Part shown: positions 1-64,000 of the stretch, piece by piece
How positions within the stretch are numbered: position 1 is the first letter of the stretch
Layout of the letters: every line of letters starts with the position of its first letter
The notes under the pieces: model-generated
Seen by the model: only the letters and a program-made list of their open reading frames with translations
What the model was told of the DNA's origin: nothing
The model's database searches: none
Translations under genes and position numbers: made by a program
NCBI GenBank assembly: GCA_032249235.1
Contig: JAVVGF010000001.1
Coordinates: forward strand, 80,064 to 144,063
DNA from: Thermoproteota archaeon
Lineage (GTDB): Archaea > Thermoproteota > Thermoprotei > Gearchaeales > Gearchaeaceae
Length of the DNA stretch: 64,000 nucleotides
Direction: 5' to 3'

Positions 1-85
1 GCTGTCCTTTAGGGCGGAGGTCAGATTAAGCAATTTAAACGACTTGAATAAGCTGTTTCTATAATTTTAGTTTAGTTTTAAATTC

Positions 86-1363
86 TTGTTAATTAGATTA
101 AGAAATGTGTTTGAAGAACTCGGTCAGCCTAAAATTAATATTGGAACATTAGGTCATGTAGATCATGGAAAAACTACATTAGTTCATTCTTTAACAGGCG
201 TTTGGACATCAAAATATTCTGAAGAAATAAGAAGAGGTATGACAATAAAATTAGGATATGCAACTGCTGTTATAATGAAGTGTCCTCGTTGCTTACCTCC
301 AGATAGTTACCAAACTTATGCTTTATCTAATAACGGAAAATGTATTCATTGTGGTTCAGATTTGATACCTATAAGGAAGGTTTCATTCGTTGATTGTCCA
401 GGTCATGATATGTTAATTGCTACAATGCTATCTGGTGCTGCTGTAATGGATGCTGCTGTGTTAGTCATCGATGCTACTGTTCCATGCCCTCAACCTCAAA
501 CAAGAGAACATTTAAAAGCTATGGAAATCATAGGTCTTAAAAACATTATAATAGTTCAAAATAAGCTCGATGTCGTAACTAAAGAAAGAGCAATGGAAAA
601 TTATAAAGAAATAAAAGACATGATCGCTTCTACATTTCTTGCAGATATAAATCCGCCTGTTATTCCTGTTTCAGCTCTTCATAAAGCAAATTTAGATTTA
701 TTGATTGAAGGCTTTGAGACATATTTCCACACACCTGTCAAAGATGAAACTTCGAATCCTTTAGTATATGTAGTGAGATCTTTTGATGTAAACAAACCAG
801 GAACAAAATATAATGAGATAAGAGGAGGCGTGATAGGAGGTTCAATAATAAAAGGAAAGTTGAAAGTAGGAGACGAAATCGAAATAAAACCTGGATTCAG
901 AGTTAAAAAAGAAGGTAAAATAGTCTATGTTCCTCTCACAACAAAAGTAGTAAATCTAAAAAGTGATGATTTGAATTTAAAAGAAGCAGTAGCAGGTGGT
1001 TTAATAGGTATTGAAACAGAGCTTGATCCATCGATTGCAAAAGGAGATCAATTAGTAGGTAATGTTGTAGGATTGGTAGGAAAAACACCCCCAGTATGGA
1101 ATTCTTTAAGAATAAATTACACACTTTTTGATGTAGTAGTAGGTATTAAAGAGCCAATAAAAGTCGAGCCTATAAAACCTAAAGAAGAACTTGTTTTGAA
1201 CGTAGGGCCTGCAAGAACAATAGGCATTGTAACTTCTGTTAAAAATGATTCTTTAACGATTAATTTATCTATACCAGTATGTGCTGAATTGAAAACGAAA
1301 GTAGCGATAAGCAGGAAAATAGCTGGTAAATGGAGATTAGTAGGTTATGGTGAAATCATATGA
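86..1363 (+). CDS. eif2g: translation initiation factor 2 subunit gamma (aIF2-gamma)
   Basis: The 425-aa ORF has a G1 motif 'GHVDHGKTTL' near the N-terminus, a zinc knuckle 'CPRC...CIHCG', 'NKLD' (G4) and an EF-Tu-like domain order. The ORF track start is TTG; a GTG at 107 is an alternative. Confidence 0.9.
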   Translation: MLIRLRNVFEELGQPKINIGTLGHVDHGKTTLVHSLTGVWTSKYSEEIRRGMTIKLGYATAVIMKCPRCLPPDSYQTYALSNNGKCIHCGSDLIPIRKVSFVDCPGHDMLIATMLSGAAVMDAAVLVIDATVPCPQPQTREHLKAMEIIGLKNIIIVQNKLDVVTKERAMENYKEIKDMIASTFLADINPPVIPVSALHKANLDLLIEGFETYFHTPVKDETSNPLVYVVRSFDVNKPGTKYNEIRGGVIGGSIIKGKLKVGDEIEIKPGFRVKKEGKIVYVPLTTKVVNLKSDDLNLKEAVAGGLIGIETELDPSIAKGDQLVGNVVGLVGKTPPVWNSLRINYTLFDVVVGIKEPIKVEPIKPKEELVLNVGPARTIGIVTSVKNDSLTINLSIPVCAELKTKVAISRKIAGKWRLVGYGEII

Positions 1364-1737
1364 GATATTTTTTCTTAGATACGAGTTTCATACTATCTTT
1401 AATTGAAAAAGGAAAAGACCTGGTTAATTTGAGTCAAGATTATTTAAATGAATTACTTATCCCTGCTACTTCACTTTCTGTAATAAAAGAGTTAGAAAAT
1501 CTATCTAAGAATAAAAGTTATGAAAGGAAGGTTAATTTAGCTAAGCAAATAATTTCAAAATACAAAATATTCGAAGATGATTCCCAAAACGCCGATGAGA
1601 GCCTATTAGAGCTTTGCAAAAAGTATAATGGAATTCTTGCTACTGCAGATATTGAACTTCTAAACAGAGCACTGGAAAAGGGTATAGCTGTGATGTTTTT
1701 AAAACATGGAAGAAAGCTTGTTTATTTTGAGAGTTAA
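1360..1737 (+). CDS. PIN-domain protein (conserved partner downstream of aIF2-gamma)
   Basis: The 125-aa ORF begins 'FFLDTSFIL', an acidic N-terminal motif typical of PIN nucleases. Its position between aIF2-gamma and rpoE matches the conserved archaeal cluster. Confidence 0.55.
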   Translation: MRYFFLDTSFILSLIEKGKDLVNLSQDYLNELLIPATSLSVIKELENLSKNKSYERKVNLAKQIISKYKIFEDDSQNADESLLELCKKYNGILATADIELLNRALEKGIAVMFLKHGRKLVYFES

Positions 1738-1791
1738 TTATTTAAACAAATACTCTTTAAATATTAACTCACTAAACTGAAGTGAGTTAAG

Positions 1792-2355
1792 TTGTTCAGG
1801 ATAGTTAATGCAAAGGCTACTATAGCCATACCTGCAAATTCGCTTAGACCTAAAATAGATCTAGACAAATTGCTTTTAGATTTAGCTAGAGAAGAATATG
1901 AAGATCGATATATTGAAGGCATAGGATATGTAATTGCAGTTACATCTGCTAAATCTCCTAGATTTGCTACAGTATTTCCGAGATCAGGTAATTTATATAC
2001 TGAAGCAGAAATGGAAATGCTTGTTTGGTATCCATTGCTTAAAGAAGTAATCTATGCAGAAGTTGTAGATGTTAGAGAATTCGGAGTATTTTTACAAATA
2101 GGTCCAATTGAAGGATTGGTGCATATTTCACAAGTATTGGATGACTTCGTTAGCTATGATAAAAGAGGAGCAAGAATATTGGCTAAGAAAACTAAGAGGA
2201 TTTTGAATAAATTTGATGACGTAAGAGCTAGAATAATATCTGTAAGTTCAGGTCAATCTGAATCTTTTAAGCTTGCCTTTACGATGAGACAGCCTTTCTT
2301 AGGTAAACTTGAATGGATAAAAGAAGATTTGGAAAAAATAGCTAAAAAGAAGTGA
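1792..2355 (+). CDS. rpoE: DNA-directed RNA polymerase subunit E' (Rpo7) with S1 domain
   Basis: The 187-aa ORF carries 'EVVDVREFGVFLQIGPIEGLVHISQV', the S1-fold signature of Rpo7/E'. It is followed by spt4, as in the conserved cluster. Confidence 0.8.
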   Translation: MFRIVNAKATIAIPANSLRPKIDLDKLLLDLAREEYEDRYIEGIGYVIAVTSAKSPRFATVFPRSGNLYTEAEMEMLVWYPLLKEVIYAEVVDVREFGVFLQIGPIEGLVHISQVLDDFVSYDKRGARILAKKTKRILNKFDDVRARIISVSSGQSESFKLAFTMRQPFLGKLEWIKEDLEKIAKKK

Positions 2356-2356
2356 C

Positions 2357-2566
2357 ATGGTGAGAAAAGCAAGCTATGGCTACAAAGCATGTATTTCTTG
2401 CAAGATGTTAGTAGATAAGAAAGAAAAAATCTGCCCTAATTGTGGAAGTAAAGATTTCTCTGATGAATGGAGTGGAATGATAATAATATTTAATGTCAAA
2501 GAATCTCAACTTGCTTCAATCTTAAATATCAAGAAAGAAGGTATGTATGCAATCAAAGTCAGATAA
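2357..2566 (+). CDS. spt4: transcription elongation factor Spt4 / RNAP subunit E''
   Basis: The 69-aa ORF has a zinc ribbon 'CISC...CPNCGS', and its size and position immediately after rpoE fit Spt4. Confidence 0.75.
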   Translation: MVRKASYGYKACISCKMLVDKKEKICPNCGSKDFSDEWSGMIIIFNVKESQLASILNIKKEGMYAIKVR

Positions 2567-3122
2567 ATTATTATTTTTAAAGAAAGCTAAGAAAGAAAGA
2601 CTTTTTTATTTAAGATCCAATGCTAAATTTAAGTCCTTAAGAAAAAAATTGAAAAAAACTCTAGGTATGCTAATACCTTTAGAACATCCTTATTCTACAG
2701 ATTATTTGAAGGAATTAATTTCTTTTCTTAATCCTTCCCAAATAATAACAGTAGGTGATAAGATAACTTTCTTAGCTATCGAAAGAGGAATAAAGCCTGA
2801 TCTTGCTATTATTGACAATAAAGTTGAGAGGGAAGATTTTATCTTCGAAGCTAGAAAATATTTTAAAAAGATTATTGAAACAGAAAATCCTCCAGGAATG
2901 ATAACTAATGAAGCCTATGAAAAGATAAAAATTGCAATAAAAGATACTGGGAATTTAATAGAAGTTAAAGGTGAAGAAGATCTACTGACTTTGTTAGCTA
3001 TTAAGGAGAGCAAAATCAATGCACTTGTAATATACGGAGTGCCTAATTTGGGCATTTCGGTCGTTTATTGCACAAAATATAAAAAGGATTATGTCGATAA
3101 GATATTCTTAAGAGGAAGATAA
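2547..3122 (+). CDS. DUF359 family protein (GTP-dependent dephospho-CoA kinase-like)
   Basis: The 'IITVGDKITF' motif and overall size fit DUF359, and the location between spt4 and rps24e is the conserved position. The K-rich first ~40 aa are probably not translated; the true start is likely the ATG near 2667. Confidence 0.6.
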   Translation: MQSKSDKLLFLKKAKKERLFYLRSNAKFKSLRKKLKKTLGMLIPLEHPYSTDYLKELISFLNPSQIITVGDKITFLAIERGIKPDLAIIDNKVEREDFIFEARKYFKKIIETENPPGMITNEAYEKIKIAIKDTGNLIEVKGEEDLLTLLAIKESKINALVIYGVPNLGISVVYCTKYKKDYVDKIFLRGR

Positions 3123-3123
3123 A

Positions 3124-3489
3124 ATGTCAATAAGCAACATGAATATACTATTCCAATTTCAAAACCCCTATTTAAATAGGACAGAATATTTTCTTGAATT
3201 AAATCTTTCAGAAAAGAAGATTTTAATGAGGAATGAATTGAGAGAGATATTATCAAAACAATTCAATAAACCTCCTGAACTGATTATAATTAGAAGAATT
3301 AGATATGAATATGGTGGCTTACGTGCATATGCAGATGTTAGGGTTTATGAGGATAAAGAAAGTTTGAATATTGAACCCAAGCATATAATCTTAAGACATT
3401 TAAGTAAAGAAGAGAGATCAAAGATAATAGAAGAGATGAAGAAAAAGAGATTAGAAGCTAAAAAAGCTAAAGAGGTATCTAAGAAATGA
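3124..3489 (+). CDS. rps24e: 30S ribosomal protein S24e
   Basis: The 121-aa ORF contains '[13 protein letters not shown]...[24 protein letters not shown]', which matches the eS24 fold signature. A K/E-rich tail follows. Confidence 0.8.
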
Positions 3490-3653
3490 GCGTTATACAT
3501 AAACTTTACGATATTGATTATTCTACAGGTAAAGTAAAGAGGAAAAATAAAAAATGTCCTAGATGCAACGTATTCATGGCAAGACATAATAATCCTCCTA
3601 GATGGGCTTGTGGTAAGTGCGGCTATACAGAGTTCATTCCAGTTAAGAAATAA
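3486..3653 (+). CDS. rps27ae: 30S ribosomal protein S27ae (zinc ribbon)
   Basis: It is not in the ORF track because it is under 60 aa. Manual translation gives [50 protein letters not shown]... with a CxxC...CxxC ribbon. It sits in the expected place after rps24e. Confidence 0.75.
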
Positions 3654-4639
3654 TGAATATTTTGGGCATAGAGAGCACTGCGCATACAATTGGTGCTTCA
3701 GTAGTCAATGAAGAAGGAATAATATCCAATGTAAATTCTGTTTACATCCCTCCTAAAGGAAAAGGAATACATCCTAGAGAAGCTGCTATACATCATAGCG
3801 AAGAAGGTCCAAGAGTAATAAAGGAAGCTTTAGAAAAAGCAGGCCTGAAGATAAATGATATCGATGCGATAGCGATTAGCTTAGGTCCAGGTTTAGGCCC
3901 TTGCTTAAGAACAGGAGCAACTTTAGCTCGTTTTTTATCTCTGAAATTTAATAAAGATCTAGTACCGGTAAATCATGCAATTGCCCATATAGAAATAGCT
4001 AGATATTTATGCAAAAAAGAAGATCCTTTAGTTGTTTATATTGCAGGCGGAAATACAATAATTTCTACATTTGTAGAAGGAAGATATAGAATATTCGGAG
4101 AGACTCAAGATATTGCACTAGGTAATGCTATTGATTATTTCGGAAGGATTATAGGTGTAGAATATCCAGAGCTAATAAATGTTGAAAAGCTAGCTATGAA
4201 AGGAGAGAAAATTCTTGAGCTTCCATTACCTGTTAAAGGGCAAGATGTATCATATTCTGGCTTGTTGACTGCTGCTTTGAAATTGATAAAAGAAGGATAC
4301 AAAATTGAAGATGTTTGTTTAAGCTTTATTGAACATGCTTATGCTGCACTTTGTGAATCTGTTGAAAGAGCACTAGCATATACTGGCAAGAAATCTATTG
4401 TTTTAACAGGAGGAACGGCAAGATCCTTGATATTGAAAGAAAAATTAAAACTTGTAGCGAGTGAACATAATGCAGATTTTTCAGTCGTTCCTTCAGAATA
4501 TGCAGGAGATAATGGTGCAATGATTGCTTATACTGGTTATTTAGCATATAAATCAGGTGTTAAAATTAAAGTTGAAGAAAGTTTTGTGAAACCATTTTGG
4601 AGGATAGATGAAGTCGATATACCTTGGCGTTCAAGCTAG
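3653..4639 (+). CDS. kae1: KEOPS subunit Kae1 (tRNA t6A37 threonylcarbamoyltransferase)
   Basis: '[18 protein letters not shown]' is the classic Kae1/TsaD N-terminus. The ORF also has 'HAIAHIE' and a 'GGTARS' ASKHA-fold motif. Confidence 0.9.
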   Translation: MNILGIESTAHTIGASVVNEEGIISNVNSVYIPPKGKGIHPREAAIHHSEEGPRVIKEALEKAGLKINDIDAIAISLGPGLGPCLRTGATLARFLSLKFNKDLVPVNHAIAHIEIARYLCKKEDPLVVYIAGGNTIISTFVEGRYRIFGETQDIALGNAIDYFGRIIGVEYPELINVEKLAMKGEKILELPLPVKGQDVSYSGLLTAALKLIKEGYKIEDVCLSFIEHAYAALCESVERALAYTGKKSIVLTGGTARSLILKEKLKLVASEHNADFSVVPSEYAGDNGAMIAYTGYLAYKSGVKIKVEESFVKPFWRIDEVDIPWRSS

Positions 4640-5280
4640 ATTATTTAATAAAGAAAGGAGCTGAAGCTGAAATTTGGAAAGGTAAATGGTTTAGTATCAA
4701 TTCTGTTTATAAGATTAGAAAAAGCAAGCCTTGGAGGCATCCTTTACTTGATAAATTAATTCTAGAGAAAAGAACGATTAAAGAAGCGAGGATAATGTAT
4801 CATGCTTTTGAAAATAATATAGATGTTCCCTTCATCTATGACGTAAACATATCGAAGAATACAATAGTTATGGAATTTGTCGAGGGAATAACTTTGAAAG
4901 AACTGATGGAAGCGAAGGATTCAAGAATCTTTATTTTATGTGAAAAGTTAGGAAAGCTTGTTGCAAATCTTCATGAGGCATCGATAGTTCATGGTGATTT
5001 AACACCTTCGAATGTCATATTAAGGAATGAAGGTGGTCTTTGCATACTAGATTTTGGCCTTGCAAATTTCAGCAATAGGATAGAAGATATGGGAGTAGAT
5101 TTGCATTTATTTCTTCGGTCTTTAGAAAGTAGCTTCAGTTCTTTAACTCATGAATGTTTTCAAAGTTTCATAAAAGGATATAGTCATTTTAAGCATTATA
5201 ATGAAGTTTTAGAAAAAGTCAAAGAAATTAGAAGAAGAGGTAGGTATGTTTTGGAAAGGAGAATTTCAAGAAAGATTTGA
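4624..5280 (+). CDS. bud32: KEOPS subunit Bud32 (atypical small kinase)
   Basis: The 218-aa ORF has 'IVHGDLTPSNVIL' and 'ILDFGLA' kinase motifs. It overlaps the kae1 stop, so the two are unfused adjacent genes. Confidence 0.8.
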   Translation: MAFKLDYLIKKGAEAEIWKGKWFSINSVYKIRKSKPWRHPLLDKLILEKRTIKEARIMYHAFENNIDVPFIYDVNISKNTIVMEFVEGITLKELMEAKDSRIFILCEKLGKLVANLHEASIVHGDLTPSNVILRNEGGLCILDFGLANFSNRIEDMGVDLHLFLRSLESSFSSLTHECFQSFIKGYSHFKHYNEVLEKVKEIRRRGRYVLERRISRKI

Positions 5281-5820
5281 ATACCATTCTGCAAACTTAC
5301 TCACCGCTTTGCTTCTATGTGAAATTTCATTCTTTTCTTCAACACTCATTTCACCGTATGTTTTGAAATGATTTTGTGGTATGAATATTGGATCGAAACC
5401 CCATCCTAAGCCTTTAATGTTTTCAGAAATTTTTCCTTCTACTTCACCTGTGAATATTTTTTCTATAATTTGATCTTTATAAGCGATTACTGTTTTAAAT
5501 GTAGCCTTTCTATTCTTTTCATCTTTCATTAATTTAATTATTCCTTCATTTCCTATCGTTTTATAAGCATATGAAGTATAAGGACCTGGAAATCCTTTTA
5601 AAGCTTCGATGAATAATCCTGAATCTTCGATTATAAGTGGTTTTTTTAAAATTTGAAAAGCTTGTCTTGCGCAATATAAAGCGATTTCTTCTAGATCATC
5701 TGCTTGAATTTCATAAATATCTAAATCAAATGCTTCTAGTTCAATATCATATTTTTTAAGAATTAAGCTGATTTCTCTTATCTTGTTTTCATTGCCTGAA
5801 ATTAGCGTGATCCTTTTCAT
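5266..5820 (-). CDS. non-canonical purine NTP pyrophosphatase (Ham1/RdgB/ITPase)
   Basis: 'ITLISGNENKIREI' and 'GFDPIF' are Ham1-family motifs, and the 184-aa length fits. Confidence 0.8.
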   Translation of the reverse strand: MKRITLISGNENKIREISLILKKYDIELEAFDLDIYEIQADDLEEIALYCARQAFQILKKPLIIEDSGLFIEALKGFPGPYTSYAYKTIGNEGIIKLMKDEKNRKATFKTVIAYKDQIIEKIFTGEVEGKISENIKGLGWGFDPIFIPQNHFKTYGEMSVEEKNEISHRSKAVSKFAEWYSNLS

Positions 5821-5853
5821 AAGTTTATTAATAAGACCATATCTATTTCAACT

Positions 5854-6294
5854 ATGCGAAGAGGTAGGGAAAAAGGAAAATCTCATTCGACAAGGCCTTC
5901 ATCTAGAGATGAAGCTTTAATCGCTGAATTAGATACTGAAAATATTAAAAATAGAATTATAGAGCTAGCAAAAAAAGGAATTCCTCCTTCAAAAATAGGA
6001 ATTATCTTAAGAGATGAAGAAGGAGTTCCTTTAGTAAAGCATGTTTTCGGTAAAAAGTTGGTTCAACTCTTAAAAGAATGGGGTCTTGCACCACAAATAC
6101 CTGAAGACTTGCAAAATTTGATCAATAGAGCTAATAATGTAATTGAGCATTTAAAAGAACATCCTAAAGATTATAGAGCTAAAAGAGGTCTTGAAGAAAT
6201 AATATCTAAGATCAATAGACTTGCTAAGTATTATAAAAGAGAAGGAATATTACCTCCAAATTGGGAACACGGTCTTAAAATTCCAAAAACATAA
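5854..6294 (+). CDS. rps15: 30S ribosomal protein S15 (uS15/S13e)
   Basis: The N-terminus 'GRSHSTRP', the C-terminal 'HLK...DYRAKRGL' S15 fold and the 146-aa size typical of archaeal uS15 support the call. Confidence 0.85.
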   Translation: MRRGREKGKSHSTRPSSRDEALIAELDTENIKNRIIELAKKGIPPSKIGIILRDEEGVPLVKHVFGKKLVQLLKEWGLAPQIPEDLQNLINRANNVIEHLKEHPKDYRAKRGLEEIISKINRLAKYYKREGILPPNWEHGLKIPKT

Positions 6295-7631
6295 TGCTAA
6301 ATGAGATAAATTCAAAATTTGAAAACATATCGAGTTTTTTCGAAGAAGATTTTCTTCCATTTTTAATAGTAGCGCATTATGATGCAGATGGCTTGATATC
6401 TTCTTCTATTTTAGCTAAATTATTATTCAACGAAAAAATTCCCTTTGTTTTAAGGATATCTGAAAATCTAAAACCGAATGAATTGCTCGAATCTGCTTTT
6501 TCTAAAATAATAATTCTAGACTTTCAGTTAAAAGAAGATTTAGCAAAGATAGGTGAGGAAAAAAGGATTTTAGTAATAGATCATCATCCAATTAAAGGAG
6601 ATAAAGAAAAAGTGAACTTGATCCATCCTTCAATTTTTGGATATGAGAATGAATTCGATGCATGTAGCTCTACTCTTTCTTATTTATTAGCAAAGCATTT
6701 CGATGATTCATTCATTGATTTAGCTCCTTTTGTAATTTGTGGAATGCTTGAAGATAGACATGATAGAGAAGAGAAAAGAAGCTTTAGAGGTTTGAATAAA
6801 ATAGTTTTAGATGAAGCTGAAGAGGCTGGATTGATAAATAAAAAAGAAGGATTGATTAGTTATTGTGAATTCAATGAACCTTTATACAAAGTAGTTTCTT
6901 TAATGTTCGATCCATTTATGCCAAATATCTTTTCATCCAAAGAAAGGACAATAGATTTTCTTAAAGCTTGTGGAATTAGCGAATCTTTAATTAATAAGAA
7001 TTTCGAAGAATTGAATGAAAAAGATCATGCAGAGATATCTCAAAAAATCGCAATTAAGCTCTTAAATGAAGGATTTAAAGCTGCCAAAGTTGAGCGAATT
7101 TTTGGTATGAATTATGAATTGCTCGTATATAGCAAATCGAAAAATTTACGATTAATAGGTAAATCAATAGATTATTTAGCGAGATCTTTGAATTATGAAG
7201 GTTTCATCGAAGCTCTATTTAATGATAAGCTATATAGATTCAACTTCAACCAGTATTTTGATGAATGTGTTTCTTTTATTTCTAAGATATTTTTACCTTT
7301 ATTTCAAGAAAAAAGAATTAAAGAATACAAAAAATTCGTTCTTCTCAAATTTGAAGGAAAAATCGATAGATTTGTTGGATTGTTCGCAAATTTGATATCT
7401 GCTTCAAATATAACAAAACGTGTAGTTGCTGTTTCTTCTGAATTCAGCAAAGATGAATATAAAATATCTTTCAGGGCTGAAGAAGGATCTAAATATGATT
7501 TGGGCTCGATTGTTTCGAACATTGCGAAAAATTATCAAGGATCTGGAGGTGGCCATAGTTCTGCGGCAGGCGCAATAATTCCTAAAGATTATCTTGAAGA
7601 TTTTTTAGAAGAGTTCGATAATGCCTTATAA
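6294..7631 (+). CDS. DHH-DHHA1 phosphoesterase (RecJ-like/GAN-type nuclease)
   Basis: 'HYDADGLISS', 'VIDHHP' (the DHH motif) and a C-terminal 'GGGHSSAAGA' (DHHA1) are present. Adjacency to rps15 is a conserved archaeal arrangement. Confidence 0.75.
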   Translation: MLNEINSKFENISSFFEEDFLPFLIVAHYDADGLISSSILAKLLFNEKIPFVLRISENLKPNELLESAFSKIIILDFQLKEDLAKIGEEKRILVIDHHPIKGDKEKVNLIHPSIFGYENEFDACSSTLSYLLAKHFDDSFIDLAPFVICGMLEDRHDREEKRSFRGLNKIVLDEAEEAGLINKKEGLISYCEFNEPLYKVVSLMFDPFMPNIFSSKERTIDFLKACGISESLINKNFEELNEKDHAEISQKIAIKLLNEGFKAAKVERIFGMNYELLVYSKSKNLRLIGKSIDYLARSLNYEGFIEALFNDKLYRFNFNQYFDECVSFISKIFLPLFQEKRIKEYKKFVLLKFEGKIDRFVGLFANLISASNITKRVVAVSSEFSKDEYKISFRAEEGSKYDLGSIVSNIAKNYQGSGGGHSSAAGAIIPKDYLEDFLEEFDNAL

Positions 7632-7854
7632 GACAAGAATATTGCTAAAGATATCCTTCGACTCAATAAATACAGCAAGCAATGTATTATCTTCTTTAAG
7701 TCCAGATAATTTGAATATTCCTCAAGATCTTTACTTAAATTTCTTTCAGGAAGGAAACGAATTAATAATAGAAGCTAGAAGTGAAAACATAAAAAGATTG
7801 AGATCTACATTAGAAGAAATTTTAGTTTTGATTTCTTCTTTAGAAAAACTTTAA
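7621..7854 (+). CDS. pcc1: putative KEOPS subunit Pcc1
   Basis: The 77-aa ORF has the Pcc1-like pattern: beta strand, helix, 'GNELIIEARSENIKRLRSTL', then a helix. The call rests on this weak similarity and on proximity to kae1 and bud32. Confidence 0.4.
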   Translation: MPYKTRILLKISFDSINTASNVLSSLSPDNLNIPQDLYLNFFQEGNELIIEARSENIKRLRSTLEEILVLISSLEKL

Positions 7855-7880
7855 ATTGAATTCAATAATTAAGAAAGATT

Positions 7881-8465
7881 ATGAGTACTAAAGCTGTCAA
7901 GAAGGCACCGCCAAAAATCTTCAATGTCCATGTAGATGGTGTTTTCAAAGATAAAATCGCAGGTCAAATTTTGGGAAGAGAGCCAAGCCATATTTTGAAA
8001 AGAACTGTAGAAACCACTCTTGCTGAACTTTTCGAAGATTACACGAATTTATATTACCAATATGTTAAGTTAAAATTCCAGATCATCAAAGTAGATGGTA
8101 CAGAAGCTTATGCAAAGTTCAAAGGTTATGAGCTTACTAGAGACTATGTGAGGAGTTTAATAAGAGTAGGTACTTCAGCAGTATATGCTATTTATGATGT
8201 TGATACAACAGATAACATAAAATGCAGAATACAAACCCTTGCAATTACTGCTAAACGTGTTTCTCATTCAAAAGAAAGTTTGATAAGAAAATGCATTTGG
8301 AAAGTTTGTGAAGAAAAGCTATCTAATTTAAGCTTAGATGATCTAGTTCAATATGTTTGCTTAGGTAAGCTTTCTGCAGATATTTTGATAGAAGCAAAGA
8401 AAATTTATCCACTTAAAAAAGTTGAAGTTATTAAAATTAAAGTATTAACGCCCTATCTTATTTAG
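7881..8465 (+). CDS. rps3ae: 30S ribosomal protein S3Ae (eS1)
   Basis: A 194-aa K-rich basic protein with 'YDVDTTDN', 'RIQTLAITAKRVS' and a C-terminal 'IYPLKKVEVIKIKV' resembles eS1. This is a fold-level recollection, not a checked alignment. Confidence 0.5.
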   Translation: MSTKAVKKAPPKIFNVHVDGVFKDKIAGQILGREPSHILKRTVETTLAELFEDYTNLYYQYVKLKFQIIKVDGTEAYAKFKGYELTRDYVRSLIRVGTSAVYAIYDVDTTDNIKCRIQTLAITAKRVSHSKESLIRKCIWKVCEEKLSNLSLDDLVQYVCLGKLSADILIEAKKIYPLKKVEVIKIKVLTPYLI

Positions 8466-9660
8466 CAGCTACAATTTTTATTACATCTCTATGCTTCAAT
8501 ACATACTCTGCACCAATTCTTTGTTTGTTTTTAACATCTATTGCATAGATGAAATTTTTACCCAAATCTGTATGAATCATATAAGCTAGTTCTCTTGCAG
8601 TGGTATCGCTAGGAACTAAGAAAACGTCAGGCAAAACATTTCCTTGATGATCAGTTAGTCTGTTTTGATCTTCGACAGGGAATACCGCAATGTAATTTAG
8701 GAGCTTGAAATAACATACTTCTAAAGCTTCCTGAACACCTGTTGAACCAAATTTCTTCAATACGTTTTCTCTAATATAATTTAAAACTGCAAGCCTTTTT
8801 TCATCGATATTCTTAAGTATCTTAAAATCAGAATTTCCAGGCATATAATCGATAATTCCTAAATCGGCAGCTTTTCTTAAAGCTAATTCCGCTTCTGCAG
8901 ATACTGGAATTACTATTCTATCTTTCATTTCATTCTTAATCCTTTCGTAATTTATCCAAGACGAAGGTAAATCAATTTTATTAGCCGCAATCAAAATAGG
9001 TTTAGCTTCTTTAATTAACAAGCTTACAAATAATTTCAAATCATCTTCTTTCCATTCTTTAGGATTTTTGTTCATTTTTTGAACTGTTCTCATAATGTGT
9101 TTCCTTTTAATTGAAAAGCCGCTTAGTTTTCTTTCTAAGAAATCAACAATCTTAGAAGATTCTTCATAGATAAGCTTCCTCATCTCTTTCTCAAAATCTT
9201 CCTTTAAATGCGAAAATACCCACATAGTTATCTCTTCCTCAATAAACTTGATATCTTCTAAAGGATCATGTGTTCCAGGCTTAACTATTCTTCCTTCAAA
9301 GTCAGTAGAACCAGATGTATCGACGACATGTATTAATGCATCGCTCCTTCTTAATTCATCTAAAAATTTATTACCTAAACCTTTTCCTTTCCATGCTTCA
9401 GGAACAAGACCTGCAACATCAATAATTTCTATGGGTACGTATCTTGTACCATTAATACAAATTGAATTCCTTGGATTATCTTGAACTCCGAGTTCTTTGC
9501 AAACGCATTTGACTCGCACGTAACCTATTCCTTTGTTTGGTTCTATGGTTGTAAAAGGAAAAGGAGCAATTTTTACATTCAGTTTAGTAATAGCGCTAAA
9601 AAAAGTACTTTTACCTACGTTTGGTTTACCTATTATACCGATTAATGGCATCCAATGCAA
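8458..9660 (-). CDS. ychF: Obg-like ATPase (YchF/OLA1 family GTPase with TGS domain)
   Basis: 'IGIIGKPNVGKSTFFSAIT' is the P-loop and 'FPFTTIEPNKG' is the G2 region. The 400-aa size is typical of archaeal YchF. Confidence 0.75.
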   Translation of the reverse strand: MHWMPLIGIIGKPNVGKSTFFSAITKLNVKIAPFPFTTIEPNKGIGYVRVKCVCKELGVQDNPRNSICINGTRYVPIEIIDVAGLVPEAWKGKGLGNKFLDELRRSDALIHVVDTSGSTDFEGRIVKPGTHDPLEDIKFIEEEITMWVFSHLKEDFEKEMRKLIYEESSKIVDFLERKLSGFSIKRKHIMRTVQKMNKNPKEWKEDDLKLFVSLLIKEAKPILIAANKIDLPSSWINYERIKNEMKDRIVIPVSAEAELALRKAADLGIIDYMPGNSDFKILKNIDEKRLAVLNYIRENVLKKFGSTGVQEALEVCYFKLLNYIAVFPVEDQNRLTDHQGNVLPDVFLVPSDTTARELAYMIHTDLGKNFIYAIDVKNKQRIGAEYVLKHRDVIKIVAAK

Positions 9661-9743
9661 TTATTTCAATTTTCACTTAAAATGATATTTGAGGATTATG
9701 CATGAATGAGAGCTACTTCAACCATCATAGTTTAAATTTTTAA

Positions 9744-10700
9744 ATGTTCTCTTCTTTTATCCTTATGTTCAATGTACTAATCTGCGATCCTATTTCAATA
9801 AATTGTGTTGAAAAATTGAAAGAAGAAAAATTCAACGTCATCTTCAAGCCTAATATTACAAGGGAATTGTTAATTGAAGAAGTTAAAGATAAAGATGCCT
9901 TAGTTGTTAGAGGAAGAACAAAGGTTGATGCTACCATCATGGATAATGCAACAAAATTGAAAGTTATAGTTAGAGCTGGTGTAGGTTTAGATAATATAGA
10001 TCTTCAATATGCTCAAATGAAGGGCATTGAAGTTTTCAACACACCAGAGGCAGTCACTAACGCTGTTGCCGAATTAACAATTTGCTTTATTATATCATTA
10101 TTACGAAATGTTCATAAAGGAAATTCTTCTCTTAAAAAAGGAGAATGGATTAAAAATCTTCTCATAGGCAGCGAGTTAAAGAGTAAAACTGTAGGGATTC
10201 TAGGTTTTGGTAGAATAGGTATGGAAGTAGCTAAGAAATTAAAAGCTTTTGATTGTAGAATTTTATGTTACAGTAGGACAGATAAAAGTGAAATTGCAAA
10301 GAAGATAGGCGTCGATTTCACTAATGATTTAGACTATTTATTAAGGGAGTCTGATATACTAACCGTTCACTTAACTCTTAATAATGAAACTTATAAGTTC
10401 TTGAATAGAGAGAGATTGGCCAAGATGAAAAAAGGAGCATACTTGATCAACACTTCAAGAGGCGCAATTATTGATGAAGAAGCCTTATTAGAAGTATTAG
10501 AGAATGGGCATTTAGCAGGCGCAGCCTTAGATGTATTCGAATATGAACCTCCTCAAACAGAAATTGAAAAAAGATTATTGAGATTAGAAAATGTTTTAGT
10601 TACCCCACATATAGGTGCTCAAACTAAAGAAGCGATGGAAAAAGAAGGTGAAGAGGTTGCTCGAATATTAATAGATTACTTTAAGAAGATTAAAATATGA
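9744..10700 (+). CDS. D-isomer-specific 2-hydroxyacid dehydrogenase (PGDH/GyaR-like)
   Basis: 'GILGFGRIGMEVAKKL' is the NAD Rossmann motif. 'RGAIIDEEAL' and 'LDVFEYEP' are catalytic-domain motifs. The real start is probably the internal 'MFNVLICDP'. Confidence 0.8.
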   Translation: MFSSFILMFNVLICDPISINCVEKLKEEKFNVIFKPNITRELLIEEVKDKDALVVRGRTKVDATIMDNATKLKVIVRAGVGLDNIDLQYAQMKGIEVFNTPEAVTNAVAELTICFIISLLRNVHKGNSSLKKGEWIKNLLIGSELKSKTVGILGFGRIGMEVAKKLKAFDCRILCYSRTDKSEIAKKIGVDFTNDLDYLLRESDILTVHLTLNNETYKFLNRERLAKMKKGAYLINTSRGAIIDEEALLEVLENGHLAGAALDVFEYEPPQTEIEKRLLRLENVLVTPHIGAQTKEAMEKEGEEVARILIDYFKKIKI

Positions 10701-10721
10701 GAAAATTGAGATGATTAGTTA

Positions 10722-11168
10722 ATGGGTCTAGCAAAATACAGCAAACTGATAAAGAAGGTCTATGAAAATGAATTTAAGTTGAGATTAGCTGAATGGAGGA
10801 AACAACCTACTGTAGTTAAACTCGAGCATCCTACTATAATTTGGAAAGCAAGGATGTTGGGATATAAAGCAAAGCAAGGGATTATAGTAGTAAGGGTGCG
10901 TGTAAGGAAAGGAAAATTTTCAAGACAAAGACCTAAAACTGGAAGGAGACCTAAAAGGATGGGGACGACGAGATTAACTATAAAGAAAAGTCTAAGATTG
11001 ATTGCAGAAGAAAAAGCTCAAAGAAAGTTTCCTAATATGGAAGTATTGAACTCTTATTATGTAGCTGAAGATGGAATGTATAAATGGTATGAAGTTATTT
11101 TAGTCGATCCATATAGCACGAGTATAAAAAAGGATAAGAGTTTGAATTGGATATATAGAGGAGAATAA
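10722..11168 (+). CDS. rpl15e: 50S ribosomal protein L15e, N-terminal ~3/4 only (split gene)
   Basis: 'GYKAKQGIIVVRVRVRKGKFSRQRPK' and 'VLNSYYVAEDGMYKWYEVILVDP' are eL15 signatures. The ORF stops at 'NWIYRGE*', about 40 residues short of a normal eL15. Confidence 0.8.
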   Translation: MGLAKYSKLIKKVYENEFKLRLAEWRKQPTVVKLEHPTIIWKARMLGYKAKQGIIVVRVRVRKGKFSRQRPKTGRRPKRMGTTRLTIKKSLRLIAEEKAQRKFPNMEVLNSYYVAEDGMYKWYEVILVDPYSTSIKKDKSLNWIYRGE

Positions 11169-11593
11169 TGGCGCAAGTACCTGAAATAGATGCAGAAAAG
11201 CTTGAGTTTGAGGAATTAAGGAAGAAGCTTGTAGCATATGTAAAAACTAAAGAAGGTAAGAAAAGGAAAGCTAGAGGTTTTAGCAGAGATGAATTAAAAG
11301 CTGTTAATCTAACTCCTAAGCAGGCATTGAAGCTTGGAATACCAGTAGATATAAGAAGAAAAACTTCTTATGAAGAAAACATTAGCATTTTGAAAAGCAT
11401 TGATTTAAAAAGGCTTGAGCAGCTTGCTAAGAAATATTTGAAGAAGAAAAAGAAGAAAGTAAAAGGTAAGCATAGAAAGAGAGTATTTAGAGGCTTGACT
11501 TCTGCTGGTAAGAAAATGCGAGGTCTTAGAAAAGATAAACTAATCAATACACACAAGTATAAGTGGAAGAAAAAGAGAAAATGGGAAAAGTAG
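11168..11593 (+). CDS. ribosomal protein L13e module fused to the C-terminal tail of L15e
   Basis: The ORF starts in a TAATG overlap with the preceding ORF. Residues ~30-75, 'RGFSRDELKAVNLTPKQALKLGIPVDIRRKT', match the eL13 core. The last ~35 aa, 'GKHRKRVFRGLTSAGKKMRGL', are the eL15 C-terminal signature. Confidence 0.65.
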   Translation: MAQVPEIDAEKLEFEELRKKLVAYVKTKEGKKRKARGFSRDELKAVNLTPKQALKLGIPVDIRRKTSYEENISILKSIDLKRLEQLAKKYLKKKKKKVKGKHRKRVFRGLTSAGKKMRGLRKDKLINTHKYKWKKKRKWEK

Positions 11594-11790
11594 CTAAGGG
11601 AATTAAATGTAGCGTTATAGGTTGTAATAAGGAAGCTGAGAAATCTCTTTCTTCACAAAGAGCTTCATTAGCTACTTCTTTGAAGTTTGCTTTGAATTCA
11701 AGGCAAGTATACTTATGTAAAGAGCATTATAAAATCTGGAAGAAAGAAACGAAAGAAATTAGGGAAATTGAAAGAGCTGGATGGGAATAG
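11581..11790 (+). CDS. small zinc-binding protein, unknown function
   Basis: The 69-aa ORF from the ATG at 11581 has 'CSVIGC...LCKEHY', a possible C4-C...C2-H ligand set. It lies between the ribosomal genes and trm11. Confidence 0.3.
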   Translation: MGKVAKGIKCSVIGCNKEAEKSLSSQRASLATSLKFALNSRQVYLCKEHYKIWKKETKEIREIERAGWE

Positions 11791-12811
11791 CTTAGAAGAA
11801 CTTTGTATTGTTTTAATCGGAGACTATCCAAGCTTAGCTGAAAAGGAAGTACTTTATTCTTTAGATTCAGCTGGTTTTTATTATGAATATATTGAAACTA
11901 GAGGATTATTGCTCATTTTGAAAACATATGAATTCGTGGTACCTTATCTTGTTTGGAGATGTGCGAAAATAAGACATGTATCGAAATTAATATTTAAAGG
12001 AAAAATTGAAGAAATCAAAAATCTTGAAAAAATTAATCTAAATATCAAAGGTAGCTTGGCAGTAAGGATACATTCTTACGATAGAGAATATAAGCAAATA
12101 GTGAGAGATTTGGAAAGAAAAATAGGTTCTTATTTCTATTATAAAGGCTATAAAATAGATTTAACTAATCCTTCTAACTTAATCACTGGCTATATTAAGG
12201 ATGGATTAATTTATTTAGGAATACATTTAGCAAGCACTAATCGAAAGCTTTTATTTTCAAGAAGACCAAGCAAGAAGCCCGCCTTTCATCCTTCATCTAT
12301 GATGCCTGAAAATGCTAGGTTAATGGTAAATTTAGCTAAAGCTCCTTTGAATGAATTATTTGTTGATCCTTTTTGTGGAGTAGGAGGCATCTTGATAGAA
12401 GCAGCTTTCATTTCTCAACATTGTATAGGAATAGATATAGATAAGAAAATGTTAAAGGGTTGTAAGATTAACGTTAACTATTACGGATTGTATAATGTTG
12501 ACTTAATTCAAGCTGATGCTCTTAAAATACCTTTAAGAAGAATTAATAGCATTGCATGTGATACACCATATGGAATTGCTTCTTCTTTGAAGAAGCGTGA
12601 ACATGAAAAGCTTGTATATGATTTCTTAAGAAACTTGAAAGAATATGGTAAGTTAAGAATATGCATTGCAACAACTCTAGAAAATCTAGAACCTGAAGGA
12701 TTTAAAATAATTTTGAAATATCCTCAAAAAGTTAGAGAATCATTAATAAGATGGCTTTACGTTTTAGAGCTATATGATAGAGATCGTTTTCTTGGGTACA
12801 TCGGGGAGTAA
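11768..12811 (+). CDS. trm11: tRNA (guanine10-N2)-methyltransferase Trm11/TrmG10 (THUMP + class I MTase)
   Basis: 'DPFCGVGGILIEA' is the SAM motif I of Trm11, 'DTPYG' is motif IV, and a THUMP-like domain sits at the N-terminus. Confidence 0.75.
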   Translation: MKELDGNSLEELCIVLIGDYPSLAEKEVLYSLDSAGFYYEYIETRGLLLILKTYEFVVPYLVWRCAKIRHVSKLIFKGKIEEIKNLEKINLNIKGSLAVRIHSYDREYKQIVRDLERKIGSYFYYKGYKIDLTNPSNLITGYIKDGLIYLGIHLASTNRKLLFSRRPSKKPAFHPSSMMPENARLMVNLAKAPLNELFVDPFCGVGGILIEAAFISQHCIGIDIDKKMLKGCKINVNYYGLYNVDLIQADALKIPLRRINSIACDTPYGIASSLKKREHEKLVYDFLRNLKEYGKLRICIATTLENLEPEGFKIILKYPQKVRESLIRWLYVLELYDRDRFLGYIGE

Positions 12812-13676
12812 ACCAACAAAACATAGAGGGCTACCTTCAATTGCTTTGATATTCGATGGTGATATTTACTTATTAGATTGTGGTGAAGGCACGCAAAGAC
12901 AAATTTTAAATTCAGGTCTTAATTCTAACAAAATAAAATGCGTTTTTATTTCCCATTTGCATGGTGATCATTGGTTTGGTCTTCCAGGTTTAATTTGGAG
13001 TACTGGTTTAGACATGAGAAAGGAAGATTTAGTAGTATATGCTCCAAAAAGGTTTTCAGAAATTTTTTCAACTTTAGATGAATTTTTGCATCCTTATAGA
13101 CTTTATAAAGTAATCATAAAAGAAATTGAAGAAGGATTGATATATGAAGATAAGAAGATTGAAGTTTATGCAATGAAAGCAAAACATAGCGTTGAAAGTT
13201 ATTCTTTCAAAATAAAGGAAAAGGACAGACCTCCTAAAGTATTAAAAGATAAGCTAAAAGAGCTAAACATTCCTGAAGGGCCTCATTTAAGAAAACTGAA
13301 AGCAGGATATCCAGTAAAGTTGCCGGATGGAAGAATGATATATCCTGAGCAAGTTTTAGGAGAACCGAAAAAAGGAAAGATCATTGTTTATAGTGGTGAT
13401 ACTGCACCAAATGAATCATTGATTGAATTTGCTAAAGATGCTGATGTATTAATTCATGAAGCCACTTTCAGCGATGAAGAAGAAGCGATGGCTAGAGAAT
13501 CGAAGCACTCAACAAGTAGAGATGCTGCGAGAATTGCTAAGAAAGCAAATGTAAAATTATTGATCTTAACACATGTAAGCGCTAGATATAAAAGTCCTGA
13601 TTTATTATTAGCTCAGGCTAAAGAAGAATTTGAAAATGTAATTATTGCTCAAGATTTCTCTCGCTTTCAGATTTAG
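12774..13676 (+). CDS. rnz: ribonuclease Z (tRNA 3' endonuclease, metallo-beta-lactamase)
   Basis: 'IVFLGTSGSKP', 'LLDCGEGTQ' and 'HLHGDHWFGLPGL' (HxHxDH) are the RNase Z motifs, and the 300-aa length fits. Confidence 0.85.
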   Translation: MIEIVFLGTSGSKPTKHRGLPSIALIFDGDIYLLDCGEGTQRQILNSGLNSNKIKCVFISHLHGDHWFGLPGLIWSTGLDMRKEDLVVYAPKRFSEIFSTLDEFLHPYRLYKVIIKEIEEGLIYEDKKIEVYAMKAKHSVESYSFKIKEKDRPPKVLKDKLKELNIPEGPHLRKLKAGYPVKLPDGRMIYPEQVLGEPKKGKIIVYSGDTAPNESLIEFAKDADVLIHEATFSDEEEAMARESKHSTSRDAARIAKKANVKLLILTHVSARYKSPDLLLAQAKEEFENVIIAQDFSRFQI

Positions 13677-14082
13677 CAGTTTTATATGCTTTTGGTAACG
13701 GTGCAATCATATCGATGATTTTCATTGGATCATCTGAAATGATTTTTATTTCTATCGCACCAAGTGGAGCTTCACCTGCAATTGTTACGAAAGAAATTCT
13801 ATTCATGTATGCAGCTTGCTTATTTAATTTAAAGCTTAAGGAATTATTTTCTATGCTTCTCTCAAGAATACTTCTTGCAGTTAGTTCTATCCTTTGTTTC
13901 TTTATCAAATTTGCAATTTTATTCAAAGACTTGAGAGAATAAGACTTCGCAACATAATATTTTGAACCTAATTCTTCTATCAATTCTATTTTTTCGAAAT
14001 CGAAAACATTTTCTAACGCAATCCTAACTTTTCCTTCATCTTCTGTAGGCTTTATTTCTACTTTAGCTATTATTTCAAGCAT
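13642..14082 (-). CDS. UPF0201-like small protein (putative RNA-binding), partner of UPF0200 kinase
   Basis: The 146-aa ORF is immediately downstream of, and overlapping, the P-loop kinase gene on the same strand. The call is by context and size, which is weak. Confidence 0.35.
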   Translation of the reverse strand: MLEIIAKVEIKPTEDEGKVRIALENVFDFEKIELIEELGSKYYVAKSYSLKSLNKIANLIKKQRIELTARSILERSIENNSLSFKLNKQAAYMNRISFVTIAGEAPLGAIEIKIISDDPMKIIDMIAPLPKAYKTAKSESERNLEQ

Positions 14083-14587
14083 TTAATATCTTCTTCAAAA
14101 TATCTAAAAATTGCTTTCTTAAATCTTCTTCTGTTCCTTCATTAACGATCATGTAATCAGCTATAGCTATAACATTTCCTATACCTAAAGAAAGTTCTCT
14201 TTCGTCTCTCTTTTTAAATTCTTCAAAATTATCAGGATCATCATTCCTTTTCCTATTTAATGCTCTTTTGAATCTAGTTAAAGGGCTTGCATGTATTGCA
14301 ATGAGATAAACTTCTCCAATGGTTTTGAAATATTCTACTTCTTCAATATTCCTTATTCCTTCAACTATGACATCTTTATTTAGCTTTTTTATCTCTTCTC
14401 CACAAATTCTTGCTATTGCATCTCTTCCATGTTTTTCTCTTATTTCAAATATTAGCCTTGCTGTATCATGACCTAACTCCCTAACCTTATCTCCCATGCT
14501 AATGACATGTATTCCTAGCTCTTTTGCAAAGCTTGAAGCTAATGTTTTACCTGCCAAAGGCATTCCAGTAATGCAAATTATTTTCAT
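14075..14587 (-). CDS. P-loop kinase, UPF0200/dephospho-CoA-kinase-like (adenylate-kinase fold)
   Basis: 'KIICITGMPLAGKT' is a Walker A motif and the 170-aa length fits. The protein has an NMP-kinase-like organisation. Confidence 0.55.
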   Translation of the reverse strand: MKIICITGMPLAGKTLASSFAKELGIHVISMGDKVRELGHDTARLIFEIREKHGRDAIARICGEEIKKLNKDVIVEGIRNIEEVEYFKTIGEVYLIAIHASPLTRFKRALNRKRNDDPDNFEEFKKRDERELSLGIGNVIAIADYMIVNEGTEEDLRKQFLDILKKILNA

Positions 14588-14630
14588 CTTATTCGGTTAA
14601 ATTTTAATTATACATATTTAAAAATAGATA

Positions 14631-15176
14631 ATGCGCTGTTTCATAGCTATTGATATATCAAATCCTAATACACTTGAGAATTTAGCTAGGATGGCTAATT
14701 TATTCAATCTAGCTGGTGTTAAACCTGTTGAGAAAGAGAATTTGCATATAACGCTTAAATTCTTGGGAGAAATATCAGAAAAGATTGTTCAAGAATTGAT
14801 ATCCAAGCTTGATGAAGTCAAATATAAGCAATTCGAAGTTAGAGTAGCAGGCATAGGAGCTTTTCCGAATATGAGAAGACCAAGAGTTATTTGGGCTGGA
14901 ATAAAGGAAGGACATCAGGAACTAATACAGCTTGAATCTTTAATTGAACATGCATTACAAGATTTAAAACTAAGAATAGAAGATGAAAGGTTTCATCCGC
15001 ATGTAACCTTAGCGAGAATAAAAGATAATCGAAGCATAATGCAAGTTTTAGAAATAATTAATTCTAATTTAGATCAAGAATTCGGGAAATTCGAAGTTAA
15101 AGATTTCGCATTGAAACAAAGTACTTTAACTTCAAGAGGTCCTATTTATAGCGATATTAAAAGGTTCAATCTATGA
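14631..15176 (+). CDS. ligT: RNA 2',3'-cyclic phosphodiesterase (LigT/ThpR, 2H family)
   Basis: Two H-x-T/S-x motifs, 'HITLKF' and 'HVTLAR', are present in a 181-aa protein. Confidence 0.8.
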   Translation: MRCFIAIDISNPNTLENLARMANLFNLAGVKPVEKENLHITLKFLGEISEKIVQELISKLDEVKYKQFEVRVAGIGAFPNMRRPRVIWAGIKEGHQELIQLESLIEHALQDLKLRIEDERFHPHVTLARIKDNRSIMQVLEIINSNLDQEFGKFEVKDFALKQSTLTSRGPIYSDIKRFNL

Positions 15177-16528
15177 GTATTGAAGAAATAATAGAGAAAG
15201 CAAAGGAAAAAACTAGCATAAGTCATGAAGAAAGAGAAAGATTGAATGAAGTAGTAAAAGAAGTAATTGAAAAGCTTGAAGAAAAAAAGAAAGAATTGAA
15301 CTTAGATCTAATAATAGAAGTCCACGGTTCTTTTGCACATGATACATGGCTTAGCGGAGATAAAGATGTAGATATATTCGTTTTGAAGAGGAGCGAGGAA
15401 GTTATTGAAGAGGCGATGAAACTTGCAAAATCGACTTTTAAAGATTATGTTGAAAAATATGCTGAACATCCTTATGTTACAGTGTTTTATAAAGGATATA
15501 ACTTCGATATCGTTCCTGCTTACTTATTAGAAAAAGGAGAAAAAATAAAAACTGCTACAGATAGAAGCAGATTGCATACTTTATATTTGAAAGAGGTCTT
15601 GAATGATGAACTTAGAAAGGAAATTAGATTGCTTAAATTATTCCTTAAGACGCTCGATCTTTATGGTGCAGAAATAAAAACAGGAGGAATGTCAGGTTAT
15701 CTTTGTGAATTATTAATTGTTCATTATCGTAGTTTTCTTAATTTAATAAGATCTGCTATAAATTGGAAGCCATACAAAACTATCATAGGAGAATGGAAAG
15801 GGCCGCCTGAGCCTTTAGTCGTTGTTGATCCTGTGGATTCTACAAGAAATGTTGCATCTTCTTTCAAAAGAGTTGAGGATTTCAAATATGCATGTATTTT
15901 ATTCTTAGAAAATCCTTCTTTAAGATTCTTCGAAGGTAGGAAATATAGCTCTCAAATTGAATTAGCTTTAGATATTTTTGAAAAAAGAGGAACCGAAGTT
16001 TTAGTTATTGAAATTGAATATCCAAAAATTCCTCCAGATCAATTTTGGGGTGAAATTAAAAGAGCAGAGCGAAGTTTAAACAATTTCTTACAAGTATATG
16101 ATTTTGAGATTTTAGATTCTTTAACTTATTCTGATGAAGAAAAAGTTGCTGCAATAATTTTGGAATTGCGATCTAAAGAATTGAAAGAATTGAGAACTTT
16201 AGTAGGACCTCCGCTTAGCGAGTTGAAGAATGTGAAATCTTTCATAAAAAAACATTCACTTGAACCGATCTTTTTAAGAAATGGAAGACTTCATGTTTTG
16301 ACAAAAAGAAAGATAAGCTCTTTCAATGAAGCTTTCAACAAATGGATAGTTACTCAATCATTACCTAAGGACTTAATTTATCCTTTGAAAAATGCTAAAA
16401 TATATTCAGCTCAAGAAGCTAATGATAAGGGAATAAAAAGGAGAATATTCGATTTGGCATTCAAGGATTTTTGGTGGGTAAGAGAAGATCTGATAAAGCA
16501 TTACAATATAGTTTTTGATGAGATTTGA
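15173..16528 (+). CDS. cca: CCA-adding tRNA nucleotidyltransferase (archaeal class I)
   Basis: 'HGSFAHDTWLSGDKDVDIFV' is the pol-beta NTase motif with its DxD. The 451-aa length fits, and the ligT-cca pairing is typical. Confidence 0.85.
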   Translation: MSIEEIIEKAKEKTSISHEERERLNEVVKEVIEKLEEKKKELNLDLIIEVHGSFAHDTWLSGDKDVDIFVLKRSEEVIEEAMKLAKSTFKDYVEKYAEHPYVTVFYKGYNFDIVPAYLLEKGEKIKTATDRSRLHTLYLKEVLNDELRKEIRLLKLFLKTLDLYGAEIKTGGMSGYLCELLIVHYRSFLNLIRSAINWKPYKTIIGEWKGPPEPLVVVDPVDSTRNVASSFKRVEDFKYACILFLENPSLRFFEGRKYSSQIELALDIFEKRGTEVLVIEIEYPKIPPDQFWGEIKRAERSLNNFLQVYDFEILDSLTYSDEEKVAAIILELRSKELKELRTLVGPPLSELKNVKSFIKKHSLEPIFLRNGRLHVLTKRKISSFNEAFNKWIVTQSLPKDLIYPLKNAKIYSAQEANDKGIKRRIFDLAFKDFWWVREDLIKHYNIVFDEI

Positions 16529-17228
16529 AGAACTCATTTGCTATCCAAAATTCTCTAAAGAAGAATTCGAGAAAAGATATGCCGAGCTGAAATCTTTAGG
16601 AATTGAAGAATTAGTTGAAGGAGGGAGAACAATCATTTCAGGCTATAAAATTTTGGGTAAAGGAACTACAAGCTTAGTCATTAAAGCAATTTATAAAGGA
16701 AAAAATGTAGCCTTGAAAATAAGGAGAACTGATTCGAATAGAGAATCGATGTATGAAGAAGCAAAAATTCTTGAAATGCTAAAGAATAAAAATATTGCTC
16801 CTGAACTATTTGCCTATTCAAAAAACTTCATAGTTATGGAATACCTTGAAGGTAGGAATATCGACGAATTCATTATGAATGCAAATAGTATAGAATTAAT
16901 TAAGGCAATTAAAAAACTAATTGAGCATTGCATAATACTAGATAAGCTAGGAATAGATCATGGAGACTTGAGCATTGCATCTGATCATGTAATAGTTTAT
17001 GATGATGAAGTAAGAATTATCGATTTCGAATCTGCAAGCTTGAATAGAAAGCCGCAAAATTTAACAAGCATAATTTCTTACTTATTTTTATCAAAGAAAC
17101 CTTTTTCAAATAAACTACTTGAAGCCTTTAACTTAAGTAGAATTGAAGTATTAGAGTTTGCAAGAGAATATAAAAAAGGAAATATTGAACCTATAATGTT
17201 TCTAATCAGAAAACTAGAAAACTATTAG
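16515..17228 (+). CDS. small atypical Ser/Thr protein kinase (RIO/Bud32-like fold)
   Basis: 'ALKIRR' is the VAIK-like lysine, 'DHGDLSIASDHVIV' is the catalytic loop and 'IIDFESA' is the DFG-equivalent motif. Confidence 0.5.
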   Translation: MMRFEELICYPKFSKEEFEKRYAELKSLGIEELVEGGRTIISGYKILGKGTTSLVIKAIYKGKNVALKIRRTDSNRESMYEEAKILEMLKNKNIAPELFAYSKNFIVMEYLEGRNIDEFIMNANSIELIKAIKKLIEHCIILDKLGIDHGDLSIASDHVIVYDDEVRIIDFESASLNRKPQNLTSIISYLFLSKKPFSNKLLEAFNLSRIEVLEFAREYKKGNIEPIMFLIRKLENY

Positions 17229-17246
17229 GATAATTTATTAAGAAAT

Positions 17247-18026
17247 TTAGCGAAATTTTTGCATGTTTCTTTTCTCTATTCTTCTTCCAAAATAAATAGT
17301 TCCTTCATACAAAGCATATATTGGAATCAACAAAGGTATTACGCTAAGAAAAGTTGGATCTGGGCTTATTAAACCTGCAATGAATGCTATTATCAAGTAT
17401 AGCAGAATTCTATTCTTAGATAAAGTTCTTGTGCTCAGGATTCCGACTTCAATTAAAGGTAAAACAAAGGTTGGTAAAGCGAATAACAATCCTCCCAAAA
17501 TCACCATTAAAACTACGATATTTATGAAATCATTTAGATTGATGAATAACGCAATATTTAAAGGATAATATAGAAAGATTAGAGCTCTGAAAGTAAGAGG
17601 TAATACAATTATGATAGTATAGATCATGCCAGCAATATATAACAAAGAGAATGGCATGAGGTATTTTTTAATTACAGCCTTTTCTCTTCTGTATAAAGCA
17701 GGAGAAATGAAAGCATATATTTCTCTAAACGCAACAGGTATTGTTATTGCTAGAGATAAATACAAAGCCATTTGTAATATAGCGAAAAGAGGAGCAGTAA
17801 CAGATGTTACAATAAGCATCGATTCAGGAGGTAGATACGCTTCTTCCATTTTTCTAATTATCCAAAAAATCAAGGTATCATAGAACAAAATGCTCGAGCC
17901 CTTTATTCCAAAAGGATTAGGACTAGGAATTGCTAAGAATGCAATTAATGAAGCTATGAATATTACAATTATCCTTTTTATTCTTTTAGCAAGTTCATCG
18001 ATATACTTCCAGATTTCTGGTTCCAT
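17247..18026 (-). CDS. tatC: twin-arginine translocase subunit TatC
   Basis: The 259-aa protein has six predicted TM helices, and TatA is encoded divergently nearby. Confidence 0.75.
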   Translation of the reverse strand: MEPEIWKYIDELAKRIKRIIVIFIASLIAFLAIPSPNPFGIKGSSILFYDTLIFWIIRKMEEAYLPPESMLIVTSVTAPLFAILQMALYLSLAITIPVAFREIYAFISPALYRREKAVIKKYLMPFSLLYIAGMIYTIIIVLPLTFRALIFLYYPLNIALFINLNDFINIVVLMVILGGLLFALPTFVLPLIEVGILSTRTLSKNRILLYLIIAFIAGLISPDPTFLSVIPLLIPIYALYEGTIYFGRRIEKRNMQKFR

Positions 18027-18064
18027 TACGAATATACATATATTACCTTATTCATTATTATGTT

Positions 18065-18394
18065 ATGGATTTGATATATAATGCTTGGGGGCCAACTGAA
18101 TGGATATTGTTAATTTTCATACTATTAATACTATTTGGTTCAAGGAAAATTCCTGAAGTTGCTAGAAGCTTAGGAGAAGCTGTTAGAGAATTCAGAAAGG
18201 CGATGAGCGAAACAGAACAAGCTACTAAGCAGATGGTTCAACAGGAATATAAAGAAAGAGTTGTAAGCGAAAGAAGTGATGATCCTTTAATTGATTTAGC
18301 TAAAAGAAAAGGTATAAATGTTGAAGGTAAAAGCAGAGTTCAAATTGTCGAAGAATTAGCTAAGAAAATAAGAGAAGAGGAATCTACTTCTTAG
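18065..18394 (+). CDS. tatA: twin-arginine translocase subunit TatA/E
   Basis: 'WGPTEWILLIFILLILFGSRKIPEVARSLGEAVREFRKA' is the TatA TM helix plus amphipathic-helix signature. Confidence 0.8.
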   Translation: MDLIYNAWGPTEWILLIFILLILFGSRKIPEVARSLGEAVREFRKAMSETEQATKQMVQQEYKERVVSERSDDPLIDLAKRKGINVEGKSRVQIVEELAKKIREEESTS

Positions 18395-18803
18395 TTTTGT
18401 TCAAAATCTCAACGATTAATTTTTCAAGTGCTGTAACACGCTCTTTAATTTCATTTATACTCTTCTCATTATTTGCATTCTTTGAATTCAGTTCTTTAAT
18501 GAGTTCGTAAGTAACTAAAATTTCGTTATTCATTTTCTTTAAATTATTGATCAGCTCGTCTGTATATTCTTTGACATTTCTTCTTAGCGAATCTTCAATG
18601 TTCCAAAATATGAAATAAGAAGTCGCAACAATTGAAATGATGATTGCAAGGAATACATGAACTCCTCCAAGCTTTTGCGATATATCTGAAAGTGAATATT
18701 GAGGTAGCGAAAGGATATAAGATAGTATTATAATCGTTATGAAGAAAGCAAATATAGCTACTAAGCCTGTCAATATTGACCTAATTATCGTTGAAGTGCT
18801 CAT
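18384..18803 (-). CDS. membrane protein with C-terminal coiled coil, unknown function
   Basis: The 139-aa ORF has two TM helices followed by a K/E/N-rich heptad-like tail. Confidence 0.4.
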   Translation of the reverse strand: MSTSTIIRSILTGLVAIFAFFITIIILSYILSLPQYSLSDISQKLGGVHVFLAIIISIVATSYFIFWNIEDSLRRNVKEYTDELINNLKKMNNEILVTYELIKELNSKNANNEKSINEIKERVTALEKLIVEILNKTKK

Positions 18804-18870
18804 GTAATTGCAATATCATATACGAATATAAATTTCACAGTAATATAATGAAAATTCATTAATAACACAT

Positions 18871-20220
18871 ATGTCTTGTCCAGTTTATTCAAGATACGCC
18901 ACAAAAGAAATGCTATCGATATTCAGCGAGGAAGCAAAAATTGAAAGATGGTTAAAAGTTGAAGCTACTTTAGCTAGAGCTCAAGCTGAACTAGGAATGA
19001 TACCCAAAGAAGCTGCAGAGGAAATAGCTAAGAAAGCTAATTTGAAATTTGTTAAAATCGAGAGAATTAAAGAAATTGAAAAAGAAATTGACCATGATCT
19101 ATTAGCTGTAGTTAATGCATTAGCTGAAGTATGTGAAAAGGATTATGGAAGATTTGTACATAAAGGCGCAACGAGCTATGACATCGAAGATACTGCATGG
19201 GCATTAGCATTCAAAGATGCCTTAAATTTAATAAAGAAGAGATTAGAAGAATTATTGTCAATTTTGCTAAGAAGAGCAAGGGAAAATATAGATTTGGTAT
19301 GCATAGGGAGAACTCATGGACAACATGCTTTGCCTACAACTTACGGAATGAAGTTTGCTCTATGGAGCTATGATATTTATAGGATTCTTCAAAGACTTGA
19401 TTTCTTTTTAGAATTGGATATACTTGGAAAAATGAGTGGTGCTGTAGGAACAATGGCTGCTTTTGATGAAAAAGGAATTGAATTACAATCTAAAGTTATG
19501 GAATTATTAGGAATGAAACCTGCTTTAATATCTAATCAAGTAGTTCAAAGAGATGCTTTTGCTGATATCATATATCTTGTTGCCTTGACTTCTTCTTGTT
19601 TAGAAAAGATAGCAAAAGAAATAAGGAATTTGCAAAGAACTGAAATAGCAGAAGTAATGGAACCTTTTCATACTAAACAAGCTGGTTCTTCAACAATGCC
19701 GCACAAAAGGAATCCGCATAGATCAGAAAGAATTTGTAGCTTAGCTAGATATCAAAGAGCACTAGTTCAAGTAGCTTTAGAAAATATAAGCTTAGAACAT
19801 GAAAGAGACTTGACGAATAGTGCAAATGAAAGAATAATGCTTAGTCATTCATTCATGTTATTAGATTTTATGTTAAAAGAAATGATCGAGATAATTTCTG
19901 GTCTTGAAATAAATTATACAAACGTTAAAAAGAATTTGGAACTCTTGAATGGAATTTATATGGCTGAGCGTGTAATGCTAAAGCTTGTTGAAAAAGGACT
20001 TTCAAGAAATGTAGCATATAACTTAGTTAAAGATTTAGCTATAAAGTCTTATCAAGAAAATTTGAATTTTGCAGAGGAACTTGCAAACAATGAAATTATA
20101 AGAAATTATTTAACGCAACAAGAAATAAAAGATCTTTTAAATCCTTATACATACATAGGTCAAGCAAAAAAGATTGTAGAAAATGTAATTTCAGAAATTG
20201 AGAAAAAATTGAAAAATTAG
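18871..20220 (+). CDS. purB: adenylosuccinate lyase
   Basis: The fumarate-lyase signature 'GSSTMPHKRNP' is present. The 449-aa length fits, and the N-terminal 'YSRYATKEM' is typical of PurB. Confidence 0.9.
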   Translation: MSCPVYSRYATKEMLSIFSEEAKIERWLKVEATLARAQAELGMIPKEAAEEIAKKANLKFVKIERIKEIEKEIDHDLLAVVNALAEVCEKDYGRFVHKGATSYDIEDTAWALAFKDALNLIKKRLEELLSILLRRARENIDLVCIGRTHGQHALPTTYGMKFALWSYDIYRILQRLDFFLELDILGKMSGAVGTMAAFDEKGIELQSKVMELLGMKPALISNQVVQRDAFADIIYLVALTSSCLEKIAKEIRNLQRTEIAEVMEPFHTKQAGSSTMPHKRNPHRSERICSLARYQRALVQVALENISLEHERDLTNSANERIMLSHSFMLLDFMLKEMIEIISGLEINYTNVKKNLELLNGIYMAERVMLKLVEKGLSRNVAYNLVKDLAIKSYQENLNFAEELANNEIIRNYLTQQEIKDLLNPYTYIGQAKKIVENVISEIEKKLKN

Positions 20221-20225
20221 CAAAT

Positions 20226-20765
20226 CTAAGTTTTCCAAACTATACTACATCCAAACGGTCTAGTTATTGGTTCTTGGATATCTTTACCTTCTAATAATGA
20301 ATCTAAAGCTTTTCTAAGATCGTTGCTCTTAACTAAACTAGGATTTCTATTGTCATCAATCCTTCCTTGATATCTAAGTTGCCTTTTTTCATCAAAGACA
20401 AATACATGCGGAGTGCATATAGCTCCTAACTGTTTAGCTAATTCCTGAGATTCGTCTTTCAAATAAGGGAAATTATAGCCTTTTGCAATAGCTCTCTTTT
20501 TCATTTCTTCAATATTTTCATCATATCCTGCATTTGAATTTATCGCAATTACTTGAACGCCCTTGTTTCCATAATCCTTTTGGATTTGAATGATTCTATC
20601 TTCATAATCTCTATAAACTGGACATTTGTTTGAAGCAAATATAAGAACCAAGATTTTCTTATCCTTGAAATCTACTTCGCTTATTTCTTTTCCATAAATA
20701 TCTTTTAGTTTAAAGCTAGGCATCGAATCTCCTATTTTCATTTTGAAAGATGGAGAAACGCTCAT
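20226..20765 (-). CDS. thioredoxin-fold protein (redoxin/AhpC-TSA-like)
   Basis: 'ILVLIFASNKCPVY' and 'LGAICTPHVFVFDEKRQLRYQGRIDD' follow the redoxin layout. Confidence 0.55.
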   Translation of the reverse strand: MSVSPSFKMKIGDSMPSFKLKDIYGKEISEVDFKDKKILVLIFASNKCPVYRDYEDRIIQIQKDYGNKGVQVIAINSNAGYDENIEEMKKRAIAKGYNFPYLKDESQELAKQLGAICTPHVFVFDEKRQLRYQGRIDDNRNPSLVKSNDLRKALDSLLEGKDIQEPITRPFGCSIVWKT

Positions 20766-20785
20766 AGTAATATTTTTAATTTGCT

Positions 20786-21142
20786 GTGTTTATTTGTTTT
20801 ATGGCTTTATCTACTGTGCCTTTGGATAAAGTAAAGAAGGACATCGTAAGTATTTTGAAAAGCTTAGGAATAGATGCAGAAGAAGTTGCTTCTTGCATTG
20901 CAAACATAAAGAAAAGAAAGGGGTATACTACATATATCTATTCACATGAATATGCTTCTTTAGAATCAAGATTAAGGGCGTTTATCGAAGATGTTGAATA
21001 TAAACAATTAAAAAGCAAAGTATATGTTTGGTCTGAATATGAAGGTCAATACAGATATGTTCAAGTTGGATACTTTTTACCGAAAACAGATGAAGGTTTA
21101 ACGCAGCTTGTTGTTCTTACTGTAGGCGTAGCGCAAGCATAA
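20786..21142 (+). CDS. hypothetical protein
   Basis: The 118-aa ORF lies between two minus-strand genes and has no recognisable motif. Confidence 0.3.
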   Translation: MFICFMALSTVPLDKVKKDIVSILKSLGIDAEEVASCIANIKKRKGYTTYIYSHEYASLESRLRAFIEDVEYKQLKSKVYVWSEYEGQYRYVQVGYFLPKTDEGLTQLVVLTVGVAQA

Positions 21143-22265
21143 ATGTCAAAGTTAAGATAGAAGAAATGACCAAAGCAGCAAGAGATAGCAAATAAGGATA
21201 GAAAATACCAAAGTTTAATAAAATTCCTGAAAAGCTTGCTCCAATAGCAACACCTGCTAAAGTAAAAATCTGTAATATCCCGCTTGCAGTACCTCTTCCC
21301 TCTTGACCTACAGATGAAACTATATAACTAGATGTCAAGAAAGCAAATCCTAAGGCTATACCCCAGATCGGAGATGCAACAATTAAATATAAGTTTATGT
21401 TCGTAATCATTACTAAATTAGCGATTAAGCCTATAATTGAGGCTATTAAAAGAGAAATTAATGGATTCTTTCTTTCGCATATATAGCTGGATAAGAAGTA
21501 TGCAGGTATACCAACTAGTCCTGAAATAGTTAGAAATATTCCAACATATGCTCCTGCAGTTTCTTTTTTAAGGTTGAGTAATTGTTGAAGTGTCAAGCCT
21601 AGGCTTCCTGTTATAACACCGTTGAATAAATAAACAGAAAACATTGTAAGGAATGCGGGAATTAACAATTTAGAATTTAGCTTAACCTGCCTAACGGAAT
21701 CAGGCAATCTAAATCCTGCAACTTCTTTTATTCTTTGGGCATAAATTAGATAAAACGTTATTAGATGAATTAATATCAGAATAACAAAGACATATCTAAA
21801 ACCTAAGTATAGCGTAGTAAAAGAGGATAAGAGTGCTCCTATTACGACGCTTATTGAAATTAAGCTATAGAACAATGAAAGAGGATAACCTCTTTTCCTG
21901 AATTGATCACCTATAATAGCTATTGCAGAGGGGAATATGATCGAATCGAAGAATGCATGTACAGATCTAGCTATAATCAATAGTGAATAATTGAAAGCTA
22001 AAAAATATATCAAGAAGGCTATGATATCGCCTGGTATGGCTATCATTAAGGCTTTTCTTCTTCCAATTCTATCGACTAAGTATCCCAAAGGAAAACTTAC
22101 AAAAATGGCTACAATGGAATATAGTCCTGCAATGAAGCCTGCAATAGCAGAACTTGCACCTAATTGAGATGCATACGTAGAAATAATGGGAGAGATCATA
22201 GAAGTATCTATAATGCTAGCAAATCCTAGAAAAGCGATGATTGGTAATATTCTCTGTGTCTGCAT
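21117..22265 (-). CDS. MFS transporter
   Basis: The 382-aa protein has 12 predicted TM helices and a 'GYLVDRIGRRKALM' loop 2-3 motif. Confidence 0.8.
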   Translation of the reverse strand: MQTQRILPIIAFLGFASIIDTSMISPIISTYASQLGASSAIAGFIAGLYSIVAIFVSFPLGYLVDRIGRRKALMIAIPGDIIAFLIYFLAFNYSLLIIARSVHAFFDSIIFPSAIAIIGDQFRKRGYPLSLFYSLISISVVIGALLSSFTTLYLGFRYVFVILILIHLITFYLIYAQRIKEVAGFRLPDSVRQVKLNSKLLIPAFLTMFSVYLFNGVITGSLGLTLQQLLNLKKETAGAYVGIFLTISGLVGIPAYFLSSYICERKNPLISLLIASIIGLIANLVMITNINLYLIVASPIWGIALGFAFLTSSYIVSSVGQEGRGTASGILQIFTLAGVAIGASFSGILLNFGIFYPYLLSLAALVISSILTLTFMLALRLQ

Positions 22266-22328
22266 TATCTACATCTTCTTTGTTTTAAAATTAATAAATG
22301 ACTATATTCAGGAATATACAACTTAATA

Positions 22329-24041
22329 CTAATAGCCAGGTATATCTAATTTTAATAAGCTTTTTTCATAGTAATCCTTTATTTCTTTTGTAAACTCCTT
22401 ATAATCTATGATATTTAGTATAGCAGGTAGTCTTATAGCTTCACCATATACAAGAGCCTCTTTTCTTTTTAAATTTGAAATGACAGGAATGAACAAATTT
22501 TGAAATTTTAATCCGCGTGTGCATGCTTCAATATCTTTTTCACTGGTTAATGTGAAAATGAAATAATTCCAAAGCATTGCTAAAACATCTTCATGAATTT
22601 GCGAAGGTCTTTGATCAATTATGCAAAGAACAATACCTCTTTTCCTTAGTTCTCTTGCAATGTTTCCAAATGCGGTTTTGTAATAAAGTTCGCCAGATAA
22701 AAACTTATGAGCTTCTTCAAGGAAAATAATCAATTTATACTTGAGCTGTTTGCCTTCCATTATATCGCTTATAGCTCTCTGCCATATCTTTTTAGATAAA
22801 AGATGTGCGATCAACGTATAAACTCTTGCATCATCTCCATATCTTCCAAAGCTTATTATAATGCTTCTTTCGCCTTTAAATAGCTCCTCTACGATTTCTT
22901 TCACACAATCTTTCTTATTTGGATTTAAGAATTCATATCTTCTTAATTGATTTAATCTAACTTTTCCTGATCTAAATGACTGTACAGCTCCAGCTCCTAG
23001 CTTTTGTATCTCTTCTTCAATTTTACCTTCTAAATATGCTTTCCTCTTTTCAAAATCTTCTCTATTTTCAAAAAATCCCAACAAATACAATATCCAAGTA
23101 TGATCCTTTTTGTAAATTTCATCTCTCAGAACGCTATCCTTTTCGAATATTTGATTGATTATTCTTCTGTAGCTACCTAAATAATCTATGAATGCATCTG
23201 ACAAATTCAAATTTTCTTTTAAAATTTCTATATCTTCCATTGTGAGCTCTTTAGGGTCAATCGTAAATTCTTCTAAACCAAACTCTCTAGCTAAAATCGA
23301 ATCAGGTGTATATACTTTAAAATCGTTCTTAAAAAGCAATCCAACACCATCTGCATAGTCGTTACCATGCATATCTTTTACTTTTAGCCCATACTCGCTA
23401 TGCATATCGAATATTAAAAGCTTCGTTTTCTTATCTTGATCATGAAATCTATTCGTTAAAATAATCAATGAAGCTAAGATATTGCCTAAATGAGTCTTAC
23501 CTGTCCCAGATTTTCCAAATATACCGAAGGATCCTCTAGTTATTAATTCAACGTTAATGGGTATTTTAACCTTTAAGTCTAATTCTTTTATTGCATGCTT
23601 TGTATATCCTATGCCCCAACTTGTCTTATTATCCATTTTTCCATAGAAATTCTCTATATCTTCCTCTTTCGGTAAATAAATTCTACTTTCATGTACAGGA
23701 ATTGTATCTACTTCTTCAACACTACTTTGGTTTGTTTGAGCTAAAGGTATTATTAAAAATGAAGTTGAAAACTTACCTAAATTACTATAGGTCTTTATAG
23801 TCGTTTCAGCAATTTTTTTGCTTTCTCCTTCTTTAGCTAGTTGTTTAGCTAATTCACTAGCTTTATCTGAACCTGATGAATGGAAGATCTCGGCTACTAA
23901 ACCCAAATATTTTCTCTTTGCACCTTCAACTACTATCAATGAGTTTGTTGCAATATCTTCTGTTAAGTTATAATCCTTTAATTGAGCAGTTAACCCACGT
24001 GTAGAGCTTGCATCAACTATATAAGCGAATTCTTTATCCAT
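22329..24041 (-). CDS. herA: HerA-like hexameric DNA helicase/ATPase
   Basis: An N-terminal HAS-barrel-like region ('YIVDASS...LIVVEGAKRKYLGLVAEI'), a Walker A 'GIFGKSGTGKTHLG', and 'IIFLEEAHKF' plus 'CIIDQRPSQI', the FtsK/HerA-type Walker B and sensor region, are present in 570 aa. Confidence 0.7.
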   Translation of the reverse strand: MDKEFAYIVDASSTRGLTAQLKDYNLTEDIATNSLIVVEGAKRKYLGLVAEIFHSSGSDKASELAKQLAKEGESKKIAETTIKTYSNLGKFSTSFLIIPLAQTNQSSVEEVDTIPVHESRIYLPKEEDIENFYGKMDNKTSWGIGYTKHAIKELDLKVKIPINVELITRGSFGIFGKSGTGKTHLGNILASLIILTNRFHDQDKKTKLLIFDMHSEYGLKVKDMHGNDYADGVGLLFKNDFKVYTPDSILAREFGLEEFTIDPKELTMEDIEILKENLNLSDAFIDYLGSYRRIINQIFEKDSVLRDEIYKKDHTWILYLLGFFENREDFEKRKAYLEGKIEEEIQKLGAGAVQSFRSGKVRLNQLRRYEFLNPNKKDCVKEIVEELFKGERSIIISFGRYGDDARVYTLIAHLLSKKIWQRAISDIMEGKQLKYKLIIFLEEAHKFLSGELYYKTAFGNIARELRKRGIVLCIIDQRPSQIHEDVLAMLWNYFIFTLTSEKDIEACTRGLKFQNLFIPVISNLKRKEALVYGEAIRLPAILNIIDYKEFTKEIKDYYEKSLLKLDIPGY

Positions 24042-24696
24042 GTTTATTTATTTTCAATGCTTTTTCAAATGCTCTATTCACAGAATCTATGAGATCTCCA
24101 AGATAGTTTTCTTCCAAATTATTATGTAGCGTTCTTAAAAGTATGTACATTTCCTCTTCATTAAAATATTTCATAAGATTTCTAAAATAAACTTCGAGAA
24201 AATAATTGAATAAGTTCCTTTCGTCGCTTGGCAAAGTGTTATATATAATCGGTATATAACGAATTCCTTCTTCATTTATCAAATGCATATCCCTTATCAA
24301 TTCCTTATCAGGAATAAAAACGAGATCATGGATAAGTGGGATTTTATTAGGTCTTCCTTGTTTTATTCCATTACTATCTACATATGCTACTATAATAGCT
24401 CCGCATGTTATAGCGAATTTATCAAGAATGTCTTTATAATCCATACCTAATTCTTCTCTCTTTCTTCTTAATGGTTTTAGTCTATCAGTAAGAGGGATTA
24501 AAGGCTCGATTGCTTGAGACGTAACAATTCCGATATGAATTTCATCTCCTGCTAGAGCTGCTACAAATGAAGAATAATCTGGAATGTGATAGAAATCATA
24601 AAGTTGGAATTCAAAATACTTATGTTGTGCTTTTAATATTTCTCCTATTGCTTCCTTTGATTCTTTACTCTTGAATATTTCAACCCAATTTTTCAT
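24034..24696 (-). CDS. hypothetical protein inserted between nurA and herA
   Basis: The 220-aa ORF shows no motif I can assign. It overlaps both neighbours by 4-8 nt, consistent with co-translation. Confidence 0.5.
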   Translation of the reverse strand: MKNWVEIFKSKESKEAIGEILKAQHKYFEFQLYDFYHIPDYSSFVAALAGDEIHIGIVTSQAIEPLIPLTDRLKPLRRKREELGMDYKDILDKFAITCGAIIVAYVDSNGIKQGRPNKIPLIHDLVFIPDKELIRDMHLINEEGIRYIPIIYNTLPSDERNLFNYFLEVYFRNLMKYFNEEEMYILLRTLHNNLEENYLGDLIDSVNRAFEKALKINKHG

Positions 24697-25811
24697 ATTA
24701 TTCTTAACAGTTTTCTTTCAAGCTTTTTGCTCATCTTAACAGGATATATACCAGGAAGTTCCTTATCTAGCATGCTTAAAATGAATCTTTTTTCTCTTTC
24801 AGATAAATAAGCTTGTTCATGTGCTCTTTCCATGCAATATGGATAACCGCCGCCTATTATGCTTTGTAAAAACACGATTTTGCTTATTTCATCTACCATG
24901 TTTTCAAGTTCTTCAGGAATTTCTACACGAAGTACGTTTCCTTCAGATACTTTAATGTAAAACGTATAGATTGTTTTATTAATCAGAGTGCATGGTAAGT
25001 TTTCAATCTTCAAAAGAGGGCTTCTTTGACCCACTTTAAGGATCTTATCGAAAAGTTGTTTATCGCTGATCTTTATTTCCTCTAGCTTGGTATCTTTATT
25101 AAGGAAATTTATAAAAGGTCTAGCCATACTATAAAAGACTGCAATAGGATAAGTTCCTTTTTTAATCATCAAGTTTATGTTTTCAAATAATTTCTCCATT
25201 ATTTTTTCAATAACATTTTCTTTCATGCTAGCAAGAAAACTGGAAGATAAACTTTCATCTAAGAAAACGTAGGAGCCTTTTATATCTATCCTTTTGCTAA
25301 TTTCTTCAATTATATTTGCATATTCCTCCAATCTTAAATATTGTAGAATCCAAGAAGAAATCCTGCTTTCCTCGATTATTTCCTCAACTTTTTTCTTTGT
25401 ATAAAACTTTGGAATGCTCTCTTCTAGGTATTGATTTTTTTCATAATCGTAGAAGAAATAGCCAATATTTATTAAGATGAAATAAGGCGTGATATGATGA
25501 GAAGTCATTTCGCTAGTATCTAATGCAAGTACTTTTTTATTCCTTATTCTATCGAAAGCCCATCTATTTTCGCTCAGATTTTGATTTATGTTAGTTATAT
25601 CAATGCAATTCTTGAATTTGATCCCCTCAACTGGATAAGCAAACTCCTTTCTTTTATCCTTGATAAGCCAACTCTCTAATGCTTCATCCTTAAATTCAAA
25701 ATAAGCTTTTTTAAGTCTATCAAGAACATTTTTCTCAAGTTCCATATCTTCAATTAAATCTGAGCTTACTTTCTTAATCACTTTTATAATTAAAGCTTGA
25801 TTCAGCATCAA
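24693..25811 (-). CDS. nurA: NurA-like 5'-3' nuclease
   Basis: The 372-aa protein has 'VLALDTSE' and 'VFLDESLSS', which resemble NurA motifs I and III (DGS / DGSL) with substitutions. It is in an operon with herA. Confidence 0.5.
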   Translation of the reverse strand: MMLNQALIIKVIKKVSSDLIEDMELEKNVLDRLKKAYFEFKDEALESWLIKDKRKEFAYPVEGIKFKNCIDITNINQNLSENRWAFDRIRNKKVLALDTSEMTSHHITPYFILINIGYFFYDYEKNQYLEESIPKFYTKKKVEEIIEESRISSWILQYLRLEEYANIIEEISKRIDIKGSYVFLDESLSSSFLASMKENVIEKIMEKLFENINLMIKKGTYPIAVFYSMARPFINFLNKDTKLEEIKISDKQLFDKILKVGQRSPLLKIENLPCTLINKTIYTFYIKVSEGNVLRVEIPEELENMVDEISKIVFLQSIIGGGYPYCMERAHEQAYLSEREKRFILSMLDKELPGIYPVKMSKKLERKLLRII

Positions 25812-25838
25812 TCTAAAATGAACAAATCAATATTTATG

Positions 25839-26368
25839 TTAGCTTTTTTTCAAAACTTTAATTAGCTCATTATATAGCTCATTAAAAATTCTGTTCCAGT
25901 TTTCTCTTGTTAAAAAGATCAATTTCTTTTCTCCTATAACCATGTTCGCGTAGTTCAAATATTTTCTATGCAATGTTGCAAGCAAATGTTTTTCAGACCT
26001 TAATATTTTTTCAATAGTTATTTTAAAATTAATGCTCATGAATTCCATTGCACCAATTTCATCACAAACAATTAAATCGCTTTCATTTAATGCTCTCTCT
26101 AAAGCTTTTACACCTATTTCTTCTAAATCTTTTAGGTTTATTATATAAGCGCCAAACTTAGGTCCTTGGAATATTTGTTCTTTTGATGCCAAAATTCCCT
26201 TTTCATTATATTTCAAATCTAGAATGCTAAAGCCTATTCTTGTATTATTTTTTCTTATTTCCTGCGTTACGAATCCATCATATTTTATTCCTTCAGTCTT
26301 TAGTTTCTCTATCAAGTTAAGTATTAATGTAGTTTTACCTGATCCAGGCTCGCCTGTTATTAACCATT

Positions 26369-26378
<10 letters not shown>
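25839..26378 (-). CDS. nucleoside-triphosphatase THEP1 family
   Basis: The 179-aa protein has 'WLITGEPGSGKTTLI' (P-loop), 'DGFVTQEIR' and 'LIVCDEIGAME'. Confidence 0.7.
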
Positions 26379-27511
<1,133 letters not shown>

Positions 27512-27518
27512 CTAATTG

Positions 27519-28325
27519 CTAATTCTCATTTAATATAATATCTTTTATTTTTTTAGCCAACTCTTCGTTATTCGTAACAAGAACAGCAACTCTCTTATTT
27601 TCTAGAATACTTACTTTATTTAAATCATCATTTAAGATTTCAACATATCCTCCTGCATTTTTAACCATGAACATTCCTCCTACTATATCAAGTAATCTTA
27701 CTCTAGGTGTAGGAACAATGAATGCATCTAACTTTCCTGATGCAACGTATGCTAAATCTAATGCTATTGCTCCGAAAAACCTAATATATCTAATAGCTTC
27801 GAGTATTTTATTCAAAGTCTTACCATATATAATGGTTTCTTTCGTCAGCTTAACATCAATGCTCGCAATTACTTCATTTAGATCAACTGTCTTAGAAGTC
27901 TTAACCTCTTTACCGTTTAGATAAGTTTTATTACCGTCTGAAATGAACATATCTCCACGAATTAAGTCAATAGTTCCCGATATTATAATATCTTGAAATC
28001 TTTCTCCTTTTGCTAATACTAATGTAGTTGCACAAAATGGTAAGTCTCTAAAGGTATTGGTGCTTCCATCTACAGGATCAACGATTGCAATTCCTTCCCC
28101 ATAACCTTCAATTATTCCTTTTTCTTCTGACAAAATTTTACCTACTTTATCTTTTAATTCGTTGATAATGACCTCTTCAACATATTCATCAAAATAAAGC
28201 GTTATGTCACCTCCATATCCTTTTTTAATCTTTTCTTTGAACTTTTGAGACTGTTTTACTTCATGGAACGCATTATATGCTTTATTCAATATATTTTCAG
28301 CCAGCTCAATGTAATTCATATGCAA
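27519..28325 (-). CDS. suhB: inositol monophosphatase / fructose-1,6-bisphosphatase family protein
   Basis: 'IVDPVDGSTNTF' and 'LDLAYVASGKLDAF...KNAGG' are IMPase-family motifs. Confidence 0.75.
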   Translation of the reverse strand: MHMNYIELAENILNKAYNAFHEVKQSQKFKEKIKKGYGGDITLYFDEYVEEVIINELKDKVGKILSEEKGIIEGYGEGIAIVDPVDGSTNTFRDLPFCATTLVLAKGERFQDIIISGTIDLIRGDMFISDGNKTYLNGKEVKTSKTVDLNEVIASIDVKLTKETIIYGKTLNKILEAIRYIRFFGAIALDLAYVASGKLDAFIVPTPRVRLLDIVGGMFMVKNAGGYVEILNDDLNKVSILENKRVAVLVTNNEELAKKIKDIILNEN

Positions 28326-28357
28326 GACTTATAAGAATTCTTAACTCTATATAAATT

Positions 28358-28840
28358 GTGCTTCCTGAAGCAATAGAAAAACTTTTTGAAGAAGCTCTAG
28401 TTGCTGAGTTCGCAACTATAGATCATCATGGTATAATTCATGTTCATCCAATGTTACCTTTGTATAAAAAAGGTCAAGGATATTTGGTTTTCACTTCAAG
28501 CATTTTATTCAGTAAGAAAGTAGAGTACATAAGAGAAAATCCAAAAGTCTCTGTTTTCTTCAATAATGAAGCAGGTGTTAGAACTAAAGAATATTTTCCA
28601 GTCTTAGTCAAAGGTTTAGCAAGCTATGATGATTCAGATATCCATGAAAAATGGATGAAATATTTAGATTTATGGAAAAGAAAAGAACCATACATTGGTA
28701 AGTTATTAAAACAGAGATTTGCATTGCCTCTTTTCTGGGAAAGAGTGATCATAGAAGTAAAACCTATCAAGATTTATGCATGGAGGAATGGAGCTATAAA
28801 TGAAGAACCAATAGTAATCGATGCTGAAAATGAGATTTGA
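28358..28840 (+). CDS. pyridoxamine-5'-phosphate-oxidase-like FMN-binding split-barrel protein
   Basis: 'FATIDHHGIIHVHPM' and 'IRENPKVSVFF' follow the PNPOx-like pattern. Confidence 0.6.
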   Translation: MLPEAIEKLFEEALVAEFATIDHHGIIHVHPMLPLYKKGQGYLVFTSSILFSKKVEYIRENPKVSVFFNNEAGVRTKEYFPVLVKGLASYDDSDIHEKWMKYLDLWKRKEPYIGKLLKQRFALPLFWERVIIEVKPIKIYAWRNGAINEEPIVIDAENEI

Positions 28841-30164
28841 AGATCTAATTAAATATATAAAAGAAAATTTCAAGGAGAAGCCATCAATCCATTTCATAGA
28901 TGAAGATGGATTTCCTATAGCATATGCTGTAGATGTAGAGATATCGCATGAGATAATAATCAAAACTCCAAAATATTTGAATATTAAGGATAAAGAAGTA
29001 AATCTCGTCTTCAATCATATAACCGAGATTCCTAGCGGCGGTTATACTGATAGGAGATATATTGTAATAAGGGGTAAAGTTCAAGATATCGAAGGGAATT
29101 TAGTATTAAAACCAACTAAATATTACAATTGGGATGAAAAACAATTACCATTCGTTAGCTATTGCGAAAAGAACGTAAACAGAGCCAAAGAGTATCTAGA
29201 GAATTTATCTAAGTTGAAAGGAAAGCCTGTAAAACCAAAAATCGGAGGCTTTTGGTTGATATTCAAAACGATAAGGTTACCTTTCTTAATTGCAAGTATA
29301 ATTCCTGCTCTAATAGGAATAATGATCGCTATCAACGAAGGTTTCATAGATATAATTTCTGCATTTTTGATCGTAGCAGGCGTAGCTATAATACATGCGG
29401 CATTGAATGTTGCGAACGATTATCATGACCACATAACAGGAGCTGATGTGATCAATTTAACACCTACTCCTTTTTCAGGAGGCTCTAGAGTAATTCAACA
29501 TGGTCTTATTGAACCTTCAACTTCCTTCAAGATCTTTTCATCTCTTTACATCGCTGGAATAGCAATAGGATTATACTTCACTCTATTAAGGGGCATTTGG
29601 GTTCTAATAATATTAAGCATAGGAGTTTTCATAAGCTATTTCTATAGTGCAAAGCCTTTGAGATTCGCAGAAAAAGGATTGGGAGAAATAATGGTAGGAA
29701 TAGGTTTCGGTCCAATAATAACACTAGGTTCATATGTAGCGATGACAGGTAAGCTATCTCTCATTCCTTTATTAGTTTCGATACCTATAGGTACACTTAT
29801 AGCTTTAATATTATATGTCAACGAAATACCTGATAGAGAATGGGATATTAAAGCAGGAAAATTAACTTTAGTTGCAAGAATGAAAAAAGAAAAAATAGCC
29901 AAAGGCTATTTGATCGGGATAATAATTACTTATCTTTCTTATGTATTATGTCTATTTTTAAGAGCATTACCAATTTATTCTCTTCTTGTTTTAGCATTGT
30001 TACCTTTGGCAATCAAAGTCTATAAAGGAATAAAATCTGGATATCATGATCCATATTCGATGATTCCAGTATGCGCGACACATATAAGCTTTTATATCTA
30101 TTTTGCTCTCCTAGTATTGCTTTCTTTAATTTTAAATCTTATGTCGGTTAATTTACCACTTTAA
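28821..30164 (+). CDS. UbiA-family (MenA-like) prenyltransferase with N-terminal split-barrel (PNPOx-like) domain
   Basis: The N-terminal ~150 aa are soluble ('SIHFIDEDGFPIAYAVDV...NLVFNH'). They are followed by 8-9 TM helices carrying 'NDYHDHITGAD', the first Asp-rich UbiA motif. Confidence 0.6.
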   Translation: MLKMRFEDLIKYIKENFKEKPSIHFIDEDGFPIAYAVDVEISHEIIIKTPKYLNIKDKEVNLVFNHITEIPSGGYTDRRYIVIRGKVQDIEGNLVLKPTKYYNWDEKQLPFVSYCEKNVNRAKEYLENLSKLKGKPVKPKIGGFWLIFKTIRLPFLIASIIPALIGIMIAINEGFIDIISAFLIVAGVAIIHAALNVANDYHDHITGADVINLTPTPFSGGSRVIQHGLIEPSTSFKIFSSLYIAGIAIGLYFTLLRGIWVLIILSIGVFISYFYSAKPLRFAEKGLGEIMVGIGFGPIITLGSYVAMTGKLSLIPLLVSIPIGTLIALILYVNEIPDREWDIKAGKLTLVARMKKEKIAKGYLIGIIITYLSYVLCLFLRALPIYSLLVLALLPLAIKVYKGIKSGYHDPYSMIPVCATHISFYIYFALLVLLSLILNLMSVNLPL

Positions 30165-30165
30165 G

Positions 30166-30239
30166 TGGGGTCGCCAGGATTTGAACCTGGGACCACGCGG
30201 TCCCAAGCCGCGCATTCTACCAAGCTAAACTACGACCCC
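30166..30239 (-). tRNA. tRNA-Pro (anticodon UGG)
   Basis: The reverse complement folds as GGGGUCG / D-arm / CGCGG-CUUGGGA-CCGCG / T-arm GUUCAAAUC / CGACCCC + A. The 7-bp acceptor stem and anticodon UGG are clear. Confidence 0.85.
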
Positions 30240-30293
30240 TTAATTTTTTTAAATAAAGACCAATTTTAATTTTTCTTCATCAATAAAAGATTT

Positions 30294-31328
30294 GTGATCA
30301 CTAAGATAATCAAAGTCAATCCTTTAAACTTCACAAAAGATGAAATTAAGGAGGCAATAGAATTAATAAGAAACGGTGAACTTGTAGCTTTTCCTACCGA
30401 GACAGTCTATGGATTAGGAGCTGATGCGACTAATTCAAATGCAGTCAAAAAAATATTTTTTACAAAGAGAAGACCTTTAGATAATCCTGTAATTGTTCAC
30501 ATCTCTGATTTGAATAATCTAATAAACGTAGCCTTAGAAGTGCCTGAAGAAATCTTTGATTTAGCAAGAAAATTCTGGCCAGGACCTTTAACTTTTGTTC
30601 TTAAAAGAAATCCCTCAATAGCTCCTGAAGTTTCAGCAGGCTTAGATACAGTTGCTGTTCGTTGTCCTGCACATCCAGTAGCTCTTGAATTGATCAAATC
30701 TTCAGAAAAGCCAATTGCTGCGCCTAGTGCAAATAAAGCAGGCAAACCTAGTCCTACTAGAGCTGAGCATGTGCTTGATGATTTCAAAGATGAAATTCCT
30801 CTAATAATAGATGCTGGAAGCACAATTTATGGTGTTGAATCAACAGTTATTGATGTTACAAAAAAACCTCCTGTTCTTTTAAGACCTGGCGCAATGCCAA
30901 TTGAAGAAATAATGAAATATATCGGCGAGATTCATATACCTGAATTTGTAAGAGGACTAGGTAAATTTGAAGGTCCTGCATTATCTCCTGGCTTGAAATA
31001 TAGACATTATTCGCCTGAGAAACCTTTAATTTTGGTCGAAGGAGAAGACAAACTCAATGCTCTAAAGAAACTGTTAGAAGAATACAAGAATGCAGGTTTA
31101 ATACTTACGAAAGAAACTGCAAATTTCTTTAAAGATCAAAAAGAGCTAATAATTATAGGTAGCAAAGATAATCTTTTTGAAATCGCATTCAATCTATTTT
31201 CTTCCCTAAGAGAAATGGATAAAAGGAATATCGATGTAATAATCATCGAAGGGGTTGAAGAAAAAGGAATTGGTTTAGCTATCATGAATCGCTTAAGAAA
31301 AGCTGCGAGCAAAATAATAATAAGCTAG
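30294..31328 (+). CDS. sua5: L-threonylcarbamoyladenylate synthase Sua5/TsaC (YrdC + Sua5 domains)
   Basis: 'AFPTETVYGLGADA' is the YrdC motif, and the 344-aa length includes a C-terminal Sua5 domain. Confidence 0.85.
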   Translation: MITKIIKVNPLNFTKDEIKEAIELIRNGELVAFPTETVYGLGADATNSNAVKKIFFTKRRPLDNPVIVHISDLNNLINVALEVPEEIFDLARKFWPGPLTFVLKRNPSIAPEVSAGLDTVAVRCPAHPVALELIKSSEKPIAAPSANKAGKPSPTRAEHVLDDFKDEIPLIIDAGSTIYGVESTVIDVTKKPPVLLRPGAMPIEEIMKYIGEIHIPEFVRGLGKFEGPALSPGLKYRHYSPEKPLILVEGEDKLNALKKLLEEYKNAGLILTKETANFFKDQKELIIIGSKDNLFEIAFNLFSSLREMDKRNIDVIIIEGVEEKGIGLAIMNRLRKAASKIIIS

Positions 31329-32281
31329 TGAAAGTTTCTAACATCATGAAATACATAACTTTAGAAAGTCTTGATGTAAAAGTTTCAGCTATAGGTTTAG
31401 GATGTTGGCAATTCGGAGATCCTAATTGGGGCTGGAGTAGTGAACTGAATGAAGAAAAAGCAATTAAGATTATTCAAGAAGCCTTCAATTTAGGAGTCAA
31501 TTTCTTTGACACTGCAGAGATTTATGGCGAAGGTATTTCAGAACAAGTGTTAGGAAAAGCGTTGAAGGGAATAAGGGATGAAGTTGTCATAGCTACAAAA
31601 GTTGCTCCTTTTCATTTAAGATACAAAGACGTAATCAAAGCTTGTGAAGGAAGTCTTAAAAGGTTGAATACGGATAGGATAGACTTATATCAGATCCATT
31701 GGCCTCACAATTATATTCCTTTAAGAGAAACTGCAAAAGCATTGGATGAATTATATCTTCAAAACAAGATTAGAGCTGTAGGCGTAAGCAATTTTCCCGT
31801 CCCTATGATAAGAGAATTGAAAAGATACTTGAAGCATGCTCCGCTAGTATCGAATCAAGTTCAATACAATCTCATTGAAAGATTAGCAGAAAAGGAAATC
31901 ATAAGATATTGCAAAAGAATGAAAATGATCATAATAGCTTACAGTCCTTTAGCGCAAGGATTGTTAACAGGAAAATATAACTTAACAAACATTCCTACAG
32001 ATAATATAAGAAAAGGTAAAGCGTGGTTCAAAAAAGAAAATTTTGAAAAGATAATGAATGTATTAAAGGAACTTGAAATCATAGCTAAGAAGTATGAGAA
32101 AAAGCTCAGTCAAATTGCTCTAAATTGGATCATTTCGCATTCAAATACGATAGCCATACCTGGAGCTAAAAGCATTGAGCAGCTTAGAGAAAATATTGAA
32201 GCTGGAAATTTTCAGCTTAAAAGAGAAGATTTCAGATACATCTCAAAGCTTACAGAAAATTTAGAATTAGACTATTTTTAA
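31328..32281 (+). CDS. aldo/keto reductase
   Basis: 'GLGCWQFG', 'FDTAEIYG' and 'IDLYQIHWP' are AKR motifs. Confidence 0.8.
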   Translation: MKVSNIMKYITLESLDVKVSAIGLGCWQFGDPNWGWSSELNEEKAIKIIQEAFNLGVNFFDTAEIYGEGISEQVLGKALKGIRDEVVIATKVAPFHLRYKDVIKACEGSLKRLNTDRIDLYQIHWPHNYIPLRETAKALDELYLQNKIRAVGVSNFPVPMIRELKRYLKHAPLVSNQVQYNLIERLAEKEIIRYCKRMKMIIIAYSPLAQGLLTGKYNLTNIPTDNIRKGKAWFKKENFEKIMNVLKELEIIAKKYEKKLSQIALNWIISHSNTIAIPGAKSIEQLRENIEAGNFQLKREDFRYISKLTENLELDYF

Positions 32282-32308
32282 ACTTTTTAGTCTCTTTATT
32301 TATTTTTA

Positions 32309-34186
32309 TTGTTTATGAAACTCAAATTCATTAGTGGTTGTTCAGCTGGAAAGCCAAATTTGTTATTGCTAGTTAAAGATAATGGAAAATCTGCTGTTTT
32401 CGATTGTGGTTTTCAAAACGAAATGCCAGATTTCAGCAAAATAGAAGGCGAAGTCGAAGAAATATTCATAACACATGCGCATGCAGATCATATAGGCGGT
32501 CTAACAATTCTCAAAAGGATGTTTCCTAATGCAAGAATATTCATGAGCGAACCTACTATTGAGATAGGTAAAATTACAATTAGTAGCTTAGAAATTAAGA
32601 GCAAATACAAGATACCTATGAATGAAATCGAAGAAGTTATGAGCGATGTTGAAACGATAAGAGATGGAATTATTTTAAAATTCGACGATTATAAGGTATT
32701 ACCGATATATGCAGGACATTTGTTAGGTGCATTGTCTTATTTGATAAAATTTGATTCTCATACTTTACTCTACACAGGAGATATAAGCATTTCAGAACTT
32801 CCTCTTGCGGGGAAATTTGAATTAGCACAAAGCAACATCGACTTGATAATTTCTGAGAGTAACTTTAGTTTAGGCTTAGATACTTTTAGGTCTTCATTGG
32901 AGAAAATTTCGCAAATAATTGCTTCTGCAATAAAAGTTAAAGGAAGAGTTGTTATGCCTTTGCCTGCAGCAGGAAGAGCACAAGAGATAGCTGTTTATTT
33001 ATCTTACAAGATGCTAGCAGGAGAAATTCCGCATACTACAATATATGTTGATGGAAGCGTCAAAGATGTGATGCGAGTTTATGATAAATATTCATCCAAT
33101 TTAAGAGGATATTTAAGTGAATATTATACAAAAGTGCGTTCTGCAGGTTTGATAAAACTTGTCTCGGATGATATGAGAAAAGAATTAGTTAGAAATGAAA
33201 GGCCTTTCATCGTGCTAACTACATCTGCGAATCTAAAATATGGACCGAGCGTTTATTATGCAGAGGAAGTTTTTCTTGATGAAAATTCATTAATCTTATT
33301 CACAGGTCGTGTTGATGAAAAAACACTTGCAAAGAAAATTCTATATTCAAAAAAAGGTGAGCTAGTTGAGTTTCGTGGAGTAGCTTTAAGCAGGAAATGC
33401 AATGTTCAAATGAATGAATTAAATGAACACGGAAATGCAACTGATCTAATTGAAATGGTAAATAAAATTTCTTCAAAATCAATCCTGCTTACACATGGCA
33501 ATGATGTTGTGAAACAATACTTAATGCAGTATTTTCTAAAAGAGAATTCAAGATTTTCGGTATTTGATCCTTTAGAAGGAGATTTTATTAACTTAAATTT
33601 GTTATTTTCCATAGTTAAATCACAGAAAAAATTTGATGACGAAGAGTTTTTTGAAGCCTTATTGGAGAGAATTATAGAATCGATAAGAATCGAATATGAT
33701 AAAGGTAAAATCCTTACGCGCGATTTTATAGAAGAATTGCTGAGCAAGAACGATATATTATATGAAATACGTAATATAGAAAAAGCAAAACAACTATTTT
33801 TCATCGCATTTAGATATGGGGTTAAATATTCATACAAAAATCACAAAATAGATTTCAAATTCGTAAGCGATCTCATGGAAATCATCTCAGAAATCATCTC
33901 AGAAATTCTCGGTAAAAGTGCTTCGAATAAACTCTTCAACCAATTGAATGAGACCTCACCAAAATTCTTTAAGAATCTCGTTTTAAAAGGAGGGACGATG
34001 AAAGCTAACTTGGGCGTAGAAATAATTTCCTTAGAAAATCTGAAAGAGATATTGAATGATTTCGAAACCAATTTCTCTAGATTTGGAATTAAGGCCCCTT
34101 CTATTAGCGAAATTAAAAAGCTCTGTGAGCAAGAATTGATCATCGATAATTCACTTAGGAATAATTATTTGAGAGTATTCGGTTAA
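32309..34186 (+). CDS. beta-CASP metallo-beta-lactamase ribonuclease (aCPSF/RNase J-like) with ~200-aa C-terminal extension
   Basis: 'ITHAHADHIGGL' is the HxHxDH motif at residue ~55, so no N-terminal KH domain is present. 'LTHGN' is motif C. The C-terminal extension contains a tandem 12-nt duplication. Confidence 0.7.
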   Translation: MFMKLKFISGCSAGKPNLLLLVKDNGKSAVFDCGFQNEMPDFSKIEGEVEEIFITHAHADHIGGLTILKRMFPNARIFMSEPTIEIGKITISSLEIKSKYKIPMNEIEEVMSDVETIRDGIILKFDDYKVLPIYAGHLLGALSYLIKFDSHTLLYTGDISISELPLAGKFELAQSNIDLIISESNFSLGLDTFRSSLEKISQIIASAIKVKGRVVMPLPAAGRAQEIAVYLSYKMLAGEIPHTTIYVDGSVKDVMRVYDKYSSNLRGYLSEYYTKVRSAGLIKLVSDDMRKELVRNERPFIVLTTSANLKYGPSVYYAEEVFLDENSLILFTGRVDEKTLAKKILYSKKGELVEFRGVALSRKCNVQMNELNEHGNATDLIEMVNKISSKSILLTHGNDVVKQYLMQYFLKENSRFSVFDPLEGDFINLNLLFSIVKSQKKFDDEEFFEALLERIIESIRIEYDKGKILTRDFIEELLSKNDILYEIRNIEKAKQLFFIAFRYGVKYSYKNHKIDFKFVSDLMEIISEIISEILGKSASNKLFNQLNETSPKFFKNLVLKGGTMKANLGVEIISLENLKEILNDFETNFSRFGIKAPSISEIKKLCEQELIIDNSLRNNYLRVFG

Positions 34187-34225
34187 AATTAGATTAATAA
34201 GATTTTCCTTATTTTAAATAAATTA

Positions 34226-34327
34226 GCGGGAGTCATCTAGCCTGGCTATGATGCCGGACTCATAATGCAAAGCCGGGGCAGGCATGCGTGGAATCCGGTG
34301 TCCCGGGTTCAAATCCCGGCTCCCGCA
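34226..34327 (+). tRNA. tRNA-Met or tRNA-Ile2 (anticodon CAU) with ~28-nt intron after position 37
   Basis: The acceptor GCGGGAG pairs with CUCCCGC and the T-arm is CCGGG-UUCAAAU-CCCGG. The anticodon arm CCGGA-CUCAUA[intron]A-UCCGG gives anticodon CAU. G1-C72 and the absence of a GGG/CCC anticodon stem argue against an initiator tRNA. Confidence 0.8.
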
Positions 34328-34370
34328 TACGTTTATTATTCTAATAGTCTATTCTAATCATAAATGAAGA

Positions 34371-35397
34371 TTGCAATAATAGGCGCAGGACTGCAGGAGC
34401 TAATTGTGCATATTGGGCTGCAAAAGAAGGTCATGAGGTAATCTTATTCGAAAGAAACAAAACATTAGCTCATAAACCTTGTGGGGAAGCTGTTTTTAAA
34501 GAAGCTTTCGATTACGTTCCTATAAAACCTGAAGGATCTAAATGGTATTTAAATTATGTACACAAGGCTGAAATTTACTTTGATAATAAACTGATCATTG
34601 AAGTCGATACAAAACCTTTTGAAGGTTTTATAGTAAATAAAAGGATGTTCCTTGAAGAACTTGTAAATGAAGCGAAGAATGAGGGTGCTAAATTAAAATT
34701 AGGTGAAGAATTCAATGAAAAAGAAAATTATGATTTAATAATCGATGCTGGAGGATTTGCTTCTACATATGCAAGAAGGAAAGGCTTACCTTATCATGGC
34801 TATAAGCTAGCGCCTGCAATTTGTGGTTATGGAAGGTCGAATAAAATCAAGGAAGATACATTATACTTCGAAGTTTATAGTTTCGGCTATGCATGGATAT
34901 TCCCTTACGGTAAAAATTATTGCAATTTCGGAATTGGAGGGCATACTATTTTTAAAGAGGAGTTGCTCGTTAATCTAAAGAGATTTCTAAAATCGAGATG
35001 AATTCTAAGCTTGAAGGAGCAGGCTTTCCTTCATATGGTCTTTAGAAAAATTAAGTATAGGTAACATAAGAGTTGCTGAGACTCTGCAGGTATGGTAATG
35101 CCTATAAGCGGTGAAGGGATAAGATTTGCATTGTATGCTGGAAAGATATGCTACAAAGATGATTATGAAAAATTATTTTCAGAGAAATATGGTAAAAATC
35201 TGAAGGAAGGTAAGAAGATACTTGATTTATGGCTAAGCTTAAATCAAGATGAGCAAAAAGAATTATTGAAGAGCTTAGATCCTAAAATTTTACCAAGAAT
35301 TTTTCTTGAAGGATATAGACCTAATTTGATGGAGGCTTTGAAATTGGTTGTAAAGCCAAACATATTGAAGAAATCGATTAAGCATTTTATTAAATAG
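34371..35397 (+). pseudogene. geranylgeranyl reductase family FAD-oxidoreductase, frameshifted and interrupted
   Basis: The first frame reads 'MKIAIIGAG', then a stop after 25 codons. A second frame continues '...AAKEGHEVILFERNK...DLIIDAGGFAS...' to a stop at 35001. A third piece (35092-35397) has 'PISGEGIRFALYAG'. The Rossmann GxGxxG motif itself is broken. Confidence 0.6.
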
Positions 35398-35412
35398 AAG
35401 CATAATAACTTC

Positions 35413-36384
35413 ATGGTTGGTTGGGTTGACATATTGACTGCAAAGCAGGCTCATTTTTTTAAACATTTTATAGATAGATATAAACTCCTTGCTACTACAA
35501 GGCAATATAGCGAAAGTCTTGCAGCTATAAATTTTCTGAATATAAAATGTGATGTAATAGGTAAGCATGGCGCAAATGTATTAGAAAAGCTAATTAACAG
35601 CATTGAGAGAAGCTATGCATTATTGAAATGGTTTTTAGATAAAAAACCAAATTTTTTAATTTCGCATGGAAGCGTTGAAGCAACAAGGATAGCATTTCAA
35701 GCAGGAATTCCAATATTTGATTTCAATGATACACCTGAATCTATATTTGTTGCTAGACTTACAGCTCCTTTGACTACTTTAATGATCGTACCAAAAGATT
35801 GTGGTGAAGGCTTTAGAAAGTATGGTGCTCAAAATGTGATAGAATATGATGGATTAACACAAGTAACTTGGTTAAAGAGATATAAATATGACATTGAGAT
35901 TGTTAAAAAATTGAATTTGGACGAGAATAAAATCACTGTCATAGTAAGAGAACCCGCTTATTTAGCTTCACATATAGAATCTGATTCATTACATTTCAAG
36001 AGAATTGTGAGCATGCTTAAGGAATTTTCCGATGAGATAAATCTCATTGAAATTGAAAGATACAAAGGAAAGTTCATAGACGTTCCTTCGTTGTTGAATA
36101 AAGCAGATATAGTAATTGCAACAGGCACAATGGTAGGTGAAGCAATAGTGAGCGGTGTTCCTTTGGTTATTGATTATTTTCCAGTATTACAAAGTATGTA
36201 TAAGCGCTTTTATAAAGAAGAATTCTTTTTGCATAGCACAAACTTAGAAACAATTATTTCGCATGTAAAGAATTTCATAAGGGATCCTAAAAAAAGAAGA
36301 GAACCTATGTATTACAAAATGGAAGATCCGTTAGATATATTCGATGAAATAATTCGAGAAAAATTCCCTAATTTGCTTGAATGA
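35413..36384 (+). CDS. DUF354 family protein
   Basis: The N-terminus 'WVDILTAKQAHFFKHFI' matches the DUF354 start ('IWIDI...P.HVHFFK'), and the 323-aa length fits. Confidence 0.55.
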   Translation: MVGWVDILTAKQAHFFKHFIDRYKLLATTRQYSESLAAINFLNIKCDVIGKHGANVLEKLINSIERSYALLKWFLDKKPNFLISHGSVEATRIAFQAGIPIFDFNDTPESIFVARLTAPLTTLMIVPKDCGEGFRKYGAQNVIEYDGLTQVTWLKRYKYDIEIVKKLNLDENKITVIVREPAYLASHIESDSLHFKRIVSMLKEFSDEINLIEIERYKGKFIDVPSLLNKADIVIATGTMVGEAIVSGVPLVIDYFPVLQSMYKRFYKEEFFLHSTNLETIISHVKNFIRDPKKRREPMYYKMEDPLDIFDEIIREKFPNLLE

Positions 36385-37349
36385 AAATAAAGATAATTGG
36401 AGGAGAAACTTTAGGTACGAGAAGTTTATCTAGCTTTATTGAATGTAGCGATATAAGGATACTTATTGATCCAGGTGTTGCATTAGGTCCTAGATTCAAC
36501 CTTTTACCCCATCCTATTGAATATGAGAATTTAATGAAAACGAGGAAGGAAATAGAAAGTTATGCCATGGAAAGCGATGCTGTTTTTATATCTCATTATC
36601 ACTATGATCATTTCACTCCTTTTTGGAGAGAAATAGATAATTTATGGACCTTTGCAGACTTAAGGAGTGCAGAGAAAATATACAAGAATAAGCAGGTATT
36701 CATCAAAGATCCTTTTAATAACATAAATGAAAGTCAAAAGTCAAGAGCAAGAGAATTTTTACCTAATTTGAGAAATGTTGCTAAAGAAGTTAGAATAGCT
36801 GATTTTAAAGAATACAAAATAGGTAATACAAAGTTAGTATTTTCAAATCCTCTTCCTCATGGTGAAGACAATACTCCATTGGGTAAAGTTTTAATGTTAT
36901 GCATTGAAGATAAAGGTGAGAAGTTTTTATTTGCTAGTGATGTTGAAGGTCCTATAAGCGAGAAAGTATTCGAAGAAATAGTCAGAATGAAACCTAATTA
37001 TATGCTCATTAGCGGCCCTCCTTTATATCTTTTAGGTACTAAGCTTTCTCATAATAATTTCCAAAAGGCAATCGATAATTTATCCAGACTTTTAAAACAT
37101 GTAGATATAATAATTTTAGACCATCATTTTCTGAGAAGCCATGAATCATTGAATTACATAAAGAAACTTAAAGAAACAGCAGATAATTATGGTTCGATGT
37201 TGATGACTATTGCTGAATTTAATAATATGGAGATAAAAATGCTCGAAGCATATAGAAAAGAACTTTATAGAGATAAGCCACCTAGTGAAGAATTCATTGA
37301 ATGGACTAGAAAAAAGAATGGGATACCTCCTATTTCATATAAAAAATAA
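36381..37349 (+). CDS. metallo-beta-lactamase-fold protein (UPF0282-like)
   Basis: 'ISHYHYDHF' is the MBL motif 2, and the 322-aa protein has an archaeal UPF0282-like layout. Confidence 0.6.
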   Translation: MKIKIIGGETLGTRSLSSFIECSDIRILIDPGVALGPRFNLLPHPIEYENLMKTRKEIESYAMESDAVFISHYHYDHFTPFWREIDNLWTFADLRSAEKIYKNKQVFIKDPFNNINESQKSRAREFLPNLRNVAKEVRIADFKEYKIGNTKLVFSNPLPHGEDNTPLGKVLMLCIEDKGEKFLFASDVEGPISEKVFEEIVRMKPNYMLISGPPLYLLGTKLSHNNFQKAIDNLSRLLKHVDIIILDHHFLRSHESLNYIKKLKETADNYGSMLMTIAEFNNMEIKMLEAYRKELYRDKPPSEEFIEWTRKKNGIPPISYKK

Positions 37350-37674
37350 AATTTATGTTAAGATTATTACTAAATTATGATTTAATAATTAAAGCTTTTT
37401 AAAAGTTTAGTAATGAATATACTTAAGTACGCTGGATATGCCTGTGAAAATGAATTGTTAGCTTTGCTATAACTCGATAGGATAAAAGTTATTAAGCCTA
37501 GCAAACCGATAATTCACGTTTTAAAAGAGAGAATGTCAAATCTTTTAATCTAACTGATCAAAAAGCTTAAGGAGTTTGGGTTAATAATCTCTATAACTAA
37601 ATGCGATATTCAAAGTTTCGGAAAACTTTATTAAGAATAAGGCTTAAATTAAGGGAATCCTTAGCTATTAAAGC

Positions 37675-38010
37675 ATGAGCGGTAAAATAAAGATTCAAAA
37701 TCTACCAGCGGAGCTAAGGAGAAAAGGCTTAGAGGAAAAGCTGGCAGCGATCTATAAAAAGAATGATATAGTGTTTATGGCTATTTTCGGTTCCTTTGTT
37801 GGAGGATAGCAAAATAGAAAAAGCGATATTGATATAGCCATCGAATTTGATCGAGATAGCCAAAAGAGTCTTATTGATTTAGTCAGAATAGAAAATGAAC
37901 TAAGAAAGATATTTAAAAGAAAGGTCGATCTCATAATTTTCAGTAGTTTAAGCCCATATATAATAGAAGATGTAAAAAAAGAAATGAAACTCATTTATGA
38001 GAAGAGATGA
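37675..38010 (+). pseudogene. minimal nucleotidyltransferase (MNT antitoxin-type) with in-frame TAG stop
   Basis: The frame reads 'FGSFVGG*QNRKSDIDIAIEF'. The GS...DxD NTase core is interrupted by a TAG at 37807-37809, and TAG is used as a stop elsewhere, for example at the kae1 end. Confidence 0.55.
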
Positions 38011-38158
38011 AGCTTACTTAAAACATATTCTAGATGCGATTTCTAACATAGAGAGATTTACAGAAGGTTTGACTAAAGAAGAATTTTTTAGAAACGTAGA
38101 GAAGCAATATGCTGTCTTAAGGGAGCTTGAGATAATTGGTGAGCATCTAAGAATTTAA
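37997..38158 (+). pseudogene. HEPN (DUF86/HepT-like) toxin gene, truncated after ~50 codons
   Basis: 'EAYLKHILDAISNIERFTEGLTKEEFFRNVEKQYAVLRELEIIGE' is the DUF86 N-terminal half. The ORF overlaps the MNT end in the typical toxin-antitoxin arrangement. The R-x4-6-H catalytic region is missing. Confidence 0.5.
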
Positions 38159-38216
38159 ACAAAGAGCTAAAAGCGCGAATAACTTGAATTCTTTTTTACT
38201 GAAAATCGTAATTCGA

Positions 38217-38289
38217 TGGGCCCAATGGGATTCGAACCCATGCCATTGGCTCCGAAGGCCAACGCTCTATCCAGCTAAGCTATGGGCCC
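38217..38289 (-). tRNA. tRNA-Arg (anticodon UCG)
   Basis: The reverse complement folds as GGGCCCA / D-arm GCUUAGCUGGAUAGAGC / UUGGC-CUUCGGA-GCCAA / T-arm AUGGG-UUCGAAU-CCCAU / UGGGCCC + A. Confidence 0.85.
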
Positions 38290-38367
38290 ACTAATATAAA
38301 TTTTCAATAGAACTCGGCTTAAATTTAACAATTTATTAATCAGAATAGCTATTAAGACTTATTAGTA

Positions 38368-38688
38368 ATGAACTTAAGAAAAGACATTCTCTTTCATAAT
38401 ACTGTAGATGTTTGGATCAATTTTTGTGAAGCTTATAATATAGATTGGGATAATGTAGAAGCTTATTTATCATTCATAAATTTCTTATCTTCTAAAGGAG
38501 TCAAAATGAACCCCATGAATCTTTGTATAAAAGAAACAGGAGGTTTATATCAAAGAGGCAAGAAAAAAGCCGATTTCTTGGATAAACTCAGTAAATTGAA
38601 AATATCTAGACCTGTATATACTATAAAGCTTGATCAGAATTTAGAAAGTATACTCAATGAATATTTCAAATCTTTAGTTAAGAAATGA
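38368..38688 (+). CDS. hypothetical protein upstream of srp54
   Basis: The 106-aa ORF has no recognisable motif. Confidence 0.3.
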   Translation: MNLRKDILFHNTVDVWINFCEAYNIDWDNVEAYLSFINFLSSKGVKMNPMNLCIKETGGLYQRGKKKADFLDKLSKLKISRPVYTIKLDQNLESILNEYFKSLVKK

Positions 38689-39995
38689 GTTTCTTAAAAG
38701 ACTTTTCCAAATCCCTTTTAGATGCGATAAATAAGCTTAGAGGAAGTACAGGTGATGAAGCTGCATTAAAAGAATTCATTAGAGATATACAACGAATTCT
38801 CTTAAAAGCTGATGTAAATGTTAACATTGTACTTGAAATAAGTAAAAAACTTCAAGAAAAAATCAAAGAAGAACCTCCTCAAGGCTTTACGAGGAAAGAT
38901 CTAATTTTAAAAGAACTTTATGATAGCTTGATTGAAATTTTAGGAGGAAGAACAAAGCATAGATTGCAACTAAATCCTGATTCTTTAAATGTAATAATGC
39001 TAGTTGGAATTCAAGGTAGTGGTAAAACTACTACAGCTGCAAAATTAGCTTATTATTTAAAAAACAGGAACTACAAAGTAGGTTTGGTATGTGCAGATAC
39101 CTATAGATTGGGTGCTTATCATCAATTGAAGCAATTAGCTGAGAAGATAAATGTCCCTTTTTATGGCGAACCTGATGCTAAAGATTCTATAGAATTAGCA
39201 TTAAAAGGCATCGAAGCACTTTCAGATAAATGCAATGTAATAATCGTAGATACTGCAGGAAGACATAAGAACGAACAAGCTTTGATAGAAGAAATGAAGC
39301 TAATGGCGAGCAAAATCAATCCTACGCATGTCATTCTAGTAATAGATGCGACAATAGGTCAAGCTGCATATAATCAAGCTAAAGCTTTTAATGAAGCAAC
39401 GAAAATAGGAAGTATAATATTAACGAAGCTAGATGGTTCTGCAAAAGGAGGAGGCGCAATAAGCGCTGCCAAAGCTACGAATTCAAGAGTTATCTTCGTA
39501 GGATTAGGAGAAAAAATTGAAGAATTTGAAGAATTCGATCCTGTTTCTTTCACTAATCAACTTCTTGGATTAGGAGATATTGATCTTTTATCTAGAAAGA
39601 TAGAAGAAGCAAGGATTGAGCAAAAAATTAAAGCCGAAAAATTCATGCGTGGCGAATTCAATTTAAAAGAATTAGTTGAACAAATAAAGGAATTCAGAAA
39701 GCTAGGGCCTTTAAGTAAGTTGTTAAGTCTTCTTCCAGGTTTTTCTATCGAACTTCCTGAAGACGCTTTAAAAGAAGCTGAAAAGAACTTGGATAAATGG
39801 GAAGCAATAATTAATTCAATGACTAAGGAAGAAATTGCAAATCCTAAAATCATAGATAAAAGCAGAGCGCGAAGAATTGCAAGAGGCTCTGGTACTGATG
39901 TCAAGGATGTAGAAAAACTTTTAATGGCATATAATATGATGAAAAGAAATGTTAAACGTTTAAAAAGACTGGGCTTTAATGTCCCAATTAAATAA
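38685..39995 (+). CDS. srp54: signal recognition particle protein SRP54
   Basis: 'GIQGSGKTTTAAKLA' (G1), 'DTAGR' (G3) and 'TKLDG' (G4) are present, with a C-terminal M domain in 436 aa. Confidence 0.9.
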   Translation: MSFLKDFSKSLLDAINKLRGSTGDEAALKEFIRDIQRILLKADVNVNIVLEISKKLQEKIKEEPPQGFTRKDLILKELYDSLIEILGGRTKHRLQLNPDSLNVIMLVGIQGSGKTTTAAKLAYYLKNRNYKVGLVCADTYRLGAYHQLKQLAEKINVPFYGEPDAKDSIELALKGIEALSDKCNVIIVDTAGRHKNEQALIEEMKLMASKINPTHVILVIDATIGQAAYNQAKAFNEATKIGSIILTKLDGSAKGGGAISAAKATNSRVIFVGLGEKIEEFEEFDPVSFTNQLLGLGDIDLLSRKIEEARIEQKIKAEKFMRGEFNLKELVEQIKEFRKLGPLSKLLSLLPGFSIELPEDALKEAEKNLDKWEAIINSMTKEEIANPKIIDKSRARRIARGSGTDVKDVEKLLMAYNMMKRNVKRLKRLGFNVPIK

Positions 39996-41238
39996 CCTAA
40001 TTTTAAATAAAGCATCAGAAATAATAGAAAGATACAATATTTGTCCAATTTGTCTGGGAAGATTGTTCTATAATAATGAAAAAAAATCCATCTTAAAATT
40101 TTCAAAGATATTGTATATAAACTTAAATAAAGATTTTAAATATATTTTTTCAAAAAATAAAAAGTGTTATCTATGTAACAATTTTTTCTTTAATTTATTT
40201 AAAGTAATAAATTGGATTGTTGATAGAGTAGAATTTTATGAATTTTATAGCCTTAATTTTGGTACTAGAATACCAGAATATTTAGTTATTAGAGAAGATT
40301 ATATTCGTTCAAAGTATGAAATAAATGGTGGACTATCATTAAAAAGTTTTATTAATACACATATTTCAAAAATTTTATCGAGAATTTTAAATAGAAAAAT
40401 TGATTCAAAGAATCCTGATTTAAAAGTAATTTATGATTTGGAAAAAAGTTCTCTAGAGATCATCCCTTCAAATGTATACATATATGGAAGATACTTAAAG
40501 CTAAAAAGAGGTATTAGGCAAACAAGACAATATTGCAAGTTTTGTAAAGGAAGCGGATGTAGCGAGTGTAGCTATACAGGCTTTACGAACGATCCTTCGA
40601 TTGAAGGTTTTTTATTAAAAGAATTCAGAGATCGATTTTTGGGAGAAGTTAGCATATTTCATGCAGCTGGAAGAGAAGATTTGGATGTCATCACCGTTAA
40701 CACAGGAAGACCTTTCGTAATTGAAGTGCGTAGACCTTTGAAAAGAAAAATAAATCTAAAGGAATTAGAAGAATTTTTAAATAAAGTAAATGAAGGTTAT
40801 GTTTTGATTAAAAACTTATGTTATGTTGATAGGAAAATTATGGAAAAAATTAATGTATTTTCAAAATACGATGAGAAAACCTACAGATTAGTAGTGAAGT
40901 TCAATGGAGAAATTGATGAAGATGCGCTTAGGAAAATAGAAGAAGAGCTAAGAAATCGAGTTATAATTCAAAGAACACCTTTACGAGTTCTCTATAGGAG
41001 AGTAGACAAATACAGATATAAGATGGTCTATGATGTGAAAGCGAATAAAATTGGAGAAAATCTAGTTGAATTCATAATTAGGTGCCAAGGAGGTCTTTAT
41101 GTTAAGGAACTCGCTCATGGAGATCAAGGAAGAACACAACCTAGCATTTTTTCAATCACAGGAATTCCTTTAGAAATAATATCTTTGGATGTTATTTCTG
41201 TTGCACCTGAACTTGAGAAGAGACTAGAGATTGGTTAG
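39979..41238 (+). CDS. pus10: tRNA pseudouridine(54/55) synthase Pus10
   Basis: An N-terminal zinc ribbon 'CPICLGR', a central 'CKFCKGSGCSEC' and a C-terminal 'HGDQGRTQPS' catalytic region are present in 419 aa. srp54-pus10 adjacency is common in archaea. Confidence 0.75.
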   Translation: MSQLNNLILNKASEIIERYNICPICLGRLFYNNEKKSILKFSKILYINLNKDFKYIFSKNKKCYLCNNFFFNLFKVINWIVDRVEFYEFYSLNFGTRIPEYLVIREDYIRSKYEINGGLSLKSFINTHISKILSRILNRKIDSKNPDLKVIYDLEKSSLEIIPSNVYIYGRYLKLKRGIRQTRQYCKFCKGSGCSECSYTGFTNDPSIEGFLLKEFRDRFLGEVSIFHAAGREDLDVITVNTGRPFVIEVRRPLKRKINLKELEEFLNKVNEGYVLIKNLCYVDRKIMEKINVFSKYDEKTYRLVVKFNGEIDEDALRKIEEELRNRVIIQRTPLRVLYRRVDKYRYKMVYDVKANKIGENLVEFIIRCQGGLYVKELAHGDQGRTQPSIFSITGIPLEIISLDVISVAPELEKRLEIG

Positions 41239-41524
41239 AAGTTGCTTTATATTTCATTATATGTTCTTTCGTTGTGATTATTTGCTTAGTTTTACTTCCT
41301 AGTTTAACTTCTATTATGTATGCTTTTCCTCTTTTACCTATTATTTTACCCACCATTCCTTGATATCTTTTATGAGGTGCTGTGCTCATGTTGATTGGAT
41401 TTATATTAATATGTACAAGCTCTCCTATTTCGTATTCTATCATATATTGTGATAAGCCTTTTCTCATTCTCCTTTTCGAAAATAGCTTTCTCATTCTTTT
41501 TCTATATCCTTTCGTTGCTGGCAT
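41192..41524 (-). CDS. rpl21e: 50S ribosomal protein L21e
   Basis: 'MPATKGYRKRMRKLFSKR...HKRYQGMVGKIIGKRGKAYIIEV' is the eL21 signature. Confidence 0.85.
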   Translation of the reverse strand: MPATKGYRKRMRKLFSKRRMRKGLSQYMIEYEIGELVHININPINMSTAPHKRYQGMVGKIIGKRGKAYIIEVKLGSKTKQIITTKEHIMKYKATSNQSLVSSQVQVQQK

Positions 41525-41577
41525 GGTTATTAAATAGATAGATATACTTTTATGCTTATTAGTTTAATTAACTTAGA

Positions 41578-41895
41578 ATGAAGATCATCTTTTACAAGGA
41601 TATTACAATGCATGAAGCTTTAGAGATATTGGAAAAAAGGCTAGCTGAAGAAAATGTCAAAGAAAATCAAAAGAAAATGTATGATTATCTTAAAAAATTC
41701 TCGAGTTTAAGTGCAGATAAAGCGAGAGCTTTGGTTGAAAAACTTGTTACTGAATTTAATGTTCCTAGATCTGATGCTGTTCAGATGGTCAACATGATGC
41801 CAAGTAATGTTGAAGAATTGAGGAATATAATTCAAAGTGATAGATATTACACTACTGAGGAACTTCAAAAAATTTTGAAAGTTCTTAAAGAATAG
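41578..41895 (+). CDS. rpoF: RNA polymerase subunit Rpo4/F
   Basis: The 105-aa helical ORF sits in the conserved rpl21e-rpoF-DUF655 order and has 'MPSNVEELRNI', an HRDC-like motif. Confidence 0.65.
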   Translation: MKIIFYKDITMHEALEILEKRLAEENVKENQKKMYDYLKKFSSLSADKARALVEKLVTEFNVPRSDAVQMVNMMPSNVEELRNIIQSDRYYTTEELQKILKVLKE

Positions 41896-42522
41896 TTGAT
41901 GTCTGGTTTTATTAAGAAAAGATTTTATTATGAAGAATTCGCAATAATATTAAGCTATAATATACCACAAAAATTTATAAAAGAGAAGAGGCAACAGCTC
42001 TATTTTCCTCGATTAAAGGAAGTTTATTCACAGGCTATAGGCAAAGATTATTATACTTTATTAGAGATTGTTTCAGATCCGACAATTGTGCTTCAAAAAG
42101 GAGAAATGGTATATATTGGCAAAGGAAGTCCTAAAGTTAAAAGAGTCAGTGCTAGATTGATTTATGATGAACTATCTGATGATGCAAAACTATTCCTCGA
42201 TGAGGCTTTGAGGAGATTAGTGAAAGAGAATGAGAAAAAATTCGTAGATTTTTTCAACAATGCTGGGCCTTTGTCTCCTAGAGCACATGCTCTTGAGATG
42301 CTTCCCAGAATAGGTAAAAAGACAGTTGAGAAAATACTCATCGAAAGAAATATAAAATTTTTCGAAAGTTATGAAGACATTAAAAAAAGAGTTGGCATAT
42401 CAAATCTTGAAGATATAATTTTTGAAAGATTAAAGATTGAAGTAACATCGAAAGAAAAACTCAATTTCTATCTATTTGCTAAAGGTGTACAAAACACAAT
42501 TGAAGAGAGAACCTCTATATAA
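41896..42522 (+). CDS. DUF655 protein (conserved partner of rpoF, HhH-containing)
   Basis: The call rests on position and 208-aa size, plus a C-terminal 'LPRIGKKTVEKIL' helix-hairpin-helix. Confidence 0.6.
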   Translation: MMSGFIKKRFYYEEFAIILSYNIPQKFIKEKRQQLYFPRLKEVYSQAIGKDYYTLLEIVSDPTIVLQKGEMVYIGKGSPKVKRVSARLIYDELSDDAKLFLDEALRRLVKENEKKFVDFFNNAGPLSPRAHALEMLPRIGKKTVEKILIERNIKFFESYEDIKKRVGISNLEDIIFERLKIEVTSKEKLNFYLFAKGVQNTIEERTSI

Positions 42523-42603
42523 TCCTTATGCAATGTTTCATAATTTTTGTTCTCATTAAAAAGAAAAGATTTATAAAGGATTAAGAGAAGTAGCTATGTA
42601 AAA

Positions 42604-43032
42604 ATGGATAAAATAAAATTTGCACTAGCGTGTCTGGCAGTACTAGCATTGTTCATATCTTTCAGTGGGCAAGCTTTACCAATATATGGCTTATCTACAA
42701 TCTTAGGTACGATAATCATCATATCTACAACATTGATAACTACAACAATCGTCTCTACGACAATAATAAGCTCAGTATTGATGGGTAGCAATGCTACAGT
42801 TTTGTTAAGTCCTTATTTCGCAGCATATAATACAGGAATATACATGGCTCAAATTTTAATAGCCTTAGGCACAATAGCATCTCTTATTTATATGGAGCTC
42901 ACAAATCCGCATGCTGTAGGTAAAATTGGAAATAAGGCATTGGAGCTTAGAAGAGTGTTGCTTCCATTTGCAGCAATTACAGTGTTAATATTCTTTATAA
43001 CGTTCATAGTAAAAGTAATTCTAGCCTTATAA
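42604..43032 (+). CDS. small membrane protein, unknown function
   Basis: The 142-aa ORF has a signal-like N-terminus and a Thr/Ile-rich TM segment. Confidence 0.4.
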   Translation: MDKIKFALACLAVLALFISFSGQALPIYGLSTILGTIIIISTTLITTTIVSTTIISSVLMGSNATVLLSPYFAAYNTGIYMAQILIALGTIASLIYMELTNPHAVGKIGNKALELRRVLLPFAAITVLIFFITFIVKVILAL

Positions 43033-43044
43033 TAAATAAAATTT

Positions 43045-43434
43045 TTATTTAATTCTAGAAATAAACTTATATCCCAGTACTTCCCATACTTCTACTTCCA
43101 TCCCTGCAGCGAGTTTATCTGCTAATTCTTGTGGTTTACTTACTTCATAAAATTCGTATGTTTTCAAATCCATCAATTGAACTGTATCTTTACCAACGTT
43201 TATTACCTGTGCAAATTTTTTATCTATTATTGGGATATTAACTTGAGCATCTGAAGGGACAGTTAATACTTTCTTAGTATTATCTATTATGCTAACCCCA
43301 ACGATTCTTACTTTGGTAGAACCATGTTTTCCTGTTTTAGATTTTTCAACTTCTACAACTCTACAAGGTACATCTTCAATAACTATATATGAACCTTCTT
43401 TAATTGAACCTGCCTCAGCTATTTTTACGCTCAT
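43045..43434 (-). CDS. eif5a: translation initiation factor 5A
   Basis: 'SKTGKHGSTK' is the hypusine loop, and the 129-aa length fits. Confidence 0.9.
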   Translation of the reverse strand: MSVKIAEAGSIKEGSYIVIEDVPCRVVEVEKSKTGKHGSTKVRIVGVSIIDNTKKVLTVPSDAQVNIPIIDKKFAQVINVGKDTVQLMDLKTYEFYEVSKPQELADKLAAGMEVEVWEVLGYKFISRIK

Positions 43435-43492
43435 ATGCTATAGATTGAATTGAAATTTATATAAATTATTTTATTTCAAATAAAAAACATAT

Positions 43493-44302
43493 TTGGGCAT
43501 GCAAATAGGACTAATATCGAAAAAGGATAACAATTCAATTTTGACTGTAAATAAATTAATAGAATTACTTAGAGGTCATACGATTTATTTTGACGAAGAA
43601 TTGGCTTCTTTGCTTAATAAAAAGGAAATCATCGATTATGCTAATCATTTGGATTTAATAATATGGGTTGGAGGCGATGGAACTTTACTAAAGTACGTCA
43701 ACAAAATAAAAAAATTCGGAGCAAGCCTATTAGGTATAAAAACGGGCGGCGTAGGTTTCTTATGCGAAATAAGTCCTGAGGAAATCGATCAATCTTTTAA
43801 ACTATTATTTGAAGGAAAATATTATTTAGAGAATAGAAAATTACTAGAAATATCTCATGATAAAGAGGTATATTTTGCGTTGAATGAAGTTTTTGTATCA
43901 AATTCTGAAATAGGAAAAACTTCAAAATTTTTGGTATTGAAAGACAGTGTAGAAATATTCAAAGGCAAATGTGATGGTATTATCGTCGCTACAAGCCTTG
44001 GCTCAACAGCTTATATAGCTAGTCGTGGAGGCCCTATAGTAGATCCATCTTTAGATGTTTTGATTTTAGATCCTGTAAATCCTTTAAAATGGGGCTCAAG
44101 ATTTATGATATTACCATTTGATTCATCGCTTGAAATAATATCTGAAAAAGACTATAATTTGATTATAGACGGGAATATTATTAAAGCAAGTAAAAAACAT
44201 GAATCAGTTAAAGTTAAGGGTTCGAATGAGCATTTTAAATTTGTTCGTTTCAGAAAAAGCTTCTATGAAAAAGTGAGAAAAAGAGTAATACTCGATGTCT
44301 GA
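43493..44302 (+). CDS. nadK: NAD kinase
   Basis: 'IIWVGGDGTLL' is the GGDG motif and 'NEVFV' is the NE/D motif, in a 269-aa protein. Confidence 0.85.
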   Translation: MGMQIGLISKKDNNSILTVNKLIELLRGHTIYFDEELASLLNKKEIIDYANHLDLIIWVGGDGTLLKYVNKIKKFGASLLGIKTGGVGFLCEISPEEIDQSFKLLFEGKYYLENRKLLEISHDKEVYFALNEVFVSNSEIGKTSKFLVLKDSVEIFKGKCDGIIVATSLGSTAYIASRGGPIVDPSLDVLILDPVNPLKWGSRFMILPFDSSLEIISEKDYNLIIDGNIIKASKKHESVKVKGSNEHFKFVRFRKSFYEKVRKRVILDV

Positions 44303-44783
44303 AACAATCTATATTGCAGATTCAAGCTTCTTTATCGAAGATCATAATATAAAAATAGAAGAAATCCATACTACAGAGAGTGTAATTCAAGAGTTGAAAA
44401 GTCTAAAAGCCAAGTTGAAGTTTGAAGCCTTTTCTCCCTTTGTAATTTTCCATAAACCATCTGAAGAGTCGATAAATAAGATAAAAGAAATTGCTAAAAA
44501 TCATGGCGAAATTTCTTTGTCTCAAGTTGATGTTGAGATTTTGGCAATAGCTCTTGATCTTTCAAAATCTAAAAACGTAGTAATATTAAGTGATGATTAT
44601 TCAATACAAAATATTTGCAAATATTTAGGTATTGAATGTAAAGGAATATCAAAGAAAATCATTAAGAAAAAGATAAAATGGGAGTTATATTGCAAGATTT
44701 GCGGAAACAAATTACCATCTTCAGCAATTACATGTATCTATTGCGGAAGTAAAGATGTCGCTAGAAGACCTTCATCAGATTAA
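44295..44783 (+). CDS. nob1: Nob1-like endonuclease (PIN + zinc ribbon)
   Basis: 'IYIADSSFFIE' is the acidic PIN start, and the C-terminal 'CKICGNK...CIYCGS' is a zinc ribbon. Confidence 0.7.
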   Translation: MSETIYIADSSFFIEDHNIKIEEIHTTESVIQELKSLKAKLKFEAFSPFVIFHKPSEESINKIKEIAKNHGEISLSQVDVEILAIALDLSKSKNVVILSDDYSIQNICKYLGIECKGISKKIIKKKIKWELYCKICGNKLPSSAITCIYCGSKDVARRPSSD

Positions 44784-45900
44784 AGCGCCGCAATGGCTAA
44801 TTCAAATATTTAGAAAATCTTTTAATGATGAATATATTGAAGTATTGAAAAGTCTGCTAAAACCTACTTGGAAATATTATTTAAGAGTTAATTCTTTAAG
44901 AAGTGAAACCGATGAAATTATTAAATTGCTCAAAGATGATGGTATAGTTGCTATTAAAGATGATTTAGTCGAAGATGCAGTTTATATTGAGGGATATGAA
45001 GAGCTTAATCCTCTTCTCCTCGAATCTTTAGTAATAGCTAAAATAGATGCTGCAGAGAGCACTTCTGAAGGAGCAGATCTATACAGACCAGGCACTATTT
45101 CGATTAAAAATGCTGAAAAAGGCTCCAAGGTAAGCATCGTAACTCCTGATCTAGCAGTAGCAGCTGAAGGGATATTGATGATGGATGAGAAAGAATTCAA
45201 GAATTCCAAGAAAGGATTGGTTGTGAAAAATACTAAACCGAAGTTCAAGAGGTCTTCTGTACATAACTTAAAAGCATTCCAACAAGGACTTATATATCCT
45301 CAATCCTATCCTTCAATTTTAACAATACATGAATTAGAACCGAAAGAAAATGAAACCATCGTTGATATGTGTGCTTCCCCTGGAGGAAAGTTATCACATA
45401 TTATTCAGATGACTAAAGGTAAAGCTAAAATAATCGCATGCGATAAATCTCATTCTAAAATTAACAAAATCAAAGATACGCTAGCACGCTTAGGTTTTCC
45501 TGAACCATTCTTATTGAAATGTGATTCAAGATACCTAGATTTAATTTTAGGTAAAGAGATAGCAGATAAAATCACACTCGATCCTTCTTGTTCAGACTTA
45601 GGTTTAAGACCTAGAATTACTTTTAATATACCTAAGAAAAATCCTAAAGACTATTCAGAGTTTCAAAAACAGTTGCTTAGGGCTGCATATAATTTACTGA
45701 AAAAAGGGGGTATTCTTTGTTATAGCGTTTGTACAGTAAGCTATGAAGAAACTTATGAAATTTACAACTATGCTATAGAGGAATTAAAAATGGAAGCTTT
45801 ACCTTTAAAATTTACTGATGAAAAAGAGTCAATTCATCTTTTCAATCCATATAAAGAAGATACTCCTGGATATGCGATTTTTAAACTTAAGAAAATTTAG
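44755..45900 (+). CDS. RNA cytosine-C5 methyltransferase, NOL1/NOP2/Sun family with N-terminal PUA-like domain
   Basis: 'DMCASPGGK' is SAM motif I, 'DPSCSDLG' is motif IV with the catalytic Cys, and 'CYSVCT' is motif VI with its Cys. Confidence 0.8.
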   Translation: MSLEDLHQIKAPQWLIQIFRKSFNDEYIEVLKSLLKPTWKYYLRVNSLRSETDEIIKLLKDDGIVAIKDDLVEDAVYIEGYEELNPLLLESLVIAKIDAAESTSEGADLYRPGTISIKNAEKGSKVSIVTPDLAVAAEGILMMDEKEFKNSKKGLVVKNTKPKFKRSSVHNLKAFQQGLIYPQSYPSILTIHELEPKENETIVDMCASPGGKLSHIIQMTKGKAKIIACDKSHSKINKIKDTLARLGFPEPFLLKCDSRYLDLILGKEIADKITLDPSCSDLGLRPRITFNIPKKNPKDYSEFQKQLLRAAYNLLKKGGILCYSVCTVSYEETYEIYNYAIEELKMEALPLKFTDEKESIHLFNPYKEDTPGYAIFKLKKI

Positions 45901-45935
45901 ATAAGTTTATACATTTTGTCAAAGAAGTCTTCTCA

Positions 45936-47648
45936 ATGAGTGAAAGAATTCGAGGTAATGCTTGGAAAATAAAATGGAATTCATGGAGCAAAGAAGCTTT
46001 TGAAAAAGCAAAGAGAGAAAATAAGCTAGTGCTTTTAAGCTTAGCTGGAGTTTGGTGTCATTGGTGTCATGTCATGGATGAAACAACCTATTCTGATGAA
46101 GAAATAATAAGTCTGATAAACGAAAACTTCATACCAATAAGAGTTGATGTTGATGAAAGACCTGACATTAGCGAGAGATATAATTTTGGCGGCTTTCCTA
46201 CCTTTGCATTTTTAACGCATGAAGGGGATGTAATAACAGGAGGAACATACGTTCCTCCTGCTCAGTTCAAGGAGATAGTTAAAGAAATGATAGAATTGAA
46301 CAAAAAAGGAGATATTAAAGATTTAATTGCTTCTTCAGTTTCAAAGAAAAGTGAAATAAGAAAGGCTAATCCGAATGAAAAGATCATATGGGATGTTGTT
46401 GATATACTTATATCTTATTTTGATGAAAGTTATGGTGGTTTTGGAATAGAACCTAAATTTCCTATTTCTGATGCTATACTATTCTTAGAAAACATGTATA
46501 GCATTACTAAGAAAAATGGCTTCAATGTAATGGTTAAGAAGACTCTTGAAGGTATGTTGAATGGAATTTATGATGAAATTGAAGGCGGCTTCTTTAGATA
46601 TAGTGTTACAAGAGATTGGAAAAATCCTCATTATGAAAAAATGCTGGAAACAAATGCTAATTTGCTACTCTGTTATGCATATTACTATTATCTAAGCGGT
46701 GAAAGAAAATATAAAGATGTTGTTGAGAAAACTGCAAATTATTTAATAAAAAACTTGAGAGATAAAGATACAGGATTGTTTTATAGCAGTCAAGATGCTG
46801 ATGAAGTTTATTATTCATTAAATTTAGAAGAAAGAAAGAAAAGAAATCCTCCTTACATCGATAAAAACATATATTCATGTAAAAATTCTCTTTGTGCAAT
46901 TTCTTTCTTGAAATCTGGAATATTATTAAACAATGAAGATTATATTAATATAGCATTAGAGGTATCAAAAAAATTATACAATGAATATTTAACCAAAGAA
47001 GGAATTTTACATTCAAAAAATTTAAATATTTCTTATTTAGATGATAATGTTTTATTTCTAGATTTATTGCTCAATCTTTATAGTTATTATTTAGATGAAG
47101 AATATCTAGAAAGGGCTAAAAATATTGCTGACATAATAGTAAAGGAATATATCGATTCAAATGGTTTGCTCAAAGATAGAAAACCAAGCGAAGATTCTTT
47201 AGGTTTGCTAAAAGAACCCTATCATCCTCTTAATGAGAATTCTCTTGCTGCTAAAGATCTCTACATACTTGGAGAGCTTATAAGCGATGAGAATTTAAAA
47301 AAGATTTCACAAGAAATAACTTCAATTTTATCTGCAAATTACGCAAGCTATAGCTTATTCGCTTCTTCTTTTGCAAATTCTTTATTATTTTTATTAAATC
47401 CTATTGAAATTAGACTTGTTTTCAGCAATAAGGATGTTGCTAAAAATATAATCAAAGAGAACAAGTTAATTCTCGATCCTCTTGTTTATATAAAGTATAT
47501 AGATTTTAACTCTGAAGATTCAAAGCGAGAATATAACAAAGAAGGAATCTATGTGTGTAAAGGAACGTTATGTTATCCTCCTGTTTATACTTCTGATGAA
47601 CTAAACAAGCTAATGGAGAAGATCTTAAAAGAAAGTTTGAAGTTTTAA
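45936..47648 (+). CDS. thioredoxin-domain protein YyaL/DUF255 with six-hairpin (N-acylglucosamine-2-epimerase-like) domain
   Basis: 'AGVWCHWCHVMDETTYSDEEI' is the DUF255 signature CxxC region, in a 570-aa protein. Confidence 0.75.
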   Translation: MSERIRGNAWKIKWNSWSKEAFEKAKRENKLVLLSLAGVWCHWCHVMDETTYSDEEIISLINENFIPIRVDVDERPDISERYNFGGFPTFAFLTHEGDVITGGTYVPPAQFKEIVKEMIELNKKGDIKDLIASSVSKKSEIRKANPNEKIIWDVVDILISYFDESYGGFGIEPKFPISDAILFLENMYSITKKNGFNVMVKKTLEGMLNGIYDEIEGGFFRYSVTRDWKNPHYEKMLETNANLLLCYAYYYYLSGERKYKDVVEKTANYLIKNLRDKDTGLFYSSQDADEVYYSLNLEERKKRNPPYIDKNIYSCKNSLCAISFLKSGILLNNEDYINIALEVSKKLYNEYLTKEGILHSKNLNISYLDDNVLFLDLLLNLYSYYLDEEYLERAKNIADIIVKEYIDSNGLLKDRKPSEDSLGLLKEPYHPLNENSLAAKDLYILGELISDENLKKISQEITSILSANYASYSLFASSFANSLLFLLNPIEIRLVFSNKDVAKNIIKENKLILDPLVYIKYIDFNSEDSKREYNKEGIYVCKGTLCYPPVYTSDELNKLMEKILKESLKF

Positions 47649-47669
47649 TACTTAAAAATAATATTTATT

Positions 47670-48638
47670 GTGCAAGAATATAAGTGGTGGAAAAACAATT
47701 TTCCTATAATCGAGATTAAGAAAGCCAAATCTATTTTACATGAGTTTAAAACTGTTGAACTCGTAGATTATGGACTTGCTATTAATCCTTACATCGGATG
47801 TCAACATAGATGCTTGTATTGTTATGCAACATACGAATGGGCTCCAGATTTTTATGATAAGATATATGTGAAGGAGAATGCGGATAAAATCCTCAAAGTT
47901 GAGCTACCTTTACATGGAATTAGCACTCCCGTAATGATAGGTACTTCTACTGATTCATATCAGCCAGTTGAATTGAAATTCAAAATTACAAGAAGAATTA
48001 TTGAAATATTGCAAAAACATCAAGTTACATACTACATATTTACAAAATCAACTGCTGTATTAAGAGATTTAGATTTGCATGCAAAATATAAAGATAAATG
48101 CTTCATAATTTGGTCTCTTACAACGATTGATGAGAAAATTAAAAGAAAAATTGAACCCTTCGCAGCGTCTGCAAGTAAAATATTTGAAGCTATGAGAATA
48201 ATGAGAAAAAATGGAATTACATGCGGAATAAACATCGATCCTATAATGCCTTGTATAAATGATGATAAAGCAATGCTTTCAGAATTGTTATTGAAAGCTA
48301 AAGAAGCTGATTGCTCATTTGTTTCATCTGGAATATTAAGATTGAGAGAAGATATATGGCAAAGGATGAAAATTTTCTTTGAATCTGAAGGAAGAAAGAA
48401 CATAATTAATGTATATGAAAAGATTTATTTTGAAGAACCTAAGAAAATAGGCTATTATTATTTCGCAAAAGAAGAATATTGTGAAGAGATTACAGATTTC
48501 ATAATTGAACAATGCAAAAGACTTGATTTGCATTACGGTTTTCCTTTCTTATCTAATAGTAAAATTAAATTAAACTTCCAGAAATCATTACTTGAATATA
48601 TCCATGGGCAAGCTTGTACGTGCACATCTATTCATTGA
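47670..48638 (+). CDS. radical SAM protein (SplB/COG1533-like)
   Basis: '[16 protein letters not shown]' is the CxxxCxxC cluster in the NPY-GC context typical of the spore-photoproduct-lyase-like family. Confidence 0.65.
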
Positions 48639-48885
48639 AGGATTAGTTCAAGGAGTTTTCTTCAGGGCACATACTAAAAGTGTAGCTGACAAATATGGAG
48701 TAAAAGGATTTGTTAGAAATTTACCAGATGGTAGAGTTGAAGCTTTATTGGAAGGTGAGGAAGAAAGCGTTAATAAAGTAATAGAATTTTGTAAACGAGG
48801 CCCTCCAGGAGCAATTGTTACAAATGTAGAAATAATATGGGAAGAATATAAAGGAGAATATAATGATTTTAAAATTTTAAGATGA
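48603..48885 (+). CDS. acyP: acylphosphatase
   Basis: '[10 protein letters not shown]' and '[13 protein letters not shown]' are the acylphosphatase signatures 1 and 2. The start is placed at the ATG at 48603. Confidence 0.8.
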
Positions 48886-48926
48886 TTTAATAAAAGCTTA
48901 TATACGTTAATTTTTACTTCTCTACT

Positions 48927-49382
48927 ATGACAGATGAAGCTACTGGAATATTCATAGAAGAAGATTTCGATTATGCTCATTTCATACCTAATCATCCTAA
49001 ATGCTATCCCTTACATGGGCATACTGCGAAAGTTGAAATAAGATTATTTGGTAAAAAGGAAGCATTCGATATGATATTAGACTTCGGTGAATTGAAGAAC
49101 ATTTGTAAAAAGGTCATTTCAAACTTCGATCACAAATTAATTGCATCGAAAAAGTATGTTAAGGCAATACAAAATGGTTTGGTTGAAATAGAATACAGCA
49201 AGTTTAAGTTGATCATTCCTTTAGAAAATATTTATATACTAGAAAATGAAGTAACAAGCGAAAATTTATCTGAGGAACTAAGCAAAGCGTTGCTTGAAAA
49301 TCTTCCTTCTAATGTAGAGATCATTGAGGTTAGAATATATGAAGGAAATAGAAAAGGAGCTTTTACAATTAGGAGAAGATAA
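48927..49382 (+). CDS. queD: 6-carboxytetrahydropterin synthase QueD / PTPS family
   Basis: 'CYPLHGHTAKVEI' carries the Zn-binding HGH motif, and the 151-aa length fits. Confidence 0.75.
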   Translation: MTDEATGIFIEEDFDYAHFIPNHPKCYPLHGHTAKVEIRLFGKKEAFDMILDFGELKNICKKVISNFDHKLIASKKYVKAIQNGLVEIEYSKFKLIIPLENIYILENEVTSENLSEELSKALLENLPSNVEIIEVRIYEGNRKGAFTIRRR

Positions 49383-50031
49383 ATCTTGTGTTTTGCTTTT
49401 TTCTGGAGGAATAGATTCAACTATATTGTTATTTTTATTGAAAAAATTAAATTATAAAATAAATGTTTTAACAATAAATTATAATGGAAGAAATCCTAAA
49501 GAATTGGAAGCATGTGAAAAAATTATTGATTTAGCTAAACCTGACAATTATATTATTATAGATTTAAATTTTTTAAAAGAAAGCATAACCTTATGGGAAG
49601 AATTGAAGAACAGTACTATGAAAGAAATAATTTCAAATTTACCTAGTTATTACATACCTGCTCGCAATATTATTTTCTTTTCAATAGCAGCTTATTATGC
49701 AGAATCTTTTGGTGTAAGTTTCATATTTACAGGTCATGTTAAAGACGATTCAGGTATATTGCCTGATGTGAATGAAAGGTTCGTTGATCTTTTCAATGAG
49801 ATTTTGAAGAATGGAACTTATTTAGGTAGAAATAAAAGGCTCGAAATAAAAATGCCTTTTTTGAATCTAAATAAGCTAGATCTTGCGGAGCTAGCATTAA
49901 AATATGAAGTTCCTTTGCAATATACTTGGAGTTGTCATGAATTAGCTGAATTGCAATGCGGAAATTGTAGAGGATGCATACAACGCAAGCATTTCCTTGA
50001 AATGTATGATGAAATTAAACGTAAGAGATAA
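49324..50031 (+). CDS. queC: 7-cyano-7-deazaguanine synthase QueC
   Basis: 'LLFSGGIDST' is the PP-loop and 'CHELAELQCGNCRGC' the C-terminal zinc site. The start is probably the ATG at 49339. Confidence 0.85.
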   Translation: MRLEYMKEIEKELLQLGEDKSCVLLFSGGIDSTILLFLLKKLNYKINVLTINYNGRNPKELEACEKIIDLAKPDNYIIIDLNFLKESITLWEELKNSTMKEIISNLPSYYIPARNIIFFSIAAYYAESFGVSFIFTGHVKDDSGILPDVNERFVDLFNEILKNGTYLGRNKRLEIKMPFLNLNKLDLAELALKYEVPLQYTWSCHELAELQCGNCRGCIQRKHFLEMYDEIKRKR

Positions 50032-50060
50032 ATGCAAGTTCTTCACTCATTAAATAGGCT

Positions 50061-50777
50061 ATGAACTTAGATCTATCCAAAGTAAAAGATATACATGAGG
50101 AAGTCCGCGACAGCATAGTACTTGCAGGCATATCTAATCTAAAAGTCTTACTGAAGTTGAGAGATATGAAATTACCAGTAACCCTTACAATACTTATCCC
50201 AACTTCTAAAAGAGGTGTTCACATGAGCAGATTAATAAAAGCAGTAAAGGATGTAGCGATGGATGATGATTATATTGAAAATATACTTTTGAAAATGTGT
50301 GATAAAATTAATAATCTCCATAATTCAGAATGTAAAATCATAGCTAAATTTGATTATCCTATTAAAGATTCCGATCAGTTCATGAAAGTCAAGATTGAGA
50401 TTCAAAGAAATGCACCTATAAAATATTTGTTCAAAAGGCTTGGAATAACTGCATGTCCATGTAGCAAAGAATTAACAGGAATTGGTCATATGCAAAGAGC
50501 ATGGTTAATAATAGAAATAGAAAGCGAATCTATTTTAGATTTCGACGAAGTAGCTAGCAAAATGGCAGAATGCTTCTCGGTAACTCCTGCTGAATATTTG
50601 AAAAGACCTGACGAAGCAAAGCTCATATTAGAATCTCAAGAAAATGCAAGATTTGTCGAAGATGTTGTTAGAGAAGCATTGAAAAGGTTTAAGAATGCTA
50701 ATAAAATAATAGCTAAAGCTTTAGAATCAATACATTCACATGATGCTTATGCTCTTTGGTACAAAGGATTGACTTAA
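50061..50777 (+). CDS. folE2: GTP cyclohydrolase FolE2/MptA family (GCYH-IB)
   Basis: 'KRGVHMSRL' matches the 'G(T/V)HMSR' FolE2 signature, and the gene follows queD and queC. Confidence 0.6.
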   Translation: MNLDLSKVKDIHEEVRDSIVLAGISNLKVLLKLRDMKLPVTLTILIPTSKRGVHMSRLIKAVKDVAMDDDYIENILLKMCDKINNLHNSECKIIAKFDYPIKDSDQFMKVKIEIQRNAPIKYLFKRLGITACPCSKELTGIGHMQRAWLIIEIESESILDFDEVASKMAECFSVTPAEYLKRPDEAKLILESQENARFVEDVVREALKRFKNANKIIAKALESIHSHDAYALWYKGLT

Positions 50778-50780
50778 AAT

Positions 50781-50790
50781 TTTTTATAAA
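50781..50790 (+). promoter_or_regulatory. TATA-box-like element upstream of tRNA-Phe
   Basis: 'tttttataaa' is centred about 25 nt upstream of the tRNA 5' end, the expected archaeal TATA spacing. Confidence 0.35.
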
Positions 50791-50810
50791 AACAAGATAA
50801 ATATAAAATA

Positions 50811-50895
50811 GCTCCGGTAGCTCAGCTGGGAGAGCGCCCGGCTGAAGAAGCTTTCGGAAACCGGGAGGTCGCTGGTTCAAATCCGGCCCGGAGCA
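50811..50895 (+). tRNA. tRNA-Phe (anticodon GAA) with ~12-nt intron at 37/38
   Basis: The fold is GCUCCGG / UA / GCUC-AGCUGGGA-GAGC / G / CCCGG-CUGAAG[AAGCUUUCGGAA]A-CCGGG / AGGUC / GCUGG-UUCAAAU-CCGGC / CCGGAGC-A. Confidence 0.8.
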
Positions 50896-50941
50896 TATTT
50901 TTATTAAAACCTATATATTTCTTGATAATATGATAATATAG

Positions 50942-51074
50942 CCCCCGGTAGCGTAGCCTGGTAACGCATCCGGCTGTAGGGGTTCCCCGTATAGGCAAGG
51001 AGGTCTATGACCGCCGATGAGCCTATATCAAGGCAGAAACCGGAAGATCGCTGGTTCAAATCCGGCCCGGGGGA
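50942..51074 (+). tRNA. tRNA-Tyr (anticodon GUA) with ~60-nt intron at 37/38; C1-G72 pair
   Basis: The acceptor CCCCCGG pairs with CCGGGGG and the D-arm is GCGU-AGCCUGGUA-ACGC. The anticodon arm is UCCGG-CUGUAG[~60 nt]G-CCGGA and the T-arm is GCUGG-UUCAAAU-CCGGC. C1:G72 is the archaeal and eukaryotic tRNA-Tyr identity pair. Confidence 0.75.
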
Positions 51075-51113
51075 TTCAAAAATTTAAGTTCCTTTTAGAT
51101 AATTTTTCATTAG

Positions 51114-51188
51114 GCGACCGTAGTCTAGCCAGGACTAGGACATCGGCTTTCCGAGCCGAGGACCCGGGTTCAAATCCCGGCGGTCGCA
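51114..51188 (+). tRNA. tRNA-Gly (anticodon UCC)
   Basis: The fold is GCGACCG / D-arm / UCGGC-UUUCCGA-GCCGA / T-arm CCGGG-UUCAAAU-CCCGG / CGGUCGC + A. Confidence 0.85.
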
Positions 51189-51209
51189 TAGAAAAGTTTA
51201 TAACTATTC

Positions 51210-51590
51210 ATGAAAAGATTCAATATAGTGAAGGACGACATTGGCTCTTTATATAAAAAAATAAAAGAAAAAATAGGAACACTTGTAGAAGTGAGAACGA
51301 TTGATGACAGGATAATAATAGGTAAATTGGCTTCATTTAATCCTGAAGATGGAAGTATTTTACTTGAAAAAGCAATTGAGAAGAATAGAAGAATTCCAAG
51401 TATTTATATCAGCGGTGTAGCAGTTGCTCAAATTAACTTTTTCGAAAAAGAAAATAAAGAAGAAGAAATAGATGATAAAGTTGCTGCTTTATTAAAGGTT
51501 GATCCTAGTTTGACATATGAAGAGATAGCTAAGATTTTAGATATACCTATTCAAGTTGCCCAAAGGATAGTTAAAAGATTGATGAAATGA
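51210..51590 (+). CDS. Sm-like archaeal protein with C-terminal extension (SmAP3-like), C-terminus HTH-like
   Basis: 'IGTLVEVRTIDDRIIIGKLASFNPEDGSILLEKA' is the Sm1 motif and 'RIPSIYISGVAVAQI' the Sm2 motif. A further ~55 aa ends in 'LTYEEIAKILDIPIQVAQRIVKRL'. Confidence 0.5.
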   Translation: MKRFNIVKDDIGSLYKKIKEKIGTLVEVRTIDDRIIIGKLASFNPEDGSILLEKAIEKNRRIPSIYISGVAVAQINFFEKENKEEEIDDKVAALLKVDPSLTYEEIAKILDIPIQVAQRIVKRLMK

Positions 51591-51637
51591 TGAAAAAGCC
51601 CCTATGACCTAGGAATGATTAGGATCTTGAGTGCTGA

Positions 51638-51796
51638 TCAATCATCTGGAAAATAATATACCAATTCTATTCTGAAGTTGTTTCCTTCTTTTTTCATTAC
51701 ATAATTTGTATAGCATGCATTACAAAATACAATGAATTTCTCTGAATTAATTTCAAATTCAAGATCTTTGCCACATCTGCATTTCATTTTAGCCAT
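51638..51796 (-). CDS. small zinc-ribbon protein (52 aa), not in ORF track
   Basis: Manual reverse-strand translation gives MAKMKCRCGKDLEFEINSEKFIVFCNACYTNYVMKKEGNNFRIELVYYFPDD, with CxC...CxxC. It lies in an otherwise empty 233-nt gap. Confidence 0.3.
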   Translation of the reverse strand: MAKMKCRCGKDLEFEINSEKFIVFCNACYTNYVMKKEGNNFRIELVYYFPDD

Positions 51797-51822
51797 TTAA
51801 ATTCAATAATGATAATTTATCA

Positions 51823-52851
51823 ATGAAAGTAATAAGGCTTTACAGCCATGGAAGTGTAGAAAATCTAAAGTTAGAAGAAGAAGAGATACCTAAAATCAAA
51901 CCAAATCATGTCTTAATAAAGATAATTGCTTGTTCTTTGAATAGGTTAGACATTTGGACAAGGATTGGTTATCCTGGAGTTAAAGTACCTTTCCCTATAA
52001 TATTAGGAAGCGATATAGCTGGCGTTATAGAAGATGTAGGTGAAGGGGTTGAAAGATTTAAAAAGGATGACAAAGTAGTTTTGTATCCTGCAATTACATG
52101 CAATAACTGTGAATATTGCATTGCAGGTGAACATTCTTTGTGCGATAATTTAAAAATCTTAGGACATCTAACAGATGGAGGATATCGTGAATATATGCTT
52201 GCACCTATAGATATTGTTTATAAATTCAATCCAGATAGAAGCTTTGAAGAGGCAGCTTCTTTACCTGTTACAGGTACAACTGCATGGAGAATTGTTTTTA
52301 ACAAAGCCAATCCAAAGCCAGGCAACATAGCTTTCGTTTGGGGTGCAAGTAGCGGTACAGGGATCATGCTCATTGAATTGTTAAAGTTAATAGGTTGTAA
52401 AGTAATATCGACTGCAGGAAATGAAGAAAAGATTGAGAAAGCATATAAACTTGGCTGCGATCTTGTGATAAATTATAAGACTGAAGATGTACTGAGCAAG
52501 GTTAGTGAATTCACGAATTATAAAGGTGTTGATTTGGTCGTTGATAGCGTTGGATCATCTACTTTTGAAACTAGCTTGAAAATATGCAAAAAAGGCGGAA
52601 AAGTTATATTTTTTGGAGCTACGAGTGGAGATCAGGTTAGTTTCAGTATCAGACCTCCTTATAGAAAACAAATTTCGATTATAGGTTCTTATCTAGGAAG
52701 CAAGAGTGATTTTAATGAGATCCTTAAGCTTTTCAATGAGAATAAAATCAAACCGATCATAGATTCTGTTTTTAAATTAGAGGAAGCTCCGCTAGCTCAT
52801 TCAAGAATGGAAAAAGGCTTGCACTTCGGTAAGATATTGCTAAAGCCTTGA
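51823..52851 (+). CDS. zinc-type alcohol dehydrogenase / MDR-family oxidoreductase
   Basis: 'GSDIAGVIEDVGEGV' and the structural-Zn loop 'CNNCEYCIAGEHSLC' are present, with Rossmann glycines in 'VWGASSGTG'. Confidence 0.8.
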   Translation: MKVIRLYSHGSVENLKLEEEEIPKIKPNHVLIKIIACSLNRLDIWTRIGYPGVKVPFPIILGSDIAGVIEDVGEGVERFKKDDKVVLYPAITCNNCEYCIAGEHSLCDNLKILGHLTDGGYREYMLAPIDIVYKFNPDRSFEEAASLPVTGTTAWRIVFNKANPKPGNIAFVWGASSGTGIMLIELLKLIGCKVISTAGNEEKIEKAYKLGCDLVINYKTEDVLSKVSEFTNYKGVDLVVDSVGSSTFETSLKICKKGGKVIFFGATSGDQVSFSIRPPYRKQISIIGSYLGSKSDFNEILKLFNENKIKPIIDSVFKLEEAPLAHSRMEKGLHFGKILLKP

Positions 52852-53333
52852 AAATACTAGTTACATGCAAGCCTTACAAAGAAAAGAAAGCAGTTGAAGA
52901 AATATTGAGCTTACTATTTCAGTTCGATCCTTCTTCAAAGCTAGATGATATTCAAATAAAGCCTGGTTTGTTTTCTGTTGAAACACAAGCGAAAAAAGAA
53001 GATATAGTAAAAGTTTTGCTAAAATACAGAAGATCTTATATTTATAAAGTTCTTCCAATTGATTTAATAACGAATAACTTAGATGAAATTTCAAAAATAT
53101 TTGATTTAATTGAAGAAAATAAGAGCTTAGCCATTAGATGTAGAAGCAGGTTTGGGATTAGTGCAGGCGAGATAGAAAGAAAGCTAGGTGAAATTGCTAA
53201 AAATAAAGGACTTAAAATAAACTTGGAAAATCCAGATTATGTAATCATCATAGAACCAGTTAAAAGTAATTTTTATATTTCATTTTTAACCTTTTTTCAA
53301 TACAAAATTTTGACAGGTAAGAAATCGTTATAA
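52848..53333 (+). CDS. stand-alone THUMP-domain-like protein
   Basis: The 161-aa ORF starts 'KILVTCKPYKEKKAVEEI' and is called by size and layout only, which is weak. Confidence 0.4.
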   Translation: MKILVTCKPYKEKKAVEEILSLLFQFDPSSKLDDIQIKPGLFSVETQAKKEDIVKVLLKYRRSYIYKVLPIDLITNNLDEISKIFDLIEENKSLAIRCRSRFGISAGEIERKLGEIAKNKGLKINLENPDYVIIIEPVKSNFYISFLTFFQYKILTGKKSL

Positions 53334-53368
53334 ATCATTTAGAATAAATATTTCATAGATAATCGAAA

Positions 53369-54553
53369 ATGAATTTCGAAGAATATTTCAGAGGCTCAAC
53401 TTTATTCATAGATGAAAGTAAGTTATTCCCTGAATATGTTCCTCCTTATTTACCTTTTAGAGAAGAACAAATAAAAAAATTAGCAATATTTTTTAGAGGG
53501 ATTCTAGAATTAGATAATTTTTCTTTTTATAGAGCGATTTGTCATGGACCAGCTGGTACCGGTAAAACTGCTGTGGCTAAGTTTTTCGGAAAGTTAATCA
53601 GCGATGAAGCTAAAAAAAGAGGTCTTCAGCTTTATTTTATTCATATTAATTGCCATTTAGAAAGAACCTACTTCATGGTCGTTAGCAAAATAGCAGAACA
53701 TTTGATTCCCGGAATACCTAAAAGAGGTTTTTCTCCTAAGCAATATTTAACTTGGATTTTGGATTATTTAGAAGAAGAAAACGCAAAGCTTTTATTGTGT
53801 CTAGATGAGGCTGATTACATAATTAGGAATGATCCTGAGCTTCTCTATGATTTGACTCGAATACCTGAATTAGGCATTAATAAAATTAGGATGAATTTGC
53901 TTTTGATATTAAGAAATATTTCAAACTTATATTCACTAGATGAAAGTATTCTAAGTACTTTACAGAGAAACATCAATCCATTCAATCCGTATAGTTATTT
54001 TGAAATCAAAGAAATAATTAAAGAAAGAGCTCAAGAAGCTTTCGTTGCTAATGCAGTAGATAATAGTGTAATAGAAACGATTGCGATGAAATCTGGAATA
54101 GATAAAGGTGGTAGAGGCGATGCAAGATTTGCTTTAGAATTATTGTGGAGAGCTGGTAAAATAGCCGAAATTGAAAATTCTAATAAAGTAAAGATTGAAC
54201 ATTTAAGAAAGGCAATGAGCGAAATATATCCTGGTCTATCCATAGAAGTGTTTGAAACCTTGCTTGATGAAGAAAAGTTGATTTTGTTATCGATTTGTAG
54301 GGCTTTAAGAGAAGAAAATAATTCTCATGTTAGCATAAAAAGAGTAAGAGAACATTATGAATTAATATGTGAAAAACTAAAGCGAACTCCTAGGAAATAT
54401 ACACAGTTCTGGAGTTATATACAAAGCTTGAAGAACAAGAATTTGATAAACGTATCAGTAGTAAATGAAAAAAGAGGTAGGAGAAGTTATATTTCAATAG
54501 ATGTTCCTTTAGATACACTAGAAAATAAACTACTAGAATATGTCAAAACATAG
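53369..54553 (+). CDS. orc1: Orc1/Cdc6 replication initiator
   Basis: 'YVPPYLPFREEQIKKL' is the Orc1 N-terminal motif, 'CHGPAGTGKTAVAK' is Walker A and 'LLCLDEADY' is Walker B. A C-terminal winged helix completes the 394-aa protein. Confidence 0.9.
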   Translation: MNFEEYFRGSTLFIDESKLFPEYVPPYLPFREEQIKKLAIFFRGILELDNFSFYRAICHGPAGTGKTAVAKFFGKLISDEAKKRGLQLYFIHINCHLERTYFMVVSKIAEHLIPGIPKRGFSPKQYLTWILDYLEEENAKLLLCLDEADYIIRNDPELLYDLTRIPELGINKIRMNLLLILRNISNLYSLDESILSTLQRNINPFNPYSYFEIKEIIKERAQEAFVANAVDNSVIETIAMKSGIDKGGRGDARFALELLWRAGKIAEIENSNKVKIEHLRKAMSEIYPGLSIEVFETLLDEEKLILLSICRALREENNSHVSIKRVREHYELICEKLKRTPRKYTQFWSYIQSLKNKNLINVSVVNEKRGRRSYISIDVPLDTLENKLLEYVKT

Positions 54554-54815
54554 CATTTCTGAAGAACTATTAGGAAGTAAATGGAAAATAAGATTGATAA
54601 AAGAACTCATAAATGAAGGAGAAATCAATATAAGTGCTTTAGTAAAACGTTCACGTTCTTTTTTTAAAAATGCCACAGCATATTTAGATTTCTTGAAAGA
54701 ACTAGGTATTGTTAAAGAGAAAAGATTCGGGAAAGTTAGGATAGTAATAGTAAATCAAAATTCAGAAACTTATGTTTTGCTAAAAAGATTACTTGACATA
54801 TTAGATAAAAGCTAG
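54540..54815 (+). CDS. small winged-helix DNA-binding protein
   Basis: The 91-aa ORF has an HTH-like 'INISALVKRSRSFFKNATAYLDFLKELGIV', and its start overlaps the orc1 stop. Confidence 0.4.
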   Translation: MSKHSISEELLGSKWKIRLIKELINEGEINISALVKRSRSFFKNATAYLDFLKELGIVKEKRFGKVRIVIVNQNSETYVLLKRLLDILDKS

Positions 54816-54854
54816 AAAGTTTATTTCAATTTAAAAAGAATTAATTAAGGAGGA

Positions 54855-55823
54855 ATGAGTGAAGAATTACTTTGGATAGAAAAATATCGTCCTAAAAGAT
54901 TAGATGACATAGTAAACCAGGAAGACGTAGTAAGAAGTTTGAAAAAATTGATAGAAGAAAAAAACATGCCCCATTTATTGTTTACAGGTCCGCCTGGCGT
55001 AGGTAAGACTGCTACAGCTTTAGCATTTGTTCGAGATTTATATGGTGAGGAATGGAGAAATAATGTACTTGAGCTCAATGCAAGCGACGAAAGAGGAATA
55101 GATACCATAAGAGAGAAGATTAGGGAAAGATTTGCAAAAACGTTGCCTTTGGGCGATATTCCTTTCAAAATAGTTATTTTAGATGAAAGCGATGCCATGA
55201 CCAGCGAGGCTCAAACAGCATTGAGAAGGATAATGGAAATATATGCAAAGAATATTCGTTTCATTTTAACATGCAATTATGGCAATAGAATTATAGAACC
55301 TATTCAATCTAGAACTGTTGTATTGAGATTTTCTCCTCTTGAAAAAGAACATGTAATAAAAAGGCTTCTATTTATTGCTCAAAATGAGAAAGTAAAAGTA
55401 AGTAACGAAGCATTAGAAGTGATTTATGATTTAAGCGGAGGAGATTTAAGAAGAGCAATCAATTTACTTCAGAGCTCTTCGCTTTTTGGCGAGGTAACAC
55501 CTGAAATAGTATATAAAGTAGCAGGTGCAGTTAAACCTAGAGAAGTAAGAGCAATATTCGATAATCTTCTGAAAGGAGATTTCGAAAGTGCTAGGAATGC
55601 TATTCTTAAAATGTTATTCAACGACGGAATCTCAGGCTCCGAGATAATATATCATTTATATCGTGAAACATATAGATTAAACGTACCTGATGAATGCAAA
55701 CTACAATTGATCGAAATTCTTGGAGATTATGAATATCGAATTCTCGAAGGTTCCAGCGAAGAAATACAATTAAATTCAATGCTTGCACGAATGCAATTAA
55801 TATTGAGAAATTATACTAGATGA
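54855..55823 (+). CDS. rfcS: replication factor C small subunit
   Basis: 'WIEKYRPKRLDDIV', 'FTGPPGVGKTATA', 'ILDESDAMT' and the 'SRC'-equivalent 'QSRTVVLRF' are present. The gene has no intein. Confidence 0.9.
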   Translation: MSEELLWIEKYRPKRLDDIVNQEDVVRSLKKLIEEKNMPHLLFTGPPGVGKTATALAFVRDLYGEEWRNNVLELNASDERGIDTIREKIRERFAKTLPLGDIPFKIVILDESDAMTSEAQTALRRIMEIYAKNIRFILTCNYGNRIIEPIQSRTVVLRFSPLEKEHVIKRLLFIAQNEKVKVSNEALEVIYDLSGGDLRRAINLLQSSSLFGEVTPEIVYKVAGAVKPREVRAIFDNLLKGDFESARNAILKMLFNDGISGSEIIYHLYRETYRLNVPDECKLQLIEILGDYEYRILEGSSEEIQLNSMLARMQLILRNYTR

Positions 55824-57079
55824 GCATTAGGAGGGAAGAAATCTGGACTATTAAGCATAAACCAAAAAGAATTGAGGATATCGTAGGTAATGAAGAAGCA
55901 AAAAAAGCATTTCTAGATTGGTTAAATATATGGCTCAAGGGTAAAGTTCCAGTAAAGAAAGCTATATTGTTGTACGGTCCTCCTGGTATAGGTAAGACAT
56001 TATTGGCAGAAACAGCAGCCTTGCAATTCAATTTAGAATTGATTGAAATAAATGCTGGCGACATTTATAGCGTAGAATTCGTCAAGAAAACTGCTTTGGC
56101 AACGAGCAAAGAGACAAGCTTTGTTAATAAAACTAAATTAATATTAGTCGATGAGCTAGATAGCATTGAAGGACCTAAAGCGAATTATGTTTTATCTGTG
56201 CTCGTTGATTTGATTAAAGAATCGAGATATCCTGTTGTTCTAATTGCAAACGACGGATGGAAGCCAAACTTATTCCAAATTAGAAATTTGTGCTTGATGA
56301 TTGAGATGAAAAGACTTTCTACAAGATTGATTGTGAATTATTTAGCAAACATATGCAAGAAAGAAAACTTGAAGTATGAAGAAGAAGCATTGAAAATCAT
56401 TGCAGAAAGATCTGAAGGAGACATGAGAAGTGCAATATTAGATTTGCAGTTTTGTTCTATTTTTGGAAGAATAGGTGTAAGAGAAGTCAATTTGTTATCT
56501 CCTAAAGATAGACAAAGCGATGTTTTTAATTCTATAAGGAAATTAATTTATGCAACTAATTTATTCTCTGCAAAAAGCGTATTAGATGAATTTCCTTATG
56601 ATCAAGATACGCTATTACTATGGATCGAGGAGAATTTGTTTAGATTTTATACAAATCCTAAAGATTTAGCTTTGGCTTATGATAAGTTGTCAAAGGCAGA
56701 TATATACAGAGCTAGGGCTAATAAAGAGCGATATTGGCGCTTCTTGCTATACTTTTCAGATTTGATTACAGCAGGAGTTGCATTATCGAAATCACAAAAG
56801 CCTACCTATGCAAAAATGCAATTTCCTCAGACGCTTAAAGTATTATCTAGCCAAAAAAGAATTAGGGAGCTAAGAGATGCGCTTTTAGAAAAAATTTCTA
56901 AGAAAAATCATCTTTCGAAATCTAAAGCCTTGAATGAGATCTTTTGGTATTTACCTGTAATGTTTAAAAATGAAAAGTTTGCAAACGATTTCATCAAAAA
57001 ATATGAGGTAAACGATGAACTAGCTGATTATTTGAAAAATCTATCTTCAAATATTGACTTGAAATTAAAAACTAAATAG
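55820..57079 (+). CDS. rfcL: replication factor C large subunit
   Basis: 'WTIKHKPKRIEDIV', 'LYGPPGIGKTLLA' and 'LVDELDSI' are present. The stop overlaps rfcS by 4 nt. Confidence 0.85.
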   Translation: MSIRREEIWTIKHKPKRIEDIVGNEEAKKAFLDWLNIWLKGKVPVKKAILLYGPPGIGKTLLAETAALQFNLELIEINAGDIYSVEFVKKTALATSKETSFVNKTKLILVDELDSIEGPKANYVLSVLVDLIKESRYPVVLIANDGWKPNLFQIRNLCLMIEMKRLSTRLIVNYLANICKKENLKYEEEALKIIAERSEGDMRSAILDLQFCSIFGRIGVREVNLLSPKDRQSDVFNSIRKLIYATNLFSAKSVLDEFPYDQDTLLLWIEENLFRFYTNPKDLALAYDKLSKADIYRARANKERYWRFLLYFSDLITAGVALSKSQKPTYAKMQFPQTLKVLSSQKRIRELRDALLEKISKKNHLSKSKALNEIFWYLPVMFKNEKFANDFIKKYEVNDELADYLKNLSSNIDLKLKTK

Positions 57080-58084
57080 CTTCCATAATTCTTCTTCCTC
57101 ATCTTCTTTCATAACATCGATTATTCCATCTTTACTTACTATTTCGCAACCGGATTCCTTCAATTCTCCTATGATTGAATATGCTATCTTATTTCTTTTC
57201 ATAAATTCTTCGAAATCATCTTTTTTATTCTTTTTTATTACGCAAATCATGCAACCTGAACTTAAAGATTTCAATGGATTCAGATTCAATTCTTTTAATA
57301 TTTTCTTAGTTAAATCTAGGATTAACATCTTTTCTTCATAAACTTTAAATCCTACCTCTAAAAATTCAGCTAATTCTTTCAAAGCTACAATCATTCCTCC
57401 TTCTGTTGGATCATGTGCATAAACAGCTAACCTATTCTCAAAAATTTTTAAGCCTACATCATATATAGAAAGTTCTTCGATTAGTTTCTTTGCTTCCTCT
57501 ATTTCTTCCTTCTTGATTTTGCTGGAAAGTTTATCTTCGTAATCGTAAGCTAATATTGCAGTGGCTTCAAGAGCTAATGGCTTAATTTGAACAATCAAAT
57601 ATTCCTCTGGCTTTTCTTTTATCCTTTTTAATTCTTTTAATCTTTCTTCATAATCTTCTAACATCTCTCCAACTATCGTCGTTACTACCAAGGGATTATT
57701 GACGATAGGACTGAATTCTACATGTCCTCCTACAATAGAGATGTTCATTTTTCTAGCTATGTTGCTTGCCTGTTCTTGTATTTCCTCAGCATCTTCTATT
57801 GAAGAGTTTTGTGGCAAAATTATGCATAGCGTTGCGAACTTTGGTTTAGCACCAATAGCTACAATATCATTACTTGCAATCATCATAGCAAGTTTTCCAA
57901 TATTCTTCTTTGCTCCTGTTATAGGATCACTATGGATCGCTATAACTTCTTTTGTTTTCAAAATCGCAGAATCTGCACCTACCTTAGGTCCTAGTAAAAC
58001 TTCTTTGCCTAGTATTCCTACTTTATTCAAAATTTTTTCTCTTATTTCCTTTATTCTCAATTTTCCTAGTCTTTTATTTTCCAT
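57065..58084 (-). CDS. AIR-synthase-related (PurM/HypE-like) protein
   Basis: 'IHSDPITGAKKNIGKLAMMIASNDIVAIGAKP' follows the PurM-superfamily N-domain pattern. There is no C-terminal PRIC motif, so it is not a bona fide HypE. Confidence 0.6.
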   Translation of the reverse strand: MENKRLGKLRIKEIREKILNKVGILGKEVLLGPKVGADSAILKTKEVIAIHSDPITGAKKNIGKLAMMIASNDIVAIGAKPKFATLCIILPQNSSIEDAEEIQEQASNIARKMNISIVGGHVEFSPIVNNPLVVTTIVGEMLEDYEERLKELKRIKEKPEEYLIVQIKPLALEATAILAYDYEDKLSSKIKKEEIEEAKKLIEELSIYDVGLKIFENRLAVYAHDPTEGGMIVALKELAEFLEVGFKVYEEKMLILDLTKKILKELNLNPLKSLSSGCMICVIKKNKKDDFEEFMKRNKIAYSIIGELKESGCEIVSKDGIIDVMKEDEEEELWKLFSF

Positions 58085-58121
58085 GATATGATTTTTTATC
58101 TAAAAAGGAAGTTATAATTAG

Positions 58122-58661
58122 ATGGAGGAGTTATTGATTGAGAATTATTTCAGTTATGAAACATCAAAAGTTAAAGTTAAGGTTCTGAAGGATCATGCTC
58201 AGGTAACTTTCTTAGGTAATGTATATGGACCTTTTATCAAAGATAAGGAAATAGAATTACCTAGAGCCTTAGCTAGGATTTTAGCAAGTGAAGGGATAAC
58301 AGAATATCCCCATCCTCAAATTACTTTCGATGATATAAGGAAAAGGCATCATCAGGAAAGACAAGCTAAGAATGAATTGAAAAAATTAGAAGAAGATTTT
58401 TATTTACAGGCTAAAGATCTAATATTTCTTGCTGAGAAAAAAATAATAAATGAGAATCCTAAAGAAATAAAACAGCTTATAAATGAAATATGTCTTGTGA
58501 GATTAGAGAAAATGATGAGGGGGATCTTATATGTTGAAGATTTCAATAAGATATCACAGCTTCTAACTTATGAAGAGCGATATCTCTTTTCATCATTAAG
58601 AGAAATAATTAGAACATGGTTAGATGACGTATTGAATAATGCTATCTTGAGAAAAGTATAA
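58122..58661 (+). CDS. GINS complex subunit (Gins23/Gins51 family), immediately upstream of mcm
   Basis: The 179-aa helical protein is called from its position directly abutting mcm, as in the gins-mcm operon described for Sulfolobales. The sequence evidence itself is weak. Confidence 0.5.
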   Translation: MEELLIENYFSYETSKVKVKVLKDHAQVTFLGNVYGPFIKDKEIELPRALARILASEGITEYPHPQITFDDIRKRHHQERQAKNELKKLEEDFYLQAKDLIFLAEKKIINENPKEIKQLINEICLVRLEKMMRGILYVEDFNKISQLLTYEERYLFSSLREIIRTWLDDVLNNAILRKV

Positions 58662-60700
58662 TGGGACAGGAAATAAAGGATTACAAGCAACTTTATAAAA
58701 AATTTTTTAAAGAATATACTGAAGAGGATAAGCCTGTTTATTTATCGAAGATAGGAGAAATGATTTTCTTGAACAATAGATCACTAACAATTTCTCATAA
58801 ACATTTATTTTTCTTCGATAAAGAATTAGGCGACTTACTTCTTAGGAATCCTGAAGAACAATTATATTTTGCTGAAGAGGCTTTGAAAGAGATTATAATT
58901 GAAAAAGATGAGGAGTTTCTAGAAAAAGCTAAAAAGATTTTCGTAAGGGTTAAGGACATTTATCTTGATGAATACAGGCTAAAAATAAGGAACATTCGTG
59001 CAAATTACATAGGTTCTTTAATAGAAATTAGAGGAGTAGTAACGAAGAGCAGTGCAATCAGGCATAAACTCATAAGCGGAAAGTTCTTGTGCGATAGTTG
59101 TGGTAGTATATTTAGTGCAGATTTGGCTTCAATTAAGAAGATAGATGCAATTCGTTGCATTAATTGTGGTTCAAAAGTATCAAAGATATTAGAAAAGAAC
59201 TTCATAGATGTTCAAAGAATAATAGTTCAAGAACCTTTAGAAGAAGTTCCTGCAGGCCAAATACCTAGAACAATAGAAGTATATCTTGAAGGGGATATTG
59301 TAGATTTAGCATATCCTGGAAATCATGTTACCATCACAGGTATATTAAAAGAAAAAAGAGTTTCTTCACAAGATGAGCTTACTTTCTCATCTTATATTCA
59401 CGCAGTAAACTTGGAAGTCAAGGAAAAAGGTTTTGAAGAAGAAGAAGTGACACAGGAAGATTTAGAAGCGATAGAAAAATTAAAATCAAATTACAGAAAC
59501 ATAGGTGATGCAATAGTTGATTCTATTGCTCCTTCAATACATGGCTTAAGGCATATAAAGAAAGCTTTAGCCCTTCAGCTATTTGGTGGTGTGCCAAAAT
59601 TAATGCCAGATGGTGTTAGGATAAGAGGAGATATCCATATTTGTCTAGTAGGTGATCCAGGTACTGCGAAAACACAACTTCTTCGCTATATGGTTCAATT
59701 AGCACCAAAAGGCATCTATACTACAGGCAAAGGAGTTTCGGCAGCAGGTTTAACAGCTGCTGTAGTAAGAGATAAATCTTCTGGAGAATTCTATTTAGAA
59801 GCTGGTGCATTAGTTTTAGCTGATCAAGGATTGGCTGCAATAGATGAAGTCGATAAAATGAGGAATGAAGATAGAGTAGCTATGCATGAAGCGATGGAAC
59901 AGCAAACAGTGAGCATTGCAAAAGCGGGAATTGTAGCAACACTTAATGCTCGTTGTGCTATACTTGCAGCAGCGAATCCTTCACTAGGTAGATTTGAGAG
60001 GAATAAAACAATAGCAGAAAACATAGATTTACCCATTACTCTTCTTTCAAGATTCGATTTAATATTTCCCATCATAGATATTCCAAGCAAAGAAAGCGAT
60101 GCTAAACTTGCATTACATATCTTAGCTATTCATTCAAATAGCGAAGAACCATTCAAGAATATTATCCCGCCTGAACTTCTCAGAAAATATGTAATATATG
60201 CGAGGAAGACGATTCATCCTAAATTATCTCAAGATGCTCAAAAAGAAATTTATGATTTTTATTTGAAAATGAGAGAAATCTCAACAGAAGGACCTGTTGC
60301 AATAACACCTAGACAGCTGGAAGCATTAATAAGATTAACAGAAGCCCATGCTAGAATGAATTTGAGGAATGAGGCTACAAATGAAGATGCTAGAGAAGCC
60401 ATAAATCTTATGAAATACATGATGGATACCACAATGATAGATTATGCAACTAGAAAAGTTGATGTAGATATTTTAATGTCAGGATTACCTAAATCACAAA
60501 GAGATAAATTTGTAAAAATTAGGGATATATTGACTGAATTAAATTACGAAAGAGAAGCAGTTGATCTACAAGAAGTGTTGCAAAGAGCTGAAAAGGAAGG
60601 GATACCTAGCGAGGAAGCTAGGAAAATAATTGAAAAGATGAAAAACGAAGGTGATATTTTTGAGCCTAAAAAAGGTTTCATTAAGAAAACTCCTTCTTGA
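58661..60700 (+). CDS. mcm: MCM replicative helicase
   Basis: A zinc finger 'CDSCGS...CINCGS', Walker A 'LVGDPGTAKTQLL', Walker B 'IDEVDKM' and the arginine finger 'SRFDLIF' are present, with a C-terminal winged helix in 679 aa. Confidence 0.95.
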   Translation: MGQEIKDYKQLYKKFFKEYTEEDKPVYLSKIGEMIFLNNRSLTISHKHLFFFDKELGDLLLRNPEEQLYFAEEALKEIIIEKDEEFLEKAKKIFVRVKDIYLDEYRLKIRNIRANYIGSLIEIRGVVTKSSAIRHKLISGKFLCDSCGSIFSADLASIKKIDAIRCINCGSKVSKILEKNFIDVQRIIVQEPLEEVPAGQIPRTIEVYLEGDIVDLAYPGNHVTITGILKEKRVSSQDELTFSSYIHAVNLEVKEKGFEEEEVTQEDLEAIEKLKSNYRNIGDAIVDSIAPSIHGLRHIKKALALQLFGGVPKLMPDGVRIRGDIHICLVGDPGTAKTQLLRYMVQLAPKGIYTTGKGVSAAGLTAAVVRDKSSGEFYLEAGALVLADQGLAAIDEVDKMRNEDRVAMHEAMEQQTVSIAKAGIVATLNARCAILAAANPSLGRFERNKTIAENIDLPITLLSRFDLIFPIIDIPSKESDAKLALHILAIHSNSEEPFKNIIPPELLRKYVIYARKTIHPKLSQDAQKEIYDFYLKMREISTEGPVAITPRQLEALIRLTEAHARMNLRNEATNEDAREAINLMKYMMDTTMIDYATRKVDVDILMSGLPKSQRDKFVKIRDILTELNYEREAVDLQEVLQRAEKEGIPSEEARKIIEKMKNEGDIFEPKKGFIKKTPS

Positions 60701-62829
60701 AATTGGATATTTCAGAATTAGAAAAATTTGGAATTCCTTCAGAACATATAAATAAGTTAAAAGAAAACGGCTATGTTAGTTTATATCCTCCTCAAATTTT
60801 AGCAATAGAAAAAGGAGTTTTAGATTTTAGGAATGTATTGTTAGCAACTCCTACAGCTTCAGGAAAGACATTCGTTGCGATATTAGCGAGCATTAAGCAT
60901 TTAATAAATGGAGGAAAAGTTTTATATTTATGTCCTTTAAGGGCCCTTGCTTCAGAGAAATATGAAGAATTCAAAAATTTACTTGAATTCAAGACTGCAT
61001 TATCGATAGGAGACTATGACAGTGAAGATCCATGGTTGAAGAATTACGATGTAATCATAAGCACATATGAAAAGGCAGATAGTTTATTGCGACACAAAGC
61101 TCCATGGATAAGCGATGTATCACTAGTAGTTATAGACGAAATACATATGCTTGATAGCGATCGAGGGCCTACACTTGAATTTCTAATAGCTAGATTAAAG
61201 AAGCAAGTTAAAGATGCACAGTTCATTGCATTAAGCGCAACTGCGGTAAATGCTAAAGAGTTGGCTGAATGGTTATCTGCAGAAGCAATTATAAGTAGTT
61301 GGAGACCGGTTCCTTTGAAAGAAGGAGTTTATAGAAATGGTGTAATATATTATAAAGATAATTCTACTAAGAAAATACCTATTCGAAGTGGTATTGCTTT
61401 CATTGACTTAGCGCTTGATATCTTAGATGAGGGAGGACAGGCTTTGATATTCAATTCAACAAGAGCAAATGCTATGAAGAATTCTGAGAGATTAAAAGAT
61501 TTTGTTAAAAAATATCTGACCAAAGATGAATTGAAAGAGCTCAAAGCTCTTGCGGAAAAAATTGAAGAGAATGATTGGCTATCTTCAACACTTAAAGATC
61601 AAATAATCAACGGGGTTGCATTCCATCATGCAGGATTATCTTATAATGCGAGAAGAATTGTTGAAGAAGGTTTTAGAAGTTCTCTTATAAAGGTAGTCTC
61701 ATCTACCACAACATTAGGAGCAGGCATAAACGTTCCAGCTCGTAGGGTTATAATAAATGAAATATCAAGATATTCTGCAGGTCTTGGTTATTCAGAGATA
61801 ATGACTGTTAATGAATATAAACAGCTTGCAGGAAGGGCAGGAAGGCCTAGATATGATATTTATGGCGAAGCGATCATTGTAGCAAAGGGGAAATATGATG
61901 TTGATATATTACTTGAAAATTACATCAAAGGTGAAGGAGAGCCTATTTCTTCGCAAATAAAAGATGAAAAGAGTCTGCGTTCCCATATTTTATCGTTGAT
62001 AGCAAATGAAATAGTTACAAATGAAGAAGAATTGAAGAATATTTTGCGTGAAACTTTTGCTTCAAAGCAAGTTGGCATTCTATTTCTAGAAAGAATTGCA
62101 AATAAAGTAATCAATTATTTACAGCGTGCATCTTTCATAGTTGTTAAAAATCATTACGTTGCTACTCCTTTGGGGAAAAGAGTTTCTGAATTATACATAG
62201 ATCCTTTAACTGCTGAGCAAATAGTTAAAGGATTGAAGAATTTATCTTTTGAATATGTTAATGATGATTTCTATTATCTTTTATTGATATCTTCAACAGA
62301 AGACATGCAAAGATTATCAGTTTTTAAAAGCGAAATAGATATCTTGAGAGATGAATTGGAAATAATTAACAGGAAATATCCTTTCAAATTCGATATATAT
62401 GAAGATGAATCACTTTCAATAATTAAAACAGCGAAGATGTTAAAGAGTTGGATAGACGAAGAAAGAGAAGATGAGATTGCAGATAAATATAGTATTGGTT
62501 TAGGTGATTTGTACAATCTTATTCAAATTGCTAGTTGGATTTGTCATGCTGCAAAGGAAATCTCAAAATTGCTCGGTCATCAAGAAGCTTATAATAAATT
62601 GAGCAAGCTAGAAGAGAGAATTGAAAATGGTGTAAGAGAAGAACTTTTAGAATTAGTTAGAATACCTAAGATTGGAAGAATAAGAGCTAGAATTTTATAC
62701 AATGCAGGCTTCAGAGATATAGAAAAGCTAAGCAAAGCTAAAGAAGAAGAAATAATTTCTTTGCCGATGATAGGGATCGAGACATACAAGAGCATAAAAG
62801 AATTCCTTACAAAAATGAAAACCTTTTAA
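60697..62829 (+). CDS. hel308: Hel308/Hjm Ski2-like DNA helicase
   Basis: 'ATPTASGKTF' is motif I, 'DEIHML' motif II, 'SAT' motif III and 'HHAGL' motif IV. The 710-aa protein has a C-terminal HhH region, and its start overlaps the mcm stop. Confidence 0.9.
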   Translation: MKLDISELEKFGIPSEHINKLKENGYVSLYPPQILAIEKGVLDFRNVLLATPTASGKTFVAILASIKHLINGGKVLYLCPLRALASEKYEEFKNLLEFKTALSIGDYDSEDPWLKNYDVIISTYEKADSLLRHKAPWISDVSLVVIDEIHMLDSDRGPTLEFLIARLKKQVKDAQFIALSATAVNAKELAEWLSAEAIISSWRPVPLKEGVYRNGVIYYKDNSTKKIPIRSGIAFIDLALDILDEGGQALIFNSTRANAMKNSERLKDFVKKYLTKDELKELKALAEKIEENDWLSSTLKDQIINGVAFHHAGLSYNARRIVEEGFRSSLIKVVSSTTTLGAGINVPARRVIINEISRYSAGLGYSEIMTVNEYKQLAGRAGRPRYDIYGEAIIVAKGKYDVDILLENYIKGEGEPISSQIKDEKSLRSHILSLIANEIVTNEEELKNILRETFASKQVGILFLERIANKVINYLQRASFIVVKNHYVATPLGKRVSELYIDPLTAEQIVKGLKNLSFEYVNDDFYYLLLISSTEDMQRLSVFKSEIDILRDELEIINRKYPFKFDIYEDESLSIIKTAKMLKSWIDEEREDEIADKYSIGLGDLYNLIQIASWICHAAKEISKLLGHQEAYNKLSKLEERIENGVREELLELVRIPKIGRIRARILYNAGFRDIEKLSKAKEEEIISLPMIGIETYKSIKEFLTKMKTF

Positions 62830-62851
62830 ATCTTCTCATAATTCTTCATTG

Positions 62852-64000
62852 ATGTTGAGGATAATCCATACTGCAGATCTTCATTTGGGCATAAGCTTTT
62901 CAAACATTTCAAATTCTCCTTCATTTGAGAATATTAGATTTCAAGATTTCTTCAAAAATTTTGAATACATAAAGGATTATGCCATAAAAAACAAAGCAGA
63001 CTTATTCATAATTGCAGGAGATATTTTCCATAATCCAAGACCTTCAATAGAAGCTTTCAATGCTTTCTCGAAGATAATCGGAGATTTGATTAAAAATGGA
63101 ATTCAAGTAGTTGTAACGCTAGGAAATCATGACAGTAGCAAAACTAGAGAGGCTTTGAGCTATTTAAAAAGTTATGTTAATGTTGGCCTAGAGCGTTTTA
63201 TTCTCTTCGATGTTGCAAGCAAGAAGATTATAGCTCTGCATAATGGTGAGAAAGTTAAAATAATTGGATTGCCGTATCCTCATTTCCAATCTGCTTATTC
63301 ATATCAAGAATTCGTTAGCTTCTTTGAAAATAAACTCCAAGAATTGAAAAGCAACGATACCGCAGACTATATGATAGTAGTAGGTCATATATTTGTAGAA
63401 GGAGGCAAGATTGGTTCTGAACAAAGGATTGCTTCATTAAGAGATCATCCTATACCTAAGAGATTATTTAAGGATGTTGATGTTGCATGTTTAGGTCATC
63501 TTCATACACCTCAAGAATTAGATAGTAATATTCTATATTCAGGTTCGATTGAAAGAATAGATTTCGGAGAAGAAAATGAAGAAAAAAGTTTCTTAGACAT
63601 AATTTTAGGAAGCAAATTGGAATTTAAGCGAATTCCTTTGAAGCTAAGACCTATGAAGACTTTCTATCTTAATTTTGAAAATGCATCTATTAATGAAATA
63701 AGCGATAAAATTAAAGCACTCAAATTAGAAGAGGATTCAATAGTAAGATTAAGAATAGAAGTATCTAAGACCACAAATATTTCAGCCTCTTATATTGATA
63801 AAATTATAAGAGAGAATTTCAAGCTTGCAGGTTATAAAATTGAAATAACAAGAAAGAAAGTTGAAGAAACGAGGCTTGCAGCAAAAGCATCAAGTTTCAA
63901 TGAATATCTTGAAAATTATTTGAGAATTAAATACAAGAAATCGGATGAATGGATAAGAAATGTAATCGAAGAAGCTAATAGAATTATTGAAGAAGTAAGG
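62852..64000 (+). CDS. mre11: Mre11 DNA double-strand-break repair nuclease (3' end beyond window)
   Basis: It is not in the ORF track because it runs off the window end. Manual translation gives MLRIIHTADLHLG...IIAGDIFHNPRPS...TLGNHD...GHIF, the phosphoesterase motifs I-IV. Confidence 0.85.
   Translation, partial: MLRIIHTADLHLGISFSNISNSPSFENIRFQDFFKNFEYIKDYAIKNKADLFIIAGDIFHNPRPSIEAFNAFSKIIGDLIKNGIQVVVTLGNHDSSKTREALSYLKSYVNVGLERFILFDVASKKIIALHNGEKVKIIGLPYPHFQSAYSYQEFVSFFENKLQELKSNDTADYMIVVGHIFVEGGKIGSEQRIASLRDHPIPKRLFKDVDVACLGHLHTPQELDSNILYSGSIERIDFGEENEEKSFLDIILGSKLEFKRIPLKLRPMKTFYLNFENASINEISDKIKALKLEEDSIVRLRIEVSKTTNISASYIDKIIRENFKLAGYKIEITRKKVEETRLAAKASSFNEYLENYLRIKYKKSDEWIRNVIEEANRIIEEVR

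What the first reader, a model, noticed from the sequence alone, without database searches (positions are those of the whole stretch)
10722..11593. rpl15e apparently split, with an eL13 module inserted and fused to the eL15 C-terminal tail
The two ORFs overlap in TAATG. ORF1 (148 aa) is unmistakably the N-terminal three-quarters of eL15 and stops at 'NWIYRGE*'. Remembered eL15 sequences continue here with '...GKHR.R.FRGLTSAGKK.RGL'. ORF2 first encodes ~95 aa with the eL13 core ('RGFSRDELKAVNL...LGIPVDIRRKT', compared with the remembered human eL13 'RGFSLEELRVAGI...IGISVDPRRRN'). It then ends with 'GKHRKRVFRGLTSAGKKMRGL', the missing eL15 C-terminus. The eL15 tail is therefore carried on an eL13 polypeptide. 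eL13 and eL15 are neighbours on the large subunit, so such a domain transfer is structurally plausible, but I am not aware of it being described. The alternative is an assembly or frameshift artefact. A simple frameshift cannot by itself move the eL15 tail behind an eL13 domain.
Basis: partly seen in the sequence, partly recalled or inferred. Interest (0 to 1): 0.6.

Follow-up and report, generated by a model that had tools for sequence, protein, structure and literature searches.

The report
Split eL15; tail carried by eL13
In this archaeon the ribosomal protein eL15 gene stops three-quarters of the way through and its missing tail is encoded at the end of the next gene, eL13; the arrangement is real, is conserved in several archaeal lineages, and is present but uncommented in a solved Pyrobaculum ribosome.

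Summary
ORF1 (10722..11168, 148 aa) matches eL15 profile positions 15-151 of 191. ORF2 (11168..11593, 141 aa) has an eL13 core, a Lys-rich linker, then eL15 positions 152-188. The two pieces meet at one profile position and the genes overlap in TAATG.

It is not an artefact. The same gene pair lies on 22 contigs from at least 6 samples. Both ORFs, and the tail alone, are under purifying selection. The window has no other eL15, eL13 or tail copy.

The architecture is widespread. In 61 loci with adjacent genes, the tail is on eL15 (44 loci) or on eL13 (17 loci), never both or neither. In other genomes the fused gene sits behind uL13-uS9.

In Pyrobaculum calidifontis ribosome structures (PDB 9E6Q, 9E71, 9E7F) the 'eL13' chain carries the tail. 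The eL15 chain lacks it and has an unrelated extension.

Tail-less eL15 is also the form found in Thaumarchaeota. I could not find their tail.

I found no paper describing any of this; databases call the fused protein 'L13e'. How it arose, and how many times, is unresolved.

Verdict: a real, functional, apparently undescribed segment transfer between two ribosomal proteins.

The parts
10708..10714 (+). Shine-Dalgarno-like GAGATGA, 7 nt upstream of the ORF1 start codon
   Evidence: Read directly from the sequence. Function is inferred, not tested.
10722..11168 (+). rpl15e-N: the eL15 N-terminal globular part (148 aa). It stops at the domain/tail seam and has no RGLTSAGKK tail.
   Evidence: Pfam PF00827 E 2e-56, profile 15-151 of 191; NF003269 212 bits against a cut-off of 178. 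My full-length eL15 profile covers positions 12-153. It aligns to residues 12-149 of solved eL15 chains. pN 0.09-0.16 against pS 0.71-0.85 versus orthologues within the lineage; 0.27 against 0.96 versus the more distant L081.
11158..11163 (+). Shine-Dalgarno-like GAGGAG inside the end of ORF1, 4 nt upstream of the ORF2 start codon
   Evidence: Read directly from the sequence. Function is inferred.
11166..11170 (+). TAATG stop/start overlap between ORF1 and ORF2, the arrangement usual for translationally coupled genes
   Evidence: The same abutting or overlapping arrangement is found in the type B relatives L001-L004, L081 and L083. One relative, L085, has a 98-aa ORF between the two genes, so the overlap is not obligatory.
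11168..11242 (+). ORF2 aa 1-25: a lineage-specific acidic/helical N-terminal extension of eL13
   Evidence: Alignment A1. It is conserved only in the closest relatives (P0002, P0004-P0007).
11243..11425 (+). ORF2 aa 26-86: the eL13 core (RGFS..EL......A..LGIPVD.RR...EN)
   Evidence: PF01294 E 2.3e-9; NF008914 E 1.2e-16. My eL13-core profile scores 106.7 bits. It aligns to eL13 chain 9e6q_AH and to eukaryotic eL13 chains.
11426..11461 (+). ORF2 aa 87-98: a Lys-rich linker (KKYLKKKKKKVK) joining the eL13 core to the tail
   Evidence: Alignments. Length and sequence vary between lineages: about 12 aa here and about 25-30 aa in other lineages.
11462..11593 (+). ORF2 aa 99-141 plus the stop codon: the eL15 C-terminal tail (GKHRKRVFRGLTSAGKKMRGLRKDKLINTHKYKWKKKRK), of the crenarchaeal type
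   Evidence: PF00827 profile 152-188 (E 3.9e-6) and NF003269 positions 152-191. My profile covers positions 153-193, E 2e-15. It is 70-88% identical to the tails of full-length Desulfurococcales eL15. For the tail alone, pN is 0.18-0.27 against pS 0.57-0.99 versus orthologues within the lineage.

Best explanation
The window carries a genuine, functional gene fission of ribosomal protein eL15, combined with a fusion of the detached piece to eL15's ribosomal neighbour eL13.

What is encoded:
- ORF1 encodes only the globular N-terminal part of eL15.
- ORF2 encodes eL13, then a Lys-rich linker, then the conserved basic eL15 tail (RVFRGLTSAGKKMRGL...THKYKWKKK).
- The two genes are probably co-transcribed and translationally coupled, through the TAATG overlap and an SD-like GAGGAG. 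They yield two separate polypeptides.

How it most likely works: both polypeptides assemble into the 50S subunit. The tail most likely takes its usual rRNA-embedded position, but it is delivered by eL13 instead of by eL15.

Shown here:
- The domain architecture and the exact complementarity of the two pieces.
- Conservation and purifying selection.
- 'One tail per gene pair' across 61 loci.
- The existence of the same two chain types in the solved P. calidifontis ribosome.

Inferred:
- That the eL13-borne tail sits in the canonical eL15-tail pocket.
- Co-transcription and translational coupling.
- The origin. The ancestral state was full-length eL15, as in Euryarchaeota, eukaryotes, Desulfurococcales and most Bathyarchaeia. 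In the last of these eL13 lies directly downstream of eL15. The most economical route is a tandem duplication spanning the tail-coding segment plus eL13. That creates an in-frame eL13::tail junction. The now redundant tail on eL15 and the second eL13 copy are then lost.
For: Architecture. eL15 profile 15-151 lies on ORF1. The eL13 core plus eL15 profile 152-188 lie on ORF2. The seam is at the same profile position, 153, on both.

Not an artefact:
- The identical ORF2 lies next to a 148-aa eL15 on 22 contigs from at least 6 samples.
- Fused homologues run from 100% down to about 45% identity.
- Synonymous sites are saturated while pN is 0.09-0.3 for ORF1, ORF2 and the tail taken separately.
- The 64-kb window holds no other eL15, eL13 or tail copy.

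Complementarity across genomes: of 61 loci with adjacent genes, 44 have full eL15 plus tail-less eL13. The other 17 have truncated eL15 plus eL13 with the tail. None has two tails or no tail.

Independent metagenome sample: the tail was found only on eL15 (64 ORFs) or on eL13 (9 ORFs), plus 4 eL15 fragments cut by contig ends. There were no other carriers.

Solved ribosome (P. calidifontis, PDB 9E6Q, 9E71, 9E7F):
- Chain AH, deposited as 'eL13' (157 aa), aligns to ORF2 aa 31-138, including the tail (E 3e-18).
- Chain AH is the best PDB match to an eL15 tail used alone as query (E 1.5e-14).
- Chain AM, deposited as eL15 (189 aa), has no RGLTSAGK motif. After the seam it reads '...GREVPRRRLARRLRERQRKLIEHLKKTLLPKLKGTST'.

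Other support:
- eL13 and eL15 extensions contact each other in eukaryotic large subunits (PMC7804294).
- Full-length eL15 is directly followed by short eL13 in most Bathyarchaeia, upstream of the PF01877 / RNase P p30 / Pop5 genes. The same three genes follow eL15 in Desulfurococcales.
Against: - No coordinates could be inspected. That the tail of chain AH occupies the canonical eL15-tail pocket is inferred from homology, not seen.
- There is no expression or proteomic evidence for this uncultured organism.
- For genomes where the fused gene is unlinked (type C), I could not retrieve eL15 from the same assembly. P. calidifontis is the exception, through the PDB. Stand-alone tail-less eL15 genes do exist (L100, L101), but they could not be assigned to those genomes.
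- The duplication-and-loss origin has no surviving intermediate. No locus has both tails.
- Fused tails in Bathyarchaeia are of the crenarchaeal type, unlike the tails of full-length Bathyarchaeia eL15. In-situ origin in that group is therefore doubtful. Transfer, or one older origin, is possible.
- Short-protein NJ trees disagree on how the fused and split forms group.
Confidence: 0.82

Rival explanations
1. Assembly error or sequencing frameshift: the organism really has one uninterrupted eL15 gene and a separate eL13 gene.
For: Only the general prior that metagenome-derived sequences contain frameshifts. The two ORFs are in different frames.
Against: - A frameshift cannot move the tail behind eL13.
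- The identical arrangement occurs on 22 contigs from at least 6 independent samples and assemblers.
- It is conserved in divergent relatives: L001-L004, L024, L081, L083.
- It is under purifying selection.
- The same two chain types occur in a cultured organism's solved ribosome.
Confidence: 0.01
2. A single polypeptide eL15N-eL13-tail is made by programmed -1 frameshifting or stop-codon bypass at the TAATG junction. On this view eL13 is effectively an inserted domain of eL15.
For: The ORF2 frame is the -1 frame of ORF1, and the two ORFs overlap.
Against: - The ORF2 frame is open for only 3 codons upstream of its ATG: a TAG lies at 11156-11158.
- No X_XXY_YYZ slippery heptamer lies in 11158-11165 (read directly).
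- ORF2 has its own ATG and an SD-like GAGGAG.
- In L085 another ORF separates the two genes.
- In many genomes the fused gene is unlinked, sitting behind uL13-uS9.
- P. calidifontis eL13-tail and eL15 are deposited as separate chains of 157 and 189 aa.
Confidence: 0.02
3. eL15 simply lost its tail and is partly degenerate. The basic C-terminus of eL13 is then an unrelated or convergent extension that binds elsewhere, so the canonical tail pocket is empty or filled by rRNA or another protein.
For: Tail-less eL15 with no nearby eL13 or tail is the form found in Thaumarchaeota. Ribosomes without an eL15-borne tail therefore exist. In P. calidifontis and P0210, eL15 has acquired a new, different C-terminal extension.
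Against: - The ORF2 tail matches eL15 profiles specifically and in register, at positions 152-193 (E 2e-15).
- It is 70-88% identical to Desulfurococcales eL15 tails over about 25-38 residues, which is far beyond compositional similarity.
- There is exactly one tail per adjacent gene pair in 61 loci. That is what substitution predicts and independent evolution does not.
Confidence: 0.08
4. An alternative for the origin only. Instead of duplication and reciprocal loss, the eL13 coding region was inserted directly into rpl15e at the seam. Or the split pair arose once and spread as a ~0.9-kb two-gene cassette by horizontal replacement.
For: - All fused tails share derived crenarchaeal-type features (SRGL[KR]G, THKYKWKKK). 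This holds even in Bathyarchaeia, whose own full-length eL15 has the other tail type.
- The seam lies at the same place, within a few residues, in the fused-gene lineages.
- On the eL15 N-domain tree, the window lineage, L081 and P0210 form one clade.
Against: - On the eL13-core tree the window lineage is separate from the other fused forms.
- Thaumarchaeal and korarchaeal truncated eL15 lie elsewhere on the eL15 tree.
- Both trees rest on 65-140 residues and NJ, so they are weak.
- No intermediate was observed for any route.
Confidence: 0.35

Closest known systems
Canonical archaeal/eukaryotic eL15 (Pfam PF00827, NCBIfam NF003269; e.g. Pyrococcus 4V4N chain AM, T. kodakarensis 6SKF chain BP, S. 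acidocaldarius 8HKU, Desulfurococcales P0027-P0098)
   Same: ORF1 is a clear orthologue of the N-terminal ~150 residues. It is 58-67% identical to Thermoproteota eL15 and exceeds both curated cut-offs. The ORF2 tail is the orthologue of residues ~150-190.
   Different: In canonical eL15 both parts lie on one polypeptide of 190-226 aa. Here they are on two polypeptides, and the tail is covalently attached to eL13.
Short archaeal eL13 without a tail (NCBIfam NF008914/PRK12277, 83 positions; Bathyarchaeia 'type A' loci such as L032 and L047)
   Same: Same eL13 core (RGFS..EL...LGIPVD.RR). In Bathyarchaeia the gene occupies the same position, directly downstream of rpl15e.
   Different: Those proteins are 72-108 aa and end in a non-conserved Lys/Glu-rich stretch. 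ORF2 continues into the eL15 tail and scores below the NF008914 cut-off (60 bits against 96).
Pyrobaculum calidifontis ribosome, PDB 9E6Q/9E71/9E7F (bioRxiv 10.1101/2024.11.12.623245): chain AH 'eL13' (157 aa) and chain AM 'L15e' (189 aa)
   Same: Same division of labour. The eL13 chain carries the RGLTSAG...THNYKFKKK tail and the eL15 chain lacks it. This is the only archaeal eL13 chain that my PDB search found.
   Different: P. calidifontis eL15 has acquired an unrelated C-terminal extension (...RRLRERQRKLIEHLKKTLLPKL), whereas ORF1 just stops. Related Thermoproteales-like fused genes (L006, L011) have no eL15 gene within ±4 kb; the arrangement in P. calidifontis itself was not examined. The preprint text never mentions eL13, eL15 or a fusion.
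Tail-less eL15 of Thaumarchaeota/Nitrososphaeria (e.g. P0392, P0438 'Nitrosopumilus sp.')
   Same: eL15 is truncated at essentially the same point, giving 150-154 aa that end a few residues after the conserved D..L motif. A 2-hydroxyacid dehydrogenase gene lies upstream, as in the window.
   Different: No eL13 and no tail lie within ±5 kb. The literature reports eL13 absent from most Thaumarchaeota. The fate of the tail there is unknown.
Split protein genes in archaea, such as the split RpoA/RpoB subunits listed in PMC3082918 and the split genes of Nanoarchaeum equitans (PMC3655853 abstract)
   Same: One ancestral polypeptide is encoded as two genes whose products reassemble in a complex.
   Different: In those cases the halves are free-standing. 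Here the smaller piece is fused to a different, neighbouring subunit of the same complex. It is a segment transfer between two proteins rather than a simple fission.

Membership tests
eL15 (Pfam PF00827 Ribosomal_L15e; NCBIfam NF003269) | Profile match above the curated cut-off | tested here: met
   ORF1 scores 191.1 bits against a cut-off of 27 (Pfam), and 212.4 bits against 178 (NCBIfam equivalog).
eL15 (Pfam PF00827 Ribosomal_L15e; NCBIfam NF003269) | N-terminal domain and the C-terminal RGLTSAGKK tail on one polypeptide (full profile coverage) | tested here: not met
   ORF1 covers profile 15-151 of 191 and then stops. Positions 152-188 lie on ORF2.
eL15 (Pfam PF00827 Ribosomal_L15e; NCBIfam NF003269) | The protein is a component of the large ribosomal subunit | not testable with these tools
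   This is inferred by homology. The tail-less eL15 chain 9e6q_AM is part of the solved P. calidifontis 50S.
eL13 (Pfam PF01294; NCBIfam NF008914/PRK12277) | Pfam match above the gathering score, with the conserved core motif | tested here: met
   ORF2 scores 37.8 bits against 24.9, at aa 30-107. The core residues G37 F38 S39 E42 A53 G57 I58 P59 V60 D61 R63 R64 N71 are invariant or nearly invariant in alignment A1.
eL13 (Pfam PF01294; NCBIfam NF008914/PRK12277) | NCBIfam equivalog cut-off for archaeal L13e | tested here: not met
   ORF2 scores 60.1 bits against a cut-off of 96 (E 1.2e-16, model positions 22-74 of 83). The core is homologous, but the protein differs in architecture from the short L13e the model was built on.
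eL13 carrying the eL15 tail (as P. calidifontis 9e6q_AH; proteins P0001-P0026) | eL13 core followed in the same ORF by a segment matching eL15 profile positions ~152-190 | tested here: met
   ORF2 aa 31-138 aligns to 9e6q_AH residues 20-128, E 3e-18.
eL13 carrying the eL15 tail (as P. calidifontis 9e6q_AH; proteins P0001-P0026) | The partner eL15 in the same genome lacks the tail | tested here: met
   ORF1 lacks it, and it is the only eL15 in the window. All 17 type B loci show the same, as does 9e6q_AM. This was not verified for genomes with the unlinked (type C) gene.
eL13 carrying the eL15 tail (as P. calidifontis 9e6q_AH; proteins P0001-P0026) | The tail occupies the canonical eL15-tail site in 23S rRNA | not testable with these tools
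   It needs inspection of 9E6Q coordinates; only chain sequences were available.
Programmed -1 frameshift genes | A slippery X_XXY_YYZ heptamer within the overlap, and an extended upstream open -1 frame | tested here: not met
   The ORF2 frame opens only at 11159, after a TAG at 11156-11158. No slippery heptamer lies in 11158-11165 (read).

The most novel reading that the evidence does not exclude
The fission of eL15, with transfer of its rRNA-threading tail to eL13, is a rare genomic change. It marks, or has been horizontally exchanged among, a large and taxonomically scattered part of Thermoproteota: the window's YNPFFA-like lineage, Thermoproteales including Pyrobaculum, Hecatellales, part of Bathyarchaeia, and some Korarchaeota.

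In Thaumarchaeota eL15 is equally tail-less and eL13 is reported absent. There the universally conserved tail may have been lost altogether or moved to an unrecognised carrier. That would mean a structurally altered large-subunit core in one of the most abundant archaeal groups.
Probability: 0.3. Interest if true: 0.75.

Novelty: new variant of a known kind. Interest (0 to 1): 0.6.

Why it matters
- **Ribosome evolution.** Core ribosomal proteins are among the most architecturally conserved proteins known. Here a conserved, rRNA-embedded segment changes its carrier from one r-protein to its neighbour, and this is fixed in several major archaeal lineages. That is direct evidence that r-protein extensions can behave as transferable modules. 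What matters is the segment's place in the ribosome, not the chain it hangs on.
- **Phylogeny.** It offers a discrete rare-genomic-change character for the contested deep phylogeny of Thermoproteota (TACK).
- **Annotation and marker sets.** eL15 in these lineages is about 150 aa and can look truncated. The fused protein is filed as plain 'L13e' and falls below the NCBIfam L13e cut-off. Concatenated r-protein alignments that include eL15 will mix non-orthologous C-termini.
- **Existing structures.** A structural result already sits unremarked in PDB 9E6Q.
- **Open question.** It is unknown what replaces the tail in Thaumarchaeota.

Tried and rejected
1. **Artefact or frameshift.** Rejected on replication, conservation and selection.
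2. **Second eL15, eL13 or tail copy in the window.** None found.
3. **Programmed frameshift.** No slippery site, and only 3 open codons upstream of the ORF2 start.
4. **Prior description.**
   - Eight full-text searches and six papers read found no mention of a split eL15 or a fused eL13.
   - The papers included the P. calidifontis ribosome preprint, Yutin et al. 2012, the COG r-protein survey and two r-protein network/review papers.
   - Subscription-only papers are not covered.
10-kb flanks on 574-kb and 759-kb contigs show uL13-uS9-[eL13+tail] and no eL15. The stand-alone truncated eL15 locus L100 could not be assigned to a lineage. P. calidifontis, through the PDB, answered the question for Thermoproteales.
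6. **Exhaustive representative search with ORF1.** Mostly fragments and eukaryotic mis-models. It was useful only for spotting P0210, P0219, P0235, P0242 and P0244.
7. **Single versus multiple origin.** NJ trees of the eL13 core and the eL15 N-domain are poorly resolved and partly conflicting. Left open.
8. **Tail in Thaumarchaeota.** No tail or eL13 within ±5 kb of eL15 in four loci.
9. **Other carriers of the tail.** A tail-only scan of metagenome contigs found none among 80 loci.
10. **Synteny.** The window's downstream genes (small Zn-finger-like ORF, THUMP methyltransferase, RNase Z) are shared only with type B relatives. They say nothing about the origin.
11. **Structure prediction** was not run. 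Monomer models of rRNA-bound tails would not be informative.
Full report
**1. The observation**

The region was read and its ORFs listed.
- ORF1 runs 10722..11168 (+), is 148 aa, and ends ...NWIYRGE*.
- ORF2 runs 11168..11593 (+) and is 141 aa.
- The TAA of ORF1 and the ATG of ORF2 overlap as TAATG at 11166-11170.

- ORF1 matches Pfam Ribosomal_L15e at E 2e-56 over profile positions 15-151 of 191. It passes the NCBIfam L15e equivalog cut-off, 212 bits against 178.
- ORF2 matches Ribosomal_L13e at aa 30-107 (E 2.3e-9) and NCBIfam PRK12277 at E 1.2e-16.
- ORF2 separately matches Ribosomal_L15e profile positions 152-188 at aa 99-135 (E 3.9e-6).
- I built a 220-position profile from full-length Desulfurococcales eL15. 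ORF1 ends at position 153 and the ORF2 tail begins at position 153, at E 2e-15. The two pieces are exactly complementary.

The 64-kb window (31.5% G+C) holds no other eL15, eL13 or tail sequence.

**2. Real or artefact?**

- The exact ORF2 protein lies on 22 contigs from at least six independent JGI or SRA samples. It always follows a 148-aa eL15 gene and sits in the same neighbourhood: 2-hydroxyacid dehydrogenase | eL15-N | eL13-tail | small ORF | THUMP methyltransferase | RNase Z.
- Fused homologues form a graded series from 100% to about 45% identity. Most carry both Pfam domains in the precomputed annotation.
- Against orthologues in six related loci, synonymous sites are saturated (pS about 0.6-1.0). 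Non-synonymous differences stay at 0.09-0.3 for ORF1 and ORF2, and for the tail segment on its own.
- ORF2 has its own ATG, preceded by GAGGAG. ORF1 is preceded by GAGATGA.
- The ORF2 frame is open for only three codons upstream of its ATG, and no slippery heptamer is present.
- In one relative, a 98-aa ORF separates the two genes (L085).

Assembly error, pseudogenisation and programmed frameshifting are therefore rejected.

**3. Distribution**

A scan of one genome per GTDB species with an alignment of the fused proteins returned 80 loci. I classified these, together with the loci fetched, using the two profiles. Four layouts emerged.
- **Type A, 44 loci (mostly Bathyarchaeia).** Full-length eL15 with a short, tail-less eL13. 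In most of them eL13 follows directly; in five the eL15 gene lies 0.6-1.7 kb away or on the other strand.
- **Type B, 17 loci (9 after removing near-duplicates).** Truncated eL15 directly followed by eL13 plus tail. Members: the window; MAGs labelled Crenarchaeota, Thermoproteota or Thermoprotei, including single-cell genome SCGC AAA471-B05 'YNPFFA'; one Bathyarchaeia MAG; and L081.
- **Type C, 24 loci.** eL13 plus tail with no eL15 within 4-10 kb. Members: Bathyarchaeia, Hecatellales, a Thermoproteales MAG.
- **Type D, 11 loci.** Full-length eL15 with no eL13 nearby. Members: Desulfurococcales, Sulfolobales, Nezhaarchaeales.

No locus with an eL15 gene near eL13 has two tails or none.

In Bathyarchaeia type C the fused gene sits behind uL13-uS9.

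The conserved backbone around eL15 is eL15-(eL13)-PF01877-RNase P p30-Pop5.

A tail-only scan of metagenome contigs found 64 full-length eL15, 9 eL13 plus tail, 4 eL15 fragments cut by contig ends, and no other carrier.

**4. A solved ribosome already contains it**

The best PDB match to ORF2 is chain AH of 9E6Q/9E71/9E7F, deposited as 'eL13' (157 aa). It aligns across both core and tail, E 3e-18. These entries are the Pyrobaculum calidifontis ribosome (bioRxiv 10.1101/2024.11.12.623245).

When an eL15 tail alone is the query, chain AH is the best hit in the whole PDB, at E 1.5e-14 over residues 90-142. Every other chain listed in that search is an eL15 matched through its own tail. The P. calidifontis eL15 chain AM does not appear among the 60 hits shown.

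Probing with the odd C-terminus of metagenomic eL15 P0210 displayed chain AM residues 130-188: EVILIDCNQPTIQRDPLYSGICGREVPRRRLARRLRERQRKLIEHLKKTLLPKLKGTST. It has no RGLTSAGK motif. It carries instead a different extension shared with P0210.

So in a cultured crenarchaeon both proteins are physically in the ribosome as separate chains, and the canonical tail is on eL13. The preprint text contains no occurrence of eL13, eL15, L13e, L15e or 'fused'.

**5. Tail-less eL15 is wider still**

A profile of truncated eL15 forms retrieved hundreds of 150-170-aa eL15 proteins.
- Some are named Nitrosopumilus sp. or Thaumarchaeota. One cluster has 967 members and lies on a 1.8-Mb contig.
- They end ...ILADPSHPRVSKDKELRKRVIPA, a few residues after the seam.
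- In four thaumarchaeal loci no tail and no eL13 lies within 5 kb.
- The literature reports eL13 missing from most Thaumarchaeota. Where their tail is, if anywhere, remains open.

A Korarchaeota MAG also has a truncated eL15 (P0359).

Stand-alone truncated eL15 genes occur next to RNase P p30/Rpp14 (L100) and elsewhere (L101).

**6. How it most likely works**

Established knowledge: eL15 consists of a globular part and a conserved basic C-terminal segment. eL13 and eL15 are neighbours whose extensions touch in eukaryotic large subunits (PMC7804294).

The most likely mechanism rests on the one-tail-per-pair rule, the in-register homology and the P. calidifontis chains. The tail still serves its usual structural role in the 23S rRNA core. 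It is tethered to eL13 through a variable linker, about 12 Lys-rich residues here and 25-30 elsewhere.

The TAATG overlap and SD-like motif suggest coupled translation, which would give equal amounts of the two proteins. This is inferred, and L085 and type C genomes show it is not obligatory.

**7. Origin**

Full-length eL15 is the ancestral state. Archaea that lack eL13, such as Pyrococcus, Thermococcus and Haloarcula, have it. So do eukaryotes, which have both proteins.

The order eL15-eL13 in Bathyarchaeia and in the window lineage suggests that an adjacent pair was the substrate. One tandem duplication covering the tail-coding segment plus eL13 would create eL13::tail in frame. Reciprocal loss would then give the present state. 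No intermediate survives, so this is inference.

Three observations complicate the picture.
- All fused tails are of the crenarchaeal kind (SRGL[KR]G / THKYKWKKK). This holds even in Bathyarchaeia, whose own full-length eL15 has the Pyrococcus-like tail (KGRGAEKVRPS).
- The eL15-N tree unites the window lineage with L081 and P0210.
- The eL13 tree places the window lineage apart from the other fused forms.

A single old origin, several origins, and transfer of the 0.9-kb gene pair all remain possible.

**8. Comparison with what is known, and novelty**

The closest known objects are these.
- Canonical eL15 and short archaeal eL13. The components are the same but the connectivity differs.
- The P. 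calidifontis chains. The connectivity is the same, but it has not been commented on.
- Split archaeal genes such as RpoA/B. The principle of fission is the same, but those halves are free-standing.

ORF1 passes the eL15 cut-offs but fails the one-polypeptide criterion. ORF2 passes Pfam eL13, fails the NCBIfam L13e equivalog cut-off (60 bits against 96), and also passes Pfam eL15 marginally (27.1 against 27).

In eight searches and six papers I found no description of the split or fusion. Source databases name the protein 'ribosomal protein L13e' or 'hypothetical protein'.

I therefore rate it a new variant of a known kind: gene fission and fusion within a complex, here a segment transfer between two core ribosomal proteins. 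It is not categorically new, and not unique to this genome.

**9. Verdict**

- Interest is 0.6. It is a clean, conserved and apparently undescribed rearrangement of core ribosomal proteins. It has structural backing already in the PDB, value as a phylogenetic character, and consequences for annotation.
- The mechanism of origin and the thaumarchaeal situation are unresolved.

Noticed in passing
window 11581..11790 (+) (ORF listing gives a GTG start at 11563): A small 69-75-aa ORF with a C-x4-C ... C-x2-H pattern overlaps the end of ORF2. It has no significant Pfam or NCBIfam hit. It is conserved directly downstream of the eL13-tail gene in the type B loci of this lineage and in L081. It could be an unrecognised Zn-binding ribosome-associated or nucleic-acid-binding protein.
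   Followed up: partly
L085 4509-4805: In one close relative, a 98-aa ORF with no Pfam hit lies between the truncated eL15 gene and the eL13-tail gene. Elsewhere these two genes overlap.
   Followed up: no
L096-L099 (thaumarchaeal contigs); proteins P0392, P0405, P0408, P0438, P0456, P0502: eL15 of Thaumarchaeota/Nitrosopumilus is 150-170 aa and lacks the conserved RGLTSAGKK tail. No tail and no eL13 lies within ±5 kb, and eL13 is reported absent from most Thaumarchaeota. The fate of the tail in this abundant group is unknown.
   Followed up: partly
PDB 9e6q chain AM residues ~150-189; P0210 residues ~150-193; L101 8001-8582: P. calidifontis eL15 and a metagenomic 'Crenarchaeota archaeon' eL15 share a novel C-terminal extension (...RRLRxxQxxxIExLKKTLLPKL...) in place of the canonical tail (E 6e-11). 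It appears to be a replacement module of unknown role.
   Followed up: partly
window 9744..10700 (+); L096 1-682, L098 1509-2441: A 2-hydroxyacid dehydrogenase gene lies immediately upstream of the truncated eL15 gene in the window lineage. One also lies 3-4 kb upstream of the truncated eL15 in thaumarchaeal contigs. This may be a trace of shared ancestry of the loci.
   Followed up: no
P0005; L038: Archaeal contigs carrying eL15/eL13 genes are labelled as bacteria in NCBI ('Geobacterales bacterium', 'Candidatus Krumholzibacteriaceae bacterium'). This looks like MAG contamination or mis-binning.
   Followed up: no
window 34226..34327 (+): The tRNA hit spans 102 nt, against 73-85 nt for the other four in the window. 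It is probably an intron-containing archaeal tRNA.
   Followed up: no
L092 9164-10333; L094 9121-10306: In Bathyarchaeia with the unlinked fused gene, eL13-tail has joined the conserved uL13-uS9 operon as its third gene. So the fused gene has been relocated into another ribosomal-protein operon.
   Followed up: partly

Follow-up and report, generated by a model that had tools for sequence, protein, structure and literature searches.

In the genome of a Thermoproteota archaeon, we found that the genes for a NurA-family nuclease and a HerA-type translocase flank a third conserved gene, which we call X. Structure prediction and profile-profile comparison indicate that its product combines an ATPase-less paralog of the N-terminal HAS barrel of HerA with a C-terminal helical bundle. 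The three genes lie in a 64,000-nucleotide stretch of contig JAVVGF010000001.1 (the window) and, judging by homologous loci, many TACK and Asgard archaea have the nurA-X-herA unit. Archaeal HerA-NurA, together with Mre11-Rad50, corresponds to the long-range end resection system of eukaryotes, and HerA-NurA has been treated as a two-protein helicase-nuclease machine, from work on Sulfolobus, Pyrococcus, Thermococcus and Deinococcus. We consider it fairly probable that nurA-X-herA is a DNA double-strand-break end-resection module, namely a HerA-NurA variant with a third conserved component. An X-type third gene between nurA and herA is previously undescribed: the literature we searched, which did not include Iyer et al. 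2004 or Constantinesco et al. 2004, contains no description of it.

The ORF list places all three genes on the minus strand: nurA at 24693-25811 (372 aa), X at 24034-24696 (220 aa) and herA at 22329-24041 (570 aa). ATGA, common to the stop of nurA and the start of X, makes up a 4-nt overlap, and the X stop and the herA start overlap by 8 nt with the common letters ATGGATAA; the tight packing described in an earlier, sequence-only reading is borne out by these coordinates. That reading also called X "obligatorily co-translated". The overlaps do suggest translational coupling, but "obligatorily" exceeds what they can prove. Given that orthologues begin with 'MLN/MLD', translation of nurA probably starts at the ATG at 25808 and not at the TTG at 25811. 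By inspection, a TATA-like A/T-rich box, ATAAATAT (25830-25837, minus strand), is located about 26 nt upstream of this ATG, inside the 27-nt gap between the THEP1 gene and nurA. Several orthologous loci have similar A/T-rich boxes at a distance of 20-35 nt upstream of nurA, and the box may be a candidate archaeal promoter that gives rise to a leaderless nurA-X-herA transcript. Upstream of nurA and on the same strand are the housekeeping genes noted previously: a THEP1-type NTPase (25839-26378; Pfam NTPase_1, E 1.5e-49), trpS (26369-27511) and an IMPase-family gene (27519-28325). These are syntenic surroundings outside the nurA-X-herA module.

X gave no meaningful match in Pfam, NCBIfam, PADLOC, PHROGs or, by phmmer, the PDB, and the window's X has no match to the HAS-barrel family PF09378 at E<=1. 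The earlier statement that this protein has no recognisable domain thus holds for sequence libraries, but fold and profile-profile comparison reveal a HAS barrel derived from HerA. The AF2 structure prediction, a step that had been proposed for this protein, is confident and has a HAS-barrel fold at approximately residues 13-130, a conserved insertion at 66-93 and a C-terminal helical bundle at 131-219. PF09378 does match 6 of 31 archaeal members of the X family (best E 1.5e-4). With hhalign, X residues 13-148 align to HerA residues 1-147 (E 1e-7 and 2.7e-5); the probability is 94% with an X alignment that mixes archaeal and Dependentiae members and 74%, for the same alignment to HerA, with archaeal members only. 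In the AF2 models, the order of secondary structures in X is identical to that of the HerA barrel, inserted helices included. Both the HAS-barrel fold of X and its homology to a bona fide HerA barrel were therefore found.

The X family has a clear signature. It consists of E19, a 'P..P.IHDL' sequence with the invariant H123, and the insertion, which reads 'P.PL..REEL..YPD'. Neither the insertion nor E19/H123 is present in the HerA barrel. No catalytic motif of a known enzyme occurs in X, a mildly acidic protein, and its conserved signature most likely marks a protein interface. The family's members, all of which come from uncultured MAGs, are conserved across archaeal phyla at identities down to 15-25%, so the 220-aa ORF is not lineage-restricted noise. 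HerA and the F1/V1/FliI-type ATPases have PF09378 as their N-terminal domain. To our knowledge, the HAS barrel is fused to its ATPase domain in all characterised cases. X is unlike these barrels in that it is free-standing and has a helical bundle of its own, as well as the conserved insertion and the E/H signature.

The 570-aa protein is a HerA-clade hexameric translocase ATPase. It scores 69.6 bits against the DUF87/HerA central domain of Pfam (cutoff 23.2), and the top 50 Foldseek matches to its AF2 model consist entirely of HerA-clade chains (E values as low as 5e-26), in agreement with the original assignment. The HerA motifs quoted earlier are located at residues 176-183 ('GKSGTGKT') and 474-480 ('IIDQRPS'). 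Across 29 HerA orthologues, the Walker A motif (176-183), the Walker B residues E442/E443, R463/R466 and 'DQRPS' are invariant. The model (pLDDT 90.2) has a seven-strand N-terminal barrel, with strands at 6-12, 16-21, 35-39 and 44-56, inserted helices at 58-87, and further strands at 92-103, 108-110 and 120-122. This HerA has a HAS barrel of its own, and the need for a second one is not obvious, which is a counterpoint to a subunit role for X. Against the NCBIfam equivalogs (NF040937 HerA_Thermprot, NF040819 helicase_HerA and the anti-phage HerA models NF042943/4), the protein scores only 50-67 bits, compared to cutoffs of 800-970, in partial C-terminal matches. It thus belongs to a separate subfamily, outside the HerA equivalogs curated for repair and for defence.

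The 372-aa protein is a divergent NurA-family nuclease, as had been suggested: it matches PF09376 with E 2.3e-14 and 54 bits (cutoff 21), over model positions 2-252 of 254. Both NurA motifs quoted earlier occur in the translation, as 'LALDTSEM' (D98) and 'FLDESLSS' (D185/E186). D98, S100, H106, D185, E186, Y227 and H331 are among the residues that are invariant in 10 orthologues. A phmmer search of the PDB with the window's NurA found no match to any solved NurA. The family profile weakly matches S. solfataricus NurA (2ygk; E 0.03) in a C-terminal segment only, which corresponds to the 'GYP..AH' active-site and HerA-binding stretch of that protein. In this weak match, 'GYPY..RAHE' is aligned with 'GYPFPLLKAH' of S. 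solfataricus. The HerA-binding epitope of S. solfataricus NurA (I295, Y298, F300, H306) aligns with 'QSIIGGGYPYCMxRAHE', the best-conserved block of the X-linked NurA family. In S. solfataricus NurA, the catalytic acidic residues are D58, E116 and D133, and Y298, F300 and H306 are located toward the C terminus. Based on motif order alone, D98 and D185 are putative equivalents of D58 and D133.

X is followed by herA in all 25 archaeal loci that cover the neighbourhood (L001-L025), and nurA is upstream of X in every one of these loci whose sequence reaches that far. The loci belong to Thermoproteota, Culexarchaeia, Nitrososphaerota, Bathyarchaeia, Baldrarchaeia and Njordarchaeales. Thus, the three-gene order recurs in related archaea across phyla, which the sequence-only reading had raised as a point to check. 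Full-length homologues of the three proteins (26-66% identity) keep this order in independent assemblies, and therefore the arrangement is not due to chance. Start-stop overlaps or tiny gaps join X to nurA and herA in almost all gene-called loci. The X/herA junction varies by assembly, with overlaps of 8, 4 or 1 nt or gaps of 2-23 nt. A sequencing frameshift that splits a longer herA was rejected, since the junctions differ among assemblies and the ORFs are always separate; no X-HerA fusion of ~790 aa was present among the homologue matches. The THEP1, trpS and IMPase genes are also upstream of nurA in L001-L006, L010-L012 and L014, and are absent there in Culexarchaeia, Baldrarchaeia, Bathyarchaeia and Njordarchaeales loci. 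The housekeeping synteny around the trio is kept down to ~40% protein identity.

In most lineages beyond the window's clade, mre11-rad50 directly follows herA. The pair is immediately downstream in L007/L022, L008/L009/L021, L016-L020, L024 and L025, and 3.3 kb downstream in L012. The resulting order, nurA-X-herA-mre11-rad50, occurs in Culexarchaeia, Baldrarchaeia, Nitrososphaerota, Bathyarchaeia and others, and the linked pairs include a Rad50 with a zinc hook. In the window, mre11 is found on the plus strand at 62850-64000, where its N-terminal 383 codons, with the phosphoesterase motifs MLRIIHTADLHLG..GDIFH..GNHD, run off the end of the sequence. It starts at ~62850, right behind hel308 (60697-62829) and 37 kb from nurA. 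Frame translation and locus L028 confirm this previously noted position. L028 has the order Hel308, Mre11 (386 aa), Rad50 (809 aa), and so rad50 follows the detached mre11; a second herA or nurA was not found beside the pair in this locus. The window's Mre11 is 33% identical to the in-operon Mre11 of Culexmicrobium (tblastn, E 1e-57) and is its orthologue. Detachment from mre11-rad50 is therefore real in the window, but is not a general trait of the operon, being specific to the window's clade.

Canonical archaeal HerA-NurA systems (S. solfataricus, P. furiosus, T. kodakarensis) have the operon herA-mre11-rad50-nurA. The trio resembles them in combining a NurA-domain nuclease with a hexameric HerA translocase that has an N-terminal HAS barrel, in conserving the ATPase motifs and, putatively, the nuclease acidic residues, and in its linkage to mre11-rad50 in most related lineages. 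It differs in the third conserved gene between nurA and herA, in the gene order nurA-X-herA(-mre11-rad50), in the strong divergence of both enzymes (for HerA, the equivalog scores given above) and, in the window, in the 37 kb that separate it from mre11-rad50 beside hel308. The trio is also unlike the Deinococcus radiodurans NurA-HerA (PDB 7f6d), a 6:2 two-component complex without a separate barrel protein.

Repair is favoured over defence as the role of nurA-X-herA, and the order nurA-X-herA-mre11-rad50 in relatives is stronger support for it than the housekeeping neighbours are. Within an end-resection module, X could act through barrel-mediated protein-protein contacts, a proposal made because the ring of HerA HAS barrels is the docking surface of the NurA dimer in characterised systems. 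PMC3326311 reports that S. solfataricus HerA without the HAS domain no longer binds NurA and that the complex is 6:2, and PMC9960219 describes a NurA interface with the HAS barrels in a Deinococcus cryo-EM structure. By analogy, X would be present in the resection machine in stoichiometric amounts, as a subunit with a structural or adaptor function. One conceivable arrangement is a further collar of barrels that separates the HerA hexamer from the NurA dimer, another a platform bound to NurA, although this geometry and stoichiometry are conjectural. In either case, X would link nuclease and translocase to each other, and perhaps also to Mre11-Rad50. The invariant acidic and histidine residues of NurA are retained, as is the full set of ATPase motifs in HerA. 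In the window's clade, the module would have become separated from mre11-rad50, which would have moved beside hel308 and MCM.

X might instead be a decoy or regulator that mimics the NurA-docking surface of HerA, and that keeps the nuclease inactive, by binding NurA or capping HerA, until a break is sensed. It would then be a negative regulator or chaperone that takes no active part in resection. The structural and profile similarity of X to the HerA barrel is equally compatible with this idea, as is the fact that HerA retains its own barrel, such that a second is not structurally required. Moreover, isolated NurA has nuclease activity that HerA modulates, according to PMC3326311 and work cited in PMC9905601. 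However, overlaps and tiny gaps with both nurA and herA are more typical of subunits of a stoichiometric complex, and the family-specific insertion and E19/H123 suggest that X is not a simple mimic. We regard a decoy or regulatory function as unlikely.

A bacterial family of hypothetical proteins (~200 aa) in Candidatus Dependentiae/Babeliales (e.g. P0310, P0308) is homologous to X. The archaeal and bacterial families align over ~170 columns, or nearly their full length (hhalign, E 4e-28), and share an 'E...P.IH' signature and a 'P.P..K/R-T-EEL..P.I' insertion. Several of the bacterial relatives carry a weak precomputed PF09378 match. The two families are alike in length, signature residues and stand-alone architecture, but the Dependentiae gene is bacterial, is located between rnhB and ftsY, and has no HerA or NurA gene within 4-6 kb. 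The fold of X can therefore work outside the HerA-NurA operon. The Dependentiae-type gene directly follows rnhB on the same strand in 41 of the 52 loci with enough upstream sequence, and rnhB is within ~1 kb upstream in the six that were inspected of the other 11.

X could accordingly belong to a broader family of stand-alone HAS barrels that act on DNA with RNase H-fold nucleases and do not depend on the HerA motor, perhaps as rings or platforms by which the nuclease is positioned. In archaea, this nuclease would be NurA, an RNase H-fold enzyme according to PMC3326311, and in Dependentiae it would be RNase HII. Consistent with this, the homology extends almost end to end, and archaeal X is always directly after nurA just as the bacterial gene tends to follow rnhB. 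On the other hand, the Dependentiae gene is part of a frozen housekeeping synteny (S6-S18, lexA-like, rnhB, X-like gene, ftsY; loci 58-79% identical), in which the adjacency to rnhB may lack functional meaning, and the linkage of archaeal X to herA is no less constant than that to nurA. A nuclease partnership independent of HerA is thus rather doubtful. More speculative, and in our view improbable, is a model in which the X family are ancient, hitherto unrecognised ring or platform cofactors, of NurA in TACK/Asgard archaea and of RNase HII in Dependentiae, and the archaeal machine has three layers, NurA2-X(n)-HerA6, where the textbook complex has two components.

A phage-defence role had been left open by the sequence-only reading, and is now very unlikely given the nurA-X-herA-mre11-rad50 linkage in relatives. 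Under such a role, the trio would be an anti-phage or anti-plasmid module like Sir2-HerA, DUF4297-HerA or TdpAB rather than a repair system. The HerA fold is indeed common to the trio and Sir2-HerA/Nezha, DUF4297-HerA, TdpAB and MADS mad8, the best Foldseek match to the HerA model is TdpA of TdpAB (E 5e-26), and these defence systems likewise pair an effector nuclease with HerA via the HAS-barrel face. Also, the anti-phage HerA models of PADLOC/NCBIfam match the window's HerA with scores of up to 90 bits, no lower than those of the repair HerA models. However, those matches are partial and far under curated cutoffs, and NurA and X have no PADLOC match at E<=1. The HerA partners here are NurA and a HAS-barrel protein, not Sir2, DUF4297 or TdpB. 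Instead of forming a variable island, the trio is within housekeeping synteny conserved across divergent genomes and is joined to cellular mre11-rad50 in many phyla. The gene-called flanks have no annotated integrase, transposase or other defence genes, neither NurA nor X matches PHROGs, and X has no match in phage and plasmid collections. GC content is even across the region; a foreign island was rejected on this and on the conserved synteny.

Finally, X is a truncated paralog of the neighbouring herA and could in principle be a decaying, functionless remnant of a duplicated herA 5' end, but this is effectively refuted by the conservation pattern, as the ORF is intact and full-length in at least 31 divergent archaeal sequences with an invariant His and several positions at least 90% conserved, and by the confident predicted fold, the conserved coupling to both neighbours and the homologous bacterial family.

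The operon in Bathyarchaeia, Nitrososphaerota, Culexarchaeia and the Asgard lineages Baldrarchaeia and Njordarchaeales thus carries a third conserved protein that copies the NurA-docking domain. X is small, and its confident predicted fold and clear signature (E19, H123 and the 66-93 insertion) make its role directly testable. The existence of the Dependentiae family is a hint that stand-alone HAS barrels have a wider role. Should X prove to be a subunit, these archaea would differ from the model systems in how resection is built and regulated.

The 220-aa gene between nurA and herA, here called X, lies in a compact minus-strand trio. In the window, nurA occupies 24693-25811 (372 aa), X 24034-24696 (220 aa) and herA 22329-24041 (570 aa). 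The end of nurA overlaps the start of X by 4 nt (ATGA), and the end of X overlaps the start of herA by 8 nt (ATGGATAA). The three genes are exactly as the sequence-only reading had described them, and every motif that it quoted occurs in the ORF translations. As it also stated, genes for a THEP1-type NTPase, trpS and an IMPase-family protein are located 5′ of the trio on the same strand, with a 10-nt overlap between trpS and THEP1.

Since orthologues begin with MLN or MLD, nurA probably starts at the ATG at 25808 rather than at the TTG of the mechanical ORF at 25811. A ATAAATAT box at 25830-25837, about 26 nt upstream of the nurA start and within the 27-nt gap after THEP1, is compatible with a promoter of its own for nurA. 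An MFS transporter gene follows the trio downstream. Its 3′ end is convergently overlapped by a 118-aa ORF (20786-21142, plus strand), for which Pfam gave no match. A 109-113-aa gene is called at the matching position and relative orientation in four loci of the window's clade (L001-L004), and the ORF is probably a conserved small gene.

The genes flanking X were taken from the outset to be nurA and herA, and both proteins exceed the corresponding Pfam thresholds (NurA, 54 bits vs 21; HerA central domain, 69.6 bits vs 23.2). Against the NCBIfam HerA equivalogs, repair and anti-phage alike, the window HerA scores just 56-67 bits, with cutoffs of 800-970. A direct sequence search of the window NurA against solved NurA structures gave no match, and the NurA family profile meets the S. 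solfataricus protein at the C-terminal GYP..AH segment only. In S. solfataricus this segment contains the active-site residue Y298 and the HerA-binding patch I295/F300 (PMC3326311). D98, S100, H106, D185, E186, Y227 and H331 are invariant in ten NurA orthologues, as are the Walker A, Walker B and arginine residues across 29 HerA orthologues. In the AlphaFold model of HerA (pLDDT 90.2), a barrel forms the N-terminus, accompanied by a RecA-like core and a bundle of helices. The model's top Foldseek matches are all HerA-clade chains at 13-18% identity, including TdpA, T. kodakarensis HerA, S. solfataricus HerA, Sir2-HerA and DUF4297-HerA. The window NurA and HerA are far from the characterised members of both families and form a distinct subfamily. 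Both look active.

X is followed by HerA in 25/25 archaeal loci that cover the neighbourhood, and NurA is present 5′ of X wherever the sequence extends that far (one locus, L013, starts at X). In most gene-called loci the genes of the trio overlap by 1-16 nt or are no more than 37 nt apart. Where the contig extends, the IMPase-trpS-THEP1 genes occur 5′ of the trio in two clades, that of the window (L001-L004, L010, L011, L014) and one from hot springs (L005, L006, L012). These upstream genes are kept directly upstream of nurA although the X proteins are just 38-49% identical, and are missing there in Culexarchaeia, Baldrarchaeia, Bathyarchaeia and Njordarchaeales. Immediately 3′ of herA, mre11 and rad50 are found in three Culexmicrobium species, two Baldrarchaeota, two Nitrososphaerota MAGs, one Thermoproteota MAG, one Bathyarchaeota contig and one JGI contig. 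This five-gene cluster is the commonest arrangement among lineages outside the window's clade. In L012, of the hot-spring clade, mre11-rad50 is 3.3 kb downstream of herA, and in the Njordarchaeales contig it does not adjoin herA. Just 3′ of rad50, Baldrarchaeia (L008:11619-12412, also L009) have two adjoining short SIR2-domain ORFs of 53 aa and 195-215 aa, perhaps a single sirtuin gene that is frameshifted or split.

In the window, mre11 is far from the trio and next to hel308, as the sequence-only reading had noticed. Its N-terminus begins at about 62850, directly 3′ of hel308 (60697-62829), and the gene leaves the window. It belongs to a replication and repair cluster that spans 53369-64000 and is extended by a contig of the same organism (L028): cdc6/orc1 (53369-54553), RFC small (54855-55823), RFC large (55820-57079), GINS (58122-58661), MCM (58661-60700), Hel308 and Mre11, then Rad50. 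GINS and MCM overlap by 1 nt, and MCM and Hel308 by 4 nt. A replication origin may lie near cdc6. The L028 contig has the same order, with an opposite-strand AIR synthase-related gene between RFC-large and GINS, and carries no second herA or nurA. The window Mre11 is 33% identical to the in-operon Mre11 of Culexmicrobium (E 1e-57). Most simply, the window arrangement is a split of the five-gene cluster, a direction that we infer, with mre11-rad50 now beside MCM and Hel308.

Pfam, NCBIfam, PADLOC, PHROGs and PDB sequences gave no match for X. Searched by word index, 5.8 billion proteins yielded only 8 relatives (45-94% identity), whereas 55 came from scanning 1.84 billion cluster representatives exhaustively with a HMMER profile. 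All 55 are 127-230 aa long with one matched stretch apiece, so X is a stand-alone protein and not a domain of a larger one. The relatives are MAG-derived and all named "hypothetical protein" in their sources. Given relatives in 25 archaeal loci and a predicted fold, the ORF is real rather than lineage-restricted noise. The initial view that X has no recognisable domain is correct for the sequence libraries, but not for structure and profile alignment, which reveal a HerA-type barrel. The AlphaFold model (pLDDT 80.5, pTM 0.76) has a beta-barrel at residues 18-127, broken by a helical insertion, and a helical bundle at 131-219. The matches tabulated beside the model are S. solfataricus HerA (4d2i_B, 12.3), HerA-DUF4297 (9c1m_M, 12.1), Sir2-HerA (8j4u_M, 10.0), a HerA central-domain protein (8wiv_A, 9.8), Deinococcus HerA (7f6d_B, 9.2), TdpA (8wet_A, 9.1), T. 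kodakarensis HerA (9x1l_A, 9.0) and V/F-type, G1-ATPase and FliI ATPase chains with an N-terminal barrel (8.4-8.6).

Compared by profile, the X family matches residues 1-150 of the adjacent HerA family (E = 1.1e-7 with the first broad alignment, 2.7e-5 with the cleaned archaeal-only alignment), and Pfam HAS-barrel matches 6/31 X members weakly. Because the secondary-structure elements come in identical order in the X and HerA models (four strands, inserted helices, three strands, helix), X is an ATPase-less paralog of the N-terminal domain of its own HerA subfamily. The adjacent HerA still carries its own N-terminal barrel. H123 of X is invariant in 31 sequences, G18, E19, Y33, P120 and L125 are at least 90% conserved, and the insertion has a conserved P.PL..REEL..YPD motif. 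The family is mildly acidic (median pI 5.7).

In S. solfataricus, HerA without its HAS domain no longer binds NurA, and the two proteins assemble as HerA6:NurA2 (PMC3326311). In Deinococcus, NurA contacts the HAS barrels at the cryo-EM interface (PMC9960219). Since X reproduces this docking module and its gene lies between those of both partners, we consider X most likely to be a third subunit, structural or adaptor, of the machine made by NurA and HerA; X would act via barrel-mediated contacts. It could add a further collar between NurA and HerA, or serve as a platform bound to NurA. The fold, paralogy, conservation and operon context of X are established, whereas we infer any physical interaction, its stoichiometry and its effect on activity. 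The chief alternative casts X as a decoy or regulator that keeps NurA away from HerA, and seems to us rather unlikely.

The broad alignment also retrieved hundreds of ~200-aa proteins, some with weak Pfam HAS-barrel matches; the few that are named are mostly from Candidatus Dependentiae/Babeliales MAGs. This family is homologous to archaeal X across ~170 columns (hhalign E 4e-28), and shares a Glu, a P.IH motif and the insertion motif. Its stand-alone HAS-barrel gene of ~200 aa (L026:5821-6417, L027:6001-6615; also L029-L108) has rnhB (RNase HII) 5′ on the same strand and ftsY 3′, in a block of S6-S18, lexA-like, rnhB, X-like and ftsY genes. It directly follows rnhB in 41/52 metagenomic loci with enough upstream sequence; among the remaining 11, six are listed, all with rnhB at most ~1 kb upstream. 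Neither HerA nor NurA was found in the flanks. NurA is likewise an RNase H-fold enzyme, and X-family barrels could be general partners of such nucleases. The gene order in Dependentiae, though, is that of a frozen housekeeping block and may be uninformative, and we regard this more novel reading as improbable. Nine further stand-alone relatives of 177-208 aa in the broad alignment (P0144, P0154, P0157, P0160, P0164, P0169, P0173, P0175, P0176), one on a 4.9-Mb contig, are of neither the archaeal IHDL nor the Dependentiae W.W type.

The window HerA is no closer to defence HerAs than to repair HerAs. A core repair function of the trio, rather than a defence island, is argued for by its linkage to cellular mre11-rad50 across phyla, housekeeping flanks that are stable down to ~40% protein identity and an even base composition (trio GC of ~0.30-0.31, matching the remainder of the window). 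NurA and X also lack PADLOC and PHROGs matches, and X has no homologue in phage and plasmid collections.

In the HerA-NurA papers reached by full-text search, neither a gene between nurA and herA nor a stand-alone HAS-barrel partner is described. We take the trio to be the archaeal HerA-NurA end-resection module in a three-gene version, with a predicted role for X. To specialists, a conserved additional component in this operon of TACK and Asgard archaea would come as a surprise, and it can be tested directly.

Follow-up and report, generated by a model that had tools for sequence, protein, structure and literature searches.

A conserved two-gene cassette pairs a PNPOx-like split-barrel protein with a UbiA-family prenyltransferase carrying a predicted split-barrel domain

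Introduction

Why would an integral-membrane prenyltransferase carry one soluble split-barrel domain at its N-terminus and be encoded directly behind the gene for another? This question is raised by two overlapping genes, ORF1 and ORF2, in contig JAVVGF010000001.1 (GCA_032249235.1) of a Thermoproteota archaeon. The analysed stretch of DNA, 64,000 nt in length, is referred to as the window, and all positions are counted within it. An earlier note on this DNA read ORF1 as a stand-alone split barrel and ORF2 as a second, flavin- or deazaflavin-binding split barrel fused to a MenA-like prenyltransferase, in an architecture that it did not recognise as characterised. That view still appears to fit: the fused domain (hereafter the N-domain) has no Pfam family, annotations are generic ("prenyltransferase", "PNPOx family protein"), and full-text searches of a subset of the literature returned no description of this fusion.

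The two-gene locus

The features of the locus are presented in Table 1. Both ORFs were found at the coordinates claimed for them, overlapping by 20 nt, and the strings quoted in support of the claim are present, with "IRENPKVSVFF" at ORF1 residues 58-68 and "NDYHDHITGAD" at ORF2 residues 199-209. ORF1 and ORF2 form a two-gene operon. An alternative ORF2 start, ATG 28830, is used in its closest homologs and would shorten the overlap to 11 nt.

Table 1. Features of the ORF1-ORF2 locus, in window positions.
Feature	Positions	Strand	Description
ORF1	28358-28840	+	160 aa, GTG start; stand-alone PNPOx-like split-barrel protein
TSSILFSKK motif, ORF1 residues 46-54	28493-28519	+	Putative cofactor-phosphate site
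ORF2	28821-30164	+	447 aa; split-barrel N-domain (predicted) and MenA/UBIAD1-like UbiA prenyltransferase
N-domain, ORF2 residues 1-148 (~145 residues)	28821-29264	+	Predicted barrel core 22-105, helices 111-133, basic pre-membrane linker
GGYTDRRY signature, ORF2 residues 73-80	29037-29060	+	G74, Y75, R78 and R79 invariant
UbiA-superfamily domain, ORF2 residues 149-447	29265-30161	+	Nine predicted TM helices
First Asp-rich motif, N196-x2-N199-D200-x2-D203-x5-D209-x2-N212	29406-29456	+	TM2 cytoplasmic end
Cap-loop signature PTPFSGGSR, ORF2 residues 215-223	29463-29489	+	Specific to this prenyltransferase clade
Second Asp-rich motif, Y332-x-N334-x3-D338-x3-D342-x4-K347	29814-29861	+	TM6-TM7 cytoplasmic loop
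tRNA-Pro(TGG)	30165-30239	-	Convergent; marks the 3' boundary of the operon, no functional part

ORF1 is a split barrel with a putative cofactor site

ORF1 is identical to NCBI MDT7891248.1, which is annotated as "PNPOx family protein". Its match to Pfam PNPOx_N (E = 7.6e-6, 26.7 bits) falls narrowly below the gathering score of 28.1, and precomputed PF01243 matches are present on many of its homologs. Among solved structures, the ORF1-family profile best matches 3ec6, a general stress protein 26 (E = 1.6e-6), and it also matches 3f7e, 2hq9, 2i02 and PNPOx, a set of FMN-, FAD- and F420-binding split barrels. The membership of ORF1 in the PNPOx-like split-barrel superfamily is secure, as the earlier note had proposed; judged by sequence, the protein appears GSP26/FDOR-B-like, a likeness that stops short of a named subfamily.

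The cofactor-phosphate element of the superfamily (S/T-x-K/R ahead of a helix, then "NP.V") is present in ORF1. In a 46-sequence alignment of the family, T46, S47, S48, L50, S52 and K54 are invariant, and N61 and P62 vary little or not at all. In 3ec6, 3f7e and 2hq9, the TSSILFSKK motif has the S/R-K-K element as its aligned counterpart, and we take the role of the motif to be phosphate binding, as in the wider family. The closest family models are those of F420-dependent PPOX-class enzymes, with TIGR03618 matched by 43 of the 46 family members and TIGR03667 by 35 (best E = 3.9e-11), all at scores below the cutoffs (24.1 bits vs 79 for ORF1 of the window). Given that the best solved-structure match is an FMN/FAD-type general stress protein, the cofactor of ORF1 is ambiguous. 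These motifs and matches suggest that ORF1 is probably the cofactor-binding subunit of the pair.

The N-domain of ORF2 is a predicted, degenerate split barrel

The N-domain has no match among Pfam or NCBIfam families, its profile has no significant match among PDB sequences, and pairwise BLASTP against ORF1 is not significant (E = 0.076). The ORF1 family is the only one to which a relationship was obtained, by hhalign (90% probability, E = 1.6e-6). A split beta-barrel fold is confidently predicted for the domain, which upholds the second barrel of the earlier note, and the structural neighbours of the model include FDOR/PPOX-class and heme-binding split barrels. Residues 106-119 are ordered only in the full-length ORF2 model, not in a model of the N-domain alone.

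The family has conserved motifs of its own, namely FNH (64-66), WDE (104-106) and PFxxYxE (110-116) in addition to the GGYTDRRY signature, and the RRY, WDE and PF motifs are retained in the stand-alone and triple-fusion variants described below. In the hhalign alignment, the N-domain is gapped opposite the "SSILFSKK...NP" element of ORF1, and its model has coil at residues 49-58, where the cofactor-phosphate element would sit. Because of this gap and coil, the N-domain itself is probably not a flavin or deazaflavin binder, and the cofactor role that the earlier note assigned to the fused domain is better placed on ORF1. The family is rare: an exhaustive search found 139 clusters among 1.84 billion representatives, almost only in the pair and fusion architectures described here.

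ORF2 carries an intact MenA/UBIAD1-like prenyltransferase

Pfam PF01040 (UbiA) matches ORF2 residues 160-400 with E = 1.3e-29 and a score of 103.6 bits (cutoff 34.2), and the top NCBIfam matches of residues ~146-440 are MenA models, in line with the MenA-like UbiA domain read earlier. All MenA equivalog cutoffs are nevertheless missed, with scores of 127.6 vs 264 for NF004751, 117.9 vs 277 for NF004749 and 68.5 vs 102.15 for TIGR00751. Since these scores lie far below the cutoffs, the substrate of the prenyltransferase need not be DHNA or any other naphthoquinone. The closest solved structure by sequence is UBIAD1 (8djk, E = 3.5e-11). The AF2 model of full-length ORF2 (pLDDT 94.3, pTM 0.88) has nine hydrophobic helices, where eight or nine had been claimed, and a Foldseek search with this predicted structure retrieved DGGGPS, UBIAD1, AfUbiA and ApUbiA, with target-normalised TM-scores of 0.63-0.77.

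The prenyltransferase active site is intact: the residues named in the two Asp-rich motifs of Table 1 are invariant alignment columns, with N199, D200, D203, D209, D338 and D342 unchanged among 76 sequences. Both Asp-rich motifs and the N-domain lie on the K/R-rich cytoplasmic side of the predicted topology. The cap-loop signature has the clade consensus P-x-[FYV]-[SN]-GGSR, and of the 120 top homologs, 119 have its GGSR core, as do all variant fusions. When the two are aligned, UBIAD1 shows a 7-residue gap in the cap-loop segment directly upstream of this signature.

The pair is inherited together across phyla

More than 120 full-length ORF2 homologs keep the fusion (89-99% coverage), and their hosts are Caldarchaeales, Bathyarchaeia, other Thermoproteota, one Asgard-like genome, Actinomycetota and Chloroflexota. 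Of 45 non-redundant loci, 44 have an ORF1-family gene immediately upstream of the N-domain gene; the remaining locus is truncated by a contig end. Seven further loci show the same order, for a total of more than 50 informative loci, and the same pairing was recovered when the search was started from the other side, with three distant ORF1 homologs. Junctions between the ORF1-type gene and the N-domain gene range from -20 to +18 nt.

These data bear on the suspicion that the architecture is an artefact or a coincidence, i.e., a mis-called start or a meaningless appendage, with ORF1 lying by chance beside an ordinary MenA to which it is unrelated. The lack of a family match for the N-domain and its weak BLASTP score against ORF1 speak for such an artefact, yet the domain has residues that are invariant across phyla, its fold is predicted confidently, its adjacency to ORF1 extends to lineages in which it is a separate gene, and the exhaustive search places it in hardly any other architecture. 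Conservation of the fusion across phyla excludes a mis-called start, and the conservation data as a whole refute the artefact reading, whose remaining probability we regard as negligible.

Several variant architectures were found, and in these the prenyltransferases of the fusions carry the same clade signature. P0325 is a natural fusion of ORF1 and N-domain in a single chain; P0272, P0357 and P0358, mutually 54-55% identical, are N-domain-PNPOx-UbiA triple fusions; P0359 and P0360 are direct PNPOx_N-UbiA fusions. Split barrels have been fused to this prenyltransferase clade recurrently and independently. In a Bathyarchaeia subgroup, the split-barrel pair stands alone, with no prenyltransferase within 7 kb, from which it follows that the pair can function, or at least persist, unfused. 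The Asgard-like locus keeps ORF1 despite a third barrel fused in, which complicates a simple 1:1 heterodimer.

Not every candidate variant was accepted. P0298 and P0262, apparent ORF1-N-domain-UbiA fusions, were discounted given their high-GC, frameshift-like low-complexity C-termini, and P0254, P0261 and P0274 begin with long extensions of Ala/Pro-rich low-complexity sequence, which were rejected as domains.

Proposed mechanism

We tentatively propose, with somewhat under even confidence, that ORF1 and ORF2 act as one two-subunit enzyme, in which the two split barrels form a heterodimer that sits on the prenyltransferase and readies a (naphtho)quinone head group for prenylation, by either reducing or presenting it. 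ORF2 would be the integral-membrane aromatic polyprenyltransferase of MenA/UBIAD1 type, with its cytoplasmic N-terminus, a degenerate split barrel, docked beside the active-site cap. ORF1, from the same tightly coupled operon, would be the cofactor-competent barrel that pairs with the N-domain, and the resulting heterodimeric split barrel would be tethered to the membrane and have just one working flavin or F420 site. The target of this module may be an aromatic head group, with a naphthoquinone or a similar quinone as the most likely one; this group would be reduced to the electron-rich quinol, or otherwise held and presented, just before the polyprenyl chain is attached. Given such a substrate, the system would belong to respiratory-quinone biosynthesis or salvage.

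The complementary motifs, TSSxLFSKK in ORF1 against a gap and separate invariant residues in the N-domain, favour pairing of the two barrels. Strict adjacency, the natural fusions and this complementary motif loss indirectly support an association between ORF1 and the N-domain. For the reaction itself, there are two precedents. UBIAD1 is inactive unless a reductant is supplied, since menadione has to be converted into the hydroquinone before it can be prenylated (PMC4398444), and Ddn and other FDOR-A split barrels use F420H2 to reduce menaquinone (PMC8498797). The lineages that host the cassette are among those reported as F420 producers. From these points we infer, as a reasonable reading, a coupled redox-prenylation step. 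Against it stands the fact that DHNA, the normal substrate of MenA, is a hydroquinone from the outset, so that no reductase is required.

The split-barrel pair might instead transfer no hydride, and serve as a non-redox carrier, chaperone or regulator that binds a ligand (an aromatic precursor, a lipid product or a tetrapyrrole) and either hands it over to the prenyltransferase or itself gates this enzyme. We consider this unlikely, although a serious competitor. It would account for the loss of the cofactor motif in the N-domain, the invariant Arg-Arg-Tyr and WDE of which could bind a carboxylate or propionate, and for the one lineage in which the pair persists with no prenyltransferase fused to it. 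It does not sit well with ORF1, however, which keeps a cofactor-phosphate motif that is invariant across its family and is most like models of F420-dependent oxidoreductases, nor with the canonical PNPOx_N domains that are fused onto the same prenyltransferase clade.

Genomic context and pathway links

Clustering of all ORFs across the 45 loci revealed no third neighbour of the pair that is conserved across lineages. ABC/MFS transporters, SMC/ScpA and amino-acid metabolism genes were rejected as partners, their proximity being lineage-specific synteny only. Annotation of the full 64-kb window revealed no genes for quinones, isoprenoid chains or respiration; men, mqn and polyprenyl-synthase genes are not linked to the pair here or at most other loci, and men/mqn head-group genes are absent among the conserved neighbours in the 45 loci. 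Of the menaquinone, futalosine and UbiX/UbiD-type genes whose co-occurrence the earlier note had suggested examining, none was found linked; the one exception of a related kind is a UbiE-like methyltransferase adjoining the pair in two related loci of a single actinobacterial lineage, a neighbour that speaks for the quinone proposal. This absence of linked men, mqn and polyprenyl-synthase genes counts against the quinone-pathway proposal.

A substrate other than a classical quinone has to be weighed at this point. The UbiA domain might prenylate a flavin-, deazaflavin- or phenazine-like head group into a membrane-anchored redox carrier resembling methanophenazine, with the split-barrel heterodimer making or holding, and perhaps finishing, the head group. 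Among membrane prenyltransferases of the UbiA type, one that acts on dihydroxyphenazine is known (PMC4044012); quinone biosynthesis is unresolved in many archaeal lineages (PMC11459464); and the missed MenA cutoffs together with the clade-specific cap loop point in the same direction. We nonetheless regard such a carrier as improbable: no phenazine or other head-group biosynthesis genes are linked to the pair in any locus examined, the prenyltransferase sequence is clearly closest to MenA and UBIAD1, and fold resemblance is the sole basis of the idea.

The prenylation of tetrapyrroles has precedents in heme O synthase and chlorophyll synthase, and a heme-related system was also considered, with barrels that bind heme as HugZ/HutZ do and a UbiA domain that farnesylates or otherwise prenylates a tetrapyrrole. 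The heme-binding barrels among the structural neighbours, the presence of hemE and hemH within 8 kb of the pair in one actinobacterial locus and a weak ChlG match of ORF2 (E = 3.4e-7) are compatible with it. The ChlG match is outscored by the MenA models by ~30 orders of magnitude, however, the heme O synthase models returned no match for ORF2, and heme genes are not conserved neighbours in the 45 loci. A heme O synthase-like protein was judged unlikely on these NCBIfam model scores, and the heme-related system as a whole appears very improbable.

Comparison with known systems

On the prenyltransferase side, the nearest known systems are MenA and UBIAD1. MenA (models TIGR00751 and PRK06080) has the UbiA fold and the NDxxDxxxD and DxxxD...GK.TL motifs in common with ORF2 residues ~146-440, for which it supplies the best-scoring curated families, and public pipelines give this name to ORF2 homologs. 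Unlike MenA, ORF2 scores far under the equivalog cutoffs, carries the N-domain and the clade cap-loop signature, and always occurs with an ORF1-type partner gene; no linkage to men or mqn genes was seen in the window or among the conserved neighbours in the 45 loci. The name "MenA" is weakly grounded on hundreds of public proteins, some of which have 131-134 aa and no prenyltransferase domain whatsoever.

Human UBIAD1, a menadione/menadiol geranylgeranyltransferase (8djk), is the solved structure closest to ORF2 by sequence and one of its top structural matches. Its need for quinone to quinol reduction prior to prenylation (PMC4398444) is the step proposed here for the split-barrel module, yet UBIAD1 itself lacks a reductase domain, whether fused or dedicated, and its identity to ORF2 is ~20%.

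On the split-barrel side, FDOR/PPOX-class proteins (Ddn, Rv1155, MSMEG_3380; TIGR03618, TIGR03667) have their fold in common with ORF1 and, by prediction, the N-domain, and they occur in similar taxa, i.e., Actinomycetota, Chloroflexota and archaea reported as F420 makers. Known FDORs, however, are soluble or peripheral homodimers, with no degenerate paralogous partner fused to a prenyltransferase. The GSP26/COG3871 FMN/FAD proteins (3ec6, 2i02) share the "SKK..I..NP.V.V" motif and the C-terminal strand with ORF1, which differs in a highly conserved insertion of ~15 residues ("EPYI....K.R.ALPLFWER") and in its obligate genomic partner.

A further parallel is Coq12 of Schizosaccharomyces pombe, a PNPOx/FlaRed-like protein required for coenzyme Q synthesis, some orthologs of which are fused to prenyl transferase domains according to its authors (PMC10279924). 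Like ORF1 and the N-domain, it is placed in the split-barrel superfamily, and it is genetically required for quinone biosynthesis; Coq12 differs in belonging to a flavin-reductase-like branch, in being eukaryotic and mitochondrial, and in acting upstream, in p-hydroxybenzoate synthesis.

Significance

Respiratory-quinone synthesis is unresolved in many archaeal lineages, complete menaquinone pathways being predicted in only some of them (PMC11459464), and this compact cassette is a candidate for carrying out the prenylation in Caldarchaeales, Bathyarchaeia and their relatives. Should the less probable prenylated-cofactor carrier prove correct, a previously unknown membrane-anchored electron carrier would exist in Caldarchaeales, Bathyarchaeia, Asgard-like archaea and some Actinomycetota and Chloroflexota. 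Should the proposed quinone mechanism hold, ORF2 would be the first UbiA-family prenyltransferase to have, physically attached, a reductase or presenter dedicated to its aromatic substrate, a need that UBIAD1 assays meet only through an added chemical reductant. The N-domain would then represent a new split-barrel family, absent from Pfam, and the pair would exemplify a split barrel that is an obligate heterodimer and in which one of the subunits is degenerate.

Locus organization

The overlapping same-strand ORFs described in the earlier note were found exactly (see the table). For ORF2, the closest homologs use an in-frame ATG at 28830 rather than 28821, which would reduce the overlap to 11 nt and remove three residues; the conclusions are untouched by this choice. 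Given the divergent inositol-monophosphatase (IMPase)-family gene upstream and the convergent tRNA gene downstream, ORF1 and ORF2 constitute a two-gene operon. The tRNA gene begins one base past the ORF2 stop, hence ORF2 has essentially no 3' untranslated spacer. In the very short spacer upstream of ORF1, a TTATAAG read by eye lies 23-29 nt 5' of the GTG, and this would fit leaderless transcription from an archaeal TATA box. NCBI labels ORF1 a 'pyridoxamine 5'-phosphate oxidase family protein' (MDT7891248.1), nothing more specific, and ORF2 only a 'prenyltransferase' (MDT7891249.1).

The 64-kb window (G+C approximately 31%) belongs to a 'Thermoproteota archaeon' MAG. Its remaining genes have housekeeping roles: translation, tRNA maturation, replication, HerA/NurA and TatC. 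The 220-aa ORF between HerA and NurA is unannotated and has no Pfam match. An Rfam tRNA match (102 nt, 47.6 bits) was not called by ARAGORN in a scan of 30000-34500, and is probably an intron-containing archaeal tRNA. Downstream, the first of two short ORFs has a sub-threshold match to the geranylgeranyl reductase (GGR) catalytic domain (23.7 bits, gathering score 27), and the surrounding frame contains five stop codons. Here a GGR-family gene may have been disrupted or frameshifted, leaving the sole isoprenoid-related trace within the window.

Features of the window and configurations of the split-barrel and prenyltransferase modules
Feature	Location	Strand	Description
HerA-NurA block	window 22329-26378	-	four genes: HerA-like (DUF87), 220-aa protein, NurA, NTPase_1
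IMPase/ORF1 spacer	window 28326-28357
TTATAAG	window 28329-28335
ORF1	window 28358-28840	+	160 aa, GTG start
ORF2	window 28821-30164	+	447 aa; 20-nt overlap with ORF1
tRNA-Pro(TGG) gene	window 30165-30239	-	convergent, adjoins ORF2 stop codon
Rfam tRNA match	window 34226-34327	+
Frame with stop codons	window 34345-35412
Short ORF, GGR match	window 34645-35001	+
Short ORF	window 35092-35397	+
Configuration (a)	window		ORF1 + N-domain-UbiA fusion; common form
Configuration (b)	13 soil Bathyarchaeia loci; L052		ORF1 + stand-alone N-domain, 131-134 aa
Stand-alone N-domain, example	L046 6947-7351
Configuration (c)	P0325		ORF1-type and N-domain in single 310-aa chain
Configuration (d)	P0272, P0357, P0358		N-domain-PNPOx_N-UbiA triple fusion, 590-605 aa
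Three-barrel system	L054 7518-9818		ORF1-family gene, then 605-aa N-domain-PNPOx-UbiA protein
Configuration (e)	P0359, P0360		canonical PNPOx_N fused straight to UbiA
P0360	L055 8001-9506		501 aa, direct PNPOx_N-UbiA fusion; 7.2-Mb ENA contig

Domain composition of ORF1 and ORF2

Membership of ORF1 in the PNPOx-like split-barrel superfamily, as previously claimed, is secure, and it belongs to no named subfamily. It scores near threshold against Pfam PNPOx_N (26.7 bits, gathering score 28.1) and weakly matches F420-dependent PPOX-class NCBIfam models. In the alignment of 46 ORF1-family sequences (A2), 43 members match TIGR03618 and 35 match TIGR03667, all below cutoffs. Among solved split barrels, the A2 profile best matches general stress protein 26 (3ec6, E 1.6e-6), and also matches F420 reductase MSMEG_3380, FAD-/FMN-binding proteins and PNPOx itself. 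The element 'TSSxLFSKK...NP.V', invariant in A2, aligns with the same element of these cofactor-binding split barrels.

The second split barrel and its fusion to a MenA-like UbiA prenyltransferase were likewise borne out. In the domain search proposed for it, the ORF2 N-domain fell in no described sequence family, yet structure prediction gives it a split-barrel fold: Foldseek matches this part of the model to Rv2991, Rv1155-F420, HutZ and similar structures. It has lost the cofactor motif that ORF1 retains, and the domain fused to the prenyltransferase is probably not the flavin or deazaflavin binder that was proposed.

Membership of the remainder in the UbiA superfamily is secure (PF01040, residues 160-400, E 1.3e-29). 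Among curated families this part matches MenA models best, each far below its equivalog cutoff; by sequence, its nearest relative of solved structure is human UBIAD1 (E 3.5e-11). Foldseek retrieves DGGGP synthase, UBIAD1, AfUbiA and ApUbiA for this part, and no solved chain spanning both parts. The model of the whole protein, which is of very high confidence (pLDDT 94.3, pTM 0.88), has nine hydrophobic helices, within the eight to nine anticipated. The active site is intact, with invariant motifs N199-D200-x2-D203-x5-D209 and D338-x3-D342. Given that loops of cytoplasmic parity hold nine K+R against two outside, the N-domain and both motifs are placed at the cytoplasmic face. Residues 106-119 are ill-defined when the domain is modelled alone but fold into an ordered helix when the whole of ORF2 is modelled, an indication that they pack against the prenyltransferase.

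Distribution and variant architectures

The full architecture is present in all 120 best ORF2 matches (approximately 435-470 aa, query coverage 89-99%), from archaea and bacteria; named sources include Caldarchaeum/Aigarchaeota, Calditenuaceae, Bathyarchaeia, Nitrososphaerota MAGs, Actinomycetota and Limnocylindria. The cap-loop signature P-x-[FYV]-[SN]-GGSR occurs in 119 of these and in every variant fusion; the alignment with UBIAD1 shows a 7-residue gap in the human protein immediately before it. Scanning GTDB species representatives for PxGGYT[DEN]RRY yielded 43 loci, each with at most 47% identity to the window protein.

By HMM analysis, 44 of the 45 non-redundant loci, the window included, have an ORF1-family gene directly 5' in the same orientation, and the lone exception is truncated by a contig end. 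This adjacency recurs in additional loci (actinobacterial, Chloroflexota and metagenomic) and in reverse look-ups from three distant ORF1 homologs; the junction ranges from -20 to +18 nt in ten loci with gene calls. ORF1 and the N-domain are thus obligately co-inherited, and the reading of fusion and pairing as artefact or coincidence, to which we give almost no credence, is effectively refuted.

When all the ORFs around the cassette were clustered, no third gene recurred across lineages; the quinone head-group genes sought were not among the conserved neighbours. A convergent UbiE-like methyltransferase (PF01209) lies 3' of the cassette in two related actinobacterial loci (L003, L049; 9.6-10.4 kb). 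Two Limnocylindria-type loci (L048, L050; 3-7.4 kb) carry a divergent three-gene ABC-2 exporter 5' (ABC_tran with NodI_C, two ABC2_membrane).

The N-domain family is rare: an exhaustive profile search of 1.84 billion cluster representatives returned 139 clusters at E <= 0.001, 88 of them at E <= 1e-10. Classification with our own HMMs and follow-up gave five configurations. No UbiA gene lies within 7 kb of configuration (b) pairs. JGI calls the stand-alone N-domains (loci L032-L047; cluster P0215, with 24 members in one 90% cluster) '1,4-dihydroxy-2-naphthoate octaprenyltransferase', a name propagated from the fused form, even though they have no prenyltransferase domain. Given that P0357 and P0358 each share only 54-55% identity with P0272, the triple fusion is real and recurrent. 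Locus L054, the one long contig with this form (2.85 Mb, ENA), where a bona fide ORF1-family gene immediately 5' of the fusion brings the total to three split barrels, looks Asgard-like; its surroundings include archaeal ribosomal proteins, an Arf/Ras/Roc-family GTPase and a weak SNARE match. Configuration (e) loci have neither N-domain nor ORF1 gene nearby. The P0360 gene, on a contig inferred to be bacterial, is 3' of KefC-type antiporter and Flavodoxin_2 genes and approximately 6 kb from NQR subunit genes. Judging from these sequences, split barrels have been joined to this GGSR prenyltransferase clade several times, in differing ways, a comparative pattern that speaks strongly for functional coupling.

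Proposed function

Split barrels of the PNPOx/FDOR families are usually dimers, with ligand sites contributed by both chains. ORF1 and the N-domain may accordingly pair as a heterodimer, whose single functional flavin or deazaflavin site would be tethered next to the prenyltransferase cap. The most parsimonious chemistry would be 'reduce-then-prenylate', the aromatic acceptor being reduced before it is prenylated. This order is favoured since UBIAD1 is inactive without reductant, which its authors attribute to the need to convert menadione to hydroquinone before prenylation (PMC4398444), since split-barrel enzymes of the FDOR-A group, Ddn among them, reduce menaquinone with F420H2 (PMC8498797), and since the cassette's host lineages are reported F420 makers.

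More generally, we tentatively consider that the acceptor is quinone-type and the pair a redox or presenting module, a reading somewhat short of probable. Against it, the prenyltransferase does not reach the equivalog thresholds for MenA, no reduction is required by DHNA, the substrate of MenA itself, and head-group pathway genes are not linked to the cassette. Moreover, one lineage keeps the pair with no prenyltransferase fused to it, and another keeps ORF1 beside a third barrel. That the pair is instead a non-redox carrier or regulator module is less likely; that the prenylated head group is flavin-, deazaflavin- or phenazine-like, giving a new membrane carrier, is improbable, and a heme-related system more improbable still.

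Although ORF2 probably works like an aromatic prenyltransferase of the MenA/UBIAD1 type, filing it under MenA is unwarranted: it scores below the curated thresholds, and no pathway genes are linked in the window or among the conserved neighbours. The literature search found no description of a split-barrel/UbiA fusion, in line with the earlier note's view of the architecture as uncharacterised. The closest published idea is that some Coq12 orthologs are fused to prenyl transferases (PMC10279924), Coq12 being from another branch of the superfamily. The cassette does not amount to a categorically new system. As a clean module conserved across domains, it reveals widespread over-annotation as 'MenA' and gives access to direct tests of quinone prenylation in archaea.
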